A stretch of DNA of 63,053 bases, filler included, from Pelomyxa schiedti (lineage: Eukaryota; Protista; Evosea): NCBI GenBank assembly GCA_020536535.1. It is 16 parts of 16 records of this genome, joined end to end, with 100 filler letters (N's around TTAATTAATTAA, not from the genome) between each part and the next. Parts side by side here need not be neighbours in the genome. Positions count along the whole stretch, not along the records: positions 17,261 to 36,275 come from JAHLWZ010000409.1; 15 more parts are not named here. One strand, given 5' to 3'. Below the pieces are notes generated by a model. The model had not been told where the DNA came from. It made no database searches and saw nothing but the letters and a program-made list of their open reading frames with translations. Shown one piece after another: positions 1-63,053 of the stretch (positions are counted from its first letter, which is position 1; each line of letters starts with the position of its first letter). The position numbers were made by a program, and so were the translations under genes.

Positions 1-497
1 GGAAAAGGCGTACCAACTGACACCAGTTTTGTTGAATCGTTGTGAAGTGATTGACCCACTCAGTTCCAAATTTACTCATGTCCTTCCCTCGTGCCATGGA
101 CAAATGCACGTCACTGAGTAGAGATAGTGATTATTACAACAACAACTGTGTTAGTGTGTTGATAGTACCTGATGGCCCACACCCTCACCATTCTCAAAAT
201 GCTGTTCGATACAAAAGTCCTGTCTTCCGAAATTAGGAAATGGGGAAGTTTGGTCTCAGGAAGGAGGAGTACTCCCAGAGCAGCGAACGTTGTTGTTGTT
301 CCCACAAGCACTTGTGGGAATCACCTCCAGATGATTATACCACTGATTGGATCAGACCTTAAAATAGATCGATATCAGCAACAGCAACCGCCATTTTAAG
401 TTCGCATAAGTCTCTTCTCGAACAAAACCAAAAAAAAATAAAAAAAAATAAACAAGCAAAAGCAAGCCGTCAACAAGCAACTCAAAAGCGACAATAA

Positions 498-2245
<1,748 letters not shown>

Positions 2246-2476
2246 AGGGAGGAACCCTTCAATCCCCAACCTACAAACAAACAAACCAAACACAACATAA
2301 GGTGGATGCCACACCTCAAACAATTTAGTACTATAAAACAAAAAAGAAAACAACCTATGTTGTGTCACAATACCTCTTTGTTTTTTTTTGCCAAAAAATG
2401 GAATCACATTTGTTTGTGGGTTTCATTCAAAAGTTGTGTTACACGAGTGTTGGTACTACATAATGGTGTGGTGGTT

Positions 2477-5400
2477 TCACATTTTGAATGTTTCGGGATC
2501 GATTTGTTCTGTTGGAGGACAAATTAGGATGAATTTCGTGCGAAATTTATGGTTACAACCTTCTATGTAGGTTGCTGCACAAACAAGATGAGTGTAGAAG
2601 CAGAAGGCTTCATTGGCGGAGCTGGAATTATCTGAATGGCAGGCACATTTGAGTGGTTTATTGTTTGCTGATTTATTTTACCTGATAGTCTCTCTATGAA
2701 ATTGAGGTGACTATGAAGGTGAGGTACATTGGCATGTAGTACAGTATATCTGCATAGGATAATTAGGGTGAAATACGCTGATTTGGGTATTTATTACATA
2801 AATACAGGTAAGAAATCATCAGCTCCGGCTGCGGCTCCCGCTTTTTGAAGTACAAGAACTAGCACCTAGATAAAACGTCAAGTCTAAACAAGGTAAAAAT
2901 TAACGCCTAATACCTTACAGCAGTTCAAAATGGAAGTGAGCTTATCAACCGGTGTTTTCGAATTCTCCAGTTCCATCAGTTCATTTTCGGCACTCTGGAA
3001 GGTATTATTAGATAGTTGCGCGCCCAAAGAAAAGCTTACTTGTATCAAATCATGGTCCAAGTCTTCACGCATATCAAGGAGCTTTGGAGTGAGATGGGGC
3101 TGAAGCTTAGCAATCTTATCTGACAGGAAGGCATCCCTTTGCTGAAGCTCCTTTTTGACAAACAGAGCTTGATAGAAGTGTTCCAATACATATCGGCTGA
3201 CCTGTACAAAATTATTTGGCGCCAGAGGGAATGGAATCTAGATCGGTTTTAAACCTTTTGCTCAAGGACGTCTCTTTTAATCTAGAAAGACCGTGAAATT
3301 GAGTTATAGTTAGGAAGTGGAGTACTGTCATTAGCTTAGGGTGCTCTTCTACTGCTCCAAGGATATCTGCAACGAGTTGTTTCACCACAGCGCCTTCTTC
3401 GTCGATGGTGTATTTAGTGCGGCTGAATTGCTTGCACAAGGAATTTACAGAGTCCCTATGAAGTATTATTAGGACGATTACGGGCCTAAAGAGAGTATAA
3501 CTTGAGGGTGTGGAATTCTGGCAAAGCCAAAATTTCTTGGAAGCCAGTCATGGAATAGGTGTTTTCCACAGTAGAGGCATTGAGTGACGACGTGGGAACA
3601 GGTGTTGGTGGTGAAGCAGCAACTGATATAGCTTTCACTAGATCTAGTGTGGGCAGAGAGGTCGTCGCCCATCCAATAAATCCAGATTTTTTCCCAGAGC
3701 TGGCAGCCCTAGCACTACTTTGAAAAATCTCCTGCAAAGAGGTTACACAGCACAACTTGCAGGCTGACAAACAGGGTGAGGGATTCTCTTAGGGATCTCT
3801 CCTCTGTCAAACCGACCAAGCAAATTCTGCATTTCGGGGGACGTCAGAGCCACATCTGCAAAAGTTGAAAATGGTGGCCCCAGCCTTGGGTCTGCTCCAT
3901 AACTAATACACTGATTAGGATTTGGAAGGGTGAAGATAAACTTACCTAAGAAGAAGTTCCAATACTGGCACACAATTATTTGATGCAGCGATTACCAGAG
4001 GAGGCACATCTGTGCTTGTCTCATCTGGAAGGTGTTGAAAAAAAGTTGGAAAGGTGTGACGAGTACTTGGCTTCGCTCCTGCCTCAAGAAGGTACTGTAC
4101 AGCGGTCGTGTTATTCTGTTCTGCAACAGCTAGCATTAAGGGTGTTTGCCCCGATCCTGACTGTAAGAGTTAAATCCATTTATTTGATTGATACTGCGGA
4201 ATCACCTGGAAATTGGGATCACATGAAGCTAATAGGATTTTGAGAATCTGGTTGCATGTAAATACCTAACTCCAACCCTCTGTGCACTCACCTCTAAAGT
4301 GTCTGGGGTATTACAAGCTTTCTTAAGCAGGAAATGCAAAGCTGTATTCTTTCGATTGTTATACAAGTTTGTCTTGCAATTCTTCTGCAGTAAAAACATA
4401 GCACAACGATAGTTGAAATTGTCAAGACTAGAAGAATCTAAGAAAAAAAACAGAATCATTGTGCTTGGTACCAGCACATCAATGGTGTCCACCCTCGGTC
4501 ATCCTAATAAAAACCTTGAGGAGGAAAAGAAAAATCATGACTCATACTTGTGCATCAATATTAGCAGCCCACTTATCAACAAGGCTTGTTACAAGGTCAT
4601 AGTTACCTGCATACGACGCAGCATGAAGGAGAGTTTGCCCGCTGGCGGATACACCATGGATAGTATTAGCCTTCGAGGGTGTGATTTTTCAGTTCAAGTG
4701 AAAAAGGAGTGAATGGAGAAAGACCATAATGGAGTCTTCTACTTTCTTCGTTAGGGCGGGGGTGTTTTTGGCACACGCAAGAATTTGATTGATGCAATCC
4801 ACTAGCACGGGATTAGCCGTTGGAGTTGAATAGGCAAGCCAATTTATTGGCATATTTCGCCACTCGTCAAATTTTTCCGGTGGCAGTGTGACGCTGAAAT
4901 CTATGAAGAACCGTGAACTCGGTCAAAAGTAAACTTGTACATACGTGTTTGAGAAATATTAATAAATTCATTTGATATTTTAAGAACGCTTTGCGAAGGC
5001 GCTACCATTACCCATGCACAGACCTGGATTCATGTAAAAAAATTGAAAAGGCTTTCTTGAACCATTGCAACAAACCTTGGGCCTACTGGGAAATTGCTGC
5101 CGGTAGTCGATTTGCAGGGATGGGCCATCTATTTTTAGCCTGCCACTCTTAAACATGTTTGCATTGATTGGAAGTTGGGAAAATAGAGACTCCGCAATGA
5201 AGAGAATTGAAGCTTCTGGTTTTATGGGTGTTGTCGGAGGAGTTGCTGATGGAGTTGGTGTTGGGGTAGACGAAAGTGGCGTTGTTGACAGGGCTGGAGT
5301 TGATGTAGAAGGTGGGGCCGACGAGTGTGCTGCATTTAGAGGTGGTGTTGAAGGTTTGAGAGGTGGTGTGGAAGGAGTAGATATAGCAACTGTGGCGGAC

Positions 5401-6004
5401 TTTTCATGAGGCAGTATAGGGGAAAGTGACGCAGCCGGTATCATTACGCTCTGCGAGCGCGTAATAACGGGCGTTTTGGGTGAGGGTGGGGGTGCTGATA
5501 CTGGCGTTTGGGAAATTGAGCACATTATCCCAGCATTTGTTACGGAACTCCTGCATTTTTCATGAATGGCATATGAACAGTGCTTGCACTGGAGGCCTTG
5601 CCTTCCCAAACCCCTGTAGTAATGACAGTTGGGGGAAATGTCTATAATATGGAGTATATCATACCACAGAAATTTGCCACAGAATCCACACCACGTGGGC
5701 CCAGAAAAATGTGCCAGCTGCTTTTTTGTTAAAATTTAGCAATGCGTAACCCAAAGAACACATTACAAACCGAAAGTTATTACATTTTATTCGCAAAAAA
5801 ATAAAAAAAAATTTGTAAAAAGGAGGGACTTAGGCTCGGACACTCACACAAACCAACACACAGGCACGCACGTACGCACACACACACAAACTAACTAACT
5901 TCGAACTCGTGGGGGGTCCTGTTTATCACGAAGGACTGGCTCATCACCGCACTTCGCGACGTTGGCCCGTCGCCACCCGATCCACTTGTAGGTGTCGCGC
6001 TCAT
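2477..6004 (-). CDS. multi-exon C1 domain + ankyrin repeat + VPS9 domain protein (Rab5-family GEF)
   Basis: First exon MSATPTSG...PHEFE. C1 motif HFSGPTWCGFCGKFLW...GRQGLQCKHCSYAIHEKC. S/T/P linker. Ankyrin motifs NTALHFL and PPLVIAASNNCVPVLELLL. VPS9 motifs KTPVDKLTSILNCC, GADDFLP and NVPHLHSHLNFIERL. Stop TGA 2477-2479 after QIDPETFKM. Some internal splice sites were not resolved. Confidence 0.85.
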
Positions 6005-6159
6005 CGTCACCTCTCGTTTCGGTTCGATCCCCTCACCCCCAAATCGACACGGAAAAAAAAAAGGGTTGTGTTGGGAAAATAATAACACAGGAAGGAGGAA
6101 AAGTGATCGAAAAGGAATTGCCTTGATTGATTAGCGTGGTCCCTTTCTTTTTAGTTTAT

Positions 6160-6309
6160 GTGCCCACTCTGGTTAAGAGTAAGGATACAAAAATTGGGAC
6201 TGGCCAGTGGCCTGAGTCCACGAGGCATTGGAGTTAGTTTGCAATCAGCAAAAAATCTACGCCATCCCTTACGGTCATCAGCTGTAGAAATACCCCAAGC
6301 GCAAGAACT
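6160..6309 (-). ncRNA. U4: U4 spliceosomal snRNA (~150 nt)
   Basis: The minus strand reads AGUUCUUGCGCUUGGGG (plant U4 has AUCUUUGCGCUUGGGG), then a K-turn 5' stem-loop (GCUGAUGACC-GUAA-GGGAUGGC), the U6-pairing UGCUGAUUGCAAACUA, the hairpin GGACUCAGGCCACUGGCCAGUCC, the Sm site AAUUUUUG and a terminal hairpin. Confidence 0.9.
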
Positions 6310-6649
6310 GAGAGGATGATCCTCCACTCTACGCGAAATTTGTACCGGGTTCTACTTGGTTAAATTGTGGGAGGGGCAGTTCCCACAATTTTGCCTCTGC
6401 CTCCCCTGGGTTGATAATCGCGAAGTTGAACCTCTCCATAAATAACAATTCAAAAAAAAGGGTGTAGCTGTCTTTAGGGATACATACAAGCTCCCCTCTC
6501 TTTTTCTATTGGAGTCTCTGCCTCATTGCAGTCTCTCCTTTTGATAAACAAATTCCAAGCTTCTGGTTAAACCCTCGTATCGTTCGATTTCGCCAGCAGA
6601 AATTTTAAACCCCATTCCACAGAAAATTCAGAATCGTTGGATTTTAGCG

Positions 6650-9514
6650 ATGCGTGGTGATCGCAATGGGGTGTTGCCGATTTTTTCGGCGGTCGTCGTT
6701 GTTGTTGTCAGTATGGGTAGCATGGCGATGTGCGGTAGCGACGGGTCTGTGTGGCCAATGCCCCAGTCGATGACCCAGGGCTCCGTTGTATTGGCCGTGG
6801 ATCCTGCAAAGTTCGCCATCACAACTTCTTCCACCTCCGTATGTTGGTTGTTGTCAGTTGTTGTTTTTACTGATTACTTTTTTTTTTTTTTTAACACAAA
6901 AAAACCCAGGAAGTTCTGGCACGAGCTATTGATAGGTATAGGAATGGGCTCCTTTTTCCGTTCCCTGCTACGGACATTGCTGAGGTGTGTACTGATTTCT
7001 GAATCCTTCCATCTGACTTGATTTTTCCCANNNNNNNNNNNNNNNNNNNNNNNNNNNNNNNNNNNNNNNNNNNNNNNNNNNNNNNNNNNNNNNNNNNNNN
7101 NNNNNNNNNNNNNNNNNNNNNNNNNNNNNNGAAGTTCTGGCACGAGCTATTGATAGGTATAGGAATGGGCTCCTTTTTCCGTTCCCTGCTACGGACATTG
7201 CTGAGGTGTGTACTGATTTCTGAATCCTTCCATCTGACTTGATTTTTCCCAGGGGAATGTGCTGAACACACTTAATATCGTTGTGTGTATCTTTATCTTT
7301 TGTATTATTACTTATTATTATTTTGTTGAGTTGAGTGGAATCGATTCTAAGCCTTTGGTAGATTACCGCTGACGACGGCAAAGAGCAAATCCAATGGACT
7401 ACTGATGAGTCCTATCAATTGGTTATCACTTATCCTACATCAACACTCACTGCCCCAACCATTTATGGTGCCATGCGTGGTATGTCTCATATCGAGTGTT
7501 GTGCTATTCACTTTGTTCCAAGGGCTGGAATCCTTTTCCCAGCTGGTAATATTTGACGATTACTGGATGTATTACATTGTTCCATACACACCAATTACTA
7601 TAAACGACTTCCCTCGCTTTCCATGGAGGTGTGACCATTTTGCTCTTCTTCATTTCTAATAGAAGGCAAAAAGAGGAATACTCATTGATACAGCGAGACA
7701 CTTCCTAGATGTAAAAACGATCAAGAAAATCATTGATGGTCTCTCATACAATAAAATGAATGTACTTCACTGGCACGCTGTAGATGCTGAGTCATTTCCG
7801 GTTCGTGCTTTTTGTGTGCTTTCCTGAGGAGTAATTTTCACAGGTTACCTGCGATTCCTACCCCAATCTTTCAGAGGGAGCATATGCCTCTTGGTTGGTT
7901 TATGACCATGAAACCATTGCAGATGTTGTGGATTACGCAAACGACAGAGGTGTCAGGGTTGTACCTGAGTTTGATATGCCAGGTATACTCGCGCAATTCG
8001 TTGGTCACTACATACTGTTTGCGTAGGTCATGCCTATAGTTGGGGCTTTGGTTACCCCAATTTGACGGTATCATGCCCAAGCTATGAACACAACATCAAC
8101 AACATTCCACTTGATCCGACTCAAGATTTTACCTATAATGTCATTAGAGTACGACAGTTCTTCCGCCATTTTCTTCTTGACAATACGGCAGGGGCTATTC
8201 ACTGAAATGGCATCTCTATTCAAGGATTCCTACATTCATACAGGCGGAGATGAGGTAGGAATTAGAGGAGCCCTGTTAGACTTACACATAGCCAGATTGT
8301 TGAAGGCTGTTGGACTGAAAATTCCGATGTTTACCAGTTCATGAAAGACCGTGGGTGGTCTACGGTTGATCTCGAGCAGTACTTCTGTGATAACGTGGAA
8401 GTGTGTTTTCGGTGTTTATTCTGAGTAGTAATGGTTTTAGGCGATAGTGTCATCATTGAACAAGTTGCTGGTCATCTGGGAAGATGAAGTAACGTTTACC
8501 AACACCAATAAAGAAACGTTAACTTAAAGGCAGATGGACGACGGTTTGGATATAAACCCCGCAACAGTGATTCAAGTTTGGCAGGTTGTTTCTAATAACC
8601 ATCGGTACTTTGTTTNNNNNNNNNNNNNNNNNNNNNNNNNNNNNNNNNNNNNNNNNNNNNNNNNNNNNNNNNNNNNNNNNNNNNNNNNNNNNNNNNNNNN
8701 NNNNNNNNNNNNNNNTTTACCAACACCAATAAAGAAACGTTAACTTAAAGGCAGATGGACGACGGTTTGGATATAAACCCCGCAACAGTGATTCAAGTTT
8801 GGCAGGTTGTTTCTAATAACCATCGGTACTTTGTTTACTCTGGGTAGAGTTCAACTACTATGCGTACGGCTGTAACCAGCGGCCTATATGCCATTCTCTC
8901 TGCTGGTATGCGCCACAATTCCTCCTTGTGAAACAAAACCCTGTTTACAGGGTGGTACCTTGCAAAGCAAATACCTGATCCCCCAACAACCCGCTCTCTA
9001 TGGCTTGACACTTGGATGGGTTAGATACCACATTCTTCCAAATTCACTCAGTTCGGGTTCAGATTTGTATGCTGTTGACCCACTGACCGGGCTCACTGAT
9101 TTGACCACAGAACAGCAGAAACTTGTTCTTGGCGGTGAAGCCTGGTATTCCAGCTCCTTTATTTAATTCCTTTCTAAATAAATCGCTCAGCATGTGGGGA
9201 GAGCAAGCCGATGTTTCCAACGTCGAGGGAATGATCTGGCCCCGTGCTTCCGCAGTGGTTTGTAGACAAAACTTTCCTCATTTTATATATTTTTTCCCTC
9301 TGATCTTGCTATCAGGGTGAGCGACTGTGGAGTGCCAAGACAGTCACTGACACAACATCAGCCAAGGCCAGGCTTATTTTATTCCGGTATGAATTTCCCG
9401 CCTTTCCCACGGATTCTGCCACTCACAATACACAGCTGCACATGTGCCCAAAGGGGAATTCTTGGTGGCCCAATTGCACCCGATTTCTGCCTCGATGTGC
9501 CTCCTTCTGTGTAA
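6650..9514 (+). CDS. HEXB: beta-N-acetylhexosaminidase (GH20, HexA/HexB type), multi-exon, signal peptide
   Basis: Hydrophobic N-terminus, then [39 protein letters not shown], catalytic [15 protein letters not shown] and IWPRASAV. Spans two scaffold gaps with overlapping flanks. TAA at 9512-9514. Confidence 0.93.
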
Positions 9515-9602
9515 CACACCTGACACTTTGATACACTTCTTTCCAAAACAAAATACAACCAAGAAGACACTTTCTTCTAACCACCAAAAAATGCAAAAAA
9601 TT

Positions 9603-9674
9603 CGAGCGTTATGGGGGTTGAACCCATGACATTCTGATCCGGAGTCAGATACTCTTCCACTGAGCTAAACGCCC
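9603..9674 (-). tRNA. tRNA-Arg (anticodon CCG)
   Basis: GGGCGTT/AACGCTC acceptor stem, anticodon arm TCTGA-CTCCGGA-TCAGA, T-loop GGTTCAACC, followed by a T-run terminator on the minus strand. Confidence 0.92.
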
Positions 9675-10063
9675 TTCGCAGAATTTGAAGCCAAAATAAA
9701 CACCATCAGCCAGAGCGTTCAGCACTTCTCCCGTTCCCATAATACAGTGTGGGACAGCCGACACGGAGCTGAAAACCCCGCGATTCAGCTCTTTTTTTCG
9801 GTTTTCTTTGGACTTAGAAATTTGACTCGGCAACGGCTGAGGCAGATTTCACCAAACCCTCCCGCACTGTGCTCCTCAGGTCTTGAAAAAGACCAAAGTT
9901 CCATGGTGCACTCCTTAATAAAAAAATTTGTGAAGCACGCGGCCACAACAACCAACCAATTTTTTTTATTATTTGTTCAAAAACATTGTGTTGACTGAAC
10001 AACAACACAATGTTTGGTTTCTTTGCTTTCTTACATATGTACTCTGGTGGCAGTGGTGTTATG

Positions 10064-10346
10064 TCAGTCATCTAAATAGGACCAAGGCCAGAACTTAGCT
10101 GGGCACTGTTCAGGGTCTCCATAATCATACCCGGCAAATATCCATGCAGTGCCAACACTGTATTGGAGAAAAAGAGTGAGCAAGTCAAGAGGAAGCTTTA
10201 TGAGGATGGGGAAATTTACGGGAATGAGGCATAGACCAGCAACACAGAGGCGGTGGTGTAGAGAACAAGTTGCCTCTTCAGAGAACCAGTTATTTTCGGT
10301 GGCTTTTTGCATATATAAATAAGCCGAATGCGGTCAACTAATATTC
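10064..10346 (-). CDS. 3' end of an unidentified hydrophobic protein, truncated at the contig edge
   Basis: The ORF ends GTAWIFAGYDYGDPEQCPAKFWPWSYLDD*; a probable intron lies upstream. No family recognised. Confidence 0.3.
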
Positions 10347-10446
10347 NNNNNNNNNNNNNNNNNNNNNNNNNNNNNNNNNNNNNNNNNNNNTTAATTAATT
10401 AANNNNNNNNNNNNNNNNNNNNNNNNNNNNNNNNNNNNNNNNNNNN
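10347..10446. other. artificial contig spacer (N44-TTAATTAATTAA-N44); the same spacer starts at 15441, 17161, 36276, 37588, 39149, 44300, 46284, 47466, 50015, 51251, 56632, 57976, 59327 and 60778
   Basis: Identical 100-nt units carrying a six-frame-stop 12-mer. Confidence 0.97.
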
Positions 10447-10849
10447 TTCGGTGTTTTAATTCTGATGTGTGGTGCATAGTGAAGTGAGGGTAAAAGCGAA
10501 AAAAGCAAGACAACAACATAGCATCATTCTAACTAATATTAAACAAAGGGGGGGAGGGAAGGAACCTAGAGGCAACTGCCTGTTGTTGACACCGTTGCCC
10601 GTCGTCGTACCAGACGCAGACAACGCGCCCATCTGCATCGGCATCGGCTGCATCGGCTGCTGTTGCTGTGGTAGTCCCGGCGGCGTCATCGCCAACAGCT
10701 TGGACAGCGACAGGTTGTCGCCCCCACCACCAGTACCAGTACCACTACTACTGCTCATGATGTGATGTGATGTTTGTTGTACCTTATCCCCTCCTCTCCT
10801 ATCTGCCGCACTAGCACCAACTGCTGCTGTGAGTGTCGAATGGGCGGGT

Positions 10850-11180
10850 CCTCTTTACGCGATCAAAAAAAATGAAATCGGCACTTTGCGAATCGATCAG
10901 GAGAGATAACGGGCGTGGGGCTCGGCGCAACCTGGAGTCGGATGTTGGCCTTCTCGTTCCCAGCCTCGGCTGCCATTAGGTAGAATGTGGCGGCCATGTT
11001 GGGGTCCCGGGGCACCTCCTATGCCTTCCTCATAGCACCTGCCAAGCCAGTTCATTGCCTCAGTGTTTCCCTTGTCAAACCCTTCCTGGTACAGTGCCAT
11101 GGCTATGCTTGGGTCCCTGTCCACCCCAGAACCTCTCTGGTAGTACCTCCCCAGCCAGTACATTGGTGGGGGGGCATAAC
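10850..11180 (-). pseudogene. Sel1-like repeat protein remnant (frameshifted; 5' part replaced by repeats)
   Basis: MYWLGRYYQRGSGVDRDPSIAMALYQEGFDKGNTEAMNWLGRCYEEGIG, then a 1-nt shift into VPRDPNMAATFYLMAAEAGNEKANIRL. Confidence 0.7.
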
Positions 11181-11188
11181 TGGATCAT

Positions 11189-11431
11189 GGGCGAAGGGGC
11201 GAAGGTGTCAGTGTTTTCCTCTATGAAGTCTTCGCCCAAAAACCCAAGGGGTGAAGGTTTTTGCTGTCACTTTCCTCTCAAAAAGCCTCACCCCATGGGG
11301 TGAAGCTTTTCCTGGGGCGAAGCTTTTTGAGAGGAAATAAGGTAAAAAGGTAGTATTTGATAAAAAACACTGTTCATGGGCGAAGAAAAAAGGGTGAAGG
11401 TGTCAGTGTTTTCTGCTATAAGGCTTCACCC
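11189..11431. repeat. 243-bp repeat unit built from GGG(C/T)GAAG motifs in both orientations
   Basis: Begins gggcgaag and ends cttcaccc. It has about ten internal copies of the motif or its complement and a direct repeat GAAGGTGTCAGTGTTTTC near both ends. Confidence 0.75.
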
Positions 11432-11988
11432 TGTTAGCTTCTGTGGGCTCGAGAATAAGTCCCACAGAGGAAGAAAACGAGTGAGAGTGAAGAGAATAAA
11501 GAGGGTTCTCTTGTTTGTTTGGTCATTGTTGTAAGGGGGTAAAAAGGGAGTGTGTAAAATCTCGCAGAGCGGTTGTGCGATTGGGTTAAAAGGCCGCGAT
11601 GTTCAAATGGATTCTCGGACAAGTGTGCATGTAATCAAAACCGCCTGCCGCGTTCTTGTTGCTGTATTTGTGCACCCAGCTGCGCTGTGCGCTGATCATT
11701 ACCTTCGCTGTCTCATTCTGGTAATAGTCCAGATTCGGCTCAGTCCTCAGTCTCTCCAATCCTGCTAAAGTGTGCCAGACTTCAGAGCCTCGCGAGCAAG
11801 GCCGAGTTCGTGTACTTTGTGGAAGTACACAAACCCAATCGCACAACCGCTCTGCAAGATTTTACACACTCCCTTTTTACCCCCCTTACAACAACGACCA
11901 AACAAACAAGAGAACCCCCTTTATTCTCTTCACTCTCACTCGTTTTCTTCCTCTGTGGGACTTATTCTCAAGCCCACAGAAGCTAACA
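11432..11988. mobile_element. fold-back/MITE-like element 1 (557 bp; ~156-bp terminal inverted repeats; TGT...ACA ends)
   Basis: 11432-11587 is the reverse complement of 11832-11988 with 4 substitutions and 1 indel. Non-coding. No clear target-site duplication. Confidence 0.85.
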
Positions 11989-12232
11989 TTACTCAGGTAC
12001 ATTCCCTTTTTATTATCACCCCACTCAACAACAACAAGACCCTGTGGGATGCCAGAAGGACTGCCGAACAGAGTGCAATGTCAGGCTTTACTTCCACCTC
12101 CACCCACTTCACCTCGGCACTAACACCCCTTACTCTTGCTCTCACTCTCATTCTCTCTCACTCTCATTCTCTCACTCTCATTCTCTCGCTCTCACTCTCG
12201 CTCCTACGCACCCACCACTCCACTCCTACAGT

Positions 12233-13056
12233 TGTTAGCTTCTGTGGGAAGAGAATAAAGCCCCACAGAGGGAAAAGAACGAAAGAGAGTAAGAGTGTAA
12301 AGGTTCTCTTGCTTGTTCTCGTGCTTAGGTTGCACGTGCTCAAAGGATAATTAATTTTTGGTGCGGTTAGGTGTGGTTAGCTTCAAAGCCATGCTGTTGT
12401 CCAATTCTCAGTCAAGATTGCCTCAGAATCAATCACCGCTGCAGTCCGCATTAGTGCGTTCCATGTCTCATAAGATCGTCGCTGCCTTATTCCAGTAATT
12501 CCATCAAGCCCACATTGGATCTCGAGAGTCAAGATTCATACAGAGTCTGCAGAGTGTCCATAGAGCTAAAGCTCGTGTACTTGCTAATGTACACACAGTC
12601 CACATCCACATTCCCAACCACCTCTCCATGATGTGGCCTGGCCTGAAGTTGGTTTTCGGGACTTGGGGTAAAAACTTTCCACTGTTTTGTGGGTAGTCAC
12701 AGTTTTGTGTACTTTATCAAGTACACAAGCTTTAGCTCTCTGCGGACATGTCCAAATCTCGATTCTCTAGATCCAATGCGGGCTTGATGGAATTACTGGA
12801 ATAAGGCAGCAACGATCTTATGAGACATGGAACGCACTAATGCGGACTGCAGTGGTGATTGATTCTGAGGCAATCTCGACTGAGAATTGGACAACAGCGT
12901 GGCTTCGAAGCTAACCGCACCTAACCACACCAAAATAATTATCCTTTTCACACGTGCAACCCAAGCACGAGAACAAGCAAGAGAACCTTTACACTCTCAC
13001 TCTCTTTCGTTCTTTTCCCTCTGTGGGGCTTTATTCTCTTCCCACAGAAGCTAACA
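12233..13056. mobile_element. fold-back element 2 (824 bp; ~350-360-bp inverted arms; same TGTTAGCTTCTGTGGG terminus as element 1)
   Basis: 12233-12595 pairs with 12706-13056 around a ~110-nt spacer. The terminal 16 nt are identical to element 1. Confidence 0.88.
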
Positions 13057-15758
13057 GTTTAAAAGTGGTGAGTTGCAGTGTGGCCCCACCACACTTCCCT
13101 TGTTATTTTTTCCACAGTCAATGTTCAGTGGCATTTCTCAAGCTGTAGCCAACAACACCGACCAACCACACCCACCGACGCCATTAACCGTCGTCAAACC
13201 ACACGCTCCCGCACTCCAAGGCTGAGCAAAAACAAAATGAAAATGAAAATTTTCTGAGGTGTGAGTATACTGACAGGGAGTGACGGATGTGTTCGTACTG
13301 AAGCAAGATAAAGAGGAAACAAAGTGTTTATTTATTTTAGTTGATCTGGTGGAGGTGTGGTGAAAGTGTGCGTTGCTTATAAGCCCAGGTTCTTCCAACG
13401 AATTCCAGGTATTCAGTGGACCCACAGCACAGCATCACGTGTCATTGAATTCCCAGAAGTTGTCAGACTTCTGTGGGTCGCTCACGGCCGACACCCTGAT
13501 TCCCTTTTTCGGGAAGTCATCACTTTCACATCATTCCCCCTCAAACAAGCGTGTGTCCCCACACGCGTTACTCCTCGTGACGGACGAGTCCACAATTTGT
13601 TCACGGTGTACGTGCTGCTCCTCCATGTCGGTGTTGTAACATTTGAAGCGATAAGGTTGGTGGTCTTGGCGGCGTGTTTGTGCGTCTTGCCCCCGTGCGT
13701 CATCACCGCTTGATGTCTTCTGCGAAGTGGCGACTCATTGTGAGACATCGCGTCGAGTTCCGCTGCGTTGCGTACTCTCTGCTCCGTGCCTTGGTACGCT
13801 GTCTGTTGTTGTTTCCTCTCTTGTTGTGCGTTTTACATTGCGTAGTACTTGTTGGTTCACATTGCTCTTGTTATTCCTTTGGTGGTTCTCACTCTCTATC
13901 TCCGTGTATCATTTGAGTTGTTTCTGAAGTGCTGTTGTTCCTTTGCCCATGCCTCTGCTTCCTGGTGTGACCTTTTTCTCCACAGGAATAATATCCTGTC
14001 TTCATTTATGGCATCAGCGCCACCAGCTGTCAGGTAATGGTGTACTTTGTTTACCATGCTCATTATGCTCACTGCACTTACAGTAATTCGGCCTCCTTGA
14101 CACTCTAATGGGCTGGCACCTCCCCCTCTTTGTATTGCCTGTCCCCAGGCAATTGTAGCTCGCTTTGGTACAATAATGTGAGACTGGGGGACTTTTCTGA
14201 GTATGAAATAATCTTCTCTTGCAGTCTCTTCATTCCCACAATAATGACACTGCAGGATGTATGCTGCTAGTTCTGAGAGTAATCTTCCCTGCAAGCTTGC
14301 TGGTTCTCATTTTCCATGAAAATACCCAACAGTTGCCAGGTCTCTACCTCTGAAGGAAATCACCTCTGCAACTGAATACTTACTGAGTGTTAGTATGCAT
14401 AGTCTCCTCGAAGCAAAGTTCCTTTCTACACCCCAAAACGCAAAAGTGATCTACTGATTAGCTCTTAGGCCTGCTGTCACACTGTTGGGATCTATCCTGA
14501 AACAAAAAGTTTCAATGTTGTGTATCCTGCACTCCAGACTTGTCTAAACTCCTACTCGATGTTGTATGTTGGACTCATAAGTTCCACACTAATCCCATTT
14601 CGAAATCTATGGTGACAGTGCCGAAAATGTCTGCTTCACTGCCGAAAATATCCACTGACAATATGCCAGCTGAGAATGCAATTCCACAGCAAAATATGCT
14701 TGGCTGTGCTGATTTCTTCTCTTAAGAGATGTCTGAGGTTTACTAATGAACCTGCACTCGTTTTTACCTTGTTTTGAGTACAATTAATTGGTTGGAATCC
14801 TCTTCATGCATCTCAGCACTTAATCACCAACAGGCTCGAGTTTCTTCTACTACTACGCTCCTGAATCTGAGGGATTTGACACATCATGGGACTGTTCCAT
14901 GGCCACCTGAAGTTCCCAAGAAGTCGAGGAGCGCAGAGGAACACCGTGGTACCCAGGAGAACATGCCTCATGTCCACTGGTGCTCTGTGCAGGCTCAAGT
15001 ATGTATATTTCTACGCTACTATAATCTTACCACTCCTAATAGGCCTTGCATCACCACATGAATTCCCTCTTGGGAGCCACACATGACCAGAAATTGTCAT
15101 ACAGAACAGAACAACCGCAGCATGTCCAGGGACCCCCCATCCTGATCTTGTACCTTGATCACCCATGTGTCCTCAGGTTTGCATCCTTACTAAACTGTTG
15201 CCCAATATCTATCAGCAGAAAACAGATGTGCCTTGCCTTTGACTTCTAGCTGCAGGTCTGATTTGAAATCGCTGGGATTCTGGCAACTTCCTTGTCCCAC
15301 AAACTTCTTTGAATACTGGCCTTGATATTTTGCTCTCTGGCCTTGCATTTGGTCATGCTTACAGTGCCTTGTGAGTTGATTGTATTTGTGCAACTCTCAT
15401 GGGTATGCCTCATTGCCAGTGTTTGTCAACTCATTCTTTCNNNNNNNNNNNNNNNNNNNNNNNNNNNNNNNNNNNNNNNNNNNNTTAATTAATTAANNNN
15501 NNNNNNNNNNNNNNNNNNNNNNNNNNNNNNNNNNNNNNNNACCGTCACCACCACAGAACCACCACACGAACACCACCAAACAGCACCAGTGACGGTGGGG
15601 GTAGTGGCCCAGAAGTAGCAGTGGTAGTACCAATGTGGGCAAGGCAGCTAATGACTGCGTGCTTGTCCCTTGATCCCAAAACCAGGCCCACATTCAACTC
15701 CCTCTTGAGAATATTTGCCTACTTTGATTGACCTGCCTCAACCACACACACACACACA

Positions 15759-16691
15759 TTGAGTGGCACTCACAACCACCACCACCACCAGCAAGTGGGC
15801 TCTCTCTTGTTAATTTGGCCTTCTGATTTTTTTGGGATACGAAAACAGTTCTCACGTCGGGAGAGTCTCAGAAGGGCGGAACCATCGAAAATCAATCAAC
15901 GTCACAAAGGGGGCCTACTACTACGTAGCCCCCTCAACAACAACAACAACCCCCATGTACTAGTACTAGTAGTAGTAGTAGTTACCGTGGTGTTGGTGGT
16001 AGTGGCGTTGCATACCGTAATCAACAGCAACAGCGGCAACAACATCATCGGGACAACAACGACAACAACAGCAACAGCAATGACGACTACTACTACTCGT
16101 ACAACTACCCCCCTCCTACTACTAGTGGTACTAGTAGTACTGCTAGTAGCCGACACCACCCCCACCACCACGACTACTACGACGAGGACGAGGCTGAGAG
16201 TAGCACTGGTGGCGGCGGTGGCGGTAGCGTACTTGTGGTCTACGAGGACCCTTCTTCTTCTTCGTCACACACGACCACCTCGTGGTGGCGGTGGTGGTGG
16301 TACTGCCTCATCGCGCACACCCTCCTCATCCTCATCGTCACAGTTCGACACGTTCACGTCTCAGAGACACACCACCACGACCATGCCCCCGCCAAAAGAC
16401 TATGGCTACGACTACGAGGGCACCAGGGGGCCTAGGCCTACTACTCCTAGTAGCAGCAGTTACAACACTTACAGTTCTTATGACGATGCTGCTGCTGCTG
16501 GTAGAAATACCCCACCCTCTCGTTGTGATTACCCCAGTGGCCATGACCGCTTGTTGTATGACAACTCTCCACGTATGCCTACTACTACTAGCAGCAGCAA
16601 CACTAACCCCTTCCCTTACCATCGCCCAACAATGTCAACGTTCTCAACCTTGACCCTTCCCCTGAAAGCAGGAGAGACAATGTTTTTTTAA
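15759..16691 (+). other. low-complexity trinucleotide-rich region (ACT/CAA/GGT runs) with a long ORF of uncertain reality
   Basis: The 310-aa ORF is made of T/V/L/S homopolymers. No domain recognised. Confidence 0.3.
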
Positions 16692-16873
16692 ACAAATTTG
16701 TAATTAAAATTAATAATTAATTAACTCCGCGTCTCGTGGGTCAATGCCGCCATTGGCGTCGCGTGTAAGGGAAGGTACTTCTTCGTACTTTTCAATCTCT
16801 CTCTTCCTGTTTTGTCTCTTCCTTCCCTGCTTTTCTTCCCACCTTTGGTGTCCAGGGTGCCCTTGGGTTCCAG

Positions 16874-17160
16874 TTATGGATCAAATGTATCTCCTGCTGC
16901 AATTTCCGGTGCTGCCTCTGGCGTTCTTGGGTAATACTCCTTGAGTCTGCTCACGTGGATCAGCTGGGCAAGGGGAAATCCTCTGTAATTCTCCAGTTGG
17001 TACAGATTAGCATTGACTTTGTCCATGATGACAAAAGGCCCTTGCCAACGAGCTGCAAACTTCCTGCCCTCCTTGTCTTCATTCCGTGTGATCTGGTTCA
17101 CATACATCCAGACTTGCTGTCCCACATGAAAGCTTGGAGGATTCTTCATTCGACCTCTCT
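16874..17160 (-). mobile_element. Gypsy/Ginger-type integrase C-terminal (GPY/F) fragment
   Basis: FHVGQQVWMY...KFAARWQGPFVIMDKVNANLYQL...IHVSRLKEY matches the GPY/F module. Truncated at the contig edge. Confidence 0.8.
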
Positions 17161-17260
17161 NNNNNNNNNNNNNNNNNNNNNNNNNNNNNNNNNNNNNNNN
17201 NNNNTTAATTAATTAANNNNNNNNNNNNNNNNNNNNNNNNNNNNNNNNNNNNNNNNNNNN

Positions 17261-18032
17261 GCAAGGTGCTGGTTGGGGATTCGGTGTGTTGTGTAAAAGT
17301 ACAACCACAACACAGTGAGGGTTAACCAAAACACATTTCTGAAGAATTCCTCCATCAAGTACGAGAATGTCAGCTACGTTGGGGGCGACGTCGGCATCCC
17401 AGTGTGTCACGATAATAGACAGACACCTTGCCGACTCGTCGGCAGCACCGAACGCGGCCGCGTGGGTCACAAACCTCGCGTGCCATAATGCTGGTGTGTG
17501 TTGGGCGCATTGCATACAAAGCGGATCCCACTAAAATGTAACAATAAGGTAGGATCCGGGAGTTGTGTGGGGGGAAGGAACCAAAGGACACGCCTCGCGA
17601 GGAATTGCTGTTAGTTCTTGACCAATTGGTTGCCCAAATAGAAGCCCCAAACGTGAGTGCATCACGACGAAGACCGTGCCAAAAATTGTATTACCACTTG
17701 CTGCTTGGAATTGACGAAACGCAGGTGTTCGACTATGTGCGTTTAATGGAAGCAATCACTGCCCGCATTGTCGACATACTCCTTCAAATGTGCCGCGACT
17801 TTATCCCTCAGGAAGATCATGCACTTTTCAAACAGATTCATCCTGTTCCTGTCATTCCATTTAACGAACCCTGGAGTGCTCAGATTGGTGAGTGCCCCGG
17901 ATTGAATTTCCTTTTTTTTTGCCTTGTTTACTAACAAATCAGTGCAGATATTGCCTTTGAGGGTGGTGGTGAAGGTGGAAACTGTGTGGCCTTTCCGAAC
18001 CCTAATAATTTCGGAGAGACACAGATAAGGGC
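17261..18032 (+). repeat. second copy (probably alternate haplotype) of 33505-34291
   Basis: Near-identical sequence with a 15-nt deletion at a CGTTG microhomology and scattered substitutions. Bounded by gaps. Confidence 0.85.
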
Positions 18033-18638
18033 NNNNNNNNNNNNNNNNNNNNNNNNNNNNNNNNNNNNNNNNNNNNNNNNNNNNNNNNNNNNNNNNNNNN
18101 NNNNNNNNNNNNNNNNNNNNNNNNNNNNNNNNTAAGTCGGTAAAGAACTCGCGCTTAAGGGCTAATCCTATTCACAGAGTAACAACACTCTTATTGGATC
18201 TTCTGGTCTGCTCAATTTCTCTTTCCCTGGGTTACTCAGTTAACCACCAATACAACACATATCCCACAAACAGGGTAAAAAGAGCGTCCCTGCGAACAAA
18301 ACCTACAACAATATTTATTTTCGAACTACCCATAAGTACTACCGGGGATTTTTTTTTAGTTAAAATGAGCGGAAAAAGCCCTTCAAATTTGCCCCCACCA
18401 TCGGATGGGACTGATTGCTCATAACTTGGTGTAACTCGTATGATACTCCCTAAAGGGAGACACTGATACCCCAAGTTGCGGAAAAGCCTCAAGTTTCTTC
18501 AACTGTCAGTTATTGGGTCCGACACCCTCTGGGGGCTGCTGTTTTTTTTTTCCTCCTTCTTTGCTAACCTTCTGGTGTTTGGAAAAAAACTCGATTGATT
18601 CGCAGTTGCACGCGTTTATTAGACCTCGCCAGCAAGCG

Positions 18639-21600
18639 ATGCAGAAGACTAGCCGAGGAGCAACAGGGAGACGAGGGGGAGCCTCGTGGTGGAACACCAA
18701 CACGTCGCGCTCAGTCCTCGACACCACCGCGAACTACAAGCCCACCAACACGTCGCCGTCGTCTCCATCCACATCCGCATCCACCACGACCACGGCCACA
18801 CCCAGCACCAGCACCACCACCCCGTCCACGCCGGGCGCAGAGGGCGGGCGACGAGGAGGAGGAGGCGCCAGGGGACGCGGGGGCGGGCGAGGGCGAGGTC
18901 GGGGCCGAGGGGGCCAGCGATACGCAGGGGCCACCGGCGCAAATTGGTGGGAGAAGCCCCCCGCTAACGTGTGTACAGTTGCCTCCCTCCCCCATCCACC
19001 ACGCCACCTCATCGTACGCACCCCAGCCTCTCACTTTGGGCTTATGGGTTGTTTGTTGGTATCCTCATGTTCGTGGGGGTGTGTGTTTAGGATTCTAGAT
19101 TTGCTATTGAAAGTAGAGATGGTAGATTTAAGGCACCTCCGTCCACACTGGGCAAGATTGCAATTGACCCCAGGTTCCAGTCTGCTCTCAGTCTCGATAC
19201 TAGTACTCCACGCGAGTTTGGTTGATTTCCTCTTTTTTCCCCCCCTATTCAGTGAGGGCTGACAGATTAATTCACGCAATAGAGCCCTCTATTGACGAAT
19301 TTGGTCGTCCTATTGCTATTGCTGAAGCACTGGAGGTAAAACCATACCAAAAGGCCATGAAAGACTATTATTATGTTGAAGGCGGAGGCAATTCCAAGCC
19401 AACAAAAAAGGATGCCACAGCTGAGGAGCATGAGAAAGAGGAGGAGAGTGAGGGAGAAGACAAAGAAGCTAGAAACAATGAGAGCGGCGAGCAAGAAAAA
19501 GAATCAGAATCGGAATCGGAAGAGGAAGAGGAAGAGGAGAAAGAAAGTGAGAAAACAGCTGCAGCTGAGGGAGAGGCAGGTAGCAAAGTATCTGAACCTG
19601 AAAGTGAAGAAGAGGCCGAAGAAACTGAATCACTGGAAGAAAAGGTATCAGACAGCGAACCTGAAGAAGCCATTCCAACTTCCAGACTTGCTGTGGTGAA
19701 CCTTGACTTCACTTCAGTTTCGGTGTGTTCCATGTTTTTCCTTTTTCCTTTAGTTACGTTGTCAAATCCAGGCAACAGATTTGTTTGTTGTGCTGAGTTC
19801 TTTTATCCCCTCTGAAGTTGGAACAATCCTCAAAGTTACTGTCTATCCCTCTAACTATGGGCTCAAAATGATGGAAGAGGTATAAACAAATGGAGAGTTT
19901 CACTTTTTAAATTTTCTAGGAACGAGTGCATGGCCCTCCACAGAGCCTGTTTGAGGCCAACCCTGAGCGTGATGAAAGCGATGAAGATGAAGAAAGTGAT
20001 TCAAGTGATGATGATGCAGAGAGTAAAACTTCAAACAATGCCAATGACAGTGATGCCTCTGACGTACCTAATGTGTCCGATCTCGAAGAAGTAGAAGAGG
20101 ATTCGGATGATGGTTGATCAATACCCCAAATAAATGGAACTCACAAGTGGACCAGAACCCAAAGATCCGGATGTTGATGAAAGAATAGATTACAATCTCG
20201 ACTGGCAATCGAGAAAAGGTTTGGGGAAAGCCAAAAGCGCAAATAGTGGTGTAAATATGAACTACCTGAGGGCCTATGAGGAGGCAAGGCTGAGGTTGTT
20301 TTTTTTAAACCAGGTTCATATAATCAATTCTCATAGATATTACTACGCTGTGGTGGAGTGCAGTAATGTCGAAACTGCTAAAGCTCTTTTCGGAAGTGAA
20401 GCTAACGGGATGCAATTAGAATGGCTTCCTGCTGGTCTAGTTGAGTTGCAGTACATACCTGAAGATCAAACATTCACCAACCAACCTAGGGATGAAGCTT
20501 CTTCCATTCCACCTAACTACCAACGCCCTCACTTCAAAGTACCTATCCCAACCACGTCTTTCATTTGCTAATGATGCCATTGATAGCAATACACCACTCT
20601 CTCTTGGGATGAAGACATGGAAAGAAGGAAGATCCTCAAATCGAATTGGATGACAATTCTCAGGAACCAGTAAGCCTCTCATACTTCCCTTTGAAGAAAA
20701 CTCAATCTATGTAATTAGTGACTTCGATCGCAAGGCACTTGAAGCCCAGCAATTTTTGGCATCTGACTCAAGTTCCGACGAAGGTGAGGAGGCCACTCCT
20801 GAGAGCAAGTACCAATGGATCCCTTAACTTACTGAAAATTCATTATGAATTCAGGGAGAAAAAACAAAAAGAGAAGATTAACAAGCTCCGAAGTGCATAC
20901 AAAGAGCTGGTGGGCAAATATGATGATGCACCAGTCCTGACAAAAGTTCCCACAGGCTCTGCCACAGATTCCAAGGATTCTTCAGCCGAATCTTCCGACC
21001 TGGTTGAGGAGGAGTCGGGCAATAAGGAAGCAACTTTCAAGCTTGGTCTGGAAGAGGTTGGACAGAGGCTTGTAGACAAGAGGAAAACCCAGGTTCGTTT
21101 TAATCTCATGTTCATGTATCTAATATTTCTTTCAGTCACAAAAGCTGACTGTATGGGAGACATATCTACAAAAACGTGCTGAGAGAAGGAAGAAAATGGC
21201 AGAGCTCAAAGATCACCGGAAGAAAGAAGGAGCATGTACAGTCTCACAGCCGAATTGCTTTGTTGTTCTGATCTATATTAGCTCTGCACGAGAACCTTGC
21301 TGATGAAAATCAAAGAAGCCGAGCTCAACTAGAACTTCTGTTAATGCCGGAGTCAACACAAGATGATGAAGGCAAGGACGAAGTTAAGGACAAGGAACGC
21401 GGGAAAAAACCCGGCAGTTTGGGAGAGGAAGTGTCATCATCCTCTGATGAGGACAGCAGTGCCATGAGAGCAATGGGTGTATCAAAAAGAAAAAAAGCTT
21501 TCGAGTTAGATACAGAGGATCCCAGGTTCCGGTCTCTATTTACATCAAAGGACTTTGCCCCAGACCCAACTAATCCACAGTAAGCTAACAGTTCCGCTCC

Positions 21601-22159
21601 TTCTCTTTTCCTCACACCTACAGGTTTGCAAAATCCAAGTCGATAACACAGATTCTGCAAATAAGAGCCAAGAATCTGGTTAATTTTTCACCTTCTTCAC
21701 TCACACTTACCGGCGCACGGACACTGCACCCCAAAATATAAATACCATTACTCTAACACACAAACAACAGTTTTCTGAAGACCACCAGGCCATTAAAAAT
21801 GTGGAATCAAGTGGACCAACTCTTGCTCCTTCACTCTCAGACTTGGCGGCTTCCGTATGTCAAACACAATAAAATGTTAATGATAGACTCGCACCGCAAG
21901 CAACACCACACCACTGATTCACAATCAACACAATTAGGTTAAACGGAAGCAAACAGTACAACAAGTATCACAACCACAGGGAATGCCACAACAACAAACA
22001 CCCAAGACCTTCTCCGCACTTTTATCCTCTATGGAAAAACCAGTGGAGGAACCACAGGTTGACTCATCAAGTACGAGAAAGAGGCCTCCTCCCTCATCAT
22101 CCTCAACAAACCCACACCCACAAAAAGCCATAAGAACAGTCCCCATGAAGAAACCCTAG
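18639..22159 (+). CDS. ESF1: pre-rRNA processing protein ESF1 (NUC153 domain), multi-exon, RGG-rich N-terminal extension
   Basis: IAIDPRF, IDEFGRP, TSRLAVVNLD, VTVYPSNYG..MMEEERVHGP, LRAYEEARLRYYYAVVEC, and NUC153 DTEDPRFRSLFTSKDFAPDPTNPQ. Confidence 0.9.
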
Positions 22160-22472
22160 TGTGCACACTAAAGAAATTTTGTTAAGCTCAAAAATGTTTT
22201 GCTCTCCAATCTTACTGGTAATCGAACGAGGAGACAGACCATGAGGAAAGAACTTACTCCCAGAATCTCCCGTTTCTTCAGCAGAAAAACTTGAGCAATT
22301 TTTCTTCCAGAAGTGCGGAGACCAGAGGAGGAGTCCCACCTGACAGAGAATCTCCCACCCTTACCTTGTCTGTCTCCAAACGATTATTCTTCTCAACAGA
22401 GGGAACCCCCTCCGGAGGAATTGTGGGTTTGTTGCACTCACGCACAGATCAAAAAGTTAGAACGAGGGGGTG

Positions 22473-24238
22473 ATGATTCGCGTATATCACGAGAAGCAGG
22501 TTGGCGACCAACCCTTGACTTGTGGGATGTGGGGTTTAATCCATTTTGTTGCGGCATTTAGGCGTCGTCGTTGTGCGGGGTCCATTGTTTGAATTGCCTG
22601 ATGCAGGCGCCATTGTTCACCGAAGTGGACCTCAGTAGAATTGCAAACGAACTGGACACAAAAGAAAAGGTATTGCCGCCAACCATTAAATTTAACCAAG
22701 CTCGTTTGGTTTTTTCAAAATTACTCCAAGAATATTGTAATTGCGTGGTTAATAGAGTGGTAATTCACTTACACTATTGGTAGGAGCTTATGATGGCACA
22801 AGGTGCTTTGTTCTATCAGTTGTTTCTCGTATAACAATTGACAGGAACCGAATCCAATGATTTTCTAAAGTACATGGCTGTATGTACTTTCTAATAGTCT
22901 TAACTCGTATTTAACGATACCTTGTGGTCTATTATTTATTATCTACCTATAAAAAAAAAAAAAAGGAAGACTCCTTCAATGTATCAGATGATGGAAATTT
23001 TTCCTTGTCTGTATTGACCACAGCTCTTGCACAATTTAATTTGACTTGTACAACATTGAAATGTATGCCGGAGGCCCGAGCAAATCCAGAGTGAGAATTT
23101 TTCCACTCTCTCCCTGGCTTATAAGTCGCAGCGCCCAATCAGCATTTTTATGTAATCTGTCACATCACTGGTTTGCGATTCGGAAAATTGAAGGTATAAA
23201 GTCATTTTTGAAAATTACACACTTATCCAGCTTCAGGTTATTGGTTTAATTTGAACAGCATATCAAAGGCTCCCATGTACCTGTCAGACTTTTATTTGAG
23301 GTCTCATGGTTTTCGTTCGAAATCCCTCCTGAACTTTGTTAGTGTCTATCTCGGCGAACTGGAGAGGCAAGGCTACCAAGTGTTTGTTGTGATTGGCGAA
23401 TTGCCTCGCTCAGATTCCCTCCGAATGTCTGCCGGTGGTACGCAACACCCTACTCTTCCGCTTTTCCTTTTGTTCTCTCATTCAATTTATTCACCACAAC
23501 ACAAGGCGATGGAACGTGGCACAACATCCAGCTTGGATACGACGGGAAGCCAATCCCGCCGCAACCACAGCGGCAACCACAGCGGCAACCACAACGGCAA
23601 CCACAACGCACCACCCCCAACACCCACTACTACCACAACAACAACAATAGTAATAACAGCAGACCCGGACGCCGCAAAGTAGCCTTTGACAACNNNNNNN
23701 NNNNNNNNNNNNNNNNNNNNNNNNNNNNNNNNNNNNNNNNNNNNNNNNNNNNNNNNNNNNNNNNNNNNNNNNNNNNNNNNNNNNNNNNNNNNNGCAACCA
23801 CAGCGGCAACCACAACGGCAACCACAACGCACCACCCCCAACACCCACTACTACCACAACAACAACAATAGTAATAACAGCAGACCCGGACGCCGCAAAG
23901 TAGCCTTTGACAACGACCTTGCCACGGCCATGGCCCTCAGCCTCAGCGAGCACCACGAAGATGCAGAAATTCCACCGGAACTCGTCCAGTACTATGACTC
24001 AGAAATCCCCACTGCCATAGTCACAACACCCACATCCACACATCCCACCAGTTACACCATCAGCAGTAATACCAACACTCCCTCTGTTGACACACAATCA
24101 CAATCACCAGCACACACAGTTGTACCACCTCCACTACCCACTCCATCCACAGATACCAATGACCAAGGTTCTTTGGAGGATTCAGAGTTCTTGGCTGCTG
24201 TCCAACTCAGTCTTGCCTGCAACACTCAGAAGGACTGA
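22473..24238 (+). CDS. ATXN3: ataxin-3-like deubiquitinase (Josephin domain + 2 UIMs)
   Basis: YHEKQ...LCGVHCLNCLMQ (catalytic Cys), HHWFAIRK (His), WFNLNS (Asn). UIM-like FDNDLATAMALSLSE and EDSEFLAAVQLSL. Spans one scaffold gap with overlapping flanks. Confidence 0.9.
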
Positions 24239-24427
24239 TGTTAATACTCCACCATACGTAGGGACCAGCCTCCAGTTTCCCACACTTAAGTTAGTGGGAA
24301 GGAAATGCTATGAAAATAAAATGTTGCTTTCTATTGTTCTAGTTTAAAGATACAGTAGTCGTAGTGCAGGATGGGATAGTGTGTACATACTGAGGTGTTA
24401 AATCCTGATTGGATTGGGCAATCAGGA

Positions 24428-25854
24428 TTAGGATTTTGCTGGCTTGGGTTTGGAGAATTGCGGGAGCTTGTGGTAGCTGAGGCGTGGTCTGTGGGGTGCT
24501 ATGCGTTGCGGTGATGGTGTGGTTGCTGTTATCAGTGTTTCGCCAATACAACAAGCTGCTGATGTAACGGTTTGGGAGAAGTTGGGTGAGAGGGGTGACA
24601 GGGGTGATGAACTTTCTCGTACCGGACTTCCATCCTTGGGGGAGCGTGAGGGTGGCGAGTTTGAGGGCGAGAGAGGCCGGAAGGGGTTTTTGCCGGAAAC
24701 CCGGAGAGTGGGCGGAGTTGTGATCACTGTGTTGCGCAACTGCCGAACTTGTGGATGGTTAAAATTGTGTTGTTTTTAGCAAGATGAAACTACCTTTCAA
24801 AGGAGCTGCTACAGAATCTTGGTACATGGCAAAGGCCTGTGGAGATACGAACAGGTTGAATCCCAGTAAGCAAAGCAAAGAGATTTCCAAGTTATTCATT
24901 TCCTCTAAGCTAATGCCTCCAACCCGAGCATAGAATTCATTACTGTAGAAAACGTCTTCCCAATGCTTGAGACTAATAACTGTACTGTGAGAGTGTGAGA
25001 AATATTGCCAGGAGAATATTTTGTTGTACCACGTAAGTATTAATCTGTGCATGTTGTATTCATGTAATTCGAATGCAGGGTGGTCCTTAAAGAGATTGTC
25101 GATATACATCAAAGTGAGTACAAGAGTTTCCGCTGTTGCAGCGTATTTGAGAAGCCTGAAAAATATTAACTACTGTCAATGGATGGTAGTAATTGGAGTA
25201 CCTTTCAGTATAAGCTAACAAAGGGACAGAAGAGGGATCTTTTGAAAGAAACAAAGCCAGTAAAGGCTCTGATGGAGGGGCAACATCTACTGGCTCACGG
25301 GTACTTCTTGCAAGTAAGTGAGACAAAAAGCGAGAGGCCAGGTCCGAAAGCGGCGGTCTCCTGGGTGAATTCGCTGTGGAATTTTTGGCAGGTGGAGCCT
25401 GTTCTACTGCGAGCTCTGATTGCGAGGTTGTAAAGCAAGCGGCACTGGCGCGCTGTGGAGTGGGAATGAACGGCCGGCGATAGTGCTGGTGGTGATGGTG
25501 GCTGTGGCGATGAGCGCGTTCTGGCGACGGTGTGACGTTGCTTGTAGTAATCACGCTGGAGCCCGTGATGGAGGGCAACGGCGACGCCAAGTGGTGCGCG
25601 GCGTGGCTCGAGTGGATCCGTTCGCTAGACGATGTCCTCGTGCTGGACACTCCCACGGGAGATGGCTTGCGTGTGTCGCTCGGGCCAACCGCGGGCACTG
25701 GCGACGCGTGTCCTTCGTCGCACTTACGGTGGCTGTCCGAGCGCGAACCGCTGCCACTAGGCGAAGACGACAAACTGCGCCTGTGTTTGCTTGCGTTTGT
25801 AGTTGTGTCAGATCTCTCTGGTTCCGGACACACCACGTCTCTTCCTCCCTCCAT
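24428..25854 (-). CDS. PHO80/cyclin-U family cyclin with S/P-rich termini
   Basis: IYIDNL...NMHRLILT...KHWEDVFYSNEFYARVGGISLEEMNNLEISLLCLLGFNL is the PHO80-type cyclin box. Likely start MEGGRD. Confidence 0.88.
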
Positions 25855-26352
25855 TATCGTGCCGTGTCCCGTGTTTCGCCCTGGTTTTTTTTCCTTTTGT
25901 GTTGTTTTGTGTTTCCACTTCGTTTGGCATTTCTTTCGAGGGAGAGTACTGCAAGGTGCATGTTGCTGTTGTTGAGAAAAACGCGAGGCAATTTCATGTT
26001 CTCCGAAATTTCGGAACATCACCTGGATTTTAGCCTTATGTAGCGCATGATCACCATCAGGTAACAGCAGGAAGAGAAAGCCAGAGGCTTCTTTCCCTCA
26101 CAAGTTCCCAGGCAGTCTTCAGAGAACAGAGGTGTACCTATCTTGAACCCAGGAGTCAGCTGAGAGGCGCGCTCCTTCCTCCAGCGGGAATCTGCCACCT
26201 TCTATATCTCAAACTTGGGAGACTCACATCCTTACACAGTTTTCGCAAAAGATCAAAGCACAACGCTTCGATCTCCAAAAAAAAACACAAGCTCAACGCG
26301 AAAGAAAATTTTTGAGTTGCCTTTAGACAAGAGACTCAACAAAGAAGAAGGG

Positions 26353-29300
26353 ATGACGACCAGCACTGCAGCGACTCCCAGCGTTTTCGGGATGCCGCTG
26401 GGTCGCGCGGTGCCGCAGGGATCTACGATCCCGGACCCGGTGGAGCGCACGCTCGACATCCTCAACGCCATCGCCCCGGTGCAGAGCGACCTCTTCGCCA
26501 CGTCGCCTGCCGTCGACGCCGCGGTGGCCGCACTAAAGGAAAAAACGGAGGAGTACAATAGTTTGCCGGCGCAGGCGAGGACGGGGGAGCACCCTATCTT
26601 GTTGGAGGAGAACCCGCAGGTAATTCATTATTATTGTTATCTTTGACTGGTGTACTCCTTTTTTTCTTTTTTTTTTTTTTTCGTTTGCTGGCAAAAAAAA
26701 AACCGGCTATGTGCGAGCTTTAAGATGTGATTATTTTTCGAGTTGCACAATTTTTAAAAATTAAGTAAGTTTATATTGTAGAAAATAGTTTAACAGTTTG
26801 GGATTTCCAGGTAGTTGCTGGCTTGTTGGTGTTGTATTTTAAAATGCTGCCTCACCCAGTGGTGCCACCCAAATTTTATTGGACTTTCGTTAGAGTCATT
26901 TCCATGACTAATACACGTGCAAAGCTGGCTCAATTGAGAATTCTTCTTCACAAGCTACCTCCGGTACTCTGGTTACATTTTCTTCTGGTTTCACCTTTTA
27001 TCTAGGTTTGCAAAACCATAATTTTGCAACTGGGCTCTTTTTTCAATGCATCCCAACTGCCAGCGGAACAAATTGGTTTGATTTTCGCTAGATATCTGCT
27101 AAGGCCAACAGTTGAGTTACCTGAGGCAACCCCTGCTCCTTGCTTAAGAGTGGTTGCTTTATTGTGTGAGAACAGTGAGTATCTGAATATCCACACTGTA
27201 TGTCCCAAGGTAATTCCACTTCTACTAATCTTGGAAAGGAAACACCAACATTGGATGCCGCGGCACAAGCTGAACCAGAGAACCCTGCCGAATTCAAACT
27301 TGAAGCGATTGCTCTTTTTGATTATTCTGGTATTTTCACCTCCAACTTGCACATACTTATGTACCCAGATCCTGACCCAAACATACTGAAGTTCTCAAAA
27401 AATGACCGCATCCAATTGGTTGATATTCACCCAGATGACTGGCTGGAAGGAGTATTACGTGTTGGAGGAGTGCCAGGTGTGGCAGGGTTTCTACCTGTTG
27501 GCTACGTTGACATCATACCAATGAACCCTCCTGTTGCAAAAGTGGGGCGTGGTGTTGCNNNNNNNNNNNNNNNNNNNNNNNNNNNNNNNNNNNNNNNNNN
27601 NNNNNNNNNNNNNNNNNNNNNNNNNNNNNNNNNNNNNNNNNNNNNNNNNNNNNNNNNNACTGGCTGGAAGGAGTATTACGTGTTGGAGGAGTGCCAGGTG
27701 TGGCAGGGTTTCTACCTGTTGGCTACGTTGACATCATACCAATGAACCCTCCTGTTGCAAAAGTGGGGCGTGGTGTTGCTCCGCCACCAGTGGGACGGGG
27801 TCGTGCACCTCCTCATCCTGGCCAGCCCCATATGGTTCCTATCCCCAAAGCTTCTCCTTCCCCTGCTGTAACACCACACCCCCCTGGTCCCGTCTCACCT
27901 ACACCCACCCCAACACCCATCGTGTCCCCTACCCCCACTGCAAGCCCAACTCCAAACCAGCCACAAGCACAGCCAACAGTGGTATCTTCCCCTACAGTGG
28001 CAACATCTACACCCACACCAACGCCCGCTCCAGTGCCTCAAGCAACACCGACACCGTCAGGCCCTACGCCAACACCTCTGGCAACATCAGGGCAGACATC
28101 AGCTCCCACACCGGCACCTACACAAACACCGACGGCAATAATGACGCCAACGCCGACGCCAACAACACCGGCGCCCACTCCCACTCCAACACCAACACAA
28201 GCGCCAACGCCAACTCCAACTCCAACTCCAGCGCCACTGCCAACAGCAACACCACATAGATCACCTTCACCACCAACCCCTGCGCCACCTGTAACACCAT
28301 CTCCACTGCCACCCACTCCCTCACCCACCCCTACAGTAACTCCAACCCCTACACCTCAATTTCAGCCTGCTCCACCCCCAAATGGTGTTTCTCCTCTTCC
28401 TCCCCCTAAGTCAGGGCCTTCACCACCACCCAAGTCAACACCAACCCCACCACCAAAGGTATCACCTCATACACCCTTACCAACACCGCCGCCTAAAGCG
28501 ATCCCTCCAACTCCACCACCAAAGTCATCTACCGTGCCGCCTCCACAGCCAGTGGCCCCTCCAACTCCTGCCATAGCACCTCCAACAACACCGCCTCCTG
28601 CTTTCGCGCCGCCATCAACCCCCCCACCAACTGCAGCACCACCCTTATCCGGTCCACCACCTCCAGGCCCGCCTTCTTCACTTCCCCCACCTCCAATTGC
28701 ACCACCACCACCACCCAGTGCTCCTCAGGCCAGCGCTGACCCATATGCTTATGATGTGATCCTCCCAATTACATTATTTGACGTGTAATATGTACATATA
28801 GGAGTATGCATTTGATTCTCCTGCCCCAACGTCACCCCAAGTAGAACCCAGTCCAAACCCAAGGGACCCAAGTCAACGGTTGAGTGCTTATGGACTGCAT
28901 GAACCCCCGACCAGACTAAGTGGTGATGGTTTCACTGCTGAACCAGCTAAGGTAAAGTTGATTTTTTCCATACCCTAAATAACTAAATTAGACTGAACAG
29001 TCCAATGGAAATGGAACAAATACTTCTGCACCTCCCTCTCATCCACCTCCCACCTCAGCACCGCCACCACAGCGACCTCCACCAAGTAGGACTGGTGGGC
29101 AAACACAACAAAGACCGGCAACTAAGCCCGCAGGAGCAAGCTCCGATGAGTGGAAAATTGTTGTGGTTGGCTCTGGTGGTGTAGGTAAATCTGCGATGAC
29201 AATATCATTTGTTCAGAATCACTTTGTTGGTATTCCCCATTAAGTAAATACCCTCCCAAAACTCATTGACACGACAGAGGAATATGATCCCACCATTGAG

Positions 29301-29979
29301 GACAGGTTCAGCTTTTCCGTACCTTTTTATAGCATCCTAAAATCACTTCTAGTTACCGCAAACAAATTGGAGTTGATGATGTGCCTTGTATTCTTAATAT
29401 TTTGGATACAGGTAACAATGTGATTTTTTTTTTTCTTCATCTAACTCAATATACATAGCCGGGCAGGAGGAGTATGATGACCCTTATTTCCCGATACAGA
29501 AGAAGCATTAACATTTACCACAGATACTCAGCCATGCGAGACCAATACATGAGGACTGGACATGGCTTCTTACTTGTCTTCTCACTAACAACCCGAGCCA
29601 GTTTTGCTGAGGCCAAGTCGCTTCACGGCCATATCCTGCAGGTTTGTGAGGACAATTCGGTTTTTTCCCAACACTCTCAATACAGGTGAAAGACCTTGAA
29701 CGAGTTCCCCTAGTACTAGCCGGAAACAAGTGCGATCTCCCTGTACTTCAGGTAGGCCTGAATTCCATCCAATGCTTTTTCTCTAATTACCCAACAAAGG
29801 TAACAGCACAAGAAGGGGAGGCCGCCGCTGCCCTATGGGGAGTCCCCTTCCTCGCTACATCAGCCAAGACCAGAACCAATGTAGACGAAGTATTCGCGCA
29901 GCTAGTCAGAGAAATCCGCACTCACCATGTACCCGATGTCGACCCCCGCAAAAAGAAGATGAAGTGCCGATTCCTGTGA
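26353..29979 (+). CDS. predicted RhoGAP(pseudo)-SH3-Pro/Thr-rich-Ras GTPase fusion protein ending in CRFL
   Basis: RhoGAP motifs [22 protein letters not shown] and [14 protein letters not shown]3 ALFDY...LKFSKND...DWLEG...GFLPVGYV. Ras boxes [36 protein letters not shown] and TSAK. Phase-0 introns 28756-28801 and 28952-28991 link the Pro-rich exon in frame to Ras. The domains are near-certain; the fusion is a splice prediction. Confidence 0.75.
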
Positions 29980-30303
29980 GCTTCCGTTCCCACCTGAATG
30001 CCTTCACAAGATACTCCCCATTTCACACAATAATGAGCTATTCCACCCCGTGCCACCCGCTGCCAATCAATTCCTTACCACCATCCCTCCCATCATTGCC
30101 AAACATAGCCTCGTTTGTTTTCTGATGCGGTGTAACACAATAAATAAATTAAAAGGAACCGCGAAAACCTCATGATGCAAAATTACTTTTGACAAATAAA
30201 ATCCATGGATGTGTATCTAAGAAGTTCTGATACCGTTTTTTGTGTTTTTGTGCAGAGGGTTTTTTAAGTACCATAGTAGTGATAAGTACCATAGTAGTGA
30301 TAA

Positions 30304-33300
30304 CTACTGCCTTCGACGTTTGTTTGTTGCTTGTAAACATGAGTCAATGTAAGCTTCTACTTCACGCAGTTGGGCGTCATTATAGGTATCGAGGTCCAGT
30401 TCAAGGTCCTCATCACCCTATTGTAATATGTTAGTTGATAAAGGGTGTAAAAGGGAATGATTAACTATCGGTTGCCGGGTGTTGAGAAGCTCCAGCACGT
30501 GTGTAATCTGCTCAGGTTGAAGTAAATTAATCTTGTCCCCCAGCTCTCTCTTTTCCTCGAGTGTCAGAGGGATGATGGGTAGCCTGAAGGTTTATTAGTT
30601 ACTTGTTATCCGGATTTTATTAATACAAATAAGCTAGTGATATACTTAGCGCCGGGCCGCTTTCTGGTGCTGCTTTGTTCTACTGCTATGGCTGCAACAC
30701 CCGGCAGTGTCGGTGGGGAAACTACTGATGCCTTTAGAGGGGAATTCATCTCTAAATGACTAGCCGCTAGTTTCTTTTCAAAGAAGGCCCGCAAGTCGAG
30801 TGACCATTGATGTATCTCGGTGCCTGGAACGTTGTACATACATGCATTTTTCCAGACCTTGAAAATTGTTTTAGTGGCACGAACAAGCTCTGTATTGTAT
30901 TGGGAACCTGCTGTACATCCTCAACAAAGTCACGTACTTCATTGTACATTCCGGTTTCAAGTTTTTCCTGTGAGTTACTAGTTACTAATGAATAAGTCTT
31001 TATTGCGTTGAGTTCACCTTAATAGTGCCCAGATCCATTGGCTTCTTGATGACTTCAAAGTAATCAGGAGCCCCATCCCTCTGTGGGTTGACAGGTTGAT
31101 TGAACACACTTGCCAGTTTATGCTTCCTCAGAGAATTGATTATGGATTTACAGTTGCGGAGAGCCTTTGCATCAGTTGTGGAAGCGGTTGGTGATTGTAC
31201 AGCTTCAGGGTGTTGTTCTACAGGAGACCGACCTTGTGAAGCATGATGGTCCCGTCTGTGCCGCGCCTTGGGTGCTGCTCGTTCAGGAGTTGGGGTGTGT
31301 AAACCCGCACTTGGTGGTTGGGTTGTGTTGAGAGTGGGCACTAGTTGGGTTTTGATGGGCAAAGCTGCCAAGACAGAAGCTAAATCTTCTGGCTTCAGTT
31401 TACAAAGATGTTGGTATCCAAGTTCATTGGGATTTCTGCTTTAAATAAATCTCAGTGCCACCAAATTCGGGAATTACTGGATGCACAGCATTGCCAAGTC
31501 CACACAAAGTAAAAGATTCTGTGCAAAATTTCCTTGCAAGCGATCCAGTAAAGAAGGAACAACCGAAAGATTATTCCTAGCATAATGGCATAGATAAACC
31601 AGTACTAGTTCCTGTTTGGGAAAATGAAACTAGGCACCGGTCCTATTTCAAGTACCTTAAGCTCCGGTAAATTCAGCTTATTACTAACGGACAGTAATGG
31701 GACGAACGTGTTAAAATCTAAATATGCAGTTTAGGGCGGGAGACCAAGCCAATAAAACCTTGGTTCGTTTCGAGGGAGACAATGTAACCAGTGTATATCC
31801 ACTCTAGAAACAGCTTCCCTGTTGCTACTCTTTTTGGAGACTTCAGTTAGTCCCAGCTTGATGTTAAGCCACACACGTTGTCTCAGGCATTGGAATCATT
31901 GTAAGATTTGGGGAAGCCTGGAAAAGTTGACTGAAGCCCATGCATCTGCATTGTATAAGAACAAAAATATTGTCTGTTGGGTACCTCGCAGCCAGTATAC
32001 ATTTATTGGCCGTCAAGTTGCCATCTGAAAAGGCAAGAGTAATATCTGGGTACAGATTCTTGCGGAAGATCTCTGAGAGAACGGAATCAGTGGGGGAGGG
32101 GAAATTGTCAACAGTTGCAATGTCTCTTAGAGCTTTGAGGGTTACTGTCTTATAGCAGTAAGTGAGAGGCCATACAGGTAAGAATGATTGAAGCAAGAGG
32201 CGTCAGCCCAGTTGAATTCTTCATTGAGAGGCAGGCCATGCTTCCATTTTGCACTAATAAACTCGCAATTTCCATGTGACCTTTGTTGCAAGCAAGATGA
32301 AGTGGGGTGTGACCCTGTTGAGTTGGGGCTGAAGCAAAAAAAAAGTCATGCTAAGAATACAGAAAACGAAGCTTACCATCAACTGCCGCACCCAATGAAA
32401 GAAGAACTTGGGCAGTTTTCAAGTGACCCCTTTTTTTAACAAGGTTTTTTCGTTGTTTTGGTTGTTGAAAGAAACCTGAATACAGCAAAATGCAACGGAG
32501 TCCAAGCATCTACATCACGGACGTTCACTCGTGCACCATACCTATTACCACTCTGTTAAATCGTATGCAATAATTGCTGTACTTGGTAAGGACATTAATG
32601 CACCCAATCTGGCCATTCCTTGCGGCATAATGCATGGCAGACGTTTGATGGGAAGTAATAATATTCACTGAGAAAAGGTAAAAAGATAGAATTCACAGAG
32701 GAAGAAAGATGGTAGCCAGACCATCTGCTCCGTTGGCAGCAAGAAGTTCCAAAGTAAGGGGCTTTCCAAATACAGAGGCATAGTGAATAGCATATTGACC
32801 GTGCTCATCAGGCCGATTTATCATTTCACTGACACTCTTCAGAGGATCGGCACCTGACCTAATTGCGGTATCACGGCATTCAGATAGTATCTCTTTTACC
32901 TGTAACCCATGAGTTAGTTAGCGAAATAATTTCCCCTGTAAAAAAACAAAAAACAAAAAAAAAAAAAAAAAAGAAAGAAAGCCAAAAAAACCAAAGCAAC
33001 AACCCCCAAAAAAACCAAAGCCCCAACACAACAGACGACACCTTGTCAATATCACCAGTCTCGGCAGCCATGTGCAGCACCGACCTCGTTCCACTCACAC
33101 TCTTGTCGAATTTCTTCCAGTTTTCATCCCTGGCGTCCGTAGCGGCCCCCGACGTCGTCATAACCGCCATCCCCCCCGACGCCGCGTCCTGCTGTGTCGT
33201 CGCCCACCCCCCCGCTGCGATCGTCGTGCTAGTGCCGCCGCCGCCGCCGGCGGTGTTGGCCGTGGTGGTGGTGGTGGCAGCAACTACATTGTCGGGCGAC

Positions 33301-33467
33301 GACGTGGTGCGCTGCTGCTGCTGCGTGCTGCTGCTCCCGTCCGTCATCGCCACCATCGCGTTAGAGTCGTGATCTAGCGTCGGTGGCATTGCCGACGACG
33401 ACGCCGGCGTGTCGTTGGGCCGTGGTGGTTGCGTATCAGAAGGCGACGGCGATGTTGCGCTGCGCAT
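30304..33467 (-). CDS. ankyrin-BTB-bromodomain-ET(NET) protein
   Basis: Ankyrins SVLHMAAETG, AIHYASVFG and TPLHLACNKG. BTB YPDITLAFSDGNLTANKCILAAR. Bromodomain VFNQPV...APDYFEVIKKPMDLGTIK...NACMYN. ET LTLEEKRELGDKINLL...LELDLDTY. Confidence 0.87.
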
Positions 33468-33504
33468 CACCACTCGGATTTGGTTTTTGTGTTTTTTTTG
33501 GAGG

Positions 33505-35317
33505 AAGGGGCAAGGTGCTGGTTGGGGATTCGGTGTGTTGTGTAAAAGTACAACCACAACACAGTGAGGGTTAACCAAAACACATTTCTGAAGAATTCCT
33601 CCATCAAGTACGAGAATGTCAGCTACGTTGAGGTTGGTGCCGTTGGGGGCGACGTCGGCATCCCAGTGTGTCACGATAATAGACAGACACCTTGCCGACT
33701 CGTCGGCAGCACCGAACGCGGCCGCGTGGGTCACAAACCTCGCGTCCCATAATGCTGGTGTGTGTTGGCGCATTGCATACAAAGCGGATCCCACTAAAAT
33801 GTAACAATAAGGTAGGATCCGGGAGTTGTGTGGGGGGAAGGAACCGAAGGACACGCCTCGCGAGGAATTGCTGTTAGTTCTTGACCAATTGGTTGCCCAA
33901 ATAGAAGCCCCAAACGTGAGTGCATCACGACGAAGACCGTGCCAAAAATTGTATTACCACTTGGAATTTGGAATTGACGAAACGCAGGTGTTCGACTATG
34001 TGCGTTTAATGGAAGCAATCACTGCCCGCATTGTCGACATCCTCCTTCAAATGTGCCGCGACTTTATCCCTCCGGAAGATCATGCACTTTTCAAACAGAT
34101 TCATCCTGTTCCTGTCATTCCATTTAACGAACCCTGGAGTGCTCAGATTGGTGAGTGCCCCGGATTGAATTTCCTTTTTTTTTTTTGCCTTGTTTACTAA
34201 CAAATCAGTGCAGATATTGCCTTTGAGGGTGGTGGTGAAGGTGGAAACTGTGTGGCCTTTCCGAACCCTAATAATTTCGGAGAGACACAGATAAGGGCAT
34301 GGGTTAGTACACAGCTCCGACTTGGGATGTATGGTTTATTTTTCTGAAGGAAGGACTGGCAGCTAGGCCAGGCAGAACACATCGGGATTTCTTCTTCAGG
34401 TGCTACCGATCAACACCGCACGAGGTATTTGCATCTCTCTCTTGCGGAAGTTATAATCGGTGTTTAGGTAGTGCACTGCTTCCAAAGTAAGCTCAAACAA
34501 TGTGACAAGGGTGGCTGGATAGCGGAACATGATGCAAGGTATAATTTTGAATTAAAGTGTCTAAGATAATCTCGTCAGCTTTTTGAGTGGAACTTTATTA
34601 CAAGTGCTCTTCACTAGTGATGCGGACCATGTTCTCTTCCCAGAAGGTCTCTTTGATGACATCATGCTCAATTGGCATGAAGAAGTACAATTTTTAATTG
34701 CAACCACTGAATGCAAACAAGTTTACATTCCTCTCACAAGGTAGAACATGAAAAGCGGAAGTTCCATCACATGGAATCGGAGTACCTTTCCTGGCGCACT
34801 TCCTGTGGATTCCAGACACCCACCGAGGTAGTCACAGGCACTCCCGGCGCCAGTTACTACTTCAAAAACAGGTACCCAGATAGTAGAAGCCGTAATCCAT
34901 TTTCCCACGTTCACACAAACACAGGATTGCACTGGAAGCCATGACCGCGGACCTGTCAATAGCAGCCGAGGAACTACACCTGTGCTTCGCCACTGTGCTC
35001 CACGGCGACCTGCGCAGTGGTTCTCGTGTGCTGCCCCCATCAGTAATATCCCTCTACACAAGCTCTTCATGACTCCCATTCAATTTGTCAATCAAATCGA
35101 CATGGTGGAGTGCGTGACACTACTCTCCAATCTTCGCCGATCAATAACCCTTCGGGGAACCTTTTTATGTGATGGAGAGGAGCATCGTTCACATCGAAGC
35201 GAGGTCACAAGCGCTGGCTTTTGTGATGTGCCACCACTCGAGGTGCGGGACACTCAGTCCTGCCGGAATACTCCCTGCCACTGTGTTGCGCGATATTTCT
35301 CAGTTATGGGTGACGGC
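33505..35317 (+). pseudogene. decayed unidentified coding sequence with multiple in-frame stops
   Basis: Long reading-frame segments (…KADPTKM*Q*GRIRELCGGKEPKD…, …GLFF*RKDWQ…, …IIGV*VVH…) interrupted by TAA, TGA and TAG. No family recognised. Confidence 0.35.
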
Positions 35318-35417
35318 NNNNNNNNNNNNNNNNNNNNNNNNNNNNNNNNNNNNNNNNNNNNNNNNNNNNNNNNNNNNNNNNNNNNNNNNNNNNNNNNNNN
35401 NNNNNNNNNNNNNNNNN

Positions 35418-36275
35418 ACTGGCTGGAAGGAGTATTACGTGTTGGAGGAGTGCCAGGTGTGGCAGGGTTTCTACCTGTTGGCTACGTTGACATCATACCA
35501 ATGAACCCTCCTGTTGCAAAAGTGGGGCGTGGTGTTGCACCGCCACCAGTGGGACGGGGCCGTGCACCTCCTCATCCTGGTCAGCCCCATATGGTTCCTA
35601 TACCCAAAGCTTCTCCTTCCCCTGCTGTCACACCACACCCCCCCGGTCCCGTCTCGCCTACACCCACCCCAACACCCATTGTGTCCCCTACCCCCACTGC
35701 AAGTCCAACTCCAAACCAGCCACAAGCACAACCAACAGTGGTATCTTCCCCTACAGTGGCAACATCTACACCCACACCAACGCCCGTTCCAGTGCCTCAA
35801 GCAACACCGACACCGTCAGGCCCTACACCAACACCTCTGGCAACATCAGGGCAGACATCAGCTCCCACACCGGCACCTACACAAACACCGACGGCAATAA
35901 TGACGCCGACGCCGACGCCGACGCCAACGCCAACGCCAACGCCGACGCCAACCCCAACACCAACAACACCGGCGCCCACTCCCACTCCCACTCCAACACC
36001 AACACCAACTCCAACTCCAACGCCACTGCCAACAACAACACCACATAGATCACCTTCACCACCAACCCCTGCGCCACCTGTAACACCATCTCCACTGCCA
36101 CCCACTCCCTCACCCACCCCTACAGTAACTCCAACCCCTACACCTCAATTTCAACCTGCTCCACCCCCAAATGGTGTTTCTCCTCTTCCTCCCCCTAAGT
36201 CAGGGCCTTCACCACCACCCAAGTCAACACCAACCCCACCACCAAAGGTATCACCTCATACACCCTTACCAACAC
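35418..36275 (+). repeat. second copy (probably alternate haplotype) of the SH3/Pro-Thr exon at 27659-28475
   Basis: Same protein sequence with mostly synonymous changes and a different number of PT dipeptide repeats. Bounded by gaps. Confidence 0.85.
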
Positions 36276-36377
36276 NNNNNNNNNNNNNNNNNNNNNNNNN
36301 NNNNNNNNNNNNNNNNNNNTTAATTAATTAANNNNNNNNNNNNNNNNNNNNNNNNNNNNNNNNNNNNNNNNNNNNGC

Positions 36378-36776
36378 AAGGCAGAACCAGTCAAGAAGAC
36401 CGAAGCTGCCAAGAAACCCAAGGCAGCAGAGCCCGCCAAGAAGCCCGCAGAGAAGAAGGCCGTTGCTGCCAAGAAGCCAGCAGCTGCTAAGCCCGCTGAG
36501 AAGAAGCCCGCCGCGGAGAAGAAACCAGCAGCTGAGAAGAAACCAGCAGCTGAGAAGAAGCCAGCTGCCGAGAAGAAGCCAGCTGCCGAGAAGAAGCCAG
36601 CTGCCGAGAAGAAGCCCGCAGCAGAGAAGAAGCCCGCCGCTGAGAAGAAACCAGCTGCCGAGAAGCCCGCAGCTGCAAAGAAACCAGCAGCCGAAAAGAA
36701 GCCCGCTGCAGAGAAGCCAGCAGCAAAGAAACCAGCCGAGAAACCCGCAGAGAAGAAGCCAGTATCCTACTACTGA
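36378..36776 (+). CDS. C-terminal part of a Lys/Ala/Pro/Glu repeat protein (EKKPAA units) ending KKPVSYY*; not in the ORF track
   Basis: Open frame from the contig edge with codon-diversified 18-nt repeats. TGA at 36774-36776. Confidence 0.7.
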   Translation, partial: KAEPVKKTEAAKKPKAAEPAKKPAEKKAVAAKKPAAAKPAEKKPAAEKKPAAEKKPAAEKKPAAEKKPAAEKKPAAEKKPAAEKKPAAEKKPAAEKPAAAKKPAAEKKPAAEKPAAKKPAEKPAEKKPVSYY

Positions 36777-37131
36777 ATCCGATCAACTTGTATCCAACAC
36801 AAGCAAACACCCTGATGATACCCGTGTACCCCCAATAAGTTACGGTTAAATGTACTCATAAAACGAAGAATCGTAACGTAATGTCAATACGTATTGAAAG
36901 TAATACGGTGGTGGAGGCGTACCAAAAAAGGCTACGTACGGAGATGATGGGTCGGCAACAAGCTATAAATTAACAAACAACCCATCCTGTAATGTAAACA
37001 ACACCGCCTACGAGTGCTAGTATCCCGCTATGTGCGTGTCTGTTGGTGTTTTGATTTTCGTAACGAAAAAAGAACAGTGTGCAACTCGATCAGGGATGAA
37101 ACTGCTTTCAACAAAAAAAAAAACAGAATTC

Positions 37132-37202
37132 TGCGGGTGCCTGGAATCGAACCAGGGTTTTCAGAGCCACAATCTGAAGTTCTACCTCTAAACTACACCC
37201 GC
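37132..37202 (-). tRNA. tRNA-His (anticodon GTG)
   Basis: GCGGGTG/CACCCGC acceptor stem, TCAGA-TTGTGGC-TCTGA anticodon arm, GGTTCGATTCC T-arm, downstream T-run. No encoded G-1. Confidence 0.93.
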
Positions 37203-37325
37203 AACCTTCAGATGCCTCCGAATATAATTTCAAATCTCCTAAACTAGATAAAAAAAAGGAGGAAAACTCCTCCCCACTAGTAGAGAACCATAAATTGAAG
37301 TCTACCGCCCTTTCTCTTCTGAAAA

Positions 37326-37396
37326 GGCTCTGTTGTTTAGTGGCAGAATACTTGTTTCGGGTACAAGTGACCCCGGTTCGATTCCGGGCAGAGCCC
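37326..37396 (+). tRNA. tRNA-Pro (anticodon CGG)
   Basis: GGCTCTG/CAGAGCC acceptor stem with discriminator C, CTTGT-TTCGGGT-ACAAG anticodon arm, GGTTCGATTCC, followed by T8. Confidence 0.92.
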
Positions 37397-37503
37397 AATT
37401 TTTTTTGAGTTTTGGCTTTGCCCTTGTTTCCAAAAACAACGCCCTATTGGTACTGTGAAGAAAACCTAGAAGCAACACTGGGAGAAAAAGTGTAATCTCA
37501 GTT

Positions 37504-37587
37504 TTAAGACTTCTTGGGATCGGCTGGTTTCTTTTCCGCGGGCTTCTTCTCAGCTGCTGGTTTCTTCTCGGCAGCGGGCTTGGCGGC
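37504..37587 (-). CDS. 3' end of a second EKKPAA-repeat protein (AAKPAAEKKPAAEKKPAEKKPADPKKS*)
   Basis: Same repeat unit as 36378-36776 but a different C-terminus. Truncated at the contig edge. Confidence 0.6.
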   Translation of the reverse strand, partial: AAKPAAEKKPAAEKKPAEKKPADPKKS

Positions 37588-37687
37588 NNNNNNNNNNNNN
37601 NNNNNNNNNNNNNNNNNNNNNNNNNNNNNNNTTAATTAATTAANNNNNNNNNNNNNNNNNNNNNNNNNNNNNNNNNNNNNNNNNNNN

Positions 37688-39148
37688 GCAAATGAGCAAT
37701 TTGCCCAAGCTCATTGTATTCAAGTTCTACATCATGCTGCAGCTTCAAGGCAATCTTATTTTCGTCAGTCAGCTGTACAAGCAAATAGGAATGCATACCT
37801 ATTTGATAGCTGTGATCTCCAAGCATCTCTATTCTGGCCACCATTGCAATTTGCTGCAAAACTGGCACTGGCATGACAATATGACAATTCTGTGGAGAGA
37901 TTCACACCATTGGAAGACATCCAATCATTTCAGCACTCAGGCATTCTCTCTTTGGCGAATTTCTGGTCATTTATTAGGCGGAGATCAAGGAATTGTTCTT
38001 ACCTGACACTGGAGGAATCAGCACTGTTTTCAAAGGCGTTTTCACACCATTTCGAAGCTCCTGCAATGGAATAAGTTATTCTGGCAATAGCAACCAGGAA
38101 AGGAATACCTGGAATTGCGCAGGAACTCTGGAAAGCAAATCTGAAGCACAGCAAACTCTGTTGCAATTTGAGGACTGATTTCCAATGTTGCATATCGGCC
38201 CTGCATGACAGCAATGCATTCTTCATCTATGGCAACAATGTTAGGCAATTCAGGCAATGCCAAGCTACACAGACTTCAAGGACCGATTGCACTGAAGTCC
38301 CAAAGAAGCCCACAAGCTCACAAAGTCATCCATTCTGGACAAACAGTTAGACACTGAGATNNNNNNNNNNNNNNNNNNNNNNNNNNNNNNNNNNNNNNNN
38401 NNNNNNNNNNNNNNNNNNNNNNNNNNNNNNNNNNNNNNNNNNNNNNNNNNNNNNNNNNNNGTTAGGCAATTCAGGCAATGCCAAGCTACACAGACTTCAA
38501 GGACCGATTGCACTGAAGTCCCAAAGAAGCCCACAAGCTCACAAAGTCATCCATTCTGGACAAACAGTTAGACACTGAGATCTGTGACTGGAACACATAC
38601 CAAAATCGAGGCAAGAGTACTTCTCCACATCTCACAGTTCATTCCTTAGCCTGCAAGCATCATCTAGCACATGCATCAAAGCAAAATCCTCATCATGGCG
38701 CAGCCATCAACTCAAGCATGAATTCTAATACCTACATTCAATTAGTTTACACACCAACATTCCTACATACCTGTAAGTCACATCAATTCACTGCAAATTC
38801 GGCCCTCATGCAAATTCCAACCAATTACTGCACAAGTCAACCATAACCTGCATCTGGCATCAGAATTATCATTGGTGCATTGATAGCACTTACCCCAATA
38901 TTCACACACTCATCCTGGACCGATTTTTTCAATTCTGCACTGTTCTGATTGACCCAAAGTGATTGCACTGTAATGGCATCAGCATTCACAAGTGAAAGTA
39001 CATAATTACCTGGCAACTGGCAGAAGACTTGTCCAACTTTCTGAGCACTCTTGCATCATTCTGTTCCAAGGAATCAAGCAGTCACACAAACTGGAGAGAC
39101 ATCAGTACGAATTTACCTCTGCTCACTGGAAGGCATACCAGCCTAGTT
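37688..39148 (+). mobile_element. highly decayed, CpG-poor element remnant, possibly non-LTR retrotransposon
   Basis: Stop-riddled frames with weak LINE-like phrases (FWSFIRR, GPIALKS...KVIH). Very few CG dinucleotides by eye. Confidence 0.2.
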
Positions 39149-39248
39149 NNNNNNNNNNNNNNNNNNNNNNNNNNNNNNNNNNNNNNNNNNNNTTAATTAA
39201 TTAANNNNNNNNNNNNNNNNNNNNNNNNNNNNNNNNNNNNNNNNNNNN

Positions 39249-39553
39249 TGGGGAGTGTTGTGTGGCAAGTGACAGAGTCATTGTTCTCAGTCCACAACAA
39301 TGTGCTCAACACAATTGATTTGTGGGACTGCAACGACATGACAGCGCCAAAGATCAGGATTGAGGGTGTTGAAGTCAACAGCATCACAGGCAATGGACTT
39401 GTCTTCTTTGCTTCTGGCAAGAGTCAGAGCCTTTGTGTGATGGAACCATCATCATCAGGAGGGACTGTTGTTGCATGCGTCGAATTCCTCAGTCCTGGAT
39501 GCCAGGTCACCCAACTCGATGAACTCAGCATTAGATGTTCCTGGCTCCTTTGA
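39249..39553 (+). CDS. 3' fragment of a member of the lineage-specific family seen at 39846-41060
   Basis: TIDLWDCNDMTAP and FFASGKSQSLCVMEPSSSG resemble AEIWDCNNTSAA and FEVVEASTG in the neighbouring ORF. Confidence 0.5.
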
Positions 39554-39845
39554 AGAAAAATAAGAGCACGTTTACCTTATTTGTCCCTGTTGTGATTGTG
39601 TCATTGCCGTATTGGACTGGGCACTCCTTTTTCCGCTCCTTTGACATGCCAGTCCATTCGACACCCAGAGAAGGTTTTGAAAGCCTAGCATTGATCGCAA
39701 GAGAGAAGACAGGAGCGTGGGTTTCTCACTACTGCCGGACCTTTCTCCTCTATGGGAAACACACACCGAAACTTATGGGCCGCCAGAATAAAATTACGAA
39801 AAACAGACCCTAACGACTAACCGTCACAACAAACATTTCTTTTTG

Positions 39846-41060
39846 ATGCAAAGAATCACTTTGACGGTCGATCATGTAGTCTCACAACGCGCAAGGGAGC
39901 AGATCCTCGCGTTGTTGACGGCGTCCCACAATCGGTGCGGTGCAGCAAGCCCCGCCCACCACTTTGCATCTCTTCCCCCTCTCGCCACCGCGCCATTGTG
40001 GGACTGGTGCCTCCACGACACCGAGGCCCTCGTCGTCGTGACAGCTCTTCTGCCCTTCGTCGATCGGGTGTGCTTTTTCACATTTGGGATCTCTTGTGCC
40101 TTGATGAGTGTCACCAGGGAAATAAATAATAAGCTCGGGTGTTGGGCGTGCAACGGCGTTTGTGCTTGGGCTGCTCCCATAAGCCCGAACCTCGAAGTGG
40201 TGTCCATAACAACCATGACCACTGGCACACTTTCACTGTTCAATGTTGCCACGCAGAAGATGGAGGAATTGATCACATCAAGCTCTTGCCATTTTTGTAG
40301 TGGAAATGAAAAGTGGTGGTTGCACTTCGATGACCTCAGGACACTCACAATCGCAAACCTGATTGTGGGTGTGGAAGAAGGAGCCACCAGCGTGATCAGC
40401 AGTAGATTTGAGATTCAATTACTGATTCACGACGAGGCAACTGCAAATGTTCTCAAGTGTCAGGGAATTTTCTTCAACATGAAAATCACTGATGAAGCCA
40501 TGCTTCTGATGCATGACTCTGTGGCTGAGCTTGATTTAATTGTGCTGATTGATATCAAGAATACCTTTGTGACCAAAAAGCTGTCGTTGTTGAGCTTCAC
40601 AAAGTGCCTTGGCCAAGGGGAGATTGTTGCTGGAATCTTCATGATTAAATCCACTGGACAGCACATATTTTTTGTTATGATCCATCTGGCAGAGTACTTT
40701 GACCTCATGCGCCCTGCTGTGTATGAAGTTGCAGAGGGCACTGGCACCAGGAAGTCACTTTCCAATGACGTTGAGAGCTTGTCACAGCTGAGCTCCTTCC
40801 TGTTTTGCATCTTAAAGTGTGATACATCTGCTGAAATCTGGGATTGCAACAACACATCAGCAGCACTGAGAGTGATTGCATCATCAATCTCCAGGCTGGA
40901 TGTCCAATCCTGGCCACCAGTGGTGGCAGGCCCTTTCCTCATTGCCACAAGGCACGACCACAGCCACTTTGAGGTTGTGGAAGCTTCCACAGGTGCAAAA
41001 ATCACCACCATTTCACTTGGCTCAATGATTGGTATGTTTGATGCTGTGGCTTTCATGTGA
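39846..41060 (+). CDS. intronless 404-aa hypothetical protein of an expanded family (N-terminal REQ..AL....H.RCG..SP motif, beta-rich body)
   Basis: Clean long ORF. The N-terminal motif recurs in three other ORF starts in the window. Confidence 0.75.
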   Translation: MQRITLTVDHVVSQRAREQILALLTASHNRCGAASPAHHFASLPPLATAPLWDWCLHDTEALVVVTALLPFVDRVCFFTFGISCALMSVTREINNKLGCWACNGVCAWAAPISPNLEVVSITTMTTGTLSLFNVATQKMEELITSSSCHFCSGNEKWWLHFDDLRTLTIANLIVGVEEGATSVISSRFEIQLLIHDEATANVLKCQGIFFNMKITDEAMLLMHDSVAELDLIVLIDIKNTFVTKKLSLLSFTKCLGQGEIVAGIFMIKSTGQHIFFVMIHLAEYFDLMRPAVYEVAEGTGTRKSLSNDVESLSQLSSFLFCILKCDTSAEIWDCNNTSAALRVIASSISRLDVQSWPPVVAGPFLIATRHDHSHFEVVEASTGAKITTISLGSMIGMFDAVAFM

Positions 41061-41371
41061 CAACTGAAAAGATTAAAAAATGAGGTCTCCCCAGCCTCAG
41101 ACATTTACACTGTTGGCCTAATGTATCCCGCGGACCTGCAGTGACTCAATACCTTGGTTTTCAGTCATTACTGTTGCTGGTTGTGACCATAATATTTAGT
41201 TGTCCATGTTACAACAAGCTCTTACAACCAGATGCCTCACACCCTGTGGGCACAGAAATTCACAGACAAATATTTTTTCCGGTACCAGATTTTCGTTTTT
41301 TGTACCAAAAAGCCCCTAGTGTGAGTCCCAAATGTGTTGCACAGGTGTTTATTTTCTTCGTTAATCATGAT

Positions 41372-44299
41372 TCATGATGAAGACTTGGAGGACTTGGACT
41401 TTGTTGACTTGGACTTTGTTGACTTGGACTTTGGTGACTTTGACTTGGATGATTTCGAGGACTTCTTCTTGTTCTTCTTTGGTGCCTTGGGCGTTTCCTT
41501 TTCCGAGGAGGATGACGTCGCGGTCGTGGTGGCTGATGTGGTGGTTGCCGATGCCGATTTGGGTGTTGGATTGGATTCGGAGGAAGAACCAGAGGGAGGA
41601 GCATCCTTCTCAGGTGCCGCCGGTTTTGGCTTGGGCTTTGGTGGCTTGTAGTTCTTGAAGGGCAGAAGCTCATACTTGCTCATGGATTCCCACAGCCACT
41701 GGAACACAATGAGTANNNNNNNNNNNNNNNNNNNNNNNNNNNNNNNNNNNNNNNNNNNNNNNNNNNNNNNNNNNNNNNNNNNNNNNNNNNNNNNNNNNNN
41801 NNNNNNNNNNNNNNNGGAGGAGCATCCTTCTCAGGTGCCGCCGGTTTTGGCTTGGGCTTTGGTGGCTTGTAGTTCTTGAAGGGCAGAAGCTCATACTTGC
41901 TCATGGATTCCCACAGCCACTGGAACACAATGAGTAAAAAACCGCGGACCGCGGAAATTGTGCGATGTGCAATGCGCGAGTGTGTGAGATAGAGAAATTG
42001 GGGAGATGTTATGTGTGATTTGGTTGATCGTTTAATAGTGCGGTACATACAGCTTCATTAACAACGTTGGCGGAAGGTGGAGCTTCAATGGCAGTGGAAT
42101 CTGGACCTTGGATAACGACAGCAGAGTCTCCTACCTCGTCCATAGCCTGTTCCGTTGATTAATTTTGGTTGGGCTTCGTTGTTTTGGATATAATTGTCTA
42201 ATGGGATTAAAAGAGAACCGTTCCCCCGGCGAATTCAATCAGCTTTTCAATCTGATGGACTGGGGCTGAAGTTCCTACATTAACATAGATTTTCAAGTCA
42301 TGAAGGAGTCCTTTGTGATCGGCCGAGGCTGGAATTGAGAATTAAGATACAAGAAATGAGGTTACTATTTGCGTTTGCATACCATGTGCCTCTCGAGATT
42401 TTTTACATCCCGGAAATATGTTCACAAGTTCGTACTTTGCCTCTTTGATCAAATGCCCTTGACCAAAGCTCTTTGCAAGCCATTTCATTGGAAGAATCCA
42501 AGACCCTGTTAGCGAGTGAGTGTTACTGGGGAAGAGAGGTCAGTATTCTAACCTTGCGCAATTCCCATCAGCACTTTGAATCCCCTTTTCGGCGGCTCAC
42601 CGCAAATTACATGAGTGGTGTGTTCATCAACTTCAGGTGCCAGTTCACCATCAATAGACTCAACCATATTTGTAAGTTGTGCTCTGTTTTATCATTAGCG
42701 TTTGATAGTGATTCAACTGGAGATTTCCATACTTTTGCTCAGGAGCAACAAAAGTCAGTACACAAAAGAATCCTGGCTGGGTTGAAGTGTTATTCCAGAA
42801 AGACACTTAAATAGGTACCGTAGAAACAGTGAGAGTAGAGTCCCTCTCTTTCTTTTTTTTAGAACCTGCTATGCGACGCTTTTTATTCTCTGGTGCCTGT
42901 AACTGTGAGCCAAAAGAAAGCCTAGTACTCACGTACTGCTGCATTTGTGGCATCAGCTGGAGATCGCTTTTCTGGTGCCACTTTTTCATCATCTTTGGGA
43001 GAGGTACTTTTTTTCTTGCTTGATTTGGCAGCCTTTGAATCGGTTGAGGTTGTAGAAGTAGTTGAGGATTTTGTTGCATCTTCAGTTATTTCTTTCTCTT
43101 TATGACTTCTGAGTTTGCCTTTCTTGGGTTTCGCTTCTCCCGCGTCTTCTTCCTTGGAAGACTTTTTCTTGTGCTTTTCCTTTGACTTGTCATCCTTTGA
43201 TTTGCTTTTGGAGTGCTTTGACTCCTCCTTTGCTTTGGGGTCAGATTTTGGGGGTTTATCTTCAGTTTCAGGTTTTTCCGGTTTGGACTCTGCTGTGGAT
43301 TTACTATCAACTTTAGCTTTGGTGTCAGTGGGTTTGGTGTCTTTCGGCTTACTGTCTGTTGTAGATTTGGAAGAGTTGGGTGCCTCTGCTTCGACTTTTT
43401 TTGCTGGGTCAGACTTGAGGGCAGATGTACCAGTTACGCTGGTAGAGGAAGTTGCAACAGTGGGCTCTGATGTACTTGATTTGGTGGGAGGTGCTGGTTT
43501 CTGTGGTACAGTGAATCTACAATTGAAGAAGTTGTTTATACATCTAGGTCATCAGTGCCGGGTTTTTTGTCAAGCTCTTCATCACTGAGGTTGTCAATGA
43601 AGTCATCCCCACCAGCTGAGATGATATTAATAGAAGTTAAGGGGAAGGAGCACACTCACTGAAATGGATTTCTCCAAAACCCTCAGAAATCAGATCGGAT
43701 GACATCCTGTGATAATGAGACAAACGTGTAGAGAGCGTTGAGTGCTAAAAACCTTGGCAGGGAATCAGTGGATTCAGAGGAATCAAGTATTTTCGTATCC
43801 TTTGCTGCTGTGTCATTGACACTTGGCGCTGGTTTACTCGGCACTTCAGCAGTTTTTGACTTGCTTGGTGCGTCGGGAGAGCTCACTCTGTAATTCTCTT
43901 CCTCGACGTGCTTGTTGTGAGCAATGCATCTGATCGGGGTTAACAAAAAAAATCCTGCACGGGATACTATACTGATCAAGCCAATCTAGTGAAACTATAT
44001 GCTGAGCAGGTGACTTCTTTGCTTTTGCCCAATCTTGTTGAGACCCTCCAACCCACACAATGTGTGTTAGTGAAGAGCCATATCTCTGCAGCACCTTGAT
44101 TTGGAATTAAACAAGAGAAAAAATATAGGTGTTAAAATAAGGAATTTTGTGGATAATAATAAAAATAAAAAAAAAACCTTGCCGCCCAAGTTTGTTACTA
44201 TCTGAGAATAGTCTTTGGGTTTTACATCAGTTCCGTTGGCAGGTACGCCCACAATGTACAATCTCACATCGGACAGAGGTCCGTCATTCCTTCCCGCTA
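41372..44299 (-). CDS. three-BRCT protein with microcephalin (MCPH1)-like layout; 5' end lost at the contig edge
   Basis: N-terminal BRCT (PLSDVRLYIVG...NLGGKV...LTHIVW...VSLDWL), a long K/S/E linker, and tandem C-terminal BRCTs (TTHVICG...KVLMGIAQG.WILPMKWL; LLHDLKIYV...LIEFAGG...WLWESMSKYELLPFKNY), then a Lys/Ser tail. Confidence 0.72.
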
Positions 44300-44418
44300 N
44301 NNNNNNNNNNNNNNNNNNNNNNNNNNNNNNNNNNNNNNNNNNNTTAATTAATTAANNNNNNNNNNNNNNNNNNNNNNNNNNNNNNNNNNNNNNNNNNNNT
44401 TGCCGGGATTTGTTGATG

Positions 44419-46040
44419 TTTTGTGCCGCGGGGCGGTTGGCGCGGCGCCGCGGCGGCAGCGCGGCGTGTGTGTTCGTTGAATCGGGTCTCGCCGCGGCTG
44501 CGCGGCACTGACATAAATGGCATGTTTGGGGTTGTGGAGACGGTGCAGTGACTTGCCTCTTTGTTTATCTCCAACTGCCATCAAAAAAATCGCTGCTACG
44601 AGGGGAGACCATGCCACCCCTGGGGTGAAGAGGAACAAGCGGTACCCGCCTTGTCTCTTCCATCACGTCGTGCCATCTAATATTAATTGTTTTATTTCTG
44701 AATCAATTAAATTAATTTATATATATTTATATTTATTAATTATTTATTATTAATTTAATTAAAAGTAATTTTTTTCGCATTTACGCCTTGTAATAAGGTA
44801 ATAAGGCCTACAGCATTGCCGCACCCATTTAATGTATTTCCGAGCCTTCCACTGGTATGTGGCTTCTTGTTTCTTTGTTTTCTTTTTCCCATAGTAGATA
44901 ACTATCATTCCAGCGGGCAAGGTACATTCCATCTGTTCTTTCAGCACTGGGACACTGATATGCTTTTTTTTTACACTTAGGTGGTCAACTTGCCTGCCGC
45001 TGCTGACATGACAACCACGTACATCCTTCTCCTTTTTTGTCAACCCAACCAACCCCAACTTCCCTAACCCACTCTCCCGCTTTTCCGCTTTCAACTACCA
45101 CACTTTACTGTGACGGGTGCACAACAAGGCCCAAATTTCCCTTCTTACTCTTTCACTCTCATGCGTACCCACAACGCCCACTTCTCTCCAAAATGTGGAT
45201 TTAAAAAAACGTGGCACGATTTTGTATCCAAGGACTTAGTGCGGAAAACTTTTTTTTTTTGCCTGAAGTCGATTTCGACTTCAGGCTTGTACATAGAGGT
45301 GTGAGGTGAGGATGGTGAGAGTGAGTGTGAGGAATTCGGCCTGGTGCCCAGTCTGGTACCTAGTACGTTGAGTGGGGTGACGAGGGGGGAGGGATGCACG
45401 TTGGCGGTTGCCATCTCGGCAGCTGGCGCAGCTGTAAAAAAAAAAAAAGATACATACCACCGTGCCAGAAAAATAAAATACAGAAGAAAGTTACCTAGCC
45501 AGCTGGGATTACAGACACCACATCCGGCACCTAAATTATCCTAAGTGAGAAAACGAAGAAAGAAGAAGCCACATACTGGTGTAAAGCTGCCGTAAATACT
45601 GGTGTAATGCGGAGACTTCTAATACAGGTTGAATGGAAAAAAGAACTGGAGGCGTAATTAAAATTATTTAATAATTTTAAATTTAATTATTAATTAATAA
45701 GAAAGAAGTTAATACATATAATTATTTAAAAATAAATTCGTTAAATAATAAAATCAAAAACACTCCGATAAATAAAATAATAACAAGTTGTGGCGAAGAA
45801 GACAACAAAAAGCAAATGGGTACTGCTTGTCCACTGCTTGTTCCTCTTCCCCACCTGGCGGCATGGCCTCCCCTCGTCGATTTTTTTTGTGGTTCTAGCG
45901 ATAATCAAAAGACCCAGCCACTGAACAATCACCAAAACCCATTTATGTCAAGGCCGCGCAGCCGCGGCGAGACCCGATTCAACGAACACACACGCCGCGC
46001 TGCCGCCGCGGCGCCGCGCCAACCGCCCCGCGGCACAAAA
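44419..46040. mobile_element. 1.62-kb non-coding element with ~100-bp near-perfect GC-rich TIRs, longer degenerate inner arms and a central hairpin
   Basis: 44419-44521 is the reverse complement of 45939-46040 with 2 mismatches. Inner inverted matches continue (ACGAGGGGAG.CCATGCC, GAAGAGGAACAAGC, AAGAAGCCACATAC). No TSD seen. Confidence 0.8.
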
Positions 46041-46384
46041 GCGGGCCGCTTCACCCTGCCTTGCTCACTAAAAAATTCTGTTTTTCTCACTTGACTCGCC
46101 CCCCGGTGTACATCATCCATCACCTCTTTTTTCCATTGTAAACTTTTTTTTTTTGTTTCATTATATCTCGTTGGGCGCTACCGGACAATTTCACACTTAA
46201 CTCCGAGTTATGGGTCGTGAACGTTTGTAACCAAAAAATGTTATGGGTGCTGTTTGTGTCATTTGTGAACACTTTGTTTTGAGNNNNNNNNNNNNNNNNN
46301 NNNNNNNNNNNNNNNNNNNNNNNNNNNTTAATTAATTAANNNNNNNNNNNNNNNNNNNNNNNNNNNNNNNNNNNNNNNNNNNNA

Positions 46385-46680
46385 ATGTCAACAACAACAG
46401 TGTCGTACCCAACAACAACCACAACGACGAGCGTGGATCGACTGCCATCGTCGGGCACCACCATCAAAACAACAAGGAGAACCACAACGACGGTGGAGAC
46501 CACCACCGAGACCGAGGGTGGGAGCCTGTTGATGATGAGGGACCAAGTTGGGGCGCTGGCCGCGGGCACACACCCGAGGTGCGGGGCAGCGTGCCCACTC
46601 CAGTGTGTGCTTCTGTGGGATGTAGTTCGTTGTGTGACGGCAAAGCAGAGAACAAGAACGAGATCAAGAAAGAGATTCTA
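46385..46680 (+). CDS. short or truncated member of the RDQ..AL....HPRCG family
   Basis: T-rich leader, then MRDQVGALAAGTHPRCGAACPL...LWDVV. Confidence 0.5.
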
Positions 46681-47566
46681 TTATTTGTTCTGTTTGTTTG
46701 TTGTTTGTTTCGATTTATGAGGTTTGGGTCGTGATTCTAAGGTCGGAGTGTGTCGGGCTTATAAGGACTCGAAAACGACACCCTGATTCCAAAGTGTGTG
46801 CAAGTTCCCCAATTTGGATGGGATTGGGGAGATTTAAGACAATTTGTGTGAACATTGGGGAGCTGAATTTGTACCCAAATTGGTAGTCGAAACCCAAAGT
46901 GGGGATCTCTCCATACCACTTAGTCAGACTCAGAAGTCGATTCGCTCCAACCGGGAAGGGACCAACGCGCCCAGGATTAATTAACTGAGTTGATTGTTTA
47001 TACACTTGTCTCCTCTCAGTTGGTGCCGACTGCAGCAAGACCGTGCGTGTCACGCGGGTGGGTGACTGGTGGTGCGACAGACCCTCACATTTTGGTGCCA
47101 GGTCAGAACGTTCTGTTGTTCGGTATCGGTTTTTTTTTTCCCGATGTTTTCTTTGTTTGTTTATAATTTTATTGTGTTTTGTCCACCGGTCTTTTGTTGT
47201 TGTTTCTCGGTTTTGCTTTTGTTTTTTTTTCTTCTTTCTGTTTTTGTTCTTGTTCTCACAACAACACAGGTCATTGAAGATTCCATGACAAGGAGAAGGG
47301 GCACAGCGGTATGTTTCCATTTCTCTTCTCCGTTTTTCTTTTTCGACTTCTCACATTTGAAAACCGGGTGGTGTTGCCGATGTCAGCAGAATGTGTGTGT
47401 GTGCGGGTTGGCTCCATTCCACCGGTATTCCTCTTCTTGAGTCCCCCCCCCCCCCCCCCCCCCCCNNNNNNNNNNNNNNNNNNNNNNNNNNNNNNNNNNN
47501 NNNNNNNNNTTAATTAATTAANNNNNNNNNNNNNNNNNNNNNNNNNNNNNNNNNNNNNNNNNNNNG

Positions 47567-50014
47567 ACGTTCCACGTGGAGTGGGTGCGATGCATGGGGA
47601 TCGTGATGATCGTGGCATGCAACGTGGGGATACCGTGGTACGGCGGCGGTTTCATCGGCGTCGACGTCCTGTTCGTGACTGCTGGATACACCGTGTTTGG
47701 TCCCGCCGTGCGTCGACGATGCTACTCTTCTTCTTCTTCTTCTTCTTCTTCCTCTTCCCTTTCCTCTTTCTTTCCTTTCTTCCTTTTTTGGCCAGACAAT
47801 GTGTTTCGTTCCCTCTGAAATGCTCTGGCAGGTTCAAGCCCTTTTGTCGGACAGCTTCTCGGCGTTGGAATTCTTGTTCACACAGATGAAGAGAACGGCT
47901 CTGCCAGTAGCAGTCAACCTCACGGCACTCGTGTCGATGCTCCTTATTTTTCGTTCAGCGGGAGAAGAATGCAGCTGCTTTGCCGACACAGCGGCCACGA
48001 GCTTACGTTTTACGAATATTCGCTTCTTCCTCAGTGGGTTCTCCACCGACTCCCCTGTGTTCCATTACTGGGCGGTATCCCTTGAGGAGCAGCTTTACCT
48101 CGTCTTACCGTTGGTCATGATCGCGTGCAGGTCTGTGCTGCCACCGAGATTGCTCAAGAAGTTGCTTATTCCCGCGATATGCATCTCTTCAGCGGTGTTG
48201 CTGGCCCTCTTTTTTGTTCAAACCCACGAATGGAAGTTCTTTCTTCCAACCTCAAGAATATGGGAGTTTGCTGCTGGTGCACTTGTTCATCACTTGCACT
48301 GCACAAACGACGGCGACGGCGACGGCGACGGCGGTGATGAAGAAGATAAACGGCGGCAGAGAAAACACAGGTTCTATTGGATAGAAAGTATTCTGAAAAG
48401 TTCGCAGCTCTATCTGGCTTGTGTTGCTGCTGCGATTGTGATCGGCCTGGGTGCAGTTGCTTCCATGAGTAATTACCCGAATTTCGTCACTGCGGGTGTC
48501 GTATTTCTGACTGCGTACCTCCTCTGGTGCAAGTTCGACAACAAGTCTCTTGTTGGGACCGTGACTTCAATATTGGGGAGGATGTCCTTCTCGTTTTATA
48601 TTTACCACTATCCGTGCATACAGCTGATGAAGATTTTTGACAGAGTTTATGGCCTTGCCACAACAGTGGTTGTCCCAGCTTTGACGCTCACAGTTTTGTT
48701 GAGCACCCTGAGTTACAAGGGTGTGGAGCAGCGCGTTCAAAGGAACAAATGGAGCAAGAAACAAATCGCAGGGGTGTTCTTCCTTGGAATCGTCATCCCA
48801 CTCTTCCTGTCTGTGCTTGGCAATGGTGGCTCTTTGACCGCGGCACATCCTCCAAGTTACGCGACACGGATTGCTGCTGCTGCCTCTTCCAGCTCCTCAA
48901 GCTCAATTTCTTCTTCCTCCTCTTCTCAAAGCAGTTCATACTCCTTGTCTTCGTCATCATCTTCTTCTCCTCCTCCTCAACATGAAACTATTATCCCCTG
49001 GCACTACAATATCACCAACAATCGCTCCAAAACCCTTTTCAACGAGCTAGGGAAGGTAGGTTGGGCTTTCTACAACTACCCCGATTATGAGAATGCCTGG
49101 AGGATGGTCAGAAATCGCTCCACGGAGGTAGGCATTGCGCTTGTGGGCGATTCACAAGCAATGCAGTGGTGGAGGCACGTCGACCACTACGCGGCAGAAG
49201 TCGGTGCCTCCTCTATGCTCGCTGCCCACTCCACCAAGTTTGGCAAGAACTTCTACTGGTACGGAGGCGCAGCCACCAGGATGGTAATACCGAAGCTTTT
49301 TGGCAACTACAAACACATGGTCATAGTCGTGTGTGGCCTTATTGGAATAAACGTGACCGCTAGCACCTCTTTTCAAGATGTTATCAGGTTCTGGAGAAAA
49401 GCTGGCCCTGTGGTCATCCTGTCTGCAACTCCTTGGCACCGTCTGAATCCTAATCTGTGCATTAAGTCGTTCACGAACCTCACTGCATGTCACGTGCCTG
49501 TGCACAATATGACCCCCGCCATGGACATAAAACTCTTCGACTACTTCTCCAAAAACGGAACATTTGACGGCAACATCACCGTCATGTCAATGAGAGACAT
49601 CGGATGTTGGATGGTGTCTGCTATCCAAATGTAAGTGTGACGTGACGTGACGTGATGTGACGTGACGTGACGTGACATGTACATTTTTATACATATACAC
49701 TTAAAAAAAAAAAAAAAAAAAACAGCCACAACAAACCCAAGACAAACCTCAACAACAAAAAAACAACAAAAACAAACAAAAAAAATACAAAAAACAATAC
49801 AAAAAACAACAAAAAAAATCTCACAAACCAAAAAAAAAAAATTACAAAAAAAAAAAACCCAGGCTGGGGATGTGCCCTTGTGGAGAGACAACTATCATTA
49901 CTCGGACCAAATCTTGAAGCACCCTGCCACCTACACTTTGTTCTCTGAGAGGTTGGACTCGCAGCCGCAGATGAAAGCGCTCAAGGCTCAGGGCGTCATC
50001 CACGACAGAGTTTA
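47567..50014 (+). CDS. acyltransferase-3 (OafA/OatA-like) + SGNH fusion; partial; introns 47708-47795 and 49614-49862
   Basis: GGFIGVDVLFV, HYWAVSLEEQLYLVLP, PTSRIWEFAAG, LGRMSFSFYIYHYP, LSYKGVEQ. SGNH motifs LVGDSQA and DNYH. Both phase-0 introns restore the frame. Confidence 0.85.
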
Positions 50015-50114
50015 NNNNNNNNNNNNNNNNNNNNNNNNNNNNNNNNNNNNNNNNNNNNTTAATTAATTAANNNNNNNNNNNNNNNNNNNNNNNNNNNNNN
50101 NNNNNNNNNNNNNN

Positions 50115-50780
50115 GTGGTTAATTCACACTGAACCCACTCAACCCACACAAAGACACTCCCAACAATTTCACAAAACACCACCCCCAAAACAACATCACA
50201 CACGTTCCTGGCACAGAAACAACCACCATTGGCCATCCCAAGGTTTCTACTATTGTTACACTCATCATCTCCCACTGGAATGCAGAGCCAATAGTTTGTA
50301 TGTACATCTACAATATTTAGTACTAACTTATTTCCACTAGCTGTTGCTTTCTTTCCAAACAGACTGGCGTGACTGTATGGAATGGGTATGGTGCATAAAC
50401 ATGGCCAGATGCAGTGCTGGGCTTGGGCTGGTCCAATGGCTTCATGACCTGACAGTCTGGGCAACATTGGATCTGCTTGTGGATATCGCCGATGATTCTG
50501 TCCCACCAGAAGGTTTGTAGTATTCTTGCTAGAGTCTTCTCCACTGACATATGCCCTCCTAGGTTGCCATTGTGGAACTGAGTGAATATTGCATATCTCC
50601 AGCTCATGGGGACTACAATGGTGGCCTTGGACTCTTCCTACAATGGTGCTGGACTCTTTGGCATTCCCAACATCGCTGGTGTTGGGGTTTGGCTCTTGTA
50701 GCTGTGATACATACTCTGCCTTGCCAACTTGTAGCATTGACTCTTGACATGCCCTGGCTTGCCACAGAAGTAACACTTAA
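50115..50780 (-). mobile_element. decayed retroelement: CCHC zinc knuckle + integrase H2C2 + rve start
   Basis: CYFCGKPGHVKSQC (50734-50775); VVP..WR..IFTQFH...GGHMSVEKTLARILQTFWW...CPDCQ; then a frameshift to TASGNKLVLNIVDVHT. Confidence 0.85.
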
Positions 50781-51099
50781 CTTAATATGTGTCTCTTAAG
50801 TTTCCCCTCATGGTAATCTCACTCTCTGCCAACTCTTAAACCAGCCTGGGCAATGATGAGGCTCTGGATGTCTTAGCCTTGCTAATAAGGTTTGCCCTCA
50901 AAACAAAGCAAGAGTTTGCTCTTCAGCATAACATGGAGTAAGCAGGACTCCACTCGTTGACATGGAATGCCTATAATGAGAAAAGTAGTTTCCAGTTATG
51001 GGCTTGTACTTTTTTACGATTCACCCATGTCAATGAGTGTTTACTTCATGGTTATGCTAGAGAGTAAGCTTTTGTAATAATACCTTCTGTTCTTTCAAC

Positions 51100-51250
51100 A
51101 TGCTCCAAGGGGAGACTACATTACAAAATGCACTAAGCACACTAACTACACTGGACATCAATGGAACCAACTTTCACATCACAAGGGAAATCATGATATT
51201 AAAACAAGGCAATCAATCAGTACAACAATATTATGAGAAGTTCATCTTTT
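51100..51250 (+). mobile_element. retrotransposon Gag fragment, opposite strand to the integrase remnant
   Basis: EIMILKQGNQSVQQYYEKF matches the Gag L.Q...SV..Y...F motif. Confidence 0.55.
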
Positions 51251-51502
51251 NNNNNNNNNNNNNNNNNNNNNNNNNNNNNNNNNNNNNNNNNNNNTTAATT
51301 AATTAANNNNNNNNNNNNNNNNNNNNNNNNNNNNNNNNNNNNNNNNNNNNAGTGGTTTATTATCCGTGGTAGGTTTCGCCCCCTCTCCCCCCTTCTCTTC
51401 TTCCTTTACTTTAGTGACTTTAGCATCTACTCCTCCAGCGGCTAGTACAGTAGTGTCCTCCCCCTCCCCCTTTCGAATCCGTTGTAAAAATTGCCTCTTT
51501 AG

Positions 51503-52090
51503 CAGAACTTTCAAAGTGGGCTGCAACAAAAACTGACCAATTGCAACGTGTATGGGCGGAAAGCATTTGCGAACAGGCTTTGTTCCAGGCCGTCGATCAA
51601 CTAAAGGCGGCAAGTACCCCACAAGCAAAAAAATACCCTTTGCTTATTTCTTGACCAGTTTCTGGATAAAAAATACAACTTGGGTGGAAAGCACTCCATG
51701 ATGAACCCCGGTTCACTTGAGGATTGGCCCCTTACACAACAGAAGGAGCTGTTTGAGGTTTATTATTTTAATTTCCATGTTATCAAAATAATAGTATTCT
51801 TCACCAACACAGCCCTTTTCCAGGCACTCGGCCACTTACCCGGTGAAATCGGTGTAACACTATTACCAAGCTACTTCATGGTTCCAGCCAAAACAGTATC
51901 CGGTTTGCTGATTCCATCACCACCGGGTGATACCACCAGCCAGTTTGTGAACTGCCAACTCTGCCCGCGACCAGTATGCCCCGGCCGGCGTGGTGTGTAT
52001 CCACTTTCACTAGCCCACAAACTTACTGCACTCTACCTCTCCCCTACAGCTCCCTACGATCCTGTTAAATGGAAGGAATACAACCTTTAG
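51503..52090 (+). CDS. B12-dependent methionine synthase activation (AdoMet-binding) domain, stand-alone bacterial type; 5'-truncated; introns 51610-51658 (GC-AG), 51758-51823, 51993-52049
   Basis: Spliced product: ELSKWAATKTDQLQRVWAESICEQAL...KYNLGGKHSMMNPGSLEDWPLTQQKELFEALG...EIGVTLLPSYFMVPAKTVSG...FVNCQLCPRPVCPGRRAPYD. Confidence 0.85.
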
Positions 52091-52282
52091 AATGAATAAC
52101 GTTTCCGTGTCCAAAATGTGGGTGCATGTTCAGAAGCACACCCACTGTCCGCGGATATAGCCTATTCCTTACCCACGCACCATTAATACCCCCTGTTATC
52201 TGTATCCTACCATTCTATTCCATTTCTTGTTGAGTATTACTATCATTTTTTCCTTCTTTCGTTTCGTTTTCCAACAAGAGAA

Positions 52283-53644
52283 ATGTCCCGCAGCAGCGAA
52301 ACGACGTCCCCGCCGGGGGATTATGACGACGCCGACGACTGCGCCGGCGCCTGTGGTGGGAGCAGCGACGACCTCTACGACGAGGATGACGACGACGAGG
52401 ACGAGGACGAGGAGGAGGACTCTCCCGAGGGCGGAGGTGGCAGCAGCACGAGCACGAGCAGGAGCAGGAGGAGGAAGCGCGGGCCCGAGGCTGCGACCAG
52501 CCGCGCCGCCGCATCCGACTGGATGGCGCTGCGGGCCGAGGCCGACGCCGCCCTCCGCGCCGCAACCGCTGCCACGGGGGCCCCCGACTCGGACGGCGGG
52601 GGCTACGGCGACACCGCGGACGACGACGGCGACGACGGCTACTACGAGAACCCCGCCACCGCCGCCGAGGACTGCTGCCCCACGAGGAGGGACGACGACG
52701 AGGTGGCCGCAACCAGGGGAAGGGAGGCCAGCAAGGAGGGGGACGTGGATGTAGCAGGGGACGGGGACGGGGACGGGGAGGAAGGAGGGGGGCCGGCGGC
52801 GGGTCTGGGGCTGCAGCAGCTGCAATCGCGGGACTATGCGAAGAGGAGGAGGGTGTCCAGTGACGCTGGGGGGAAGGCGTTGCCGGCAGCAAAGCGGGAG
52901 GCCCAGGGGGAGGGGGAGGACACTACTGTACTAGCCGCTGGAGGAGTAGATGCTAAAGTCACTAAAGTAAAGGAAGAAGAGAAGGGGGGAGAGGGGGCGA
53001 AACCTACCACGGATAATAAACCACTGCCGGCACTGCAAACTCCCCCTCCTTCACAGCTGCATTCTGATACCACTATTGCGGAAAGCGGTGATCCGCCGGT
53101 TGTGCAGTCGATTTTACCTAAAGAGGAACCGAAAGACTGCGCCACCGGAATTCCTACAACAACAATAAATCCCGCAATACTAAAAGCAGAACCGCATAAC
53201 TGTGATATGGATGTTGACAATAATACCCGAACCACAGCAACAACTTGTACATCGTCCTCTGCATCCACAACAACAATTACCAGTGTACCCTTTCCAAACT
53301 CCACTGCGGTAAAAATGGAACCTCAGATGATATCTGAGAACGACGCCTTGCATGATGCCCTAGAGAAAGCCCTCCATGCAGGCACGCCAGTCCACCATAA
53401 GTTCCGGCCCTATTCCTGTGAGAACTGCAAATGGTGCCTTCAATTTAAGCACTCCACTACTACCGAAGATTGCAAAACCTGCGGATGTGCCCTGGTTTAC
53501 CACATACAACCAGCAAACAGTGACGATGATGGAGATGATGAAGATGACGGCGATGGTACCGAGGACGATGACGATTCATATGACTACACTGCCTTTTCTG
53601 ATAGTGACAAGGCCAGTGGTGCTTCCTCCGCCGACGAATCATAA
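52283..53644 (+). CDS. 453-aa acidic, disordered protein with a C-terminal Cys/His cluster (copy A)
   Basis: Single ORF with D/E tracts, an RRRKR NLS-like motif and CENCKWCLQF-x7-CKTCGCALVYH. Confidence 0.65.
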   Translation: MSRSSETTSPPGDYDDADDCAGACGGSSDDLYDEDDDDEDEDEEEDSPEGGGGSSTSTSRSRRRKRGPEAATSRAAASDWMALRAEADAALRAATAATGAPDSDGGGYGDTADDDGDDGYYENPATAAEDCCPTRRDDDEVAATRGREASKEGDVDVAGDGDGDGEEGGGPAAGLGLQQLQSRDYAKRRRVSSDAGGKALPAAKREAQGEGEDTTVLAAGGVDAKVTKVKEEEKGGEGAKPTTDNKPLPALQTPPPSQLHSDTTIAESGDPPVVQSILPKEEPKDCATGIPTTTINPAILKAEPHNCDMDVDNNTRTTATTCTSSSASTTTITSVPFPNSTAVKMEPQMISENDALHDALEKALHAGTPVHHKFRPYSCENCKWCLQFKHSTTTEDCKTCGCALVYHIQPANSDDDGDDEDDGDGTEDDDDSYDYTAFSDSDKASGASSADES

Positions 53645-53961
53645 AACGGCCCTATACTATTTGTATTTCAAAAGAACCTCCCTAATGGCACACCCCATTG
53701 AAGTTGTAAACACCAATGAGAAGGAAATTATTTTGTTCGTATCTAGAAGTTTTTACGCTAATCATCAGAGTCAAACAAACCTTAATTCGGGTGAATCACT
53801 CACATCATCGTAACCAACTGAAATATCACTTCGACTGAACGATCTGCGTGATGACCGAAAACTCCTACAACAAATCTATTCACCAAACTCCTCCTGTTTC
53901 ACCCCAAACAACCCTTTTTATCCACCACTTTAACAACGTAGCAAATTTCATACCAACCAAA

Positions 53962-54211
53962 ATGGCAGAACAACACCCGCTAGTGCCAGTTGTATCATGC
54001 ATTAATGCTAAGGACCAGCTGTTTGCCTTTGCATGCTGCTGCCTTATACCCCGCTGTAATGGTTGTGGTAATGTCAAACTGACACAGTGCATAGTTAGGC
54101 ACATAGGGGAAGAGTGGGTGGTGGCCACTGACAGGGTGGTCACAGTGAGGGTGATGGGGAGGGTGGTGTGTGGTGATGCTATGAGGACTGTGTGGTTCGA
54201 GGTGTCACACA
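53962..54211 (+). CDS. 5' part of a KDQ..AF.....PRC family member (copy A), cut by a gap
   Basis: MAEQHP...AKDQLFAFACCCLIPRCNGCG...VWFEVSH. Confidence 0.5.
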
Positions 54212-54311
54212 NNNNNNNNNNNNNNNNNNNNNNNNNNNNNNNNNNNNNNNNNNNNNNNNNNNNNNNNNNNNNNNNNNNNNNNNNNNNNNNNNNNNNNNNN
54301 NNNNNNNNNNN

Positions 54312-54517
54312 CAGCCAAAACAGTATCCGGTTTGCTGATTCCATCACCACCGGGTGATACCACCAGCCAGTTTGTGAACTGCCAACTCTGCCCGCGACCA
54401 GTATGCCCCGGCCGGCGTGGTGTGTATCCACTGTCACTAGCCCACAAACTTACTGCACTCTACCTCTCCCCTACAGCTCCCTACGATCCTGCGAAATGGA
54501 AGGAATACAACCTTTAG
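54312..54517 (+). CDS. 3' end of a second copy of the methionine synthase activation domain gene
   Basis: PAKTVSGLLIP...CQLCPRPVCPGRR|APYDPAKWKEYNL*, with the same intron as copy A. Confidence 0.8.
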
Positions 54518-54710
54518 AATGAATAACGTTTCCGTGTCCAAAATGTGGGGTGTATGTTCAGAAGCACACACCCACTGTCCGCGGATATAGCCTATCCCTT
54601 AACCACGCACCATTAATACCCTGTTATCTGTATCCTACCATTCTATTCCATTTCTTGTTGAGTATTACCATCATTTTTTCCTTCTTTCGTTTCGTTTTCC
54701 AACAAGAGAA

Positions 54711-56069
54711 ATGTCCCGCAGCAGCGAAACGACGTCCCCGCCGGGGGATTATGACGACGCCGACGACTACGCCGGCGCCTGTGGTGGGAGCAGCGACGAC
54801 CTCTACGACGAGGATGACGACGACGAGGACGAGGACGAGGACTCTCCCGAGGGCGGAGGTGGCAGCAGCAGCACGAGCAGGAGCAGGAGGAGGAAGCGCG
54901 GGCCCGAGGCTGCGACCAGCCGCGCCGCCGCATCCGACTGGATGGCGCTGCGGGCCGAGGCCGACGCCGCCCTCCGCGCAGCAACCGCGGCCACGGGGGC
55001 CCCCGACTCGGACGGCGGGGGCTACGGCGACACCGCGGACGACGACGACGACGGCTACTACGAGAACCCCGCCACCGCCGCCGAGGACTGCTGCCCCACG
55101 AGGAGGGACGGCGACGAGGTGGCCACAACCAGGGGAAGGGAGGCCAGCAAGGAGGGGGACGTGGATGTAGCAGGGGACGGGGAGGGGGACGGGGAGGAAG
55201 GAGGGGGGCCGGCGGCGGGTCTGGGGCTGCTGCAGCTGCAATCGCGGGACTATGCGAAGAGGAGGAGAGTGTCCAGTGACGCTGGGGGGAAGGCGTTGCC
55301 GGCAGCAAAGCGGGAGGCCCAGGGGGAGGGGGAGGACACTACTGTACTAGCCGCTGGAGGAGTAGATGCTAAAGTCACTAAAGTAAAGGAAGAAGAGAAG
55401 GGGGGAGAGGGGGCGAAACCTACCACGGATAATAAACCACTGCCGGCACTGCAAACTCCCCCTCCTTCACAGCTGCATTCTGATACCACTATTGCGGAAA
55501 GCGGTGATCCCCCGGTTGTGCAGCCGATTTTACCTAAAGAGGAACCGAAAGACTGCGCCACCGGAATTCCTACAACCACAATTATAAATCCCGCAATACT
55601 AAAAGCAGAACCGCATAACTGTGACATGGATGTTGACAATAATACCCGAACCACAACAACAACCTGTACATCATCCTCCGCCTCCACTGCAACAACAAAT
55701 ACCAGTGTACCCTTTCAAAACTCCACTGCGGTAAAAATGGAACCTCAGATGATATCTGAGAACGACGCCTTACATGACGCCCTAGAGAAAGCTCTCCATT
55801 CAGCTACACCATCCCACCATAAGTTCCGGCCCTATTCCTGCGAGAACTGCAAATGGTGCCTTCAATTTAAGCACTCCACTACTACTGAAGATTGCAAAAC
55901 CTGTGGATGTGCCCTGGTTTACCACATACAACCAGCAAACAGTGACGATGACAGTGATGGAGATGATGAAGATGACGGTGATGGTCCCGAGGACGATGAC
56001 GATTCATATGACTACACTGCCTTTTCTGATAGTGATAAGGCCAGTGGTGCTTCCTCCGAGGAATCATAA
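54711..56069 (+). CDS. 452-aa acidic protein with a Cys/His cluster (copy B)
   Basis: Closely similar to 52283-53644 with small in-frame indels. Confidence 0.65.
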   Translation: MSRSSETTSPPGDYDDADDYAGACGGSSDDLYDEDDDDEDEDEDSPEGGGGSSSTSRSRRRKRGPEAATSRAAASDWMALRAEADAALRAATAATGAPDSDGGGYGDTADDDDDGYYENPATAAEDCCPTRRDGDEVATTRGREASKEGDVDVAGDGEGDGEEGGGPAAGLGLLQLQSRDYAKRRRVSSDAGGKALPAAKREAQGEGEDTTVLAAGGVDAKVTKVKEEEKGGEGAKPTTDNKPLPALQTPPPSQLHSDTTIAESGDPPVVQPILPKEEPKDCATGIPTTTIINPAILKAEPHNCDMDVDNNTRTTTTTCTSSSASTATTNTSVPFQNSTAVKMEPQMISENDALHDALEKALHSATPSHHKFRPYSCENCKWCLQFKHSTTTEDCKTCGCALVYHIQPANSDDDSDGDDEDDGDGPEDDDDSYDYTAFSDSDKASGASSEES

Positions 56070-56381
56070 AACTGCCCTATACTATTTGTATTTCAAAAGA
56101 ACCTCCCTAACGGCACACCCCATTGCAGTTGTAAACACCAATGAGAAGGAAATGCTTTTGTTCGTATCTAGAAGTTTTTACGCTAATCATCAGTCAAACA
56201 AACCTTAATTCGGGTGATTCACCCTCATCACCGTAACCAACTGAAATATCACTTCCACTGAACGATCTGCCTGATGACCTAAAACTCCTACAACAAATCA
56301 ATTCACCAAACTCCTCCTGTTTCACACCAAAGCCTTTTAATCCACCACTTTAACAACGTAGCAAATTTCATACCAACCAAA

Positions 56382-56631
56382 ATGGCAGAACAACACCCGC
56401 TAGTGCCAGTTGTATCATGCATTAATGCTAAGGACCAGCTGTTTGCCTTTGCATGCTGTTGCCTTGTACCCCGCTGCAATGGTTGTGGTAATGTCAAACT
56501 GACACAGTGTATAGTTAGGCACATAGGGGAAGAGTGGGTGGTGGCCACTGACAGGGTGGTCACAGTGAGGGTGATGGGGAGGGTGGTGTGTGGTGATGCT
56601 ATGAGGACTGTGTGGTTCGAGGTGTCACACA
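56382..56631 (+). CDS. 5' part of a KDQ..AF.....PRC family member (copy B)
   Basis: Near-identical to 53962-54211. Confidence 0.5.
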
Positions 56632-58929
56632 NNNNNNNNNNNNNNNNNNNNNNNNNNNNNNNNNNNNNNNNNNNNTTAATTAATTAANNNNNNNNNNNNN
56701 NNNNNNNNNNNNNNNNNNNNNNNNNNNNNNNACCTCTTGAGATAGAGACAATAACGGAAACGCACTGCTGTGTTCTCTCTGGTTCTTGTTCTGTGGTCTG
56801 TGTTGGTGTTAGAAGAAAAAGCAAAGGCAAAACTAGAATGAAAACGGATTAACGCAAAGTCAATAAAGGAAAAGCAAACAAAAATAAAGGAATTAAAATT
56901 TAAATCAAAAAACCACTCTGTTAGATACAAATCATTTAACAACTTAAACCTGCAGGAATTGAGACAAACACAAATCAAAAAAAAACAATACTAGCAGAAG
57001 AATCAAAAAAATTCCCCACCACTCTTGCCAATCTGTGCACGACACCCTCACCAAGTGCCACAGCACTTTGTTCTTGTAGTAGGCCTCTGTTTGGGGCAGG
57101 CGGCTCACTACGCCAGCAGCCCTCACCATGTGTCACGCAAACTATGTCGAGACACCCCCGTGCGTGTCGAAGCACCCCCGTACATGTTCGGAAACCCCTG
57201 TCGACAGGCGAACCGATGTACGAGTATGCGTTCCGTTGGTGGTGTTCCGCGCTGAAAAAGCACAAAAAAATTTGCCGGCCGTTGCGGGTGCAAATCGGTG
57301 TGATGTGGGAGCTCCCACATCGAGCCTGTTGTGATTTTACACATTTGGGTAAAATGGGCAAAAACCAGGGTGTAAAAGTGATCACCAGGACTGTGTGGGA
57401 TACGTGTGAAACTGCAGAAAAAAAATACAGAATGCCAGGGAGACAAATGGTTGTAAAGTGTGAGAAAAACAGAGAAAATACTTGCAGTCTACAGCAAAAG
57501 CAAAAGCAAAAGCAACTTTTTCGGAAATTGAGAGTGTGCAATCACTTCCGTGGTTGAAAATTCCCATTTCGATTCTGGAACAACCAGACATCAGGGGTTT
57601 TTAAATTAATTAATTAAATTTGACCACGGAACTTTTCTGTTACAGGAGGTTTGATCAGGAAATGGTCAAGAAGAAACGTCAGCGAAAAGACGTCCGGGTC
57701 GATGCGCGGAAGTACGCGGCGGTGAAAAACCACTACAAAAAAAAAATACAGCTTCCTGTCTGTTGATTAATCAGCCCGTCATGTTCCCAAAGCCTCTCGT
57801 GTGTGTCGCCAAGGGCCCTTCCCTGCGGCCAGGCCAAGAAAATTCTCAGGAGATGCGATCGACATCTGCACCACCTCGCCGCAGCCGCAAGATCGCACTG
57901 TGCTCGGGATTCAACGAGGACACCGACGTCTCGAAGTGGCTGCTCGACAAACTGGCGCTGTGGTCGGCTGCGTCGNNNNNNNNNNNNNNNNNNNNNNNNN
58001 NNNNNNNNNNNNNNNNNNNTTAATTAATTAANNNNNNNNNNNNNNNNNNNNNNNNNNNNNNNNNNNNNNNNNNNNCAACCACGTGAATCATACCAAGAAA
58101 AGATTTGCTTGGGAATAGCTCAGAGGTCTCAGTCTGTCGTACTCTTCCCCGCCTTGAGTTTAGAATTTCTCAGTTTTTAAAGGCTGTATTTTTTTTCAAT
58201 AAAATTCACCCGCAAAATAAATAGCACAGTGTAAACACACACCAGCAGTGTCGCACAATCCCAAACTGTATCGCTGGCCGTTGCACATGATAGTCGCACT
58301 TCATGCACATGACTTGGGAAACAATTTCAAGAAGGAAAAGGCTCTTACTTGTGATTCTCAAACACCTTTCGTGAGAGTGGGTACGGACAAAAAAAAAGAA
58401 ATTACATACGGTTGGCACCCAATCTGTCGGATACAGCCCCACTGCGTACCGAATATACATGCACGTCTTGAACCAGTGGAAACGAGTTAATACTGTTTAC
58501 TGTGGTAACATGCCAACAACAATATAGAATAATGGTCTTATCTATTACAAAATAGTGACATGTGTCATTACTTTGCCCACGGCACCGTCGCCAACAGCCA
58601 CTATTGTGAGTGTCTGTATCATCTCTCTGGAACCGTTTTTTTGCGGTTTCTAAGAACGGCGAACGGATCTGTAGATGATACGTTCATCTGAGTTGAATTA
58701 GGTTACTCTCAGGGAACAAAAATCCTTTTGACCAAGGGTCAGTGCAGTAGGATTGTGAAGGCAAACACACCAATCAGCTCCTCTTCTGTAAATGTAAAAC
58801 GCAGCGGATGACCTGAACAGGGACTTGAGGGGAACACCCTTGTTTGCTGACGACCTGATGATGCTCGTCGGGATGAACCGCGCCCACAGTCCATCCGTCG
58901 ATGCGAGTGCCCGGAAATCCCGGCAAACC

Positions 58930-59110
58930 TGTGTGTGTGTGTCAGTGTGTGTGTGTCAGTGTGTGTGTGTCAGTGTGTGTGTGTGTGTGTGTGTCAGTGT
59001 GTGTGTGTGTCAGTGTGTGTGTGTGTGTCAGTGTGTGTGTGTGTGTCAGTGTGTGTGTGTGTCAGTGTGTGTGTGTGTCAGTGTGTGTGTGTCAGTGTGT
59101 GTGTGTGTGT

Positions 59111-59150
<40 letters not shown>

Positions 59151-59165
59151 GTGTGTCAGTGTGTC
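58930..59165. repeat. compound microsatellite (GT)n punctuated by CA
   Basis: About 235 nt of GTGTGT...CA units. Confidence 0.95.
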
Positions 59166-59427
59166 AAGTGAATATTCATTGTGTGCGAAGTGTGGAGTGG
59201 GTGAGGAATAGACATACAGCGGAAAGCCGGAAGAGAGCCTTTGGATCACAGAACGAGAAAATGTTCATCCACAGTTCGTGCGGAAGCATCCCGAAAACGT
59301 TGCTGAAAAGCTGAAGCCACCACGCANNNNNNNNNNNNNNNNNNNNNNNNNNNNNNNNNNNNNNNNNNNNTTAATTAATTAANNNNNNNNNNNNNNNNNN
59401 NNNNNNNNNNNNNNNNNNNNNNNNNNA

Positions 59428-59724
59428 GATGATGAAGACAGGACACCTCTTTTGTGGGCTGCCGACCGCGGACATTTGAATCTTGTGAAAGAACTGTTGC
59501 GGAGAGGGGCCAACGTAAATCACCAGGTAACACCTCATTTTTTTTTTTCACCGTAAGGAATGTTTCCTATCCCCTAGGATTCTGATGGACAAACCGCACT
59601 ACACTACAGTGTATCCTGTGGCCACAAGGAGCTCACAGAATACCTTCTCACAGTGGACGGTTTGGACAAAACAATTCCTGACTCCGATGGTTGCCTGGCA
59701 CTTGACCTCGAGGACCTCTCTTAA
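59428..59724 (+). CDS. 3' end of an ACBD6-like ankyrin-pair protein
   Basis: DEDRTPLLWAADRGHLNLVKELLRRGANVNHQ|DSDGQTALHYSVSCGH...DSDGCL resembles the C-terminal ankyrin pair of acyl-CoA-binding ankyrin proteins. The ACB domain itself is not in the contig. Confidence 0.6.
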
Positions 59725-60254
59725 TGTCATTGCATCTCACCACCTTACCACTTGTGTGCATCACAATTCTCTGAGACTGAAAAAACGTCCCTGTTTCGTT
59801 TCGTTTTCCCGATCGGATCCGCCGAAACAACAATCCACGAGTTGCTTGGGGGGCCGTGGCGCTCCTACCCCTTTGTACGACTCTCGTGTGCCGCGGGCAC
59901 GGTATCGGTTCGCACCGCCTCATTTAAGTGAAGCTGGGGGGCTGCTGTGCTCCTCGTGCGTTGCGTGGATTGTCAAGCACAACCGGTGCTGTGCCAACGA
60001 ACCCCCCTCAACGCAGCCGGAGATTGTTAATATAACGTGTTTGAAGTGGATAATTTGGCAGTTTGGCTGGCGGTACCCCCACATCAGTCCAAAAAAGAAT
60101 TGCCTGTTGTTCCACCTCCGTGATAATGTAATCAGGAAGAACATGTGCACAGTGGCTCATTGACTTGTTTCAAATCCCTCTGAATGGCATGAGGCTCTTC
60201 CATGTTCCCATTTTCCTTTCCCTCCCCTTTAGTAGGTCACAAGGTGAAAATCTA

Positions 60255-60580
60255 GAGAGTCTACCAAGACGTTGGACCTTTCCCACCTGAATTTGGAGTC
60301 TGTTCCAGAACAAATTGCAGGAATCACTTGCCAAAAGTTGGACCTTAGTGATAACCCAATCTTGAATCTGCCGCCGTGGCTGTTCCAAGCCAACATCTGC
60401 AATGTTCTACTGGATGACCAGAAAATCCCTGAACCCAGAAGCATGGAAGCCCCTTTCCCTGAAATACAACAACCATTCAAAATGCACAAGAAATCTGAGA
60501 AGCACCTGGATAGCATGGAACTTGGGTATCCAGCTTTCTTCAGCTTCTTCCATTTTCTTTTCGGATCTCATTTCTCTTAA
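60255..60580 (+). CDS. leucine-rich repeat fragment
   Basis: TLDLSHLNLESVP...KLDLSDNPILNLP. Confidence 0.5.
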
Positions 60581-60877
60581 GGATTCGACGAACAAATTAT
60601 TGGACATCCATTTTTCCCATGCTTCGTCAGCAGCAAGTCTGTTTTCATACTAAAGTTATGTCTCAGACAGTAGCAGAACAAGTGATGCCAGTGATCTCTG
60701 TCTTGAAGGAGATCCCAAAGCATGACAATGTTGTCAACTACACTAGGGAACTTGGTGCCACTCACTGAACCGTTTCCNNNNNNNNNNNNNNNNNNNNNNN
60801 NNNNNNNNNNNNNNNNNNNNNTTAATTAATTAANNNNNNNNNNNNNNNNNNNNNNNNNNNNNNNNNNNNNNNNNNNN

Positions 60878-63044
60878 ACCACACCCAGGAAGTGTGTGCG
60901 TATGAATGCTGCATCAATGGCGTCACCGTAGTGGTTGAGTATCGCCTGCCACCCTGCAAGGTTGATGTAAGAGCTTGGTGACAGCCGCGTGTCAAACATG
61001 GACACAACCTATTATTGGTGTAATTCCTGAAAGGGGGTGGGAGCTGTGGGCTTTTGTTTGTTTGTTTTAGGGAACACCATACATCGTCCAGGGGGATGTC
61101 AAAGGTGTCGAGAAGCCACCGTGCACATCGGTTCTTGCCAGCAGAAAGAAGCCTGAACAAGAGGGCATTGTGATCCCTGTTGATGTTGTTGTACTGCAGG
61201 TTGAACTTGCACATCACCCACTTGACGCTGCTGCTGGATGGAACTGGTGGGGACACGTCAGAAGTGAGGCACTGGCCCATGAACTGTGGAGTCAACAGTG
61301 GGGAATCCTCCCCAACAGAGTGGATGAGGCGCTGCAGGACTTGCAGGTCATGCTTCATGAGATCTGTCAGGAGAGTCCTCAGTTGGTTTAGGGGCACGTC
61401 CCTGAACCAAGCAGGAAACTCCTCCAGCAGAACCGGTACACAATCCCAAAGATGAAACAGGACTGCTTCTGTAATGACGTTGTGAATTCCGCTCTCTTGC
61501 AACTGCAACGGGTGTGGAAGGTGCTGAAGGAACCACCTCAATCCAGCAGCAACGCAATAGTTGAACCCTGTGCACAACTCCGCTAGTGTGTTTTCAGAAT
61601 CACCTGGTTGGGAAATGACATCATTCATCACGTGGAAGGTGTCATCCAGCCATTCAGCAACTTCAATTCGGCTCTGATGCAGTGCCTCGATCAGGCTTCT
61701 GATTACGTCACTTCGTGAGAGTGTCACCCTCGTTGAAAGCCACTTGGCGAGTGACAATCCTCCTCTTTTGGCGGTGGAACACGCGCATGTAAACATTTCC
61801 GGAGTTGGTGCCGCTTTCTTCTCGGTCAGCAACCACTGAGTGAGCTCAACATCACCAAGACTTCCACAGAGAACGTTCCACGACTCCTCACTTGGGTCCA
61901 GCGGAACCTTCGTAAGGACCCACTTGGCAACATCGGGATTCCGAATATTTTTCAAGGCGTAGTCATCAACATCACCACTGAGGATATCAGCTTCAAACCA
62001 TTGGCAATCCTCCACAGATGCGTGCTCATTCCGGAGAAGTGAGTCCACAATTTCGGTTTTGGTGGTGGGCATTGGAAATTTCTTTTCAGCAAACCACCTG
62101 AAATTCCCAGGGCAGACTCCTCTGACACACTGCAGCAACAAATTCGCGACGGCTGGAGGATCCAGCCTTTCCTCAAAGTGAAATTTTTCAAACAGCCACT
62201 TCACAACCCGGATTTCCCCACGATACAGAGAGGAACAGAGAGATTTATACAGCAACCAGGGGGCATCATCTGTCCCAATGCCAAGAACAGGCAACAGCCA
62301 CCTCACAATGTCCACATTGCCGGTAAAACACACGCTATCCATGAAGCACTTGGTGCCACACGACGCCCTCACATGCTCCATCACCATTGCCCTCAAAGCT
62401 GCCACTTTCCCACTTCCTCCAGTCACGCACCAAACAGAACCATTGCCAGCAACAACAGAATCAGCAGCGGCTCTCCACCTCGCAACACACCGGCCATCCC
62501 ACAGCAACGGCAATGTCCCCCCACCACAACCACTGCTACTGCTGACTGCCGTGTGCGTTGATGATGGCTCTGAACGAATAGCTTCATCACCCAGGAATGC
62601 ACGTGCAGCATTGATATGTCCCCCGACGCACAGACCAAGCAGCGTCGCCGCAACCTCTTTCACCGCAATGTCCACAGTATCCCTCACCACGAGTCGCTGT
62701 GCGCTGCTGGTTCCGCTGCTGTTACCTCTCTCTGATGATTCTGTCGACGATGATGACGACCTGGTGATGCCGGTGGATTGCCTGTGGTTCGAAATCCAGG
62801 CGATGCAGGATGGAGCCAGCGCCCTGGCCGCGATGGCGATGATCCCATAAGTGGATCCCGCGCGGTCGCTGGGCCCAGCCATCACCCTGCGGCACGCTCG
62901 TGGCACCAGCGGGAACATCGCCTGCGCGAGCCTGATTACGTCCAGGTCCGCAGCGCGCCACAACATGTTGTCGTCGTCGTGGTAGGCAGGCGGCGGGTCC
63001 AGCCAACCTGGCACCACAACCATGTCCCACACAACCTGTGACAC
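60878..63044 (-). CDS. intronless >720-aa hypothetical protein with degenerate ankyrin-like helical repeats
   Basis: Long ORF with recurring C..G....+.WL units (CVGGHINAARAF, CFTGNVDIVRWLL, GEIRVVKWLF, SRIEVAEWL, GKNRCARWLL). The fragment at 57850-57975 resembles it. Confidence 0.7.
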
Positions 63045-63053
63045 TCTAAGAAC

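Follow-up and report, generated by a model that had tools for sequence, protein, structure and literature searches.

Gene model and layout of the encoded protein

The stretch of DNA that was analysed (the window) comprises 63,053 nt of Pelomyxa schiedti sequence, filler included (GCA_020536535.1); its positions 17,261 to 36,275 derive from JAHLWZ010000409.1 and hold the locus described here. The locus is flanked on its upstream side by a divergently oriented cyclin gene and on its downstream side by a convergent bromodomain gene. Here a 14-exon model, in which a false gap divides one exon in two, was translated without a stop codon into 908 amino acids; after collapse of this gap the mRNA has 13 exons. 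The protein is arranged as a RhoGAP-like domain (~residues 11-196), an SH3 domain (~229-287), a Pro/Thr-rich linker (~297-724) and a Ras domain (~729-908), and its C-terminal end reads KKKMKCRFL. In-frame methionine residues occur in the spliced model at positions 1, 14, 101, 121, 288, 318, 421, 744, 792, 797 and 903. The features are collated below in window coordinates.

26353..26619, plus strand: exon 1 (residues 1-89), with the first in-frame ATG; first third of the RhoGAP-like domain, with VFGMPL... and with DLFATS at residues 46-51
26811..26963, plus strand: exon 2 (residues 90-140); RhoGAP core, from Pfam PF00620 and PDB matches
27006..27174, plus strand: exon 3 (residues 141-197), from the gene model; presumed degenerate C-terminal third of the RhoGAP-like domain
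27210..27329, plus strand: exon 4, from the gene model; short linker and start of the SH3 domain (AIALFDYS)
27369..27558, plus strand: exon 5a; remainder of the SH3 domain (Pfam SH3_1) to the contig end, the final 121 nt recurring past the gap
27559..27779, no strand: spurious gap of 100 N and duplicated 121-mer (exact suffix/prefix overlap); not an intron
27780..28755, plus strand: exon 5b; Pro/Thr-rich linker in open frame, with RNA contigs from 28176
28756..28801, plus strand: intron, 46 nt, GT..AG, phase 0, removed in RNA contigs
28802..28951, plus strand: linking exon (residues 626-675), from RNA contigs and the model; without an in-frame ATG
28952..28991, plus strand: intron, 40 nt, GT..AG, phase 0, removed in contigs of all three RNA runs
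28992..29229, plus strand: exon with the final ~53 linker residues and the Ras N terminus including helix 1 (Pfam Ras, RNA contigs)
29278-29305, 29353-29411, 29459-29471, 29524-29641, 29686-29751 and 29800-29979, plus strand: six Ras exons, with joints in RNA contigs
29980..30146, plus strand: 3' UTR; RNA contigs stop at 30138-30146, at AATAAA (30139-30144)
35418..36275, plus strand: SH3 end and Pro-rich exon as present in the second haplotype, located at the scaffold end; outside the gene model, which it supports

The donor GTGAGT at 27175 and the intron between exons 3 and 4 (35 nt, 27175-27209; in-frame alternative of 29 nt, 27210-27238) are predicted, as is the 39-nt intron between exons 4 and 5; an ATG in the SH3 frame is located at 27200. 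The splice that would join the RhoGAP-like exons to the SH3 exons is a prediction of the gene model, made from GT-AG introns, matching frames and the lack of space for another gene between the cyclin and bromodomain genes.

Assembly gap and RNA across the linker and Ras exons

According to the preliminary description, the link from SH3 to Ras lies wholly in one contig. This holds from the C-terminal half of the SH3 domain to Ras; the SH3 domain itself straddles the N gap at 27559-27658. The gap is bordered by an exact duplicate of 121 nt (27438-27558 and 27659-27779), and with the duplicate offset of 221 nt the SH3 frame runs on into the Pro-rich frame after collapse. The second gap of this piece (23694-23793) shows the same 121-nt overlap. 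The genome was assembled with SPAdes at a final k of 121 and then treated with P_RNA_scaffolder (PMC8887013), and both 100-N gaps are explained as SPAdes k=121 contigs that were joined by the scaffolder. The gap at 27559-27658 is spurious and its collapse is warranted; one contig each of DNA and RNA extends across 27659 into the upstream sequence.

The contig break is attributed to a second haplotype, which diverges from position 27780. The segment at 35418-36275 is 93.6% identical to 27659-28486 and starts with the same 121-mer, and the variant of this second haplotype at 27780 is present in an RNA contig. Tandem gene duplication was considered for 35418-36275 and rejected: the segment offsets differ (16249 vs 7759 nt) and the 121-mer node is common to both copies. 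Most of the differences, moreover, are synonymous, and reads from the same sample show them, so that a haplotig is the better reading of this copy.

Contigs of RNA and DNA runs were placed on 27659-30250, where the decisive junctions lie; the three single-cell RNA runs are from one sample of the same study as the genome. Each RNA run yielded one spliced contig (1516, 1613 and 1253 nt), starting inside the Pro-rich exon at 28176, 28271 and 28522 and ending at ~30140 in the 3' UTR. The introns at 28756-28801 and 28952-28991 had been proposed in the preliminary description, with RNA across 28755/28802 and 28951/28992 as the check; both are removed exactly as given there, at joints 28755>28802 and 28951>28992 with GT..AG ends, in the spliced contig from each of the three runs. 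The six Ras introns are likewise all removed and the 13-nt microexon (29459-29471) is included. RNA depth within intron 28756-28801 is zero, the contig of the DNA run is unspliced with the intron present, and a retained intron at 28756 would meet a stop codon at 28786-28788. A contig of X4 covers 28247-30250, and one DNA contig spans the sequence from the Pro-rich part to Ras. The proposed structure, with RhoGAP-like, SH3, Pro/Thr-rich and Ras-CaaX parts in one gene, is supported, and the spliced contigs connect the Pro-rich exon to Ras.

Further upstream, one RNA contig each was placed at 27659-27795 (extending upstream) and at 27713-27863, from which it follows that the SH3 end is transcribed. 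Among the contigs on 27659-30250, RhoGAP or SH3 exons are nowhere joined to Ras within a single RNA contig, and an RNA hole with PT repeats is present at 27864-28175. RNA depth is 2-4 upstream (27659-27863) and 16-18 downstream (from 28176); this drop could be due to 3' bias or to an internal start.

That Ras has no start codon of its own was borne out: in-frame ATG codons are absent from the linking exons and between residues 421 and 744, the latter residue being inside Ras and past the P-loop, and a stand-alone Ras could therefore not be made from these transcripts. Instead of encoding a Ras of ~180-220 aa, the spliced RNA connects the linker to the G domain.

The reading frame of the linker was assessed from sequence variants. 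Comparison of the haplotypes in the Pro-rich exon gave 16 synonymous and 3 non-synonymous differences, alongside in-frame indels. RNA variants, including sites in the linking exon, comprised 6 synonymous and 1 non-synonymous change (among them 28834, synonymous; 28910, non-synonymous, linking exon; 29126, synonymous). The combined counts of 22 synonymous and 4 non-synonymous changes indicate that the linker is read in the frame of the model. The linker (residues 297-724, exons 5b to 8) consists of 37% Pro and 16% Thr; residues 505-548 hold five tandem PxPPPK motifs, polyproline runs follow at 592-612, and the PPPK count of the linker, 5, compares with 0.42 in shuffled sequences.

Domains and comparison with known proteins

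Exon 2 matched the Pfam RhoGAP family (PF00620, 1.3e-7) over profile positions 55-105 of 148, with ARHGAP15 (7.3e-5) and GRAF (1.4e-3) as solved matches. For exon 1, RhoGAP was found by Atlas features in 84 of the 100 nearest clusters (best score 0.95, 170 shared features), and exon 1 alone gave no RhoGAP match in Pfam or PDB with HMMER. Exon 3 alone was unrecognised by Pfam and returned only helical-repeat noise in Atlas.

In p50RhoGAP numbering, the catalytic arginine finger is Arg282 and the conserved lysine is Lys319. Both had been described beforehand as lost in the present domain. The change of Lys to Val stands, as Val96 occupies the place of the conserved Lys in the HMMER alignment (GLLVLYF vs GALKMFF in ARHGAP15 and GLLKQFF in ARHGAP11A); the change of the arginine finger to Ala is a motif-level alignment that is not statistically supported. 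DLFATS (residues 46-51) lies at the expected place of GIFRxS, 41 residues before profile position 55, which is a positional and motif match in an exon that gave no significant alignment, and none of the three Arg residues of exon 1 (18, 32 and 76) has a GIFRxS-like context. Judged from these motifs, the arginine finger has apparently been lost. RhoGAP domains without it are catalytically inactive, human proteins included (PMC8305018). For the N-terminal RhoGAP-fold domain, its sequence leads us to predict binding of a Rho/Rac-type GTPase without stimulation of hydrolysis.

Similar losses are known from catalytically inactive RhoGAP-like domains, namely those of class III plant formins, human ARHGAP36, OCRL1, INPP5B, DEP1/2, FAM13B and the p85 BH domain (PMC2386819, PMC8305018). 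With these the present domain would, on the motif-level alignment, have in common a small residue in place of the arginine finger; with the class III formins it shares an aliphatic residue in place of Lys, an assignment made here from sequence only. Class III plant formins show losses of both Arg and Lys and have been proposed as GTPase binders (PMC2386819); their pseudo-GAP is also placed ahead of a polyproline region. Unlike the domain described here, none of these inactive RhoGAP-like domains occurs in one protein with a Ras G domain.

The SH3 domain was detected as Pfam SH3_1 (3.6e-5; 23.7 bits vs a cutoff of 22.9) with a query from 27212-27556 that contained a 13-aa intron read-through, and the motifs ALFDYS and PVGYVDII (ALYDY-like and PxxYV) are present. 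The order RhoGAP-then-SH3 is shared with the GRAF/ARHGAP26 family and the srGAPs, the GRAF GAP being the second-best solved match to exon 2; these proteins, however, combine active GAPs with BAR/PH or F-BAR domains and are without Ras.

All Ras motifs listed in the preliminary description (effector loop YDPTIEDSY, Gln61 in DTAGQE and KKKMKCRFL) were found. The G1 P-loop GSGGVGKS (residues 735-742) fits GxxxxGK[ST], switch I (YDPTIEDSY, residue 757, Thr35) and switch II (DTAGQEEY, residue 782, Gln61) are encoded by RNA-confirmed exons, and G4 NKCD (residue 841) and G5 TSAK (residue 869) align with KRas. Pfam Ras matched exons 8, 12 and 14: exon 8 at 9.7e-6 over profile positions 1-24, and the later Ras exons over positions 61-97, 103-116 and 122-161. 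KRas4B is the best solved-structure match; identity of the domain to vertebrate KRas is 61.6%. The CaaX box is accompanied by a second membrane signal (KKKMKCRFL followed by the stop codon), and lipid modification is predicted. A CaaX box ending in Leu predicts geranylgeranyl rather than farnesyl; with this CaaL box and the KRas4B-like polybasic stretch, geranylgeranylation and anchoring at the plasma membrane are predicted.

Ras proteins are textbook minimal stand-alone switches, with regulators and scaffolds as separate proteins. The five G motifs, the identical YDPTIEDSY and the C-terminal polybasic stretch plus CaaX are common to the present domain and classical Ras (H/K/N-Ras, KRas4B). 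It differs from them in a length of 908 aa instead of ~189, in the ~725 residues (RhoGAP-like, SH3 and Pro/Thr-rich) before the G domain, in Ser instead of Ala at residue 11 and in the Leu that ends the CaaX box.

CRACR2A, one of the large Rab GTPases, has a proline-rich region. In these proteins (Rab44, Rab45/RASEF and CRACR2A/Rab46; PMC8303950) the design is the same, with N-terminal interaction domains and a C-terminal prenylated G domain; the likeness is one of analogy and not of N-terminal homology. The present ORF likewise combines N-terminal interaction domains with a C-terminal prenylatable G domain, but this G domain is a Ras, preceded by a predicted pseudo-RhoGAP and by SH3, and no sequence relation to the large Rabs is seen beyond the G domain.

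In p190RhoGAP (ARHGAP35/ARHGAP5), a Ras-like GTP-binding domain and a RhoGAP domain are also present in one polypeptide. There the order is reversed (GTPase N-terminal, GAP C-terminal), the GAP is active, the extra G domains are pseudo-GTPases, and CaaX and SH3 are lacking. The Pfam family RhoGAP_pG1_pG2 turned up in a domain look-up.

Searches with exon pieces as queries returned neither an orthologue nor another protein with RhoGAP, SH3 and Ras. In a word-indexed protein search with a 365-aa Pro-rich piece (region 170-365), 0 of the 8000 low-complexity candidates scored were significant; the genome's own protein and transcript ORFs fall outside the length range of this search. The exhaustive representative search with a 97-aa read-through of Ras exons 13-14 gave 1134 matches (best identity 55%), with no self match and no orthologue among them. 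Its long matches were tandem Ras-Ras proteins, a B-box-linker-Ras protein, a copine-Ras chimera and vertebrate Ras proteins whose N-terminal extensions were unmatched and of low complexity; RhoGAP and SH3 were absent from these long matches. Scanning of metagenome loci with RhoGAP exon 2 and with the SH3 exon brought up no relatives. Literature searches for the RhoGAP+SH3+Ras architecture or for multidomain Ras in protists gave nothing pertinent, the Mastigamoeba genome paper remarking only on expanded small GTPases.

The nearest likenesses among these matches are P0113 (B-box, S/T/P-rich linker and Ras-CaaX) and the tandem Ras-Ras proteins P0001, P0002, P0005, P0006 and P0010; in these N-terminally extended proteins, too, Ras with a polybasic-CaaX end lies behind a low-complexity linker and another domain. 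Their N-terminal domains differ, RhoGAP and SH3 are lacking, and identity to the present Ras is <=62%. Large multidomain small GTPases and pseudo-GAPs are kinds of protein already known, and it is the domain order that is unusual here; to our knowledge, and in keeping with the preliminary description, the order RhoGAP-SH3-Pro/Thr-Ras is undescribed.

Proposed mechanism and alternative readings

We consider it probable that a single protein-coding gene of this intron-rich amoeba encodes a 'large Ras' of ~908 aa, composed of RhoGAP-fold, SH3, Pro/Thr-rich linker and Ras-CaaX parts and operating as follows. At the membrane, the Ras domain would switch between GTP and GDP in the ordinary way. The long flexible linker would tether SH3, its ligands and the pseudo-GAP, together an adaptor module, at the site of Ras, and Ras activation would thereby be coupled in cis to the recruitment of Rho-family and actin-regulatory partners, all binding of partners being predicted. 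With its own SH3 domain and the PxPPPK repeats, which are motifs of the class-II SH3-ligand type, the protein might undergo autoinhibition or multivalent clustering. A more specific version, tentative and unlikely, would be a lineage-specific 'self-scaffolding Ras', in which the dead RhoGAP reads Rho/Rac-GTP and the SH3 is autoinhibited by the five PxPPPK motifs. One polypeptide would then integrate the signals of Ras and Rho, either by detecting their coincidence or by serving actin regulators as a clustering hub.

An alternative is that two products arise from one locus, the abundant mRNA starting in the Pro/Thr-rich exon and giving a linker-Ras protein of ~488 aa from Met421, with RhoGAP-SH3 on a weaker transcript of its own or on a long isoform that is rare. 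The rise in RNA depth at 28176, the contig-free interval before it and the position of Met421 (~28141) as the last in-frame ATG ahead of Ras would agree with this arrangement. All three long RNA contigs, however, begin 3' of Met421, and their 5' ends thus mark where assembly or coverage stops and not where transcription begins; one of the three ends in a Nextera adapter. The fall in depth is explained by Smart-seq2 libraries and the PT repeats, and the variation at 27780-28175 (12 synonymous changes and 1 non-synonymous change, counted in the frame of the model) indicates that the region upstream of Met421 is translated, for which reasons we judge two products unlikely. Still less credible is an artefact, by which adjacent RhoGAP-SH3-Pro and normal Ras genes were merged by chimeric or read-through contigs, by a scaffold join, or by both. 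A contig that spans two genes is no proof of one transcript, and the scaffold does contain misplaced haplotigs; yet the linking introns are precisely spliced, the frame is open from the Pro-rich exon to the P-loop, and an independent Ras would lack an in-frame ATG. The variants in the linking exon are mostly synonymous, and both the single DNA contig and the X4 contig described above argue against a merger, which we regard as extremely improbable.

The architecture could also be as in the preferred 'large Ras' reading with a RhoGAP that is still active through a non-canonical residue and switches Rho/Rac off where Ras is anchored. Rap1GAP, which has no arginine finger, uses Asn (as cited in a passage of PMC2386819), and the alignment of the arginine finger is here at motif level only. 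This reading is nevertheless very unlikely, since the second conserved basic residue is gone as well (Lys to Val), the domain is too degenerate on either side of its core for detection by HMMER, and human RhoGAPs without the finger are inactive (PMC8305018).

On the preferred reading, in which a canonical KRas4B-like Ras forms the C-terminal part of 908 residues, Ras would have been hard-wired to the Rho/actin machinery in a natural experiment. The concept of the 'large small GTPase', known for Rabs, would be extended to classical Ras, and the N-terminal domain would be a further example of a GAP fold put to another use, presumably as a binding module. For genome annotators, the 100-N gaps of this assembly, flanked by k=121 overlaps, are collapsible, and haplotigs have been scaffolded onto the ends of this scaffold.

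Gene model and the gap within it

The region 26353-29979 is best explained as one gene encoding a 'large Ras', in which a RhoGAP-like domain, an SH3 domain and a Pro/Thr-rich linker precede a Ras domain. After collapse of the gap at 27559-27658 and removal of GT-AG introns, an open reading frame of 2727 nt (908 aa) was obtained. The mean for Pelomyxa schiedti genes is 7.43 introns (PMC8887013). The interval between the neighbouring cyclin and bromodomain genes has room for no gene besides the fusion gene.

Gene model and neighbouring genes (exons numbered 1 to 14, the exon interrupted by the gap being counted as two parts, 5a and 5b)
20134-20568, +, neighbour: ESF1-like RRM protein (1.2e-14)
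24762-25112, -, neighbour: PHO80-type cyclin gene (Pfam Cyclin, 1.2e-16)
26353-26619, +, exon
26811-26963, +, exon
27006-27174, +, exon
27210-27329, +, exon
27369-27558 joined to 27780-28755, +, exon, false gap collapsed
28802-28951, +, exon
28992-29229, +, exon
29278-29305, +, exon
29353-29411, +, exon
29459-29471, +, microexon, 13 nt (model and RNA contigs)
29524-29641, +, exon
29686-29751, +, exon
29800-29979, +, exon
31003-31371, -, neighbour: bromodomain gene (1.6e-9)

An identical run of 121 nt stands before (27438-27558) and after (27659-27779) the gap, and the final assembly was produced with SPAdes at k-mers up to 121 and then scaffolded with P_RNA_scaffolder (PMC8887013); the gap is therefore the scaffolder's 100 N between two de Bruijn contigs overlapping by k. 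Collapse of the overlap shifts the coordinates by 221 nt, and the SH3 frame then runs unbroken into the Pro-rich frame. The contigs broke here because a second haplotype diverges at exactly 27780: its copy was placed at 35418-36275, where the piece ends, shares the 121-mer at its start and has 93.6% identity with 27659-28486. Two contigs with the second-haplotype variant at 27780, one from the genomic run X4 (1138 nt) and one from the RNA run X1 (370 nt), cross 27659 into the upstream sequence. The other scaffold end (17261-18032) is a near-copy of the internal stretch 33510-34298 (96.6% identity), and both end copies look like haplotigs joined by the RNA-based scaffolder, not real duplications. 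Comparison of gap flanks in the same piece revealed a second 100-N gap (23694-23793) with an exact 121-nt overlap (23573-23693 and 23794-23914), collapsible in the same way, and two remaining gaps without a 121-nt overlap.

Transcripts and reading frame

Contigs from three single-cell RNA-seq runs ('protist metagenome', 2023, all from one sample) and from a genomic run of the same study (2021) were aligned over 27659-30250; the published P. schiedti transcriptomes are Smart-seq2 (PMC8887013). Each RNA run yielded one long contig (1516, 1613 and 1253 nt; depth 16-19) with its 5' end within the Pro-rich exon (28271, 28176 and 28522, respectively) and its 3' end at 30138-30146, at an AATAAA. The introns 28756-28801 and 28952-28991 (both GT..AG), by which the preliminary description had linked the Pro-rich exon to Ras, were removed exactly in all three, and both joints for which it had proposed an RNA check (28755/28802 and 28951/28992) were present; the join of the Pro-rich exon to Ras is therefore shown directly. 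The other Ras introns were likewise spliced out, and the microexon, CCGGGCAGGAGGA between its joints, was found in 3/3 contigs and encodes part of the switch II sequence DTAGQEE. RNA depth in the first linking intron was zero (16.6 times the exonic share of the bin gives its value of 10.1), and the genomic run contained the unspliced sequence within one 4723-nt contig. With this exact splicing in every RNA run, an assembly or transcript artefact is highly improbable.

Transcription of the SH3 end was shown by a 370-nt RNA contig over 27659-27795 (depth 4.4) and a 151-nt RNA contig over 27713-27863 (depth 2.3). The most repetitive PT stretch (27864-28175) had no RNA coverage in the aligned runs, and none of the three RNA runs contained a single contig spanning the whole stretch. 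Such thin upstream RNA would fit the main rival explanation, an internal start giving a shorter linker–Ras product, but the reading frame makes this unlikely. In-frame Met residues occur at positions 1, 14, 101, 121, 288, 318, 421, 744, 792, 797 and 903, and the G domain begins near residue 729, with Met744 already beyond the P-loop; Ras thus has no start codon of its own, as had been claimed. The 5' end of each of the three long RNA contigs lies downstream of the Met421 codon, so transcripts must reach further 5' for functional Ras to be translated. Between the haplotypes (27780-28365), 19 sites differ, 16 of them synonymous at third positions and 3 non-synonymous; upstream of Met421, 12/13 are synonymous in the model frame. 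Both haplotype indels (42 and 12 nt) are in-frame and lie in PT repeats. The RNA contigs added seven variants; read in the model frame, six of these are synonymous, among them 28834 (first linking exon) and 29126 (second linking exon). This predominance of synonymous variants shows that translation of the entire exon, SH3 end and linker included, follows the frame entering Ras, and such coding constraint argues against a purely internal start. The PT-repeat tract 28143-28276 is length-polymorphic between the haplotypes, and short X4 DNA contigs break or rejoin there.

Domains and proposed working of the large Ras

Pfam searches were run on exon pieces. RhoGAP was recognized on exon 2 (1.3e-7, profile positions 55-105 of 148), and in the best alignments of this exon, with ARHGAP15 (7.3e-5) and GRAF, Val96 stands at the conserved Lys position, by which loss of this Lys is shown. 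Exon 1 alone gave no significant Pfam or PDB match; its language-model features pointed to RhoGAP clusters in 84/100 matches (best score 0.95, 170 shared features). Exon 3 alone was not recognized as RhoGAP by Pfam or by the language-model feature search. DLFATS (residues 46-51) lies 41 residues ahead of profile position 55, which, with p50RhoGAP as a lead only, would be roughly the expected GIFRxS site, preceded by residues resembling RhoGAP helix A. The functional hallmark of RhoGAPs is an Arg/Lys pair (Arg282 and Lys319 of p50RhoGAP), and human members without the arginine finger are listed as inactive (PMC8305018). Class III plant formins have lost both residues, and GTPase binding has been proposed as kept (PMC2386819); here loss of Lys is shown, whereas loss of the catalytic Arg is likely. 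'Pseudo-GAP', as previously suggested, appears to be the best reading: its Lys-to-Val part stands, and its arginine-finger part is likely from the position of DLFATS.

SH3_1 on 27212-27556 (3.6e-5) exceeded the gathering score despite an in-frame intron being read through. Retention of this predicted 39-nt intron (27330-27368) would add 13 residues after ALFDYS with the frame intact. The linker (residues 297-724; 37% Pro, 16% Thr) contains five PxPPPK motifs (residues 505-548), fitting the class II SH3-ligand pattern PxxPx[KR]; PPPK occurs five times versus 0.42 in shuffles (0/2000 reach five). Polyproline runs follow at residues 592-612. Pfam Ras was matched on exons 8, 12, 13 and 14 (profile positions 1-24, 61-97, 103-116 and 122-161). 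The Ras domain carries TSAK and shares 61.6% identity with vertebrate KRas across 164 residues; the C-terminal KKKMKCRFL noted earlier is present in the model, and alignment with the best solved relatives, KRas4B chains (2.5e-14), takes in the polybasic tail.

The Ras part would be a canonical switch. Geranylgeranylation and membrane binding are predicted from its polybasic-CaaL end, and the long, flexible linker would tie this switch to the SH3 domain and a degenerate RhoGAP fold. Other RhoGAP domains that lack the arginine finger suggest, by analogy, that the N-terminal domain would bind a Rho-family GTPase without inactivating it. Contacts between the SH3 domain and the PxPPPK repeats could form within the molecule, giving autoinhibition, or between molecules, giving clustering and recruitment of actin regulators. 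The fusion gene is a genuine curiosity backed by transcripts, and the hypothesis it raises can be tested.

Relatives

RhoBTB, Miro, Roco and p190RhoGAP are multidomain small GTPases. Large Rabs are a further example (PMC8303950), and multidomain small GTPases and pseudo-GAPs are each already known. The combination and order of domains, in which a fully canonical classical Ras forms the C-terminus, appeared neither in searches with exon-sized pieces, against libraries without the organism's own proteins, nor in literature searches for the RhoGAP–SH3–linker–Ras architecture, in keeping with the earlier statement that none was known; these negatives are weak. The RhoGAP and SH3 exons had no match in metagenome scans, nor had the Pro-rich piece in a word-indexed protein search whose length filter, for exon-sized queries, excludes full-length relatives. 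When 1.84 billion representatives were searched exhaustively with the Ras C-terminal ORF, 1134 matches were obtained, none above 55% identity and none being this protein; the longer ones, none with RhoGAP or SH3, comprised tandem Ras–Ras proteins, a copine–Ras chimera, vertebrate Ras with unmatched low-complexity N-terminal extensions, and the library protein P0113 (B-box, S/T/P-rich linker, Ras-CaaX). Among the library proteins nearest to this Ras are P0113 and the tandem Ras–Ras proteins P0001, P0002, P0005, P0006 and P0010, so that classical Ras proteins with N-terminal extensions also occur elsewhere. Other contigs of the RNA and DNA runs agree with the effector-loop and switch II exons alone (29277-29299 and 29521-29551) and diverge beyond them, which shows that there are further Ras paralogues in this organism.

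Follow-up and report, generated by a model that had tools for sequence, protein, structure and literature searches.

In the B12-dependent methionine synthase MetH, the activation domain (E. coli, 1MSK and 3BUL; human, 2O2K) is part of a 1227-aa enzyme, and the E. coli domain contacts AdoMet through Asp946, Glu1101, Tyr1130, Arg1134, Tyr1139 and Tyr1189/1190 (PMC1282579). Split MetH enzymes with a separate reactivation protein of the canonical domain type have been documented in bacteria (PMC5764234; PMC7311316), and TM0269/TM0268 of Thermotoga maritima and BT0249/BT0180 of Bacteroides belong to this category. TM0269 (1J6R) is a stand-alone protein that adopts the activation-domain fold, and its gene lies directly downstream of the MetH gene TM0268. 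In anaerobes, Co(II) corrinoid proteins are also returned to Co(I) by the RamA/RACE proteins (DUF4445), which use Fe-S centres (PMC5764234). As for the anaerobic amoeba Pelomyxa schiedti, a cytosolic B12-dependent MetH has been reported and annotated as Pelo_918, and MetH was found in all Archamoebae studied except Entamoeba.

The DNA analysed here (the window, 63,053 nucleotides including filler) contains one P. schiedti scaffold of 5281 nt at positions 51351-56631, which is the piece under study. The original prediction placed a short, intron-containing gene at 51503-52090, in which the removal of three introns in frame yields a series of quoted peptides followed by a stop. All of these elements are present on the + strand, with the first donor corrected to GC at 51610. 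The gene was compared with a profile of 228 positions built from 163 full-length prokaryotic homologues of about 230 aa (hereafter the family profile). Exon A (51503-51609), the first two bases of which belong to a split codon, encodes (S)ELSKWAATKTDQLQRVWAESICEQALFQAVDQLKA and matches positions 95-131 of the family profile at 24.6 bits. It is followed by intron 1 (51610-51658), a 49-nt GC..AG intron in phase 0 with the donor GCAAGT; GC-AG boundaries account for 1.59% of P. schiedti introns (PMC8887013). A GT donor at 51614, which would give a 45-nt intron, was tried and rejected because it breaks the frame, whereas the GC at 51610 keeps the frame and matches the RNA. Exon B (51659-51757), identified by its match to the family profile, encodes FLDKKYNLGGKHSMMNPGSLEDWPLTQQKELFE and carries at 51701-51715 an M-N-P-G-S motif which is near-invariant in the family by column counts. 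Intron 2 (51758-51823) is A+T-rich, 66 nt long, in phase 0 and bounded by GT..AG. It contains no in-frame stop, so that an unspliced open reading frame runs through it, and once it is taken out the family profile matches without a gap. Exon C (51824-51992) encodes ALGHLPGEIGVTLLPSYFMVPAKTVSGLLIPSPPGDTTSQFVNCQLCPRPVCPGRR plus one base and alone scores 72.6 bits against the family profile. Intron 3 (51993-52049, 57 nt, GT..AG, phase 1) joins the sequence ..CPGRR|APYD.., as in the homologues, and exon D (52050-52090), placed by frame and profile, encodes (A)PYDPVKWKEYNL and ends with the stop codon TAG at 52088-52090. Read from 51505, the spliced exons A-D form one frame of 137 residues.

The splice junctions were examined in sequencing runs, all of which were read as Logan contigs, so that only presence and junctions count. 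A contig from the single-cell RNA run X4 joins 51503-51608/9 to 51658/9-51722, which, when the 1-nt ambiguity is considered, corresponds to the exact loss of 51610-51658. In run X5, which belongs to another study and has no recorded library kind, one contig joins 51992 to 52050 and thereby skips exactly the 57 nt of intron 3. Intron 2 was covered by none of the RNA contigs, and its assignment is based on homology and on its GT..AG ends. The same X4 contig also carries 43 letters before 51503 that are missing from the scaffold and end in ...TGTGGAT joined directly to 51503. Translated together with exon A, they read IFAFVATCG-S-ELSKWA, and the family consensus at this junction is RVFPYVATCGRELEEW / RVFPYVATCGRELEEWA. 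In the DNA contigs of runs X1 and X2, ...TGTGGAT is followed by GTATGG and then by the scaffold letters from 51464 onward. Comparison of the DNA letters with the RNA letters thus defines a fourth intron of 45 nt (GT..AG), the last 39 nt of which lie at 51464-51502 on the + strand. The scaffold lacks the other 6 nt, GTATGG at the 5' end of the intron, as well as the exon before it; the gene therefore extends upstream. Because the upstream exon ending in ..IFAFVATCG fits the family, the 5' part of the gene evidently exists, and the X1 contig carries 763 nt upstream of 51464. What has been seen of the N-terminal half of the Pelomyxa protein (family residues ~1-95, ending ..VATCG) is its last 9 residues, on the loose ends of contigs. 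A search with a profile of the N-terminal half found no Pelomyxa protein, and an exact look-up of the 130-aa open reading frame in public assemblies gave no match. A real nuclear gene of P. schiedti that is transcribed and spliced has its 3' two-thirds at 51503-52090. With regard to the splicing check proposed in the original prediction, the 49-nt and 57-nt introns and the upstream junction were borne out by contigs, while the 66-nt intron was left without one. The 5' exons that it described as missing are indeed absent from the scaffold, but the absence is due to assembly, since an upstream exon is seen in the contigs.

Positions 51351-51471 are the reverse complement of 52905-53025 (121 nt, 100% complementary). 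The P. schiedti assembly, produced by SPAdes in single-cell mode at k up to 121, goes back to amplified single cells (PMC8887013), and the length of the repeat equals the largest k-mer of the assembler. In addition, no X1 or X2 contig was found on 51351-51446, and the letters of these contigs to the left of 51464 differ from the scaffold. As the repeat equals the largest k and the contigs of independent runs disagree with it, the first 121 nt, which lie outside the gene, are read as an assembly artefact. The scaffold itself consists of two contigs, 51351-54211 and 54312-56631, separated by 100 N. From 51885 on, the first is closely repeated by the second (62 mismatches and 37 gap columns over an alignment of 2342 columns), and the two end at the same point. 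The second gene copy, which the original prediction had noted as sharing the last intron, is seen at 54312-54517 (+ strand). It is interrupted by the N gap and comprises the end of exon C (54312-54419), the intron (54420-54476) and exon D (54477-54517), and it differs from the first copy by one residue (V to A). Run X4 also contains an unspliced contig bearing the variants of this second copy, and either pre-mRNA or DNA carry-over could account for it. The scaffold encodes the public P. schiedti protein Pelo_4857 (KAH3763291.1), whose gene model is an artificial fusion spanning the assembly gap. The better copy at 51503-52090 is absent from the public gene models, and the gene would thus be missed by proteome-based surveys. 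The neighbours of the amoeba gene on the scaffold are unrelated open reading frames. An open reading frame at 53962-54211 (repeated at 56382-56631) was considered as the missing 5' exon of the next tandem copy and scored -1.6 and 0.3 bits against the family profile. It reads ..WFEVSH, the real upstream exon reads ..IFAFVATCG, and the candidate was dropped. By eye, this frame shows a weak collinearity with profile positions 51-92.

P. schiedti has prokaryotic endosymbionts and its assembly derives from amplified single cells, so bacterial contaminant or endosymbiont DNA misbinned as amoeba had to be weighed as the source of the locus. However, the frame of the gene is broken up by four spliceosomal-type introns, three of whose junctions occur in spliced contigs, it shares its contig with a non-bacterial low-complexity gene, and its identity to any prokaryote is about 50%. 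Given the spliced junctions, contamination is effectively refuted, and we consider such an origin extremely improbable.

When 1.84 billion representatives were searched exhaustively by HMMER with the unspliced 136-aa open reading frame as the query, 373 matches were returned. The best 150 of the 373 are stand-alone proteins of prokaryotic type, mostly 220-240 aa long, in which the match lies at the C-terminal end; shorter proteins among these 150 are probably fragments, and one, P0199, is a fusion of 423 aa. No full-length (1200-aa) MetH occurs among the best 150 of the 373 matches. The original prediction had named best matches to eukaryotic full-length MetH as the outcome that would speak against it, and none of these 150 is of that kind. 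Pelo_4857 is the only eukaryotic entry among the same best 150 of 373. No other eukaryote with a family member was seen in the databases searched, and the named relatives are all bacterial or archaeal. The spliced product matches the family profile over positions 96-224 in a single stretch (171 bits, E 1e-54, well above what chance would give), has an identity of about 50% to many family members, and keeps all ten invariant family residues: G146, S147, Q156, F160, P182, S187, C200, C203, C208 and R211. The likeness to short stand-alone prokaryotic activation proteins with a Cys-rich tail, as proposed from the DNA, is thus upheld by both the best 150 of 373 matches and the 171-bit profile score.

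This family, otherwise seen in anaerobic bacteria and archaea alone, is widespread. A search with an alignment of 12 sequences found relatives in at least 579 species-level genomes of bacteria and archaea. The carriers include Dehalococcoidia, Anaerolineae, Clostridia (Desulfosporosinus, Desulfitobacterium, Formimonas), Desulfobacterales, Armatimonadota, Aerophobetes and Bathyarchaeia, and the cluster names of the relatives, where present, are bacterial. In a maximum-likelihood tree, the amoeba sequence is surrounded by Anaerolineae and metagenomic rows and has no sister with support. Since the best 150 matches are all stand-alone proteins of prokaryotic type and the introns are confirmed by RNA contigs, the economical reading is a transfer from a prokaryote with introns gained later; it is well supported, in agreement with the horizontal acquisition suggested at the outset. 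An anaerobic prokaryote is the most likely source of the amoeba gene, which would have acquired its short introns, four or more, afterwards. As anaerobic amoebae commonly receive genes laterally, the transfer itself is unsurprising. It is near certain that the locus is a real, transferred and expressed gene belonging to this family of ~230-aa prokaryotic proteins with a C-X2-C-X4-C tail.

With the 5' end missing from the scaffold, and with bacterial fusions such as P0199 (423 aa) and CobW fusions in existence, the exons might in principle represent the C-terminal part of a larger gene with several domains, whether that of a full-length MetH or of a fusion protein. Against this, the upstream exon continues the N-terminal half of the stand-alone family (..FVATCG, positions 86-94) and not a B12-binding domain, and the long proteins among the best 150 of the 373 matches amount to a single one of 423 aa. 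A multidomain gene is therefore very unlikely, and the gene is better read as encoding a stand-alone protein.

Databases annotate the family as 'vitamin B12 dependent-methionine synthase activation domain-containing protein', and its relation to that domain was examined at the level of both profile and structure. Pfam Met_synt_B12 (PF02965), which was scored on single exons and on the unspliced frame, gave 15.8 bits for exon C and 15.0 bits for the unspliced open reading frame, against a gathering score of 25, and exon C holds the sole stretch that it detects. Pfam and NCBIfam searches with single exons gave weak matches or none, and a phmmer search of the PDB with the unspliced frame gave no relevant match. 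Full-length prokaryotic homologues reach 25.4-35 bits against the PF02965 cut-off of 25, via one block of 40 residues. The family profile matched TM0269 (1J6R) with an E value of 8e-8 over about 155 residues, and its matches to the E. coli and human activation domains were weaker. An AF2 model of the prokaryotic homologue P0037, which is not the amoeba protein, had a pLDDT of 94. When this model was searched against the PDB with Foldseek, the top 19 hits were all MetH activation domains, with 1J6R first (E 3.9e-9, TM 0.65/0.74). On the basis of the Foldseek result and the profile matches, the fold assignment is sound: as judged from the model, the family shares with the MetH activation domain an unusual alpha/beta fold, and TM0269 is the closest solved structure.

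The residues that contact AdoMet tell a different story. In an hhalign alignment of the family with E. coli MetH 897-1227 (probability 93.6%), the M-N-P-G-S motif occupies the place of the MetH R-x-x-x-G-Y motif. The family column opposite Arg1134 is variable, with Arg in 22 of the 163 members and Met in Pelomyxa, and the column opposite Tyr1139 is almost always Ser (154 of 163), in Pelomyxa too. Tyr1130 lies within a 12-residue segment deleted in the family, and Glu1101 corresponds to an unconserved column. Since these four AdoMet-contacting residues are not conserved, canonical AdoMet binding by the family appears doubtful from the alignment, and the classical chemistry of reductive methylation may not apply. 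Meanwhile, the motifs G-x-x-L-T-E-S..M-x-P-x-x-S-V-S-G, which are common to the family and the MetH activation domains, are strongly conserved, and in the comparison of the two the whole block G-x-x-L-T-E-S-x-x-M-x-P-x-x-S-V-S-G-x-x-F is retained. Thus the MetH activation domain resembles the family in its fold and in this block, but it is about 100 residues longer, is embedded in a large enzyme and has no Cys tail.

Against this background, the family protein could be regarded as the AdoMet-dependent subunit that reactivates a split methionine synthase and has a gene to itself, as in TM0269/TM0268 or BT0249/BT0180; its partner would be a MetH without an activation domain of its own. TM0269, the closest solved structure, is likewise stand-alone (~200-230 aa), has the same fold, and has two motifs in common with the family, P-G..(D)..P-L and L/V-x-P-x-K-(S/T); bacterial precedents exist for split MetH enzymes with a separate reactivation protein (PMC5764234; PMC7311316), and P. 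schiedti possesses the MetH Pelo_918. However, TM0269 keeps the R-x-x-x-G-Y motif as R-I-S-P-G-Y, whereas the family has x-M-N-P-G-S and has lost the equivalents of Tyr1130 and Glu1101. TM0269 also lacks the C-X2-C-X4-C tail of the family, the alignment stopping before the tail. Gene order differs as well. Open reading frames were called in 80 prokaryotic loci, the neighbours were clustered, and 79 adjacent same-strand genes were scanned with Pfam; in none of the 80 loci was a MetH gene found, either beside the family gene or elsewhere in the locus, whereas TM0269 is directly downstream of its MetH. A split subunit of this kind is thus unlikely, and by its residues and motifs the family is not of the TM0269 type. 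Two parts of the original prediction consequently found no support in the form given. The likeness to the Thermotoga type fails at the equivalents of Arg1134/Tyr1139, Tyr1130 and Glu1101, and the step to a split cobalamin-dependent MetH system is weakened by the lost AdoMet contacts and the absence of MetH beside the gene in all 80 loci; P. schiedti also has the annotated Pelo_918.

The same 80 loci showed no conserved neighbour partner, the context being unconserved in about 90% of them. The commonest neighbours are the housekeeping genes MgsA, UvrC and MutS2, and one family member is contained in a purine operon. About 8 of the 80 loci have, next to the family gene or close to it, a gene for a pterin-binding methyltransferase, for a small corrinoid protein or for a URO-D-type methyltransferase. 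It should be pointed out that pterin-binding methyltransferases, corrinoid proteins and URO-D methyltransferases are parts of three-component corrinoid methyl-transfer systems.

The feature that sets the family apart is its C-terminal tail. In the amoeba gene the C-X2-C-X4-C-x2-R-R motif (CQLCPRPVCPGRR) is encoded at 51953-51991 (+ strand), in exon C, and is a hallmark of the subfamily across the 163 homologues: C200, C203 and R211 are each present in 163 of 163 and C208 in 162 of 163. A further residue, Cys92, is found in 124 of 163 members including Pelomyxa (..VATCG), and a compensating Cys was looked for in the other 39 members and not found. In MtPrpR, a C-X2-C-X4-C motif and a Cys far off in the chain together hold a [4Fe4S] cluster of the cubane type (PMC6765138). 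The three C-terminal cysteines of ScfR/MtPrpR are spaced equally to those of the family, and a distant fourth Cys is present in both, but the remainder of the protein is unrelated. Family tails, taken from related sequences, gave weak and consistent matches to Pfam ScfRs (PF09856) at profile positions 124-143 with E values of 0.03-0.08, which are below significance. The tail may therefore be regarded, by analogy with this precedent, as a candidate metal or Fe-S site and as a lead.

It might also be argued that the fold has been kept for a role outside corrinoid reactivation, such as Fe-S or zinc sensing or another enzymatic function, or that the amoeba copy is a drifting relic. The AdoMet ligands are lost, most of the prokaryotic neighbours fall outside C1 and corrinoid metabolism, with one member in a purine operon, and bacterial fusions of the family domain to MarR-annotated and CobW-type proteins are known. 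Nevertheless, the G-x-x-L-T-E-S..M-x-P-x-x-S-V-S-G motifs are under strong conservation, corrinoid protein, pterin methyltransferase and URO-D neighbours recur, and the amoeba gene possesses every invariant residue, is spliced and occurs in RNA contigs. We therefore judge an unrelated role or a relic to be rather unlikely.

The best explanation, and in our opinion a probable one, is that the locus encodes a prokaryote-derived, stand-alone protein of the MetH-activation fold which would act as a corrinoid helper with a metal centre. Such a protein would dock on a corrinoid-binding partner, which may be MetH, another corrinoid methyltransferase or a corrinoid protein, as the MetH activation domain does, and would help to bring an inactive Co(II) corrinoid back to the active state. 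A metal centre for electron relay, possibly a [4Fe-4S] cluster, would be bound by the three invariant cysteines, joined by Cys92 in Pelomyxa and most other members. The helper mechanism is inferred from the fold, the motif precedent and a minority of gene neighbourhoods. Taken as a specific statement, in which a helper bearing a metal or Fe-S centre binds to MetH or a corrinoid protein and helps to restore active cobalt, the mechanism is the best one proposed here but tentative, with the odds somewhat against it. The RamA/RACE proteins would perform the same proposed kind of job, but this is an analogy only, as they are ATP-dependent ASKHA proteins with no sequence or fold relation to the family. 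A bolder version would regard the family as an AdoMet-independent class of corrinoid reactivation proteins with a [4Fe-4S] cluster of its own (C-X2-C-X4-C plus Cys92) on the scaffold of a MetH activation domain, and Pelomyxa as the first known eukaryote to have taken it up; this version is decidedly unlikely on present evidence.

The Pelomyxa gene is, in the databases searched, the sole eukaryotic member of a widespread and uncharacterised prokaryotic family. With the AdoMet-binding residues gone and an invariant Cys motif in place, the annotation 'methionine synthase activation domain' probably overstates what is known of these proteins. The finding bears on how an anaerobic eukaryote keeps its cobalamin enzymes active. 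If the bolder version is true, the anaerobic amoeba could draw on ferredoxin-type donors to reduce its methionine synthase cobalamin again, in place of the methionine synthase reductase route, which is that of aerobic eukaryotes.

The only public gene model at positions 53962-54517, Pelo_4857 (protein P0001), is an artificial fusion of an unrelated Cys-rich ORF with the last 1.3 exons of the second, incomplete copy of the activation-domain gene (54312-54517). As its 5' part, the model takes the Cys-rich ORF segment 53962-54172, and the modelled 'intron' at 54173-54314 runs across the 100-N assembly gap between the two contigs of the scaffold. The acceptor of this 'intron' is the first 'cag' past the gap, and the same site is exon-internal in the first copy. 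The first and more complete copy (51503-52090) was not found as a modelled protein among the database search matches.

The Cys-rich ORF (MAEQHPLVPVVSCINAKDQLFAFACCCLIPRCNGCGN..) occurs twice, at 53962-54211 and 56382-56631, and is open at the contig end in each case. Both copies leave their contigs at an identical base (..gtcacaca). No family match was obtained for the ORF at either position, and no RNA contigs were seen over it. A DNA contig from sequencing run X1 extends 2648 nt past 54211; hence, the public assembly breaks at a point across which the sequence from individual runs continues. The scaffold start at 51351-51471 is a perfect inverted copy of 52905-53025. Its length of 121 nt equals the largest k of the assembler, and about 8 nt (ctccccct) at the junction are shared with the true sequence, a pattern that an amplification chimera or graph artefact would be expected to leave.

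Downstream of the activation-domain gene lies an intron-less ORF, also present in two copies, at 52283-53644 (453 aa) and 54711-56069 (452 aa). Its N-terminal half is acidic and of low complexity with a G+C content of 70-76%, while the C-terminal half has a G+C content of about 46% and closes with a Cys/His-rich block (..FRPYSCENCKWCLQFKH..CKTCGCALVYH..) and then an acidic tail. A Pfam scan of this ORF gave no match. Between the two ORF copies, 20 codon differences are synonymous and 14 are non-synonymous, and there are small indels as well. When the whole repeated segments (51885-54211 and 54312-56631) were compared in 200-nt windows, the difference was uneven, being 0-1% in some windows and 5-7% around 53080-53870. 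Both variants were seen as separate contigs within the same single-cell runs. The two segments may represent either a tandem duplication or two alleles scaffolded in series.

Among prokaryotes, the family domain is also found in other architectures. Its N-terminal half stands alone in Dehalococcoidales proteins of about 137 aa (P0281, P0285, P0286, P0290 and P0300), and the whole domain is fused within 423-aa proteins annotated as MarR (P0199). The Atlas structure search returned structurally similar Bacteroidota proteins of about 532 aa with CobW (metallochaperone GTPase) and Met_synt_B12 domains. On a 636-kb metagenomic bacterial contig (L003:8001-8702), the family gene sits within a purine biosynthesis operon, flanked by the SAICAR synthetase and AIR carboxylase (AIRC) genes. 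At two further prokaryotic loci (L004:6083-8717 and L005:1843-4477), genes for a URO-D-type methyltransferase, a B12-binding corrinoid protein and the family protein form an operon-like row on one strand. In prokaryotes, it is this row that most clearly connects the family with a corrinoid methyl-transfer system.
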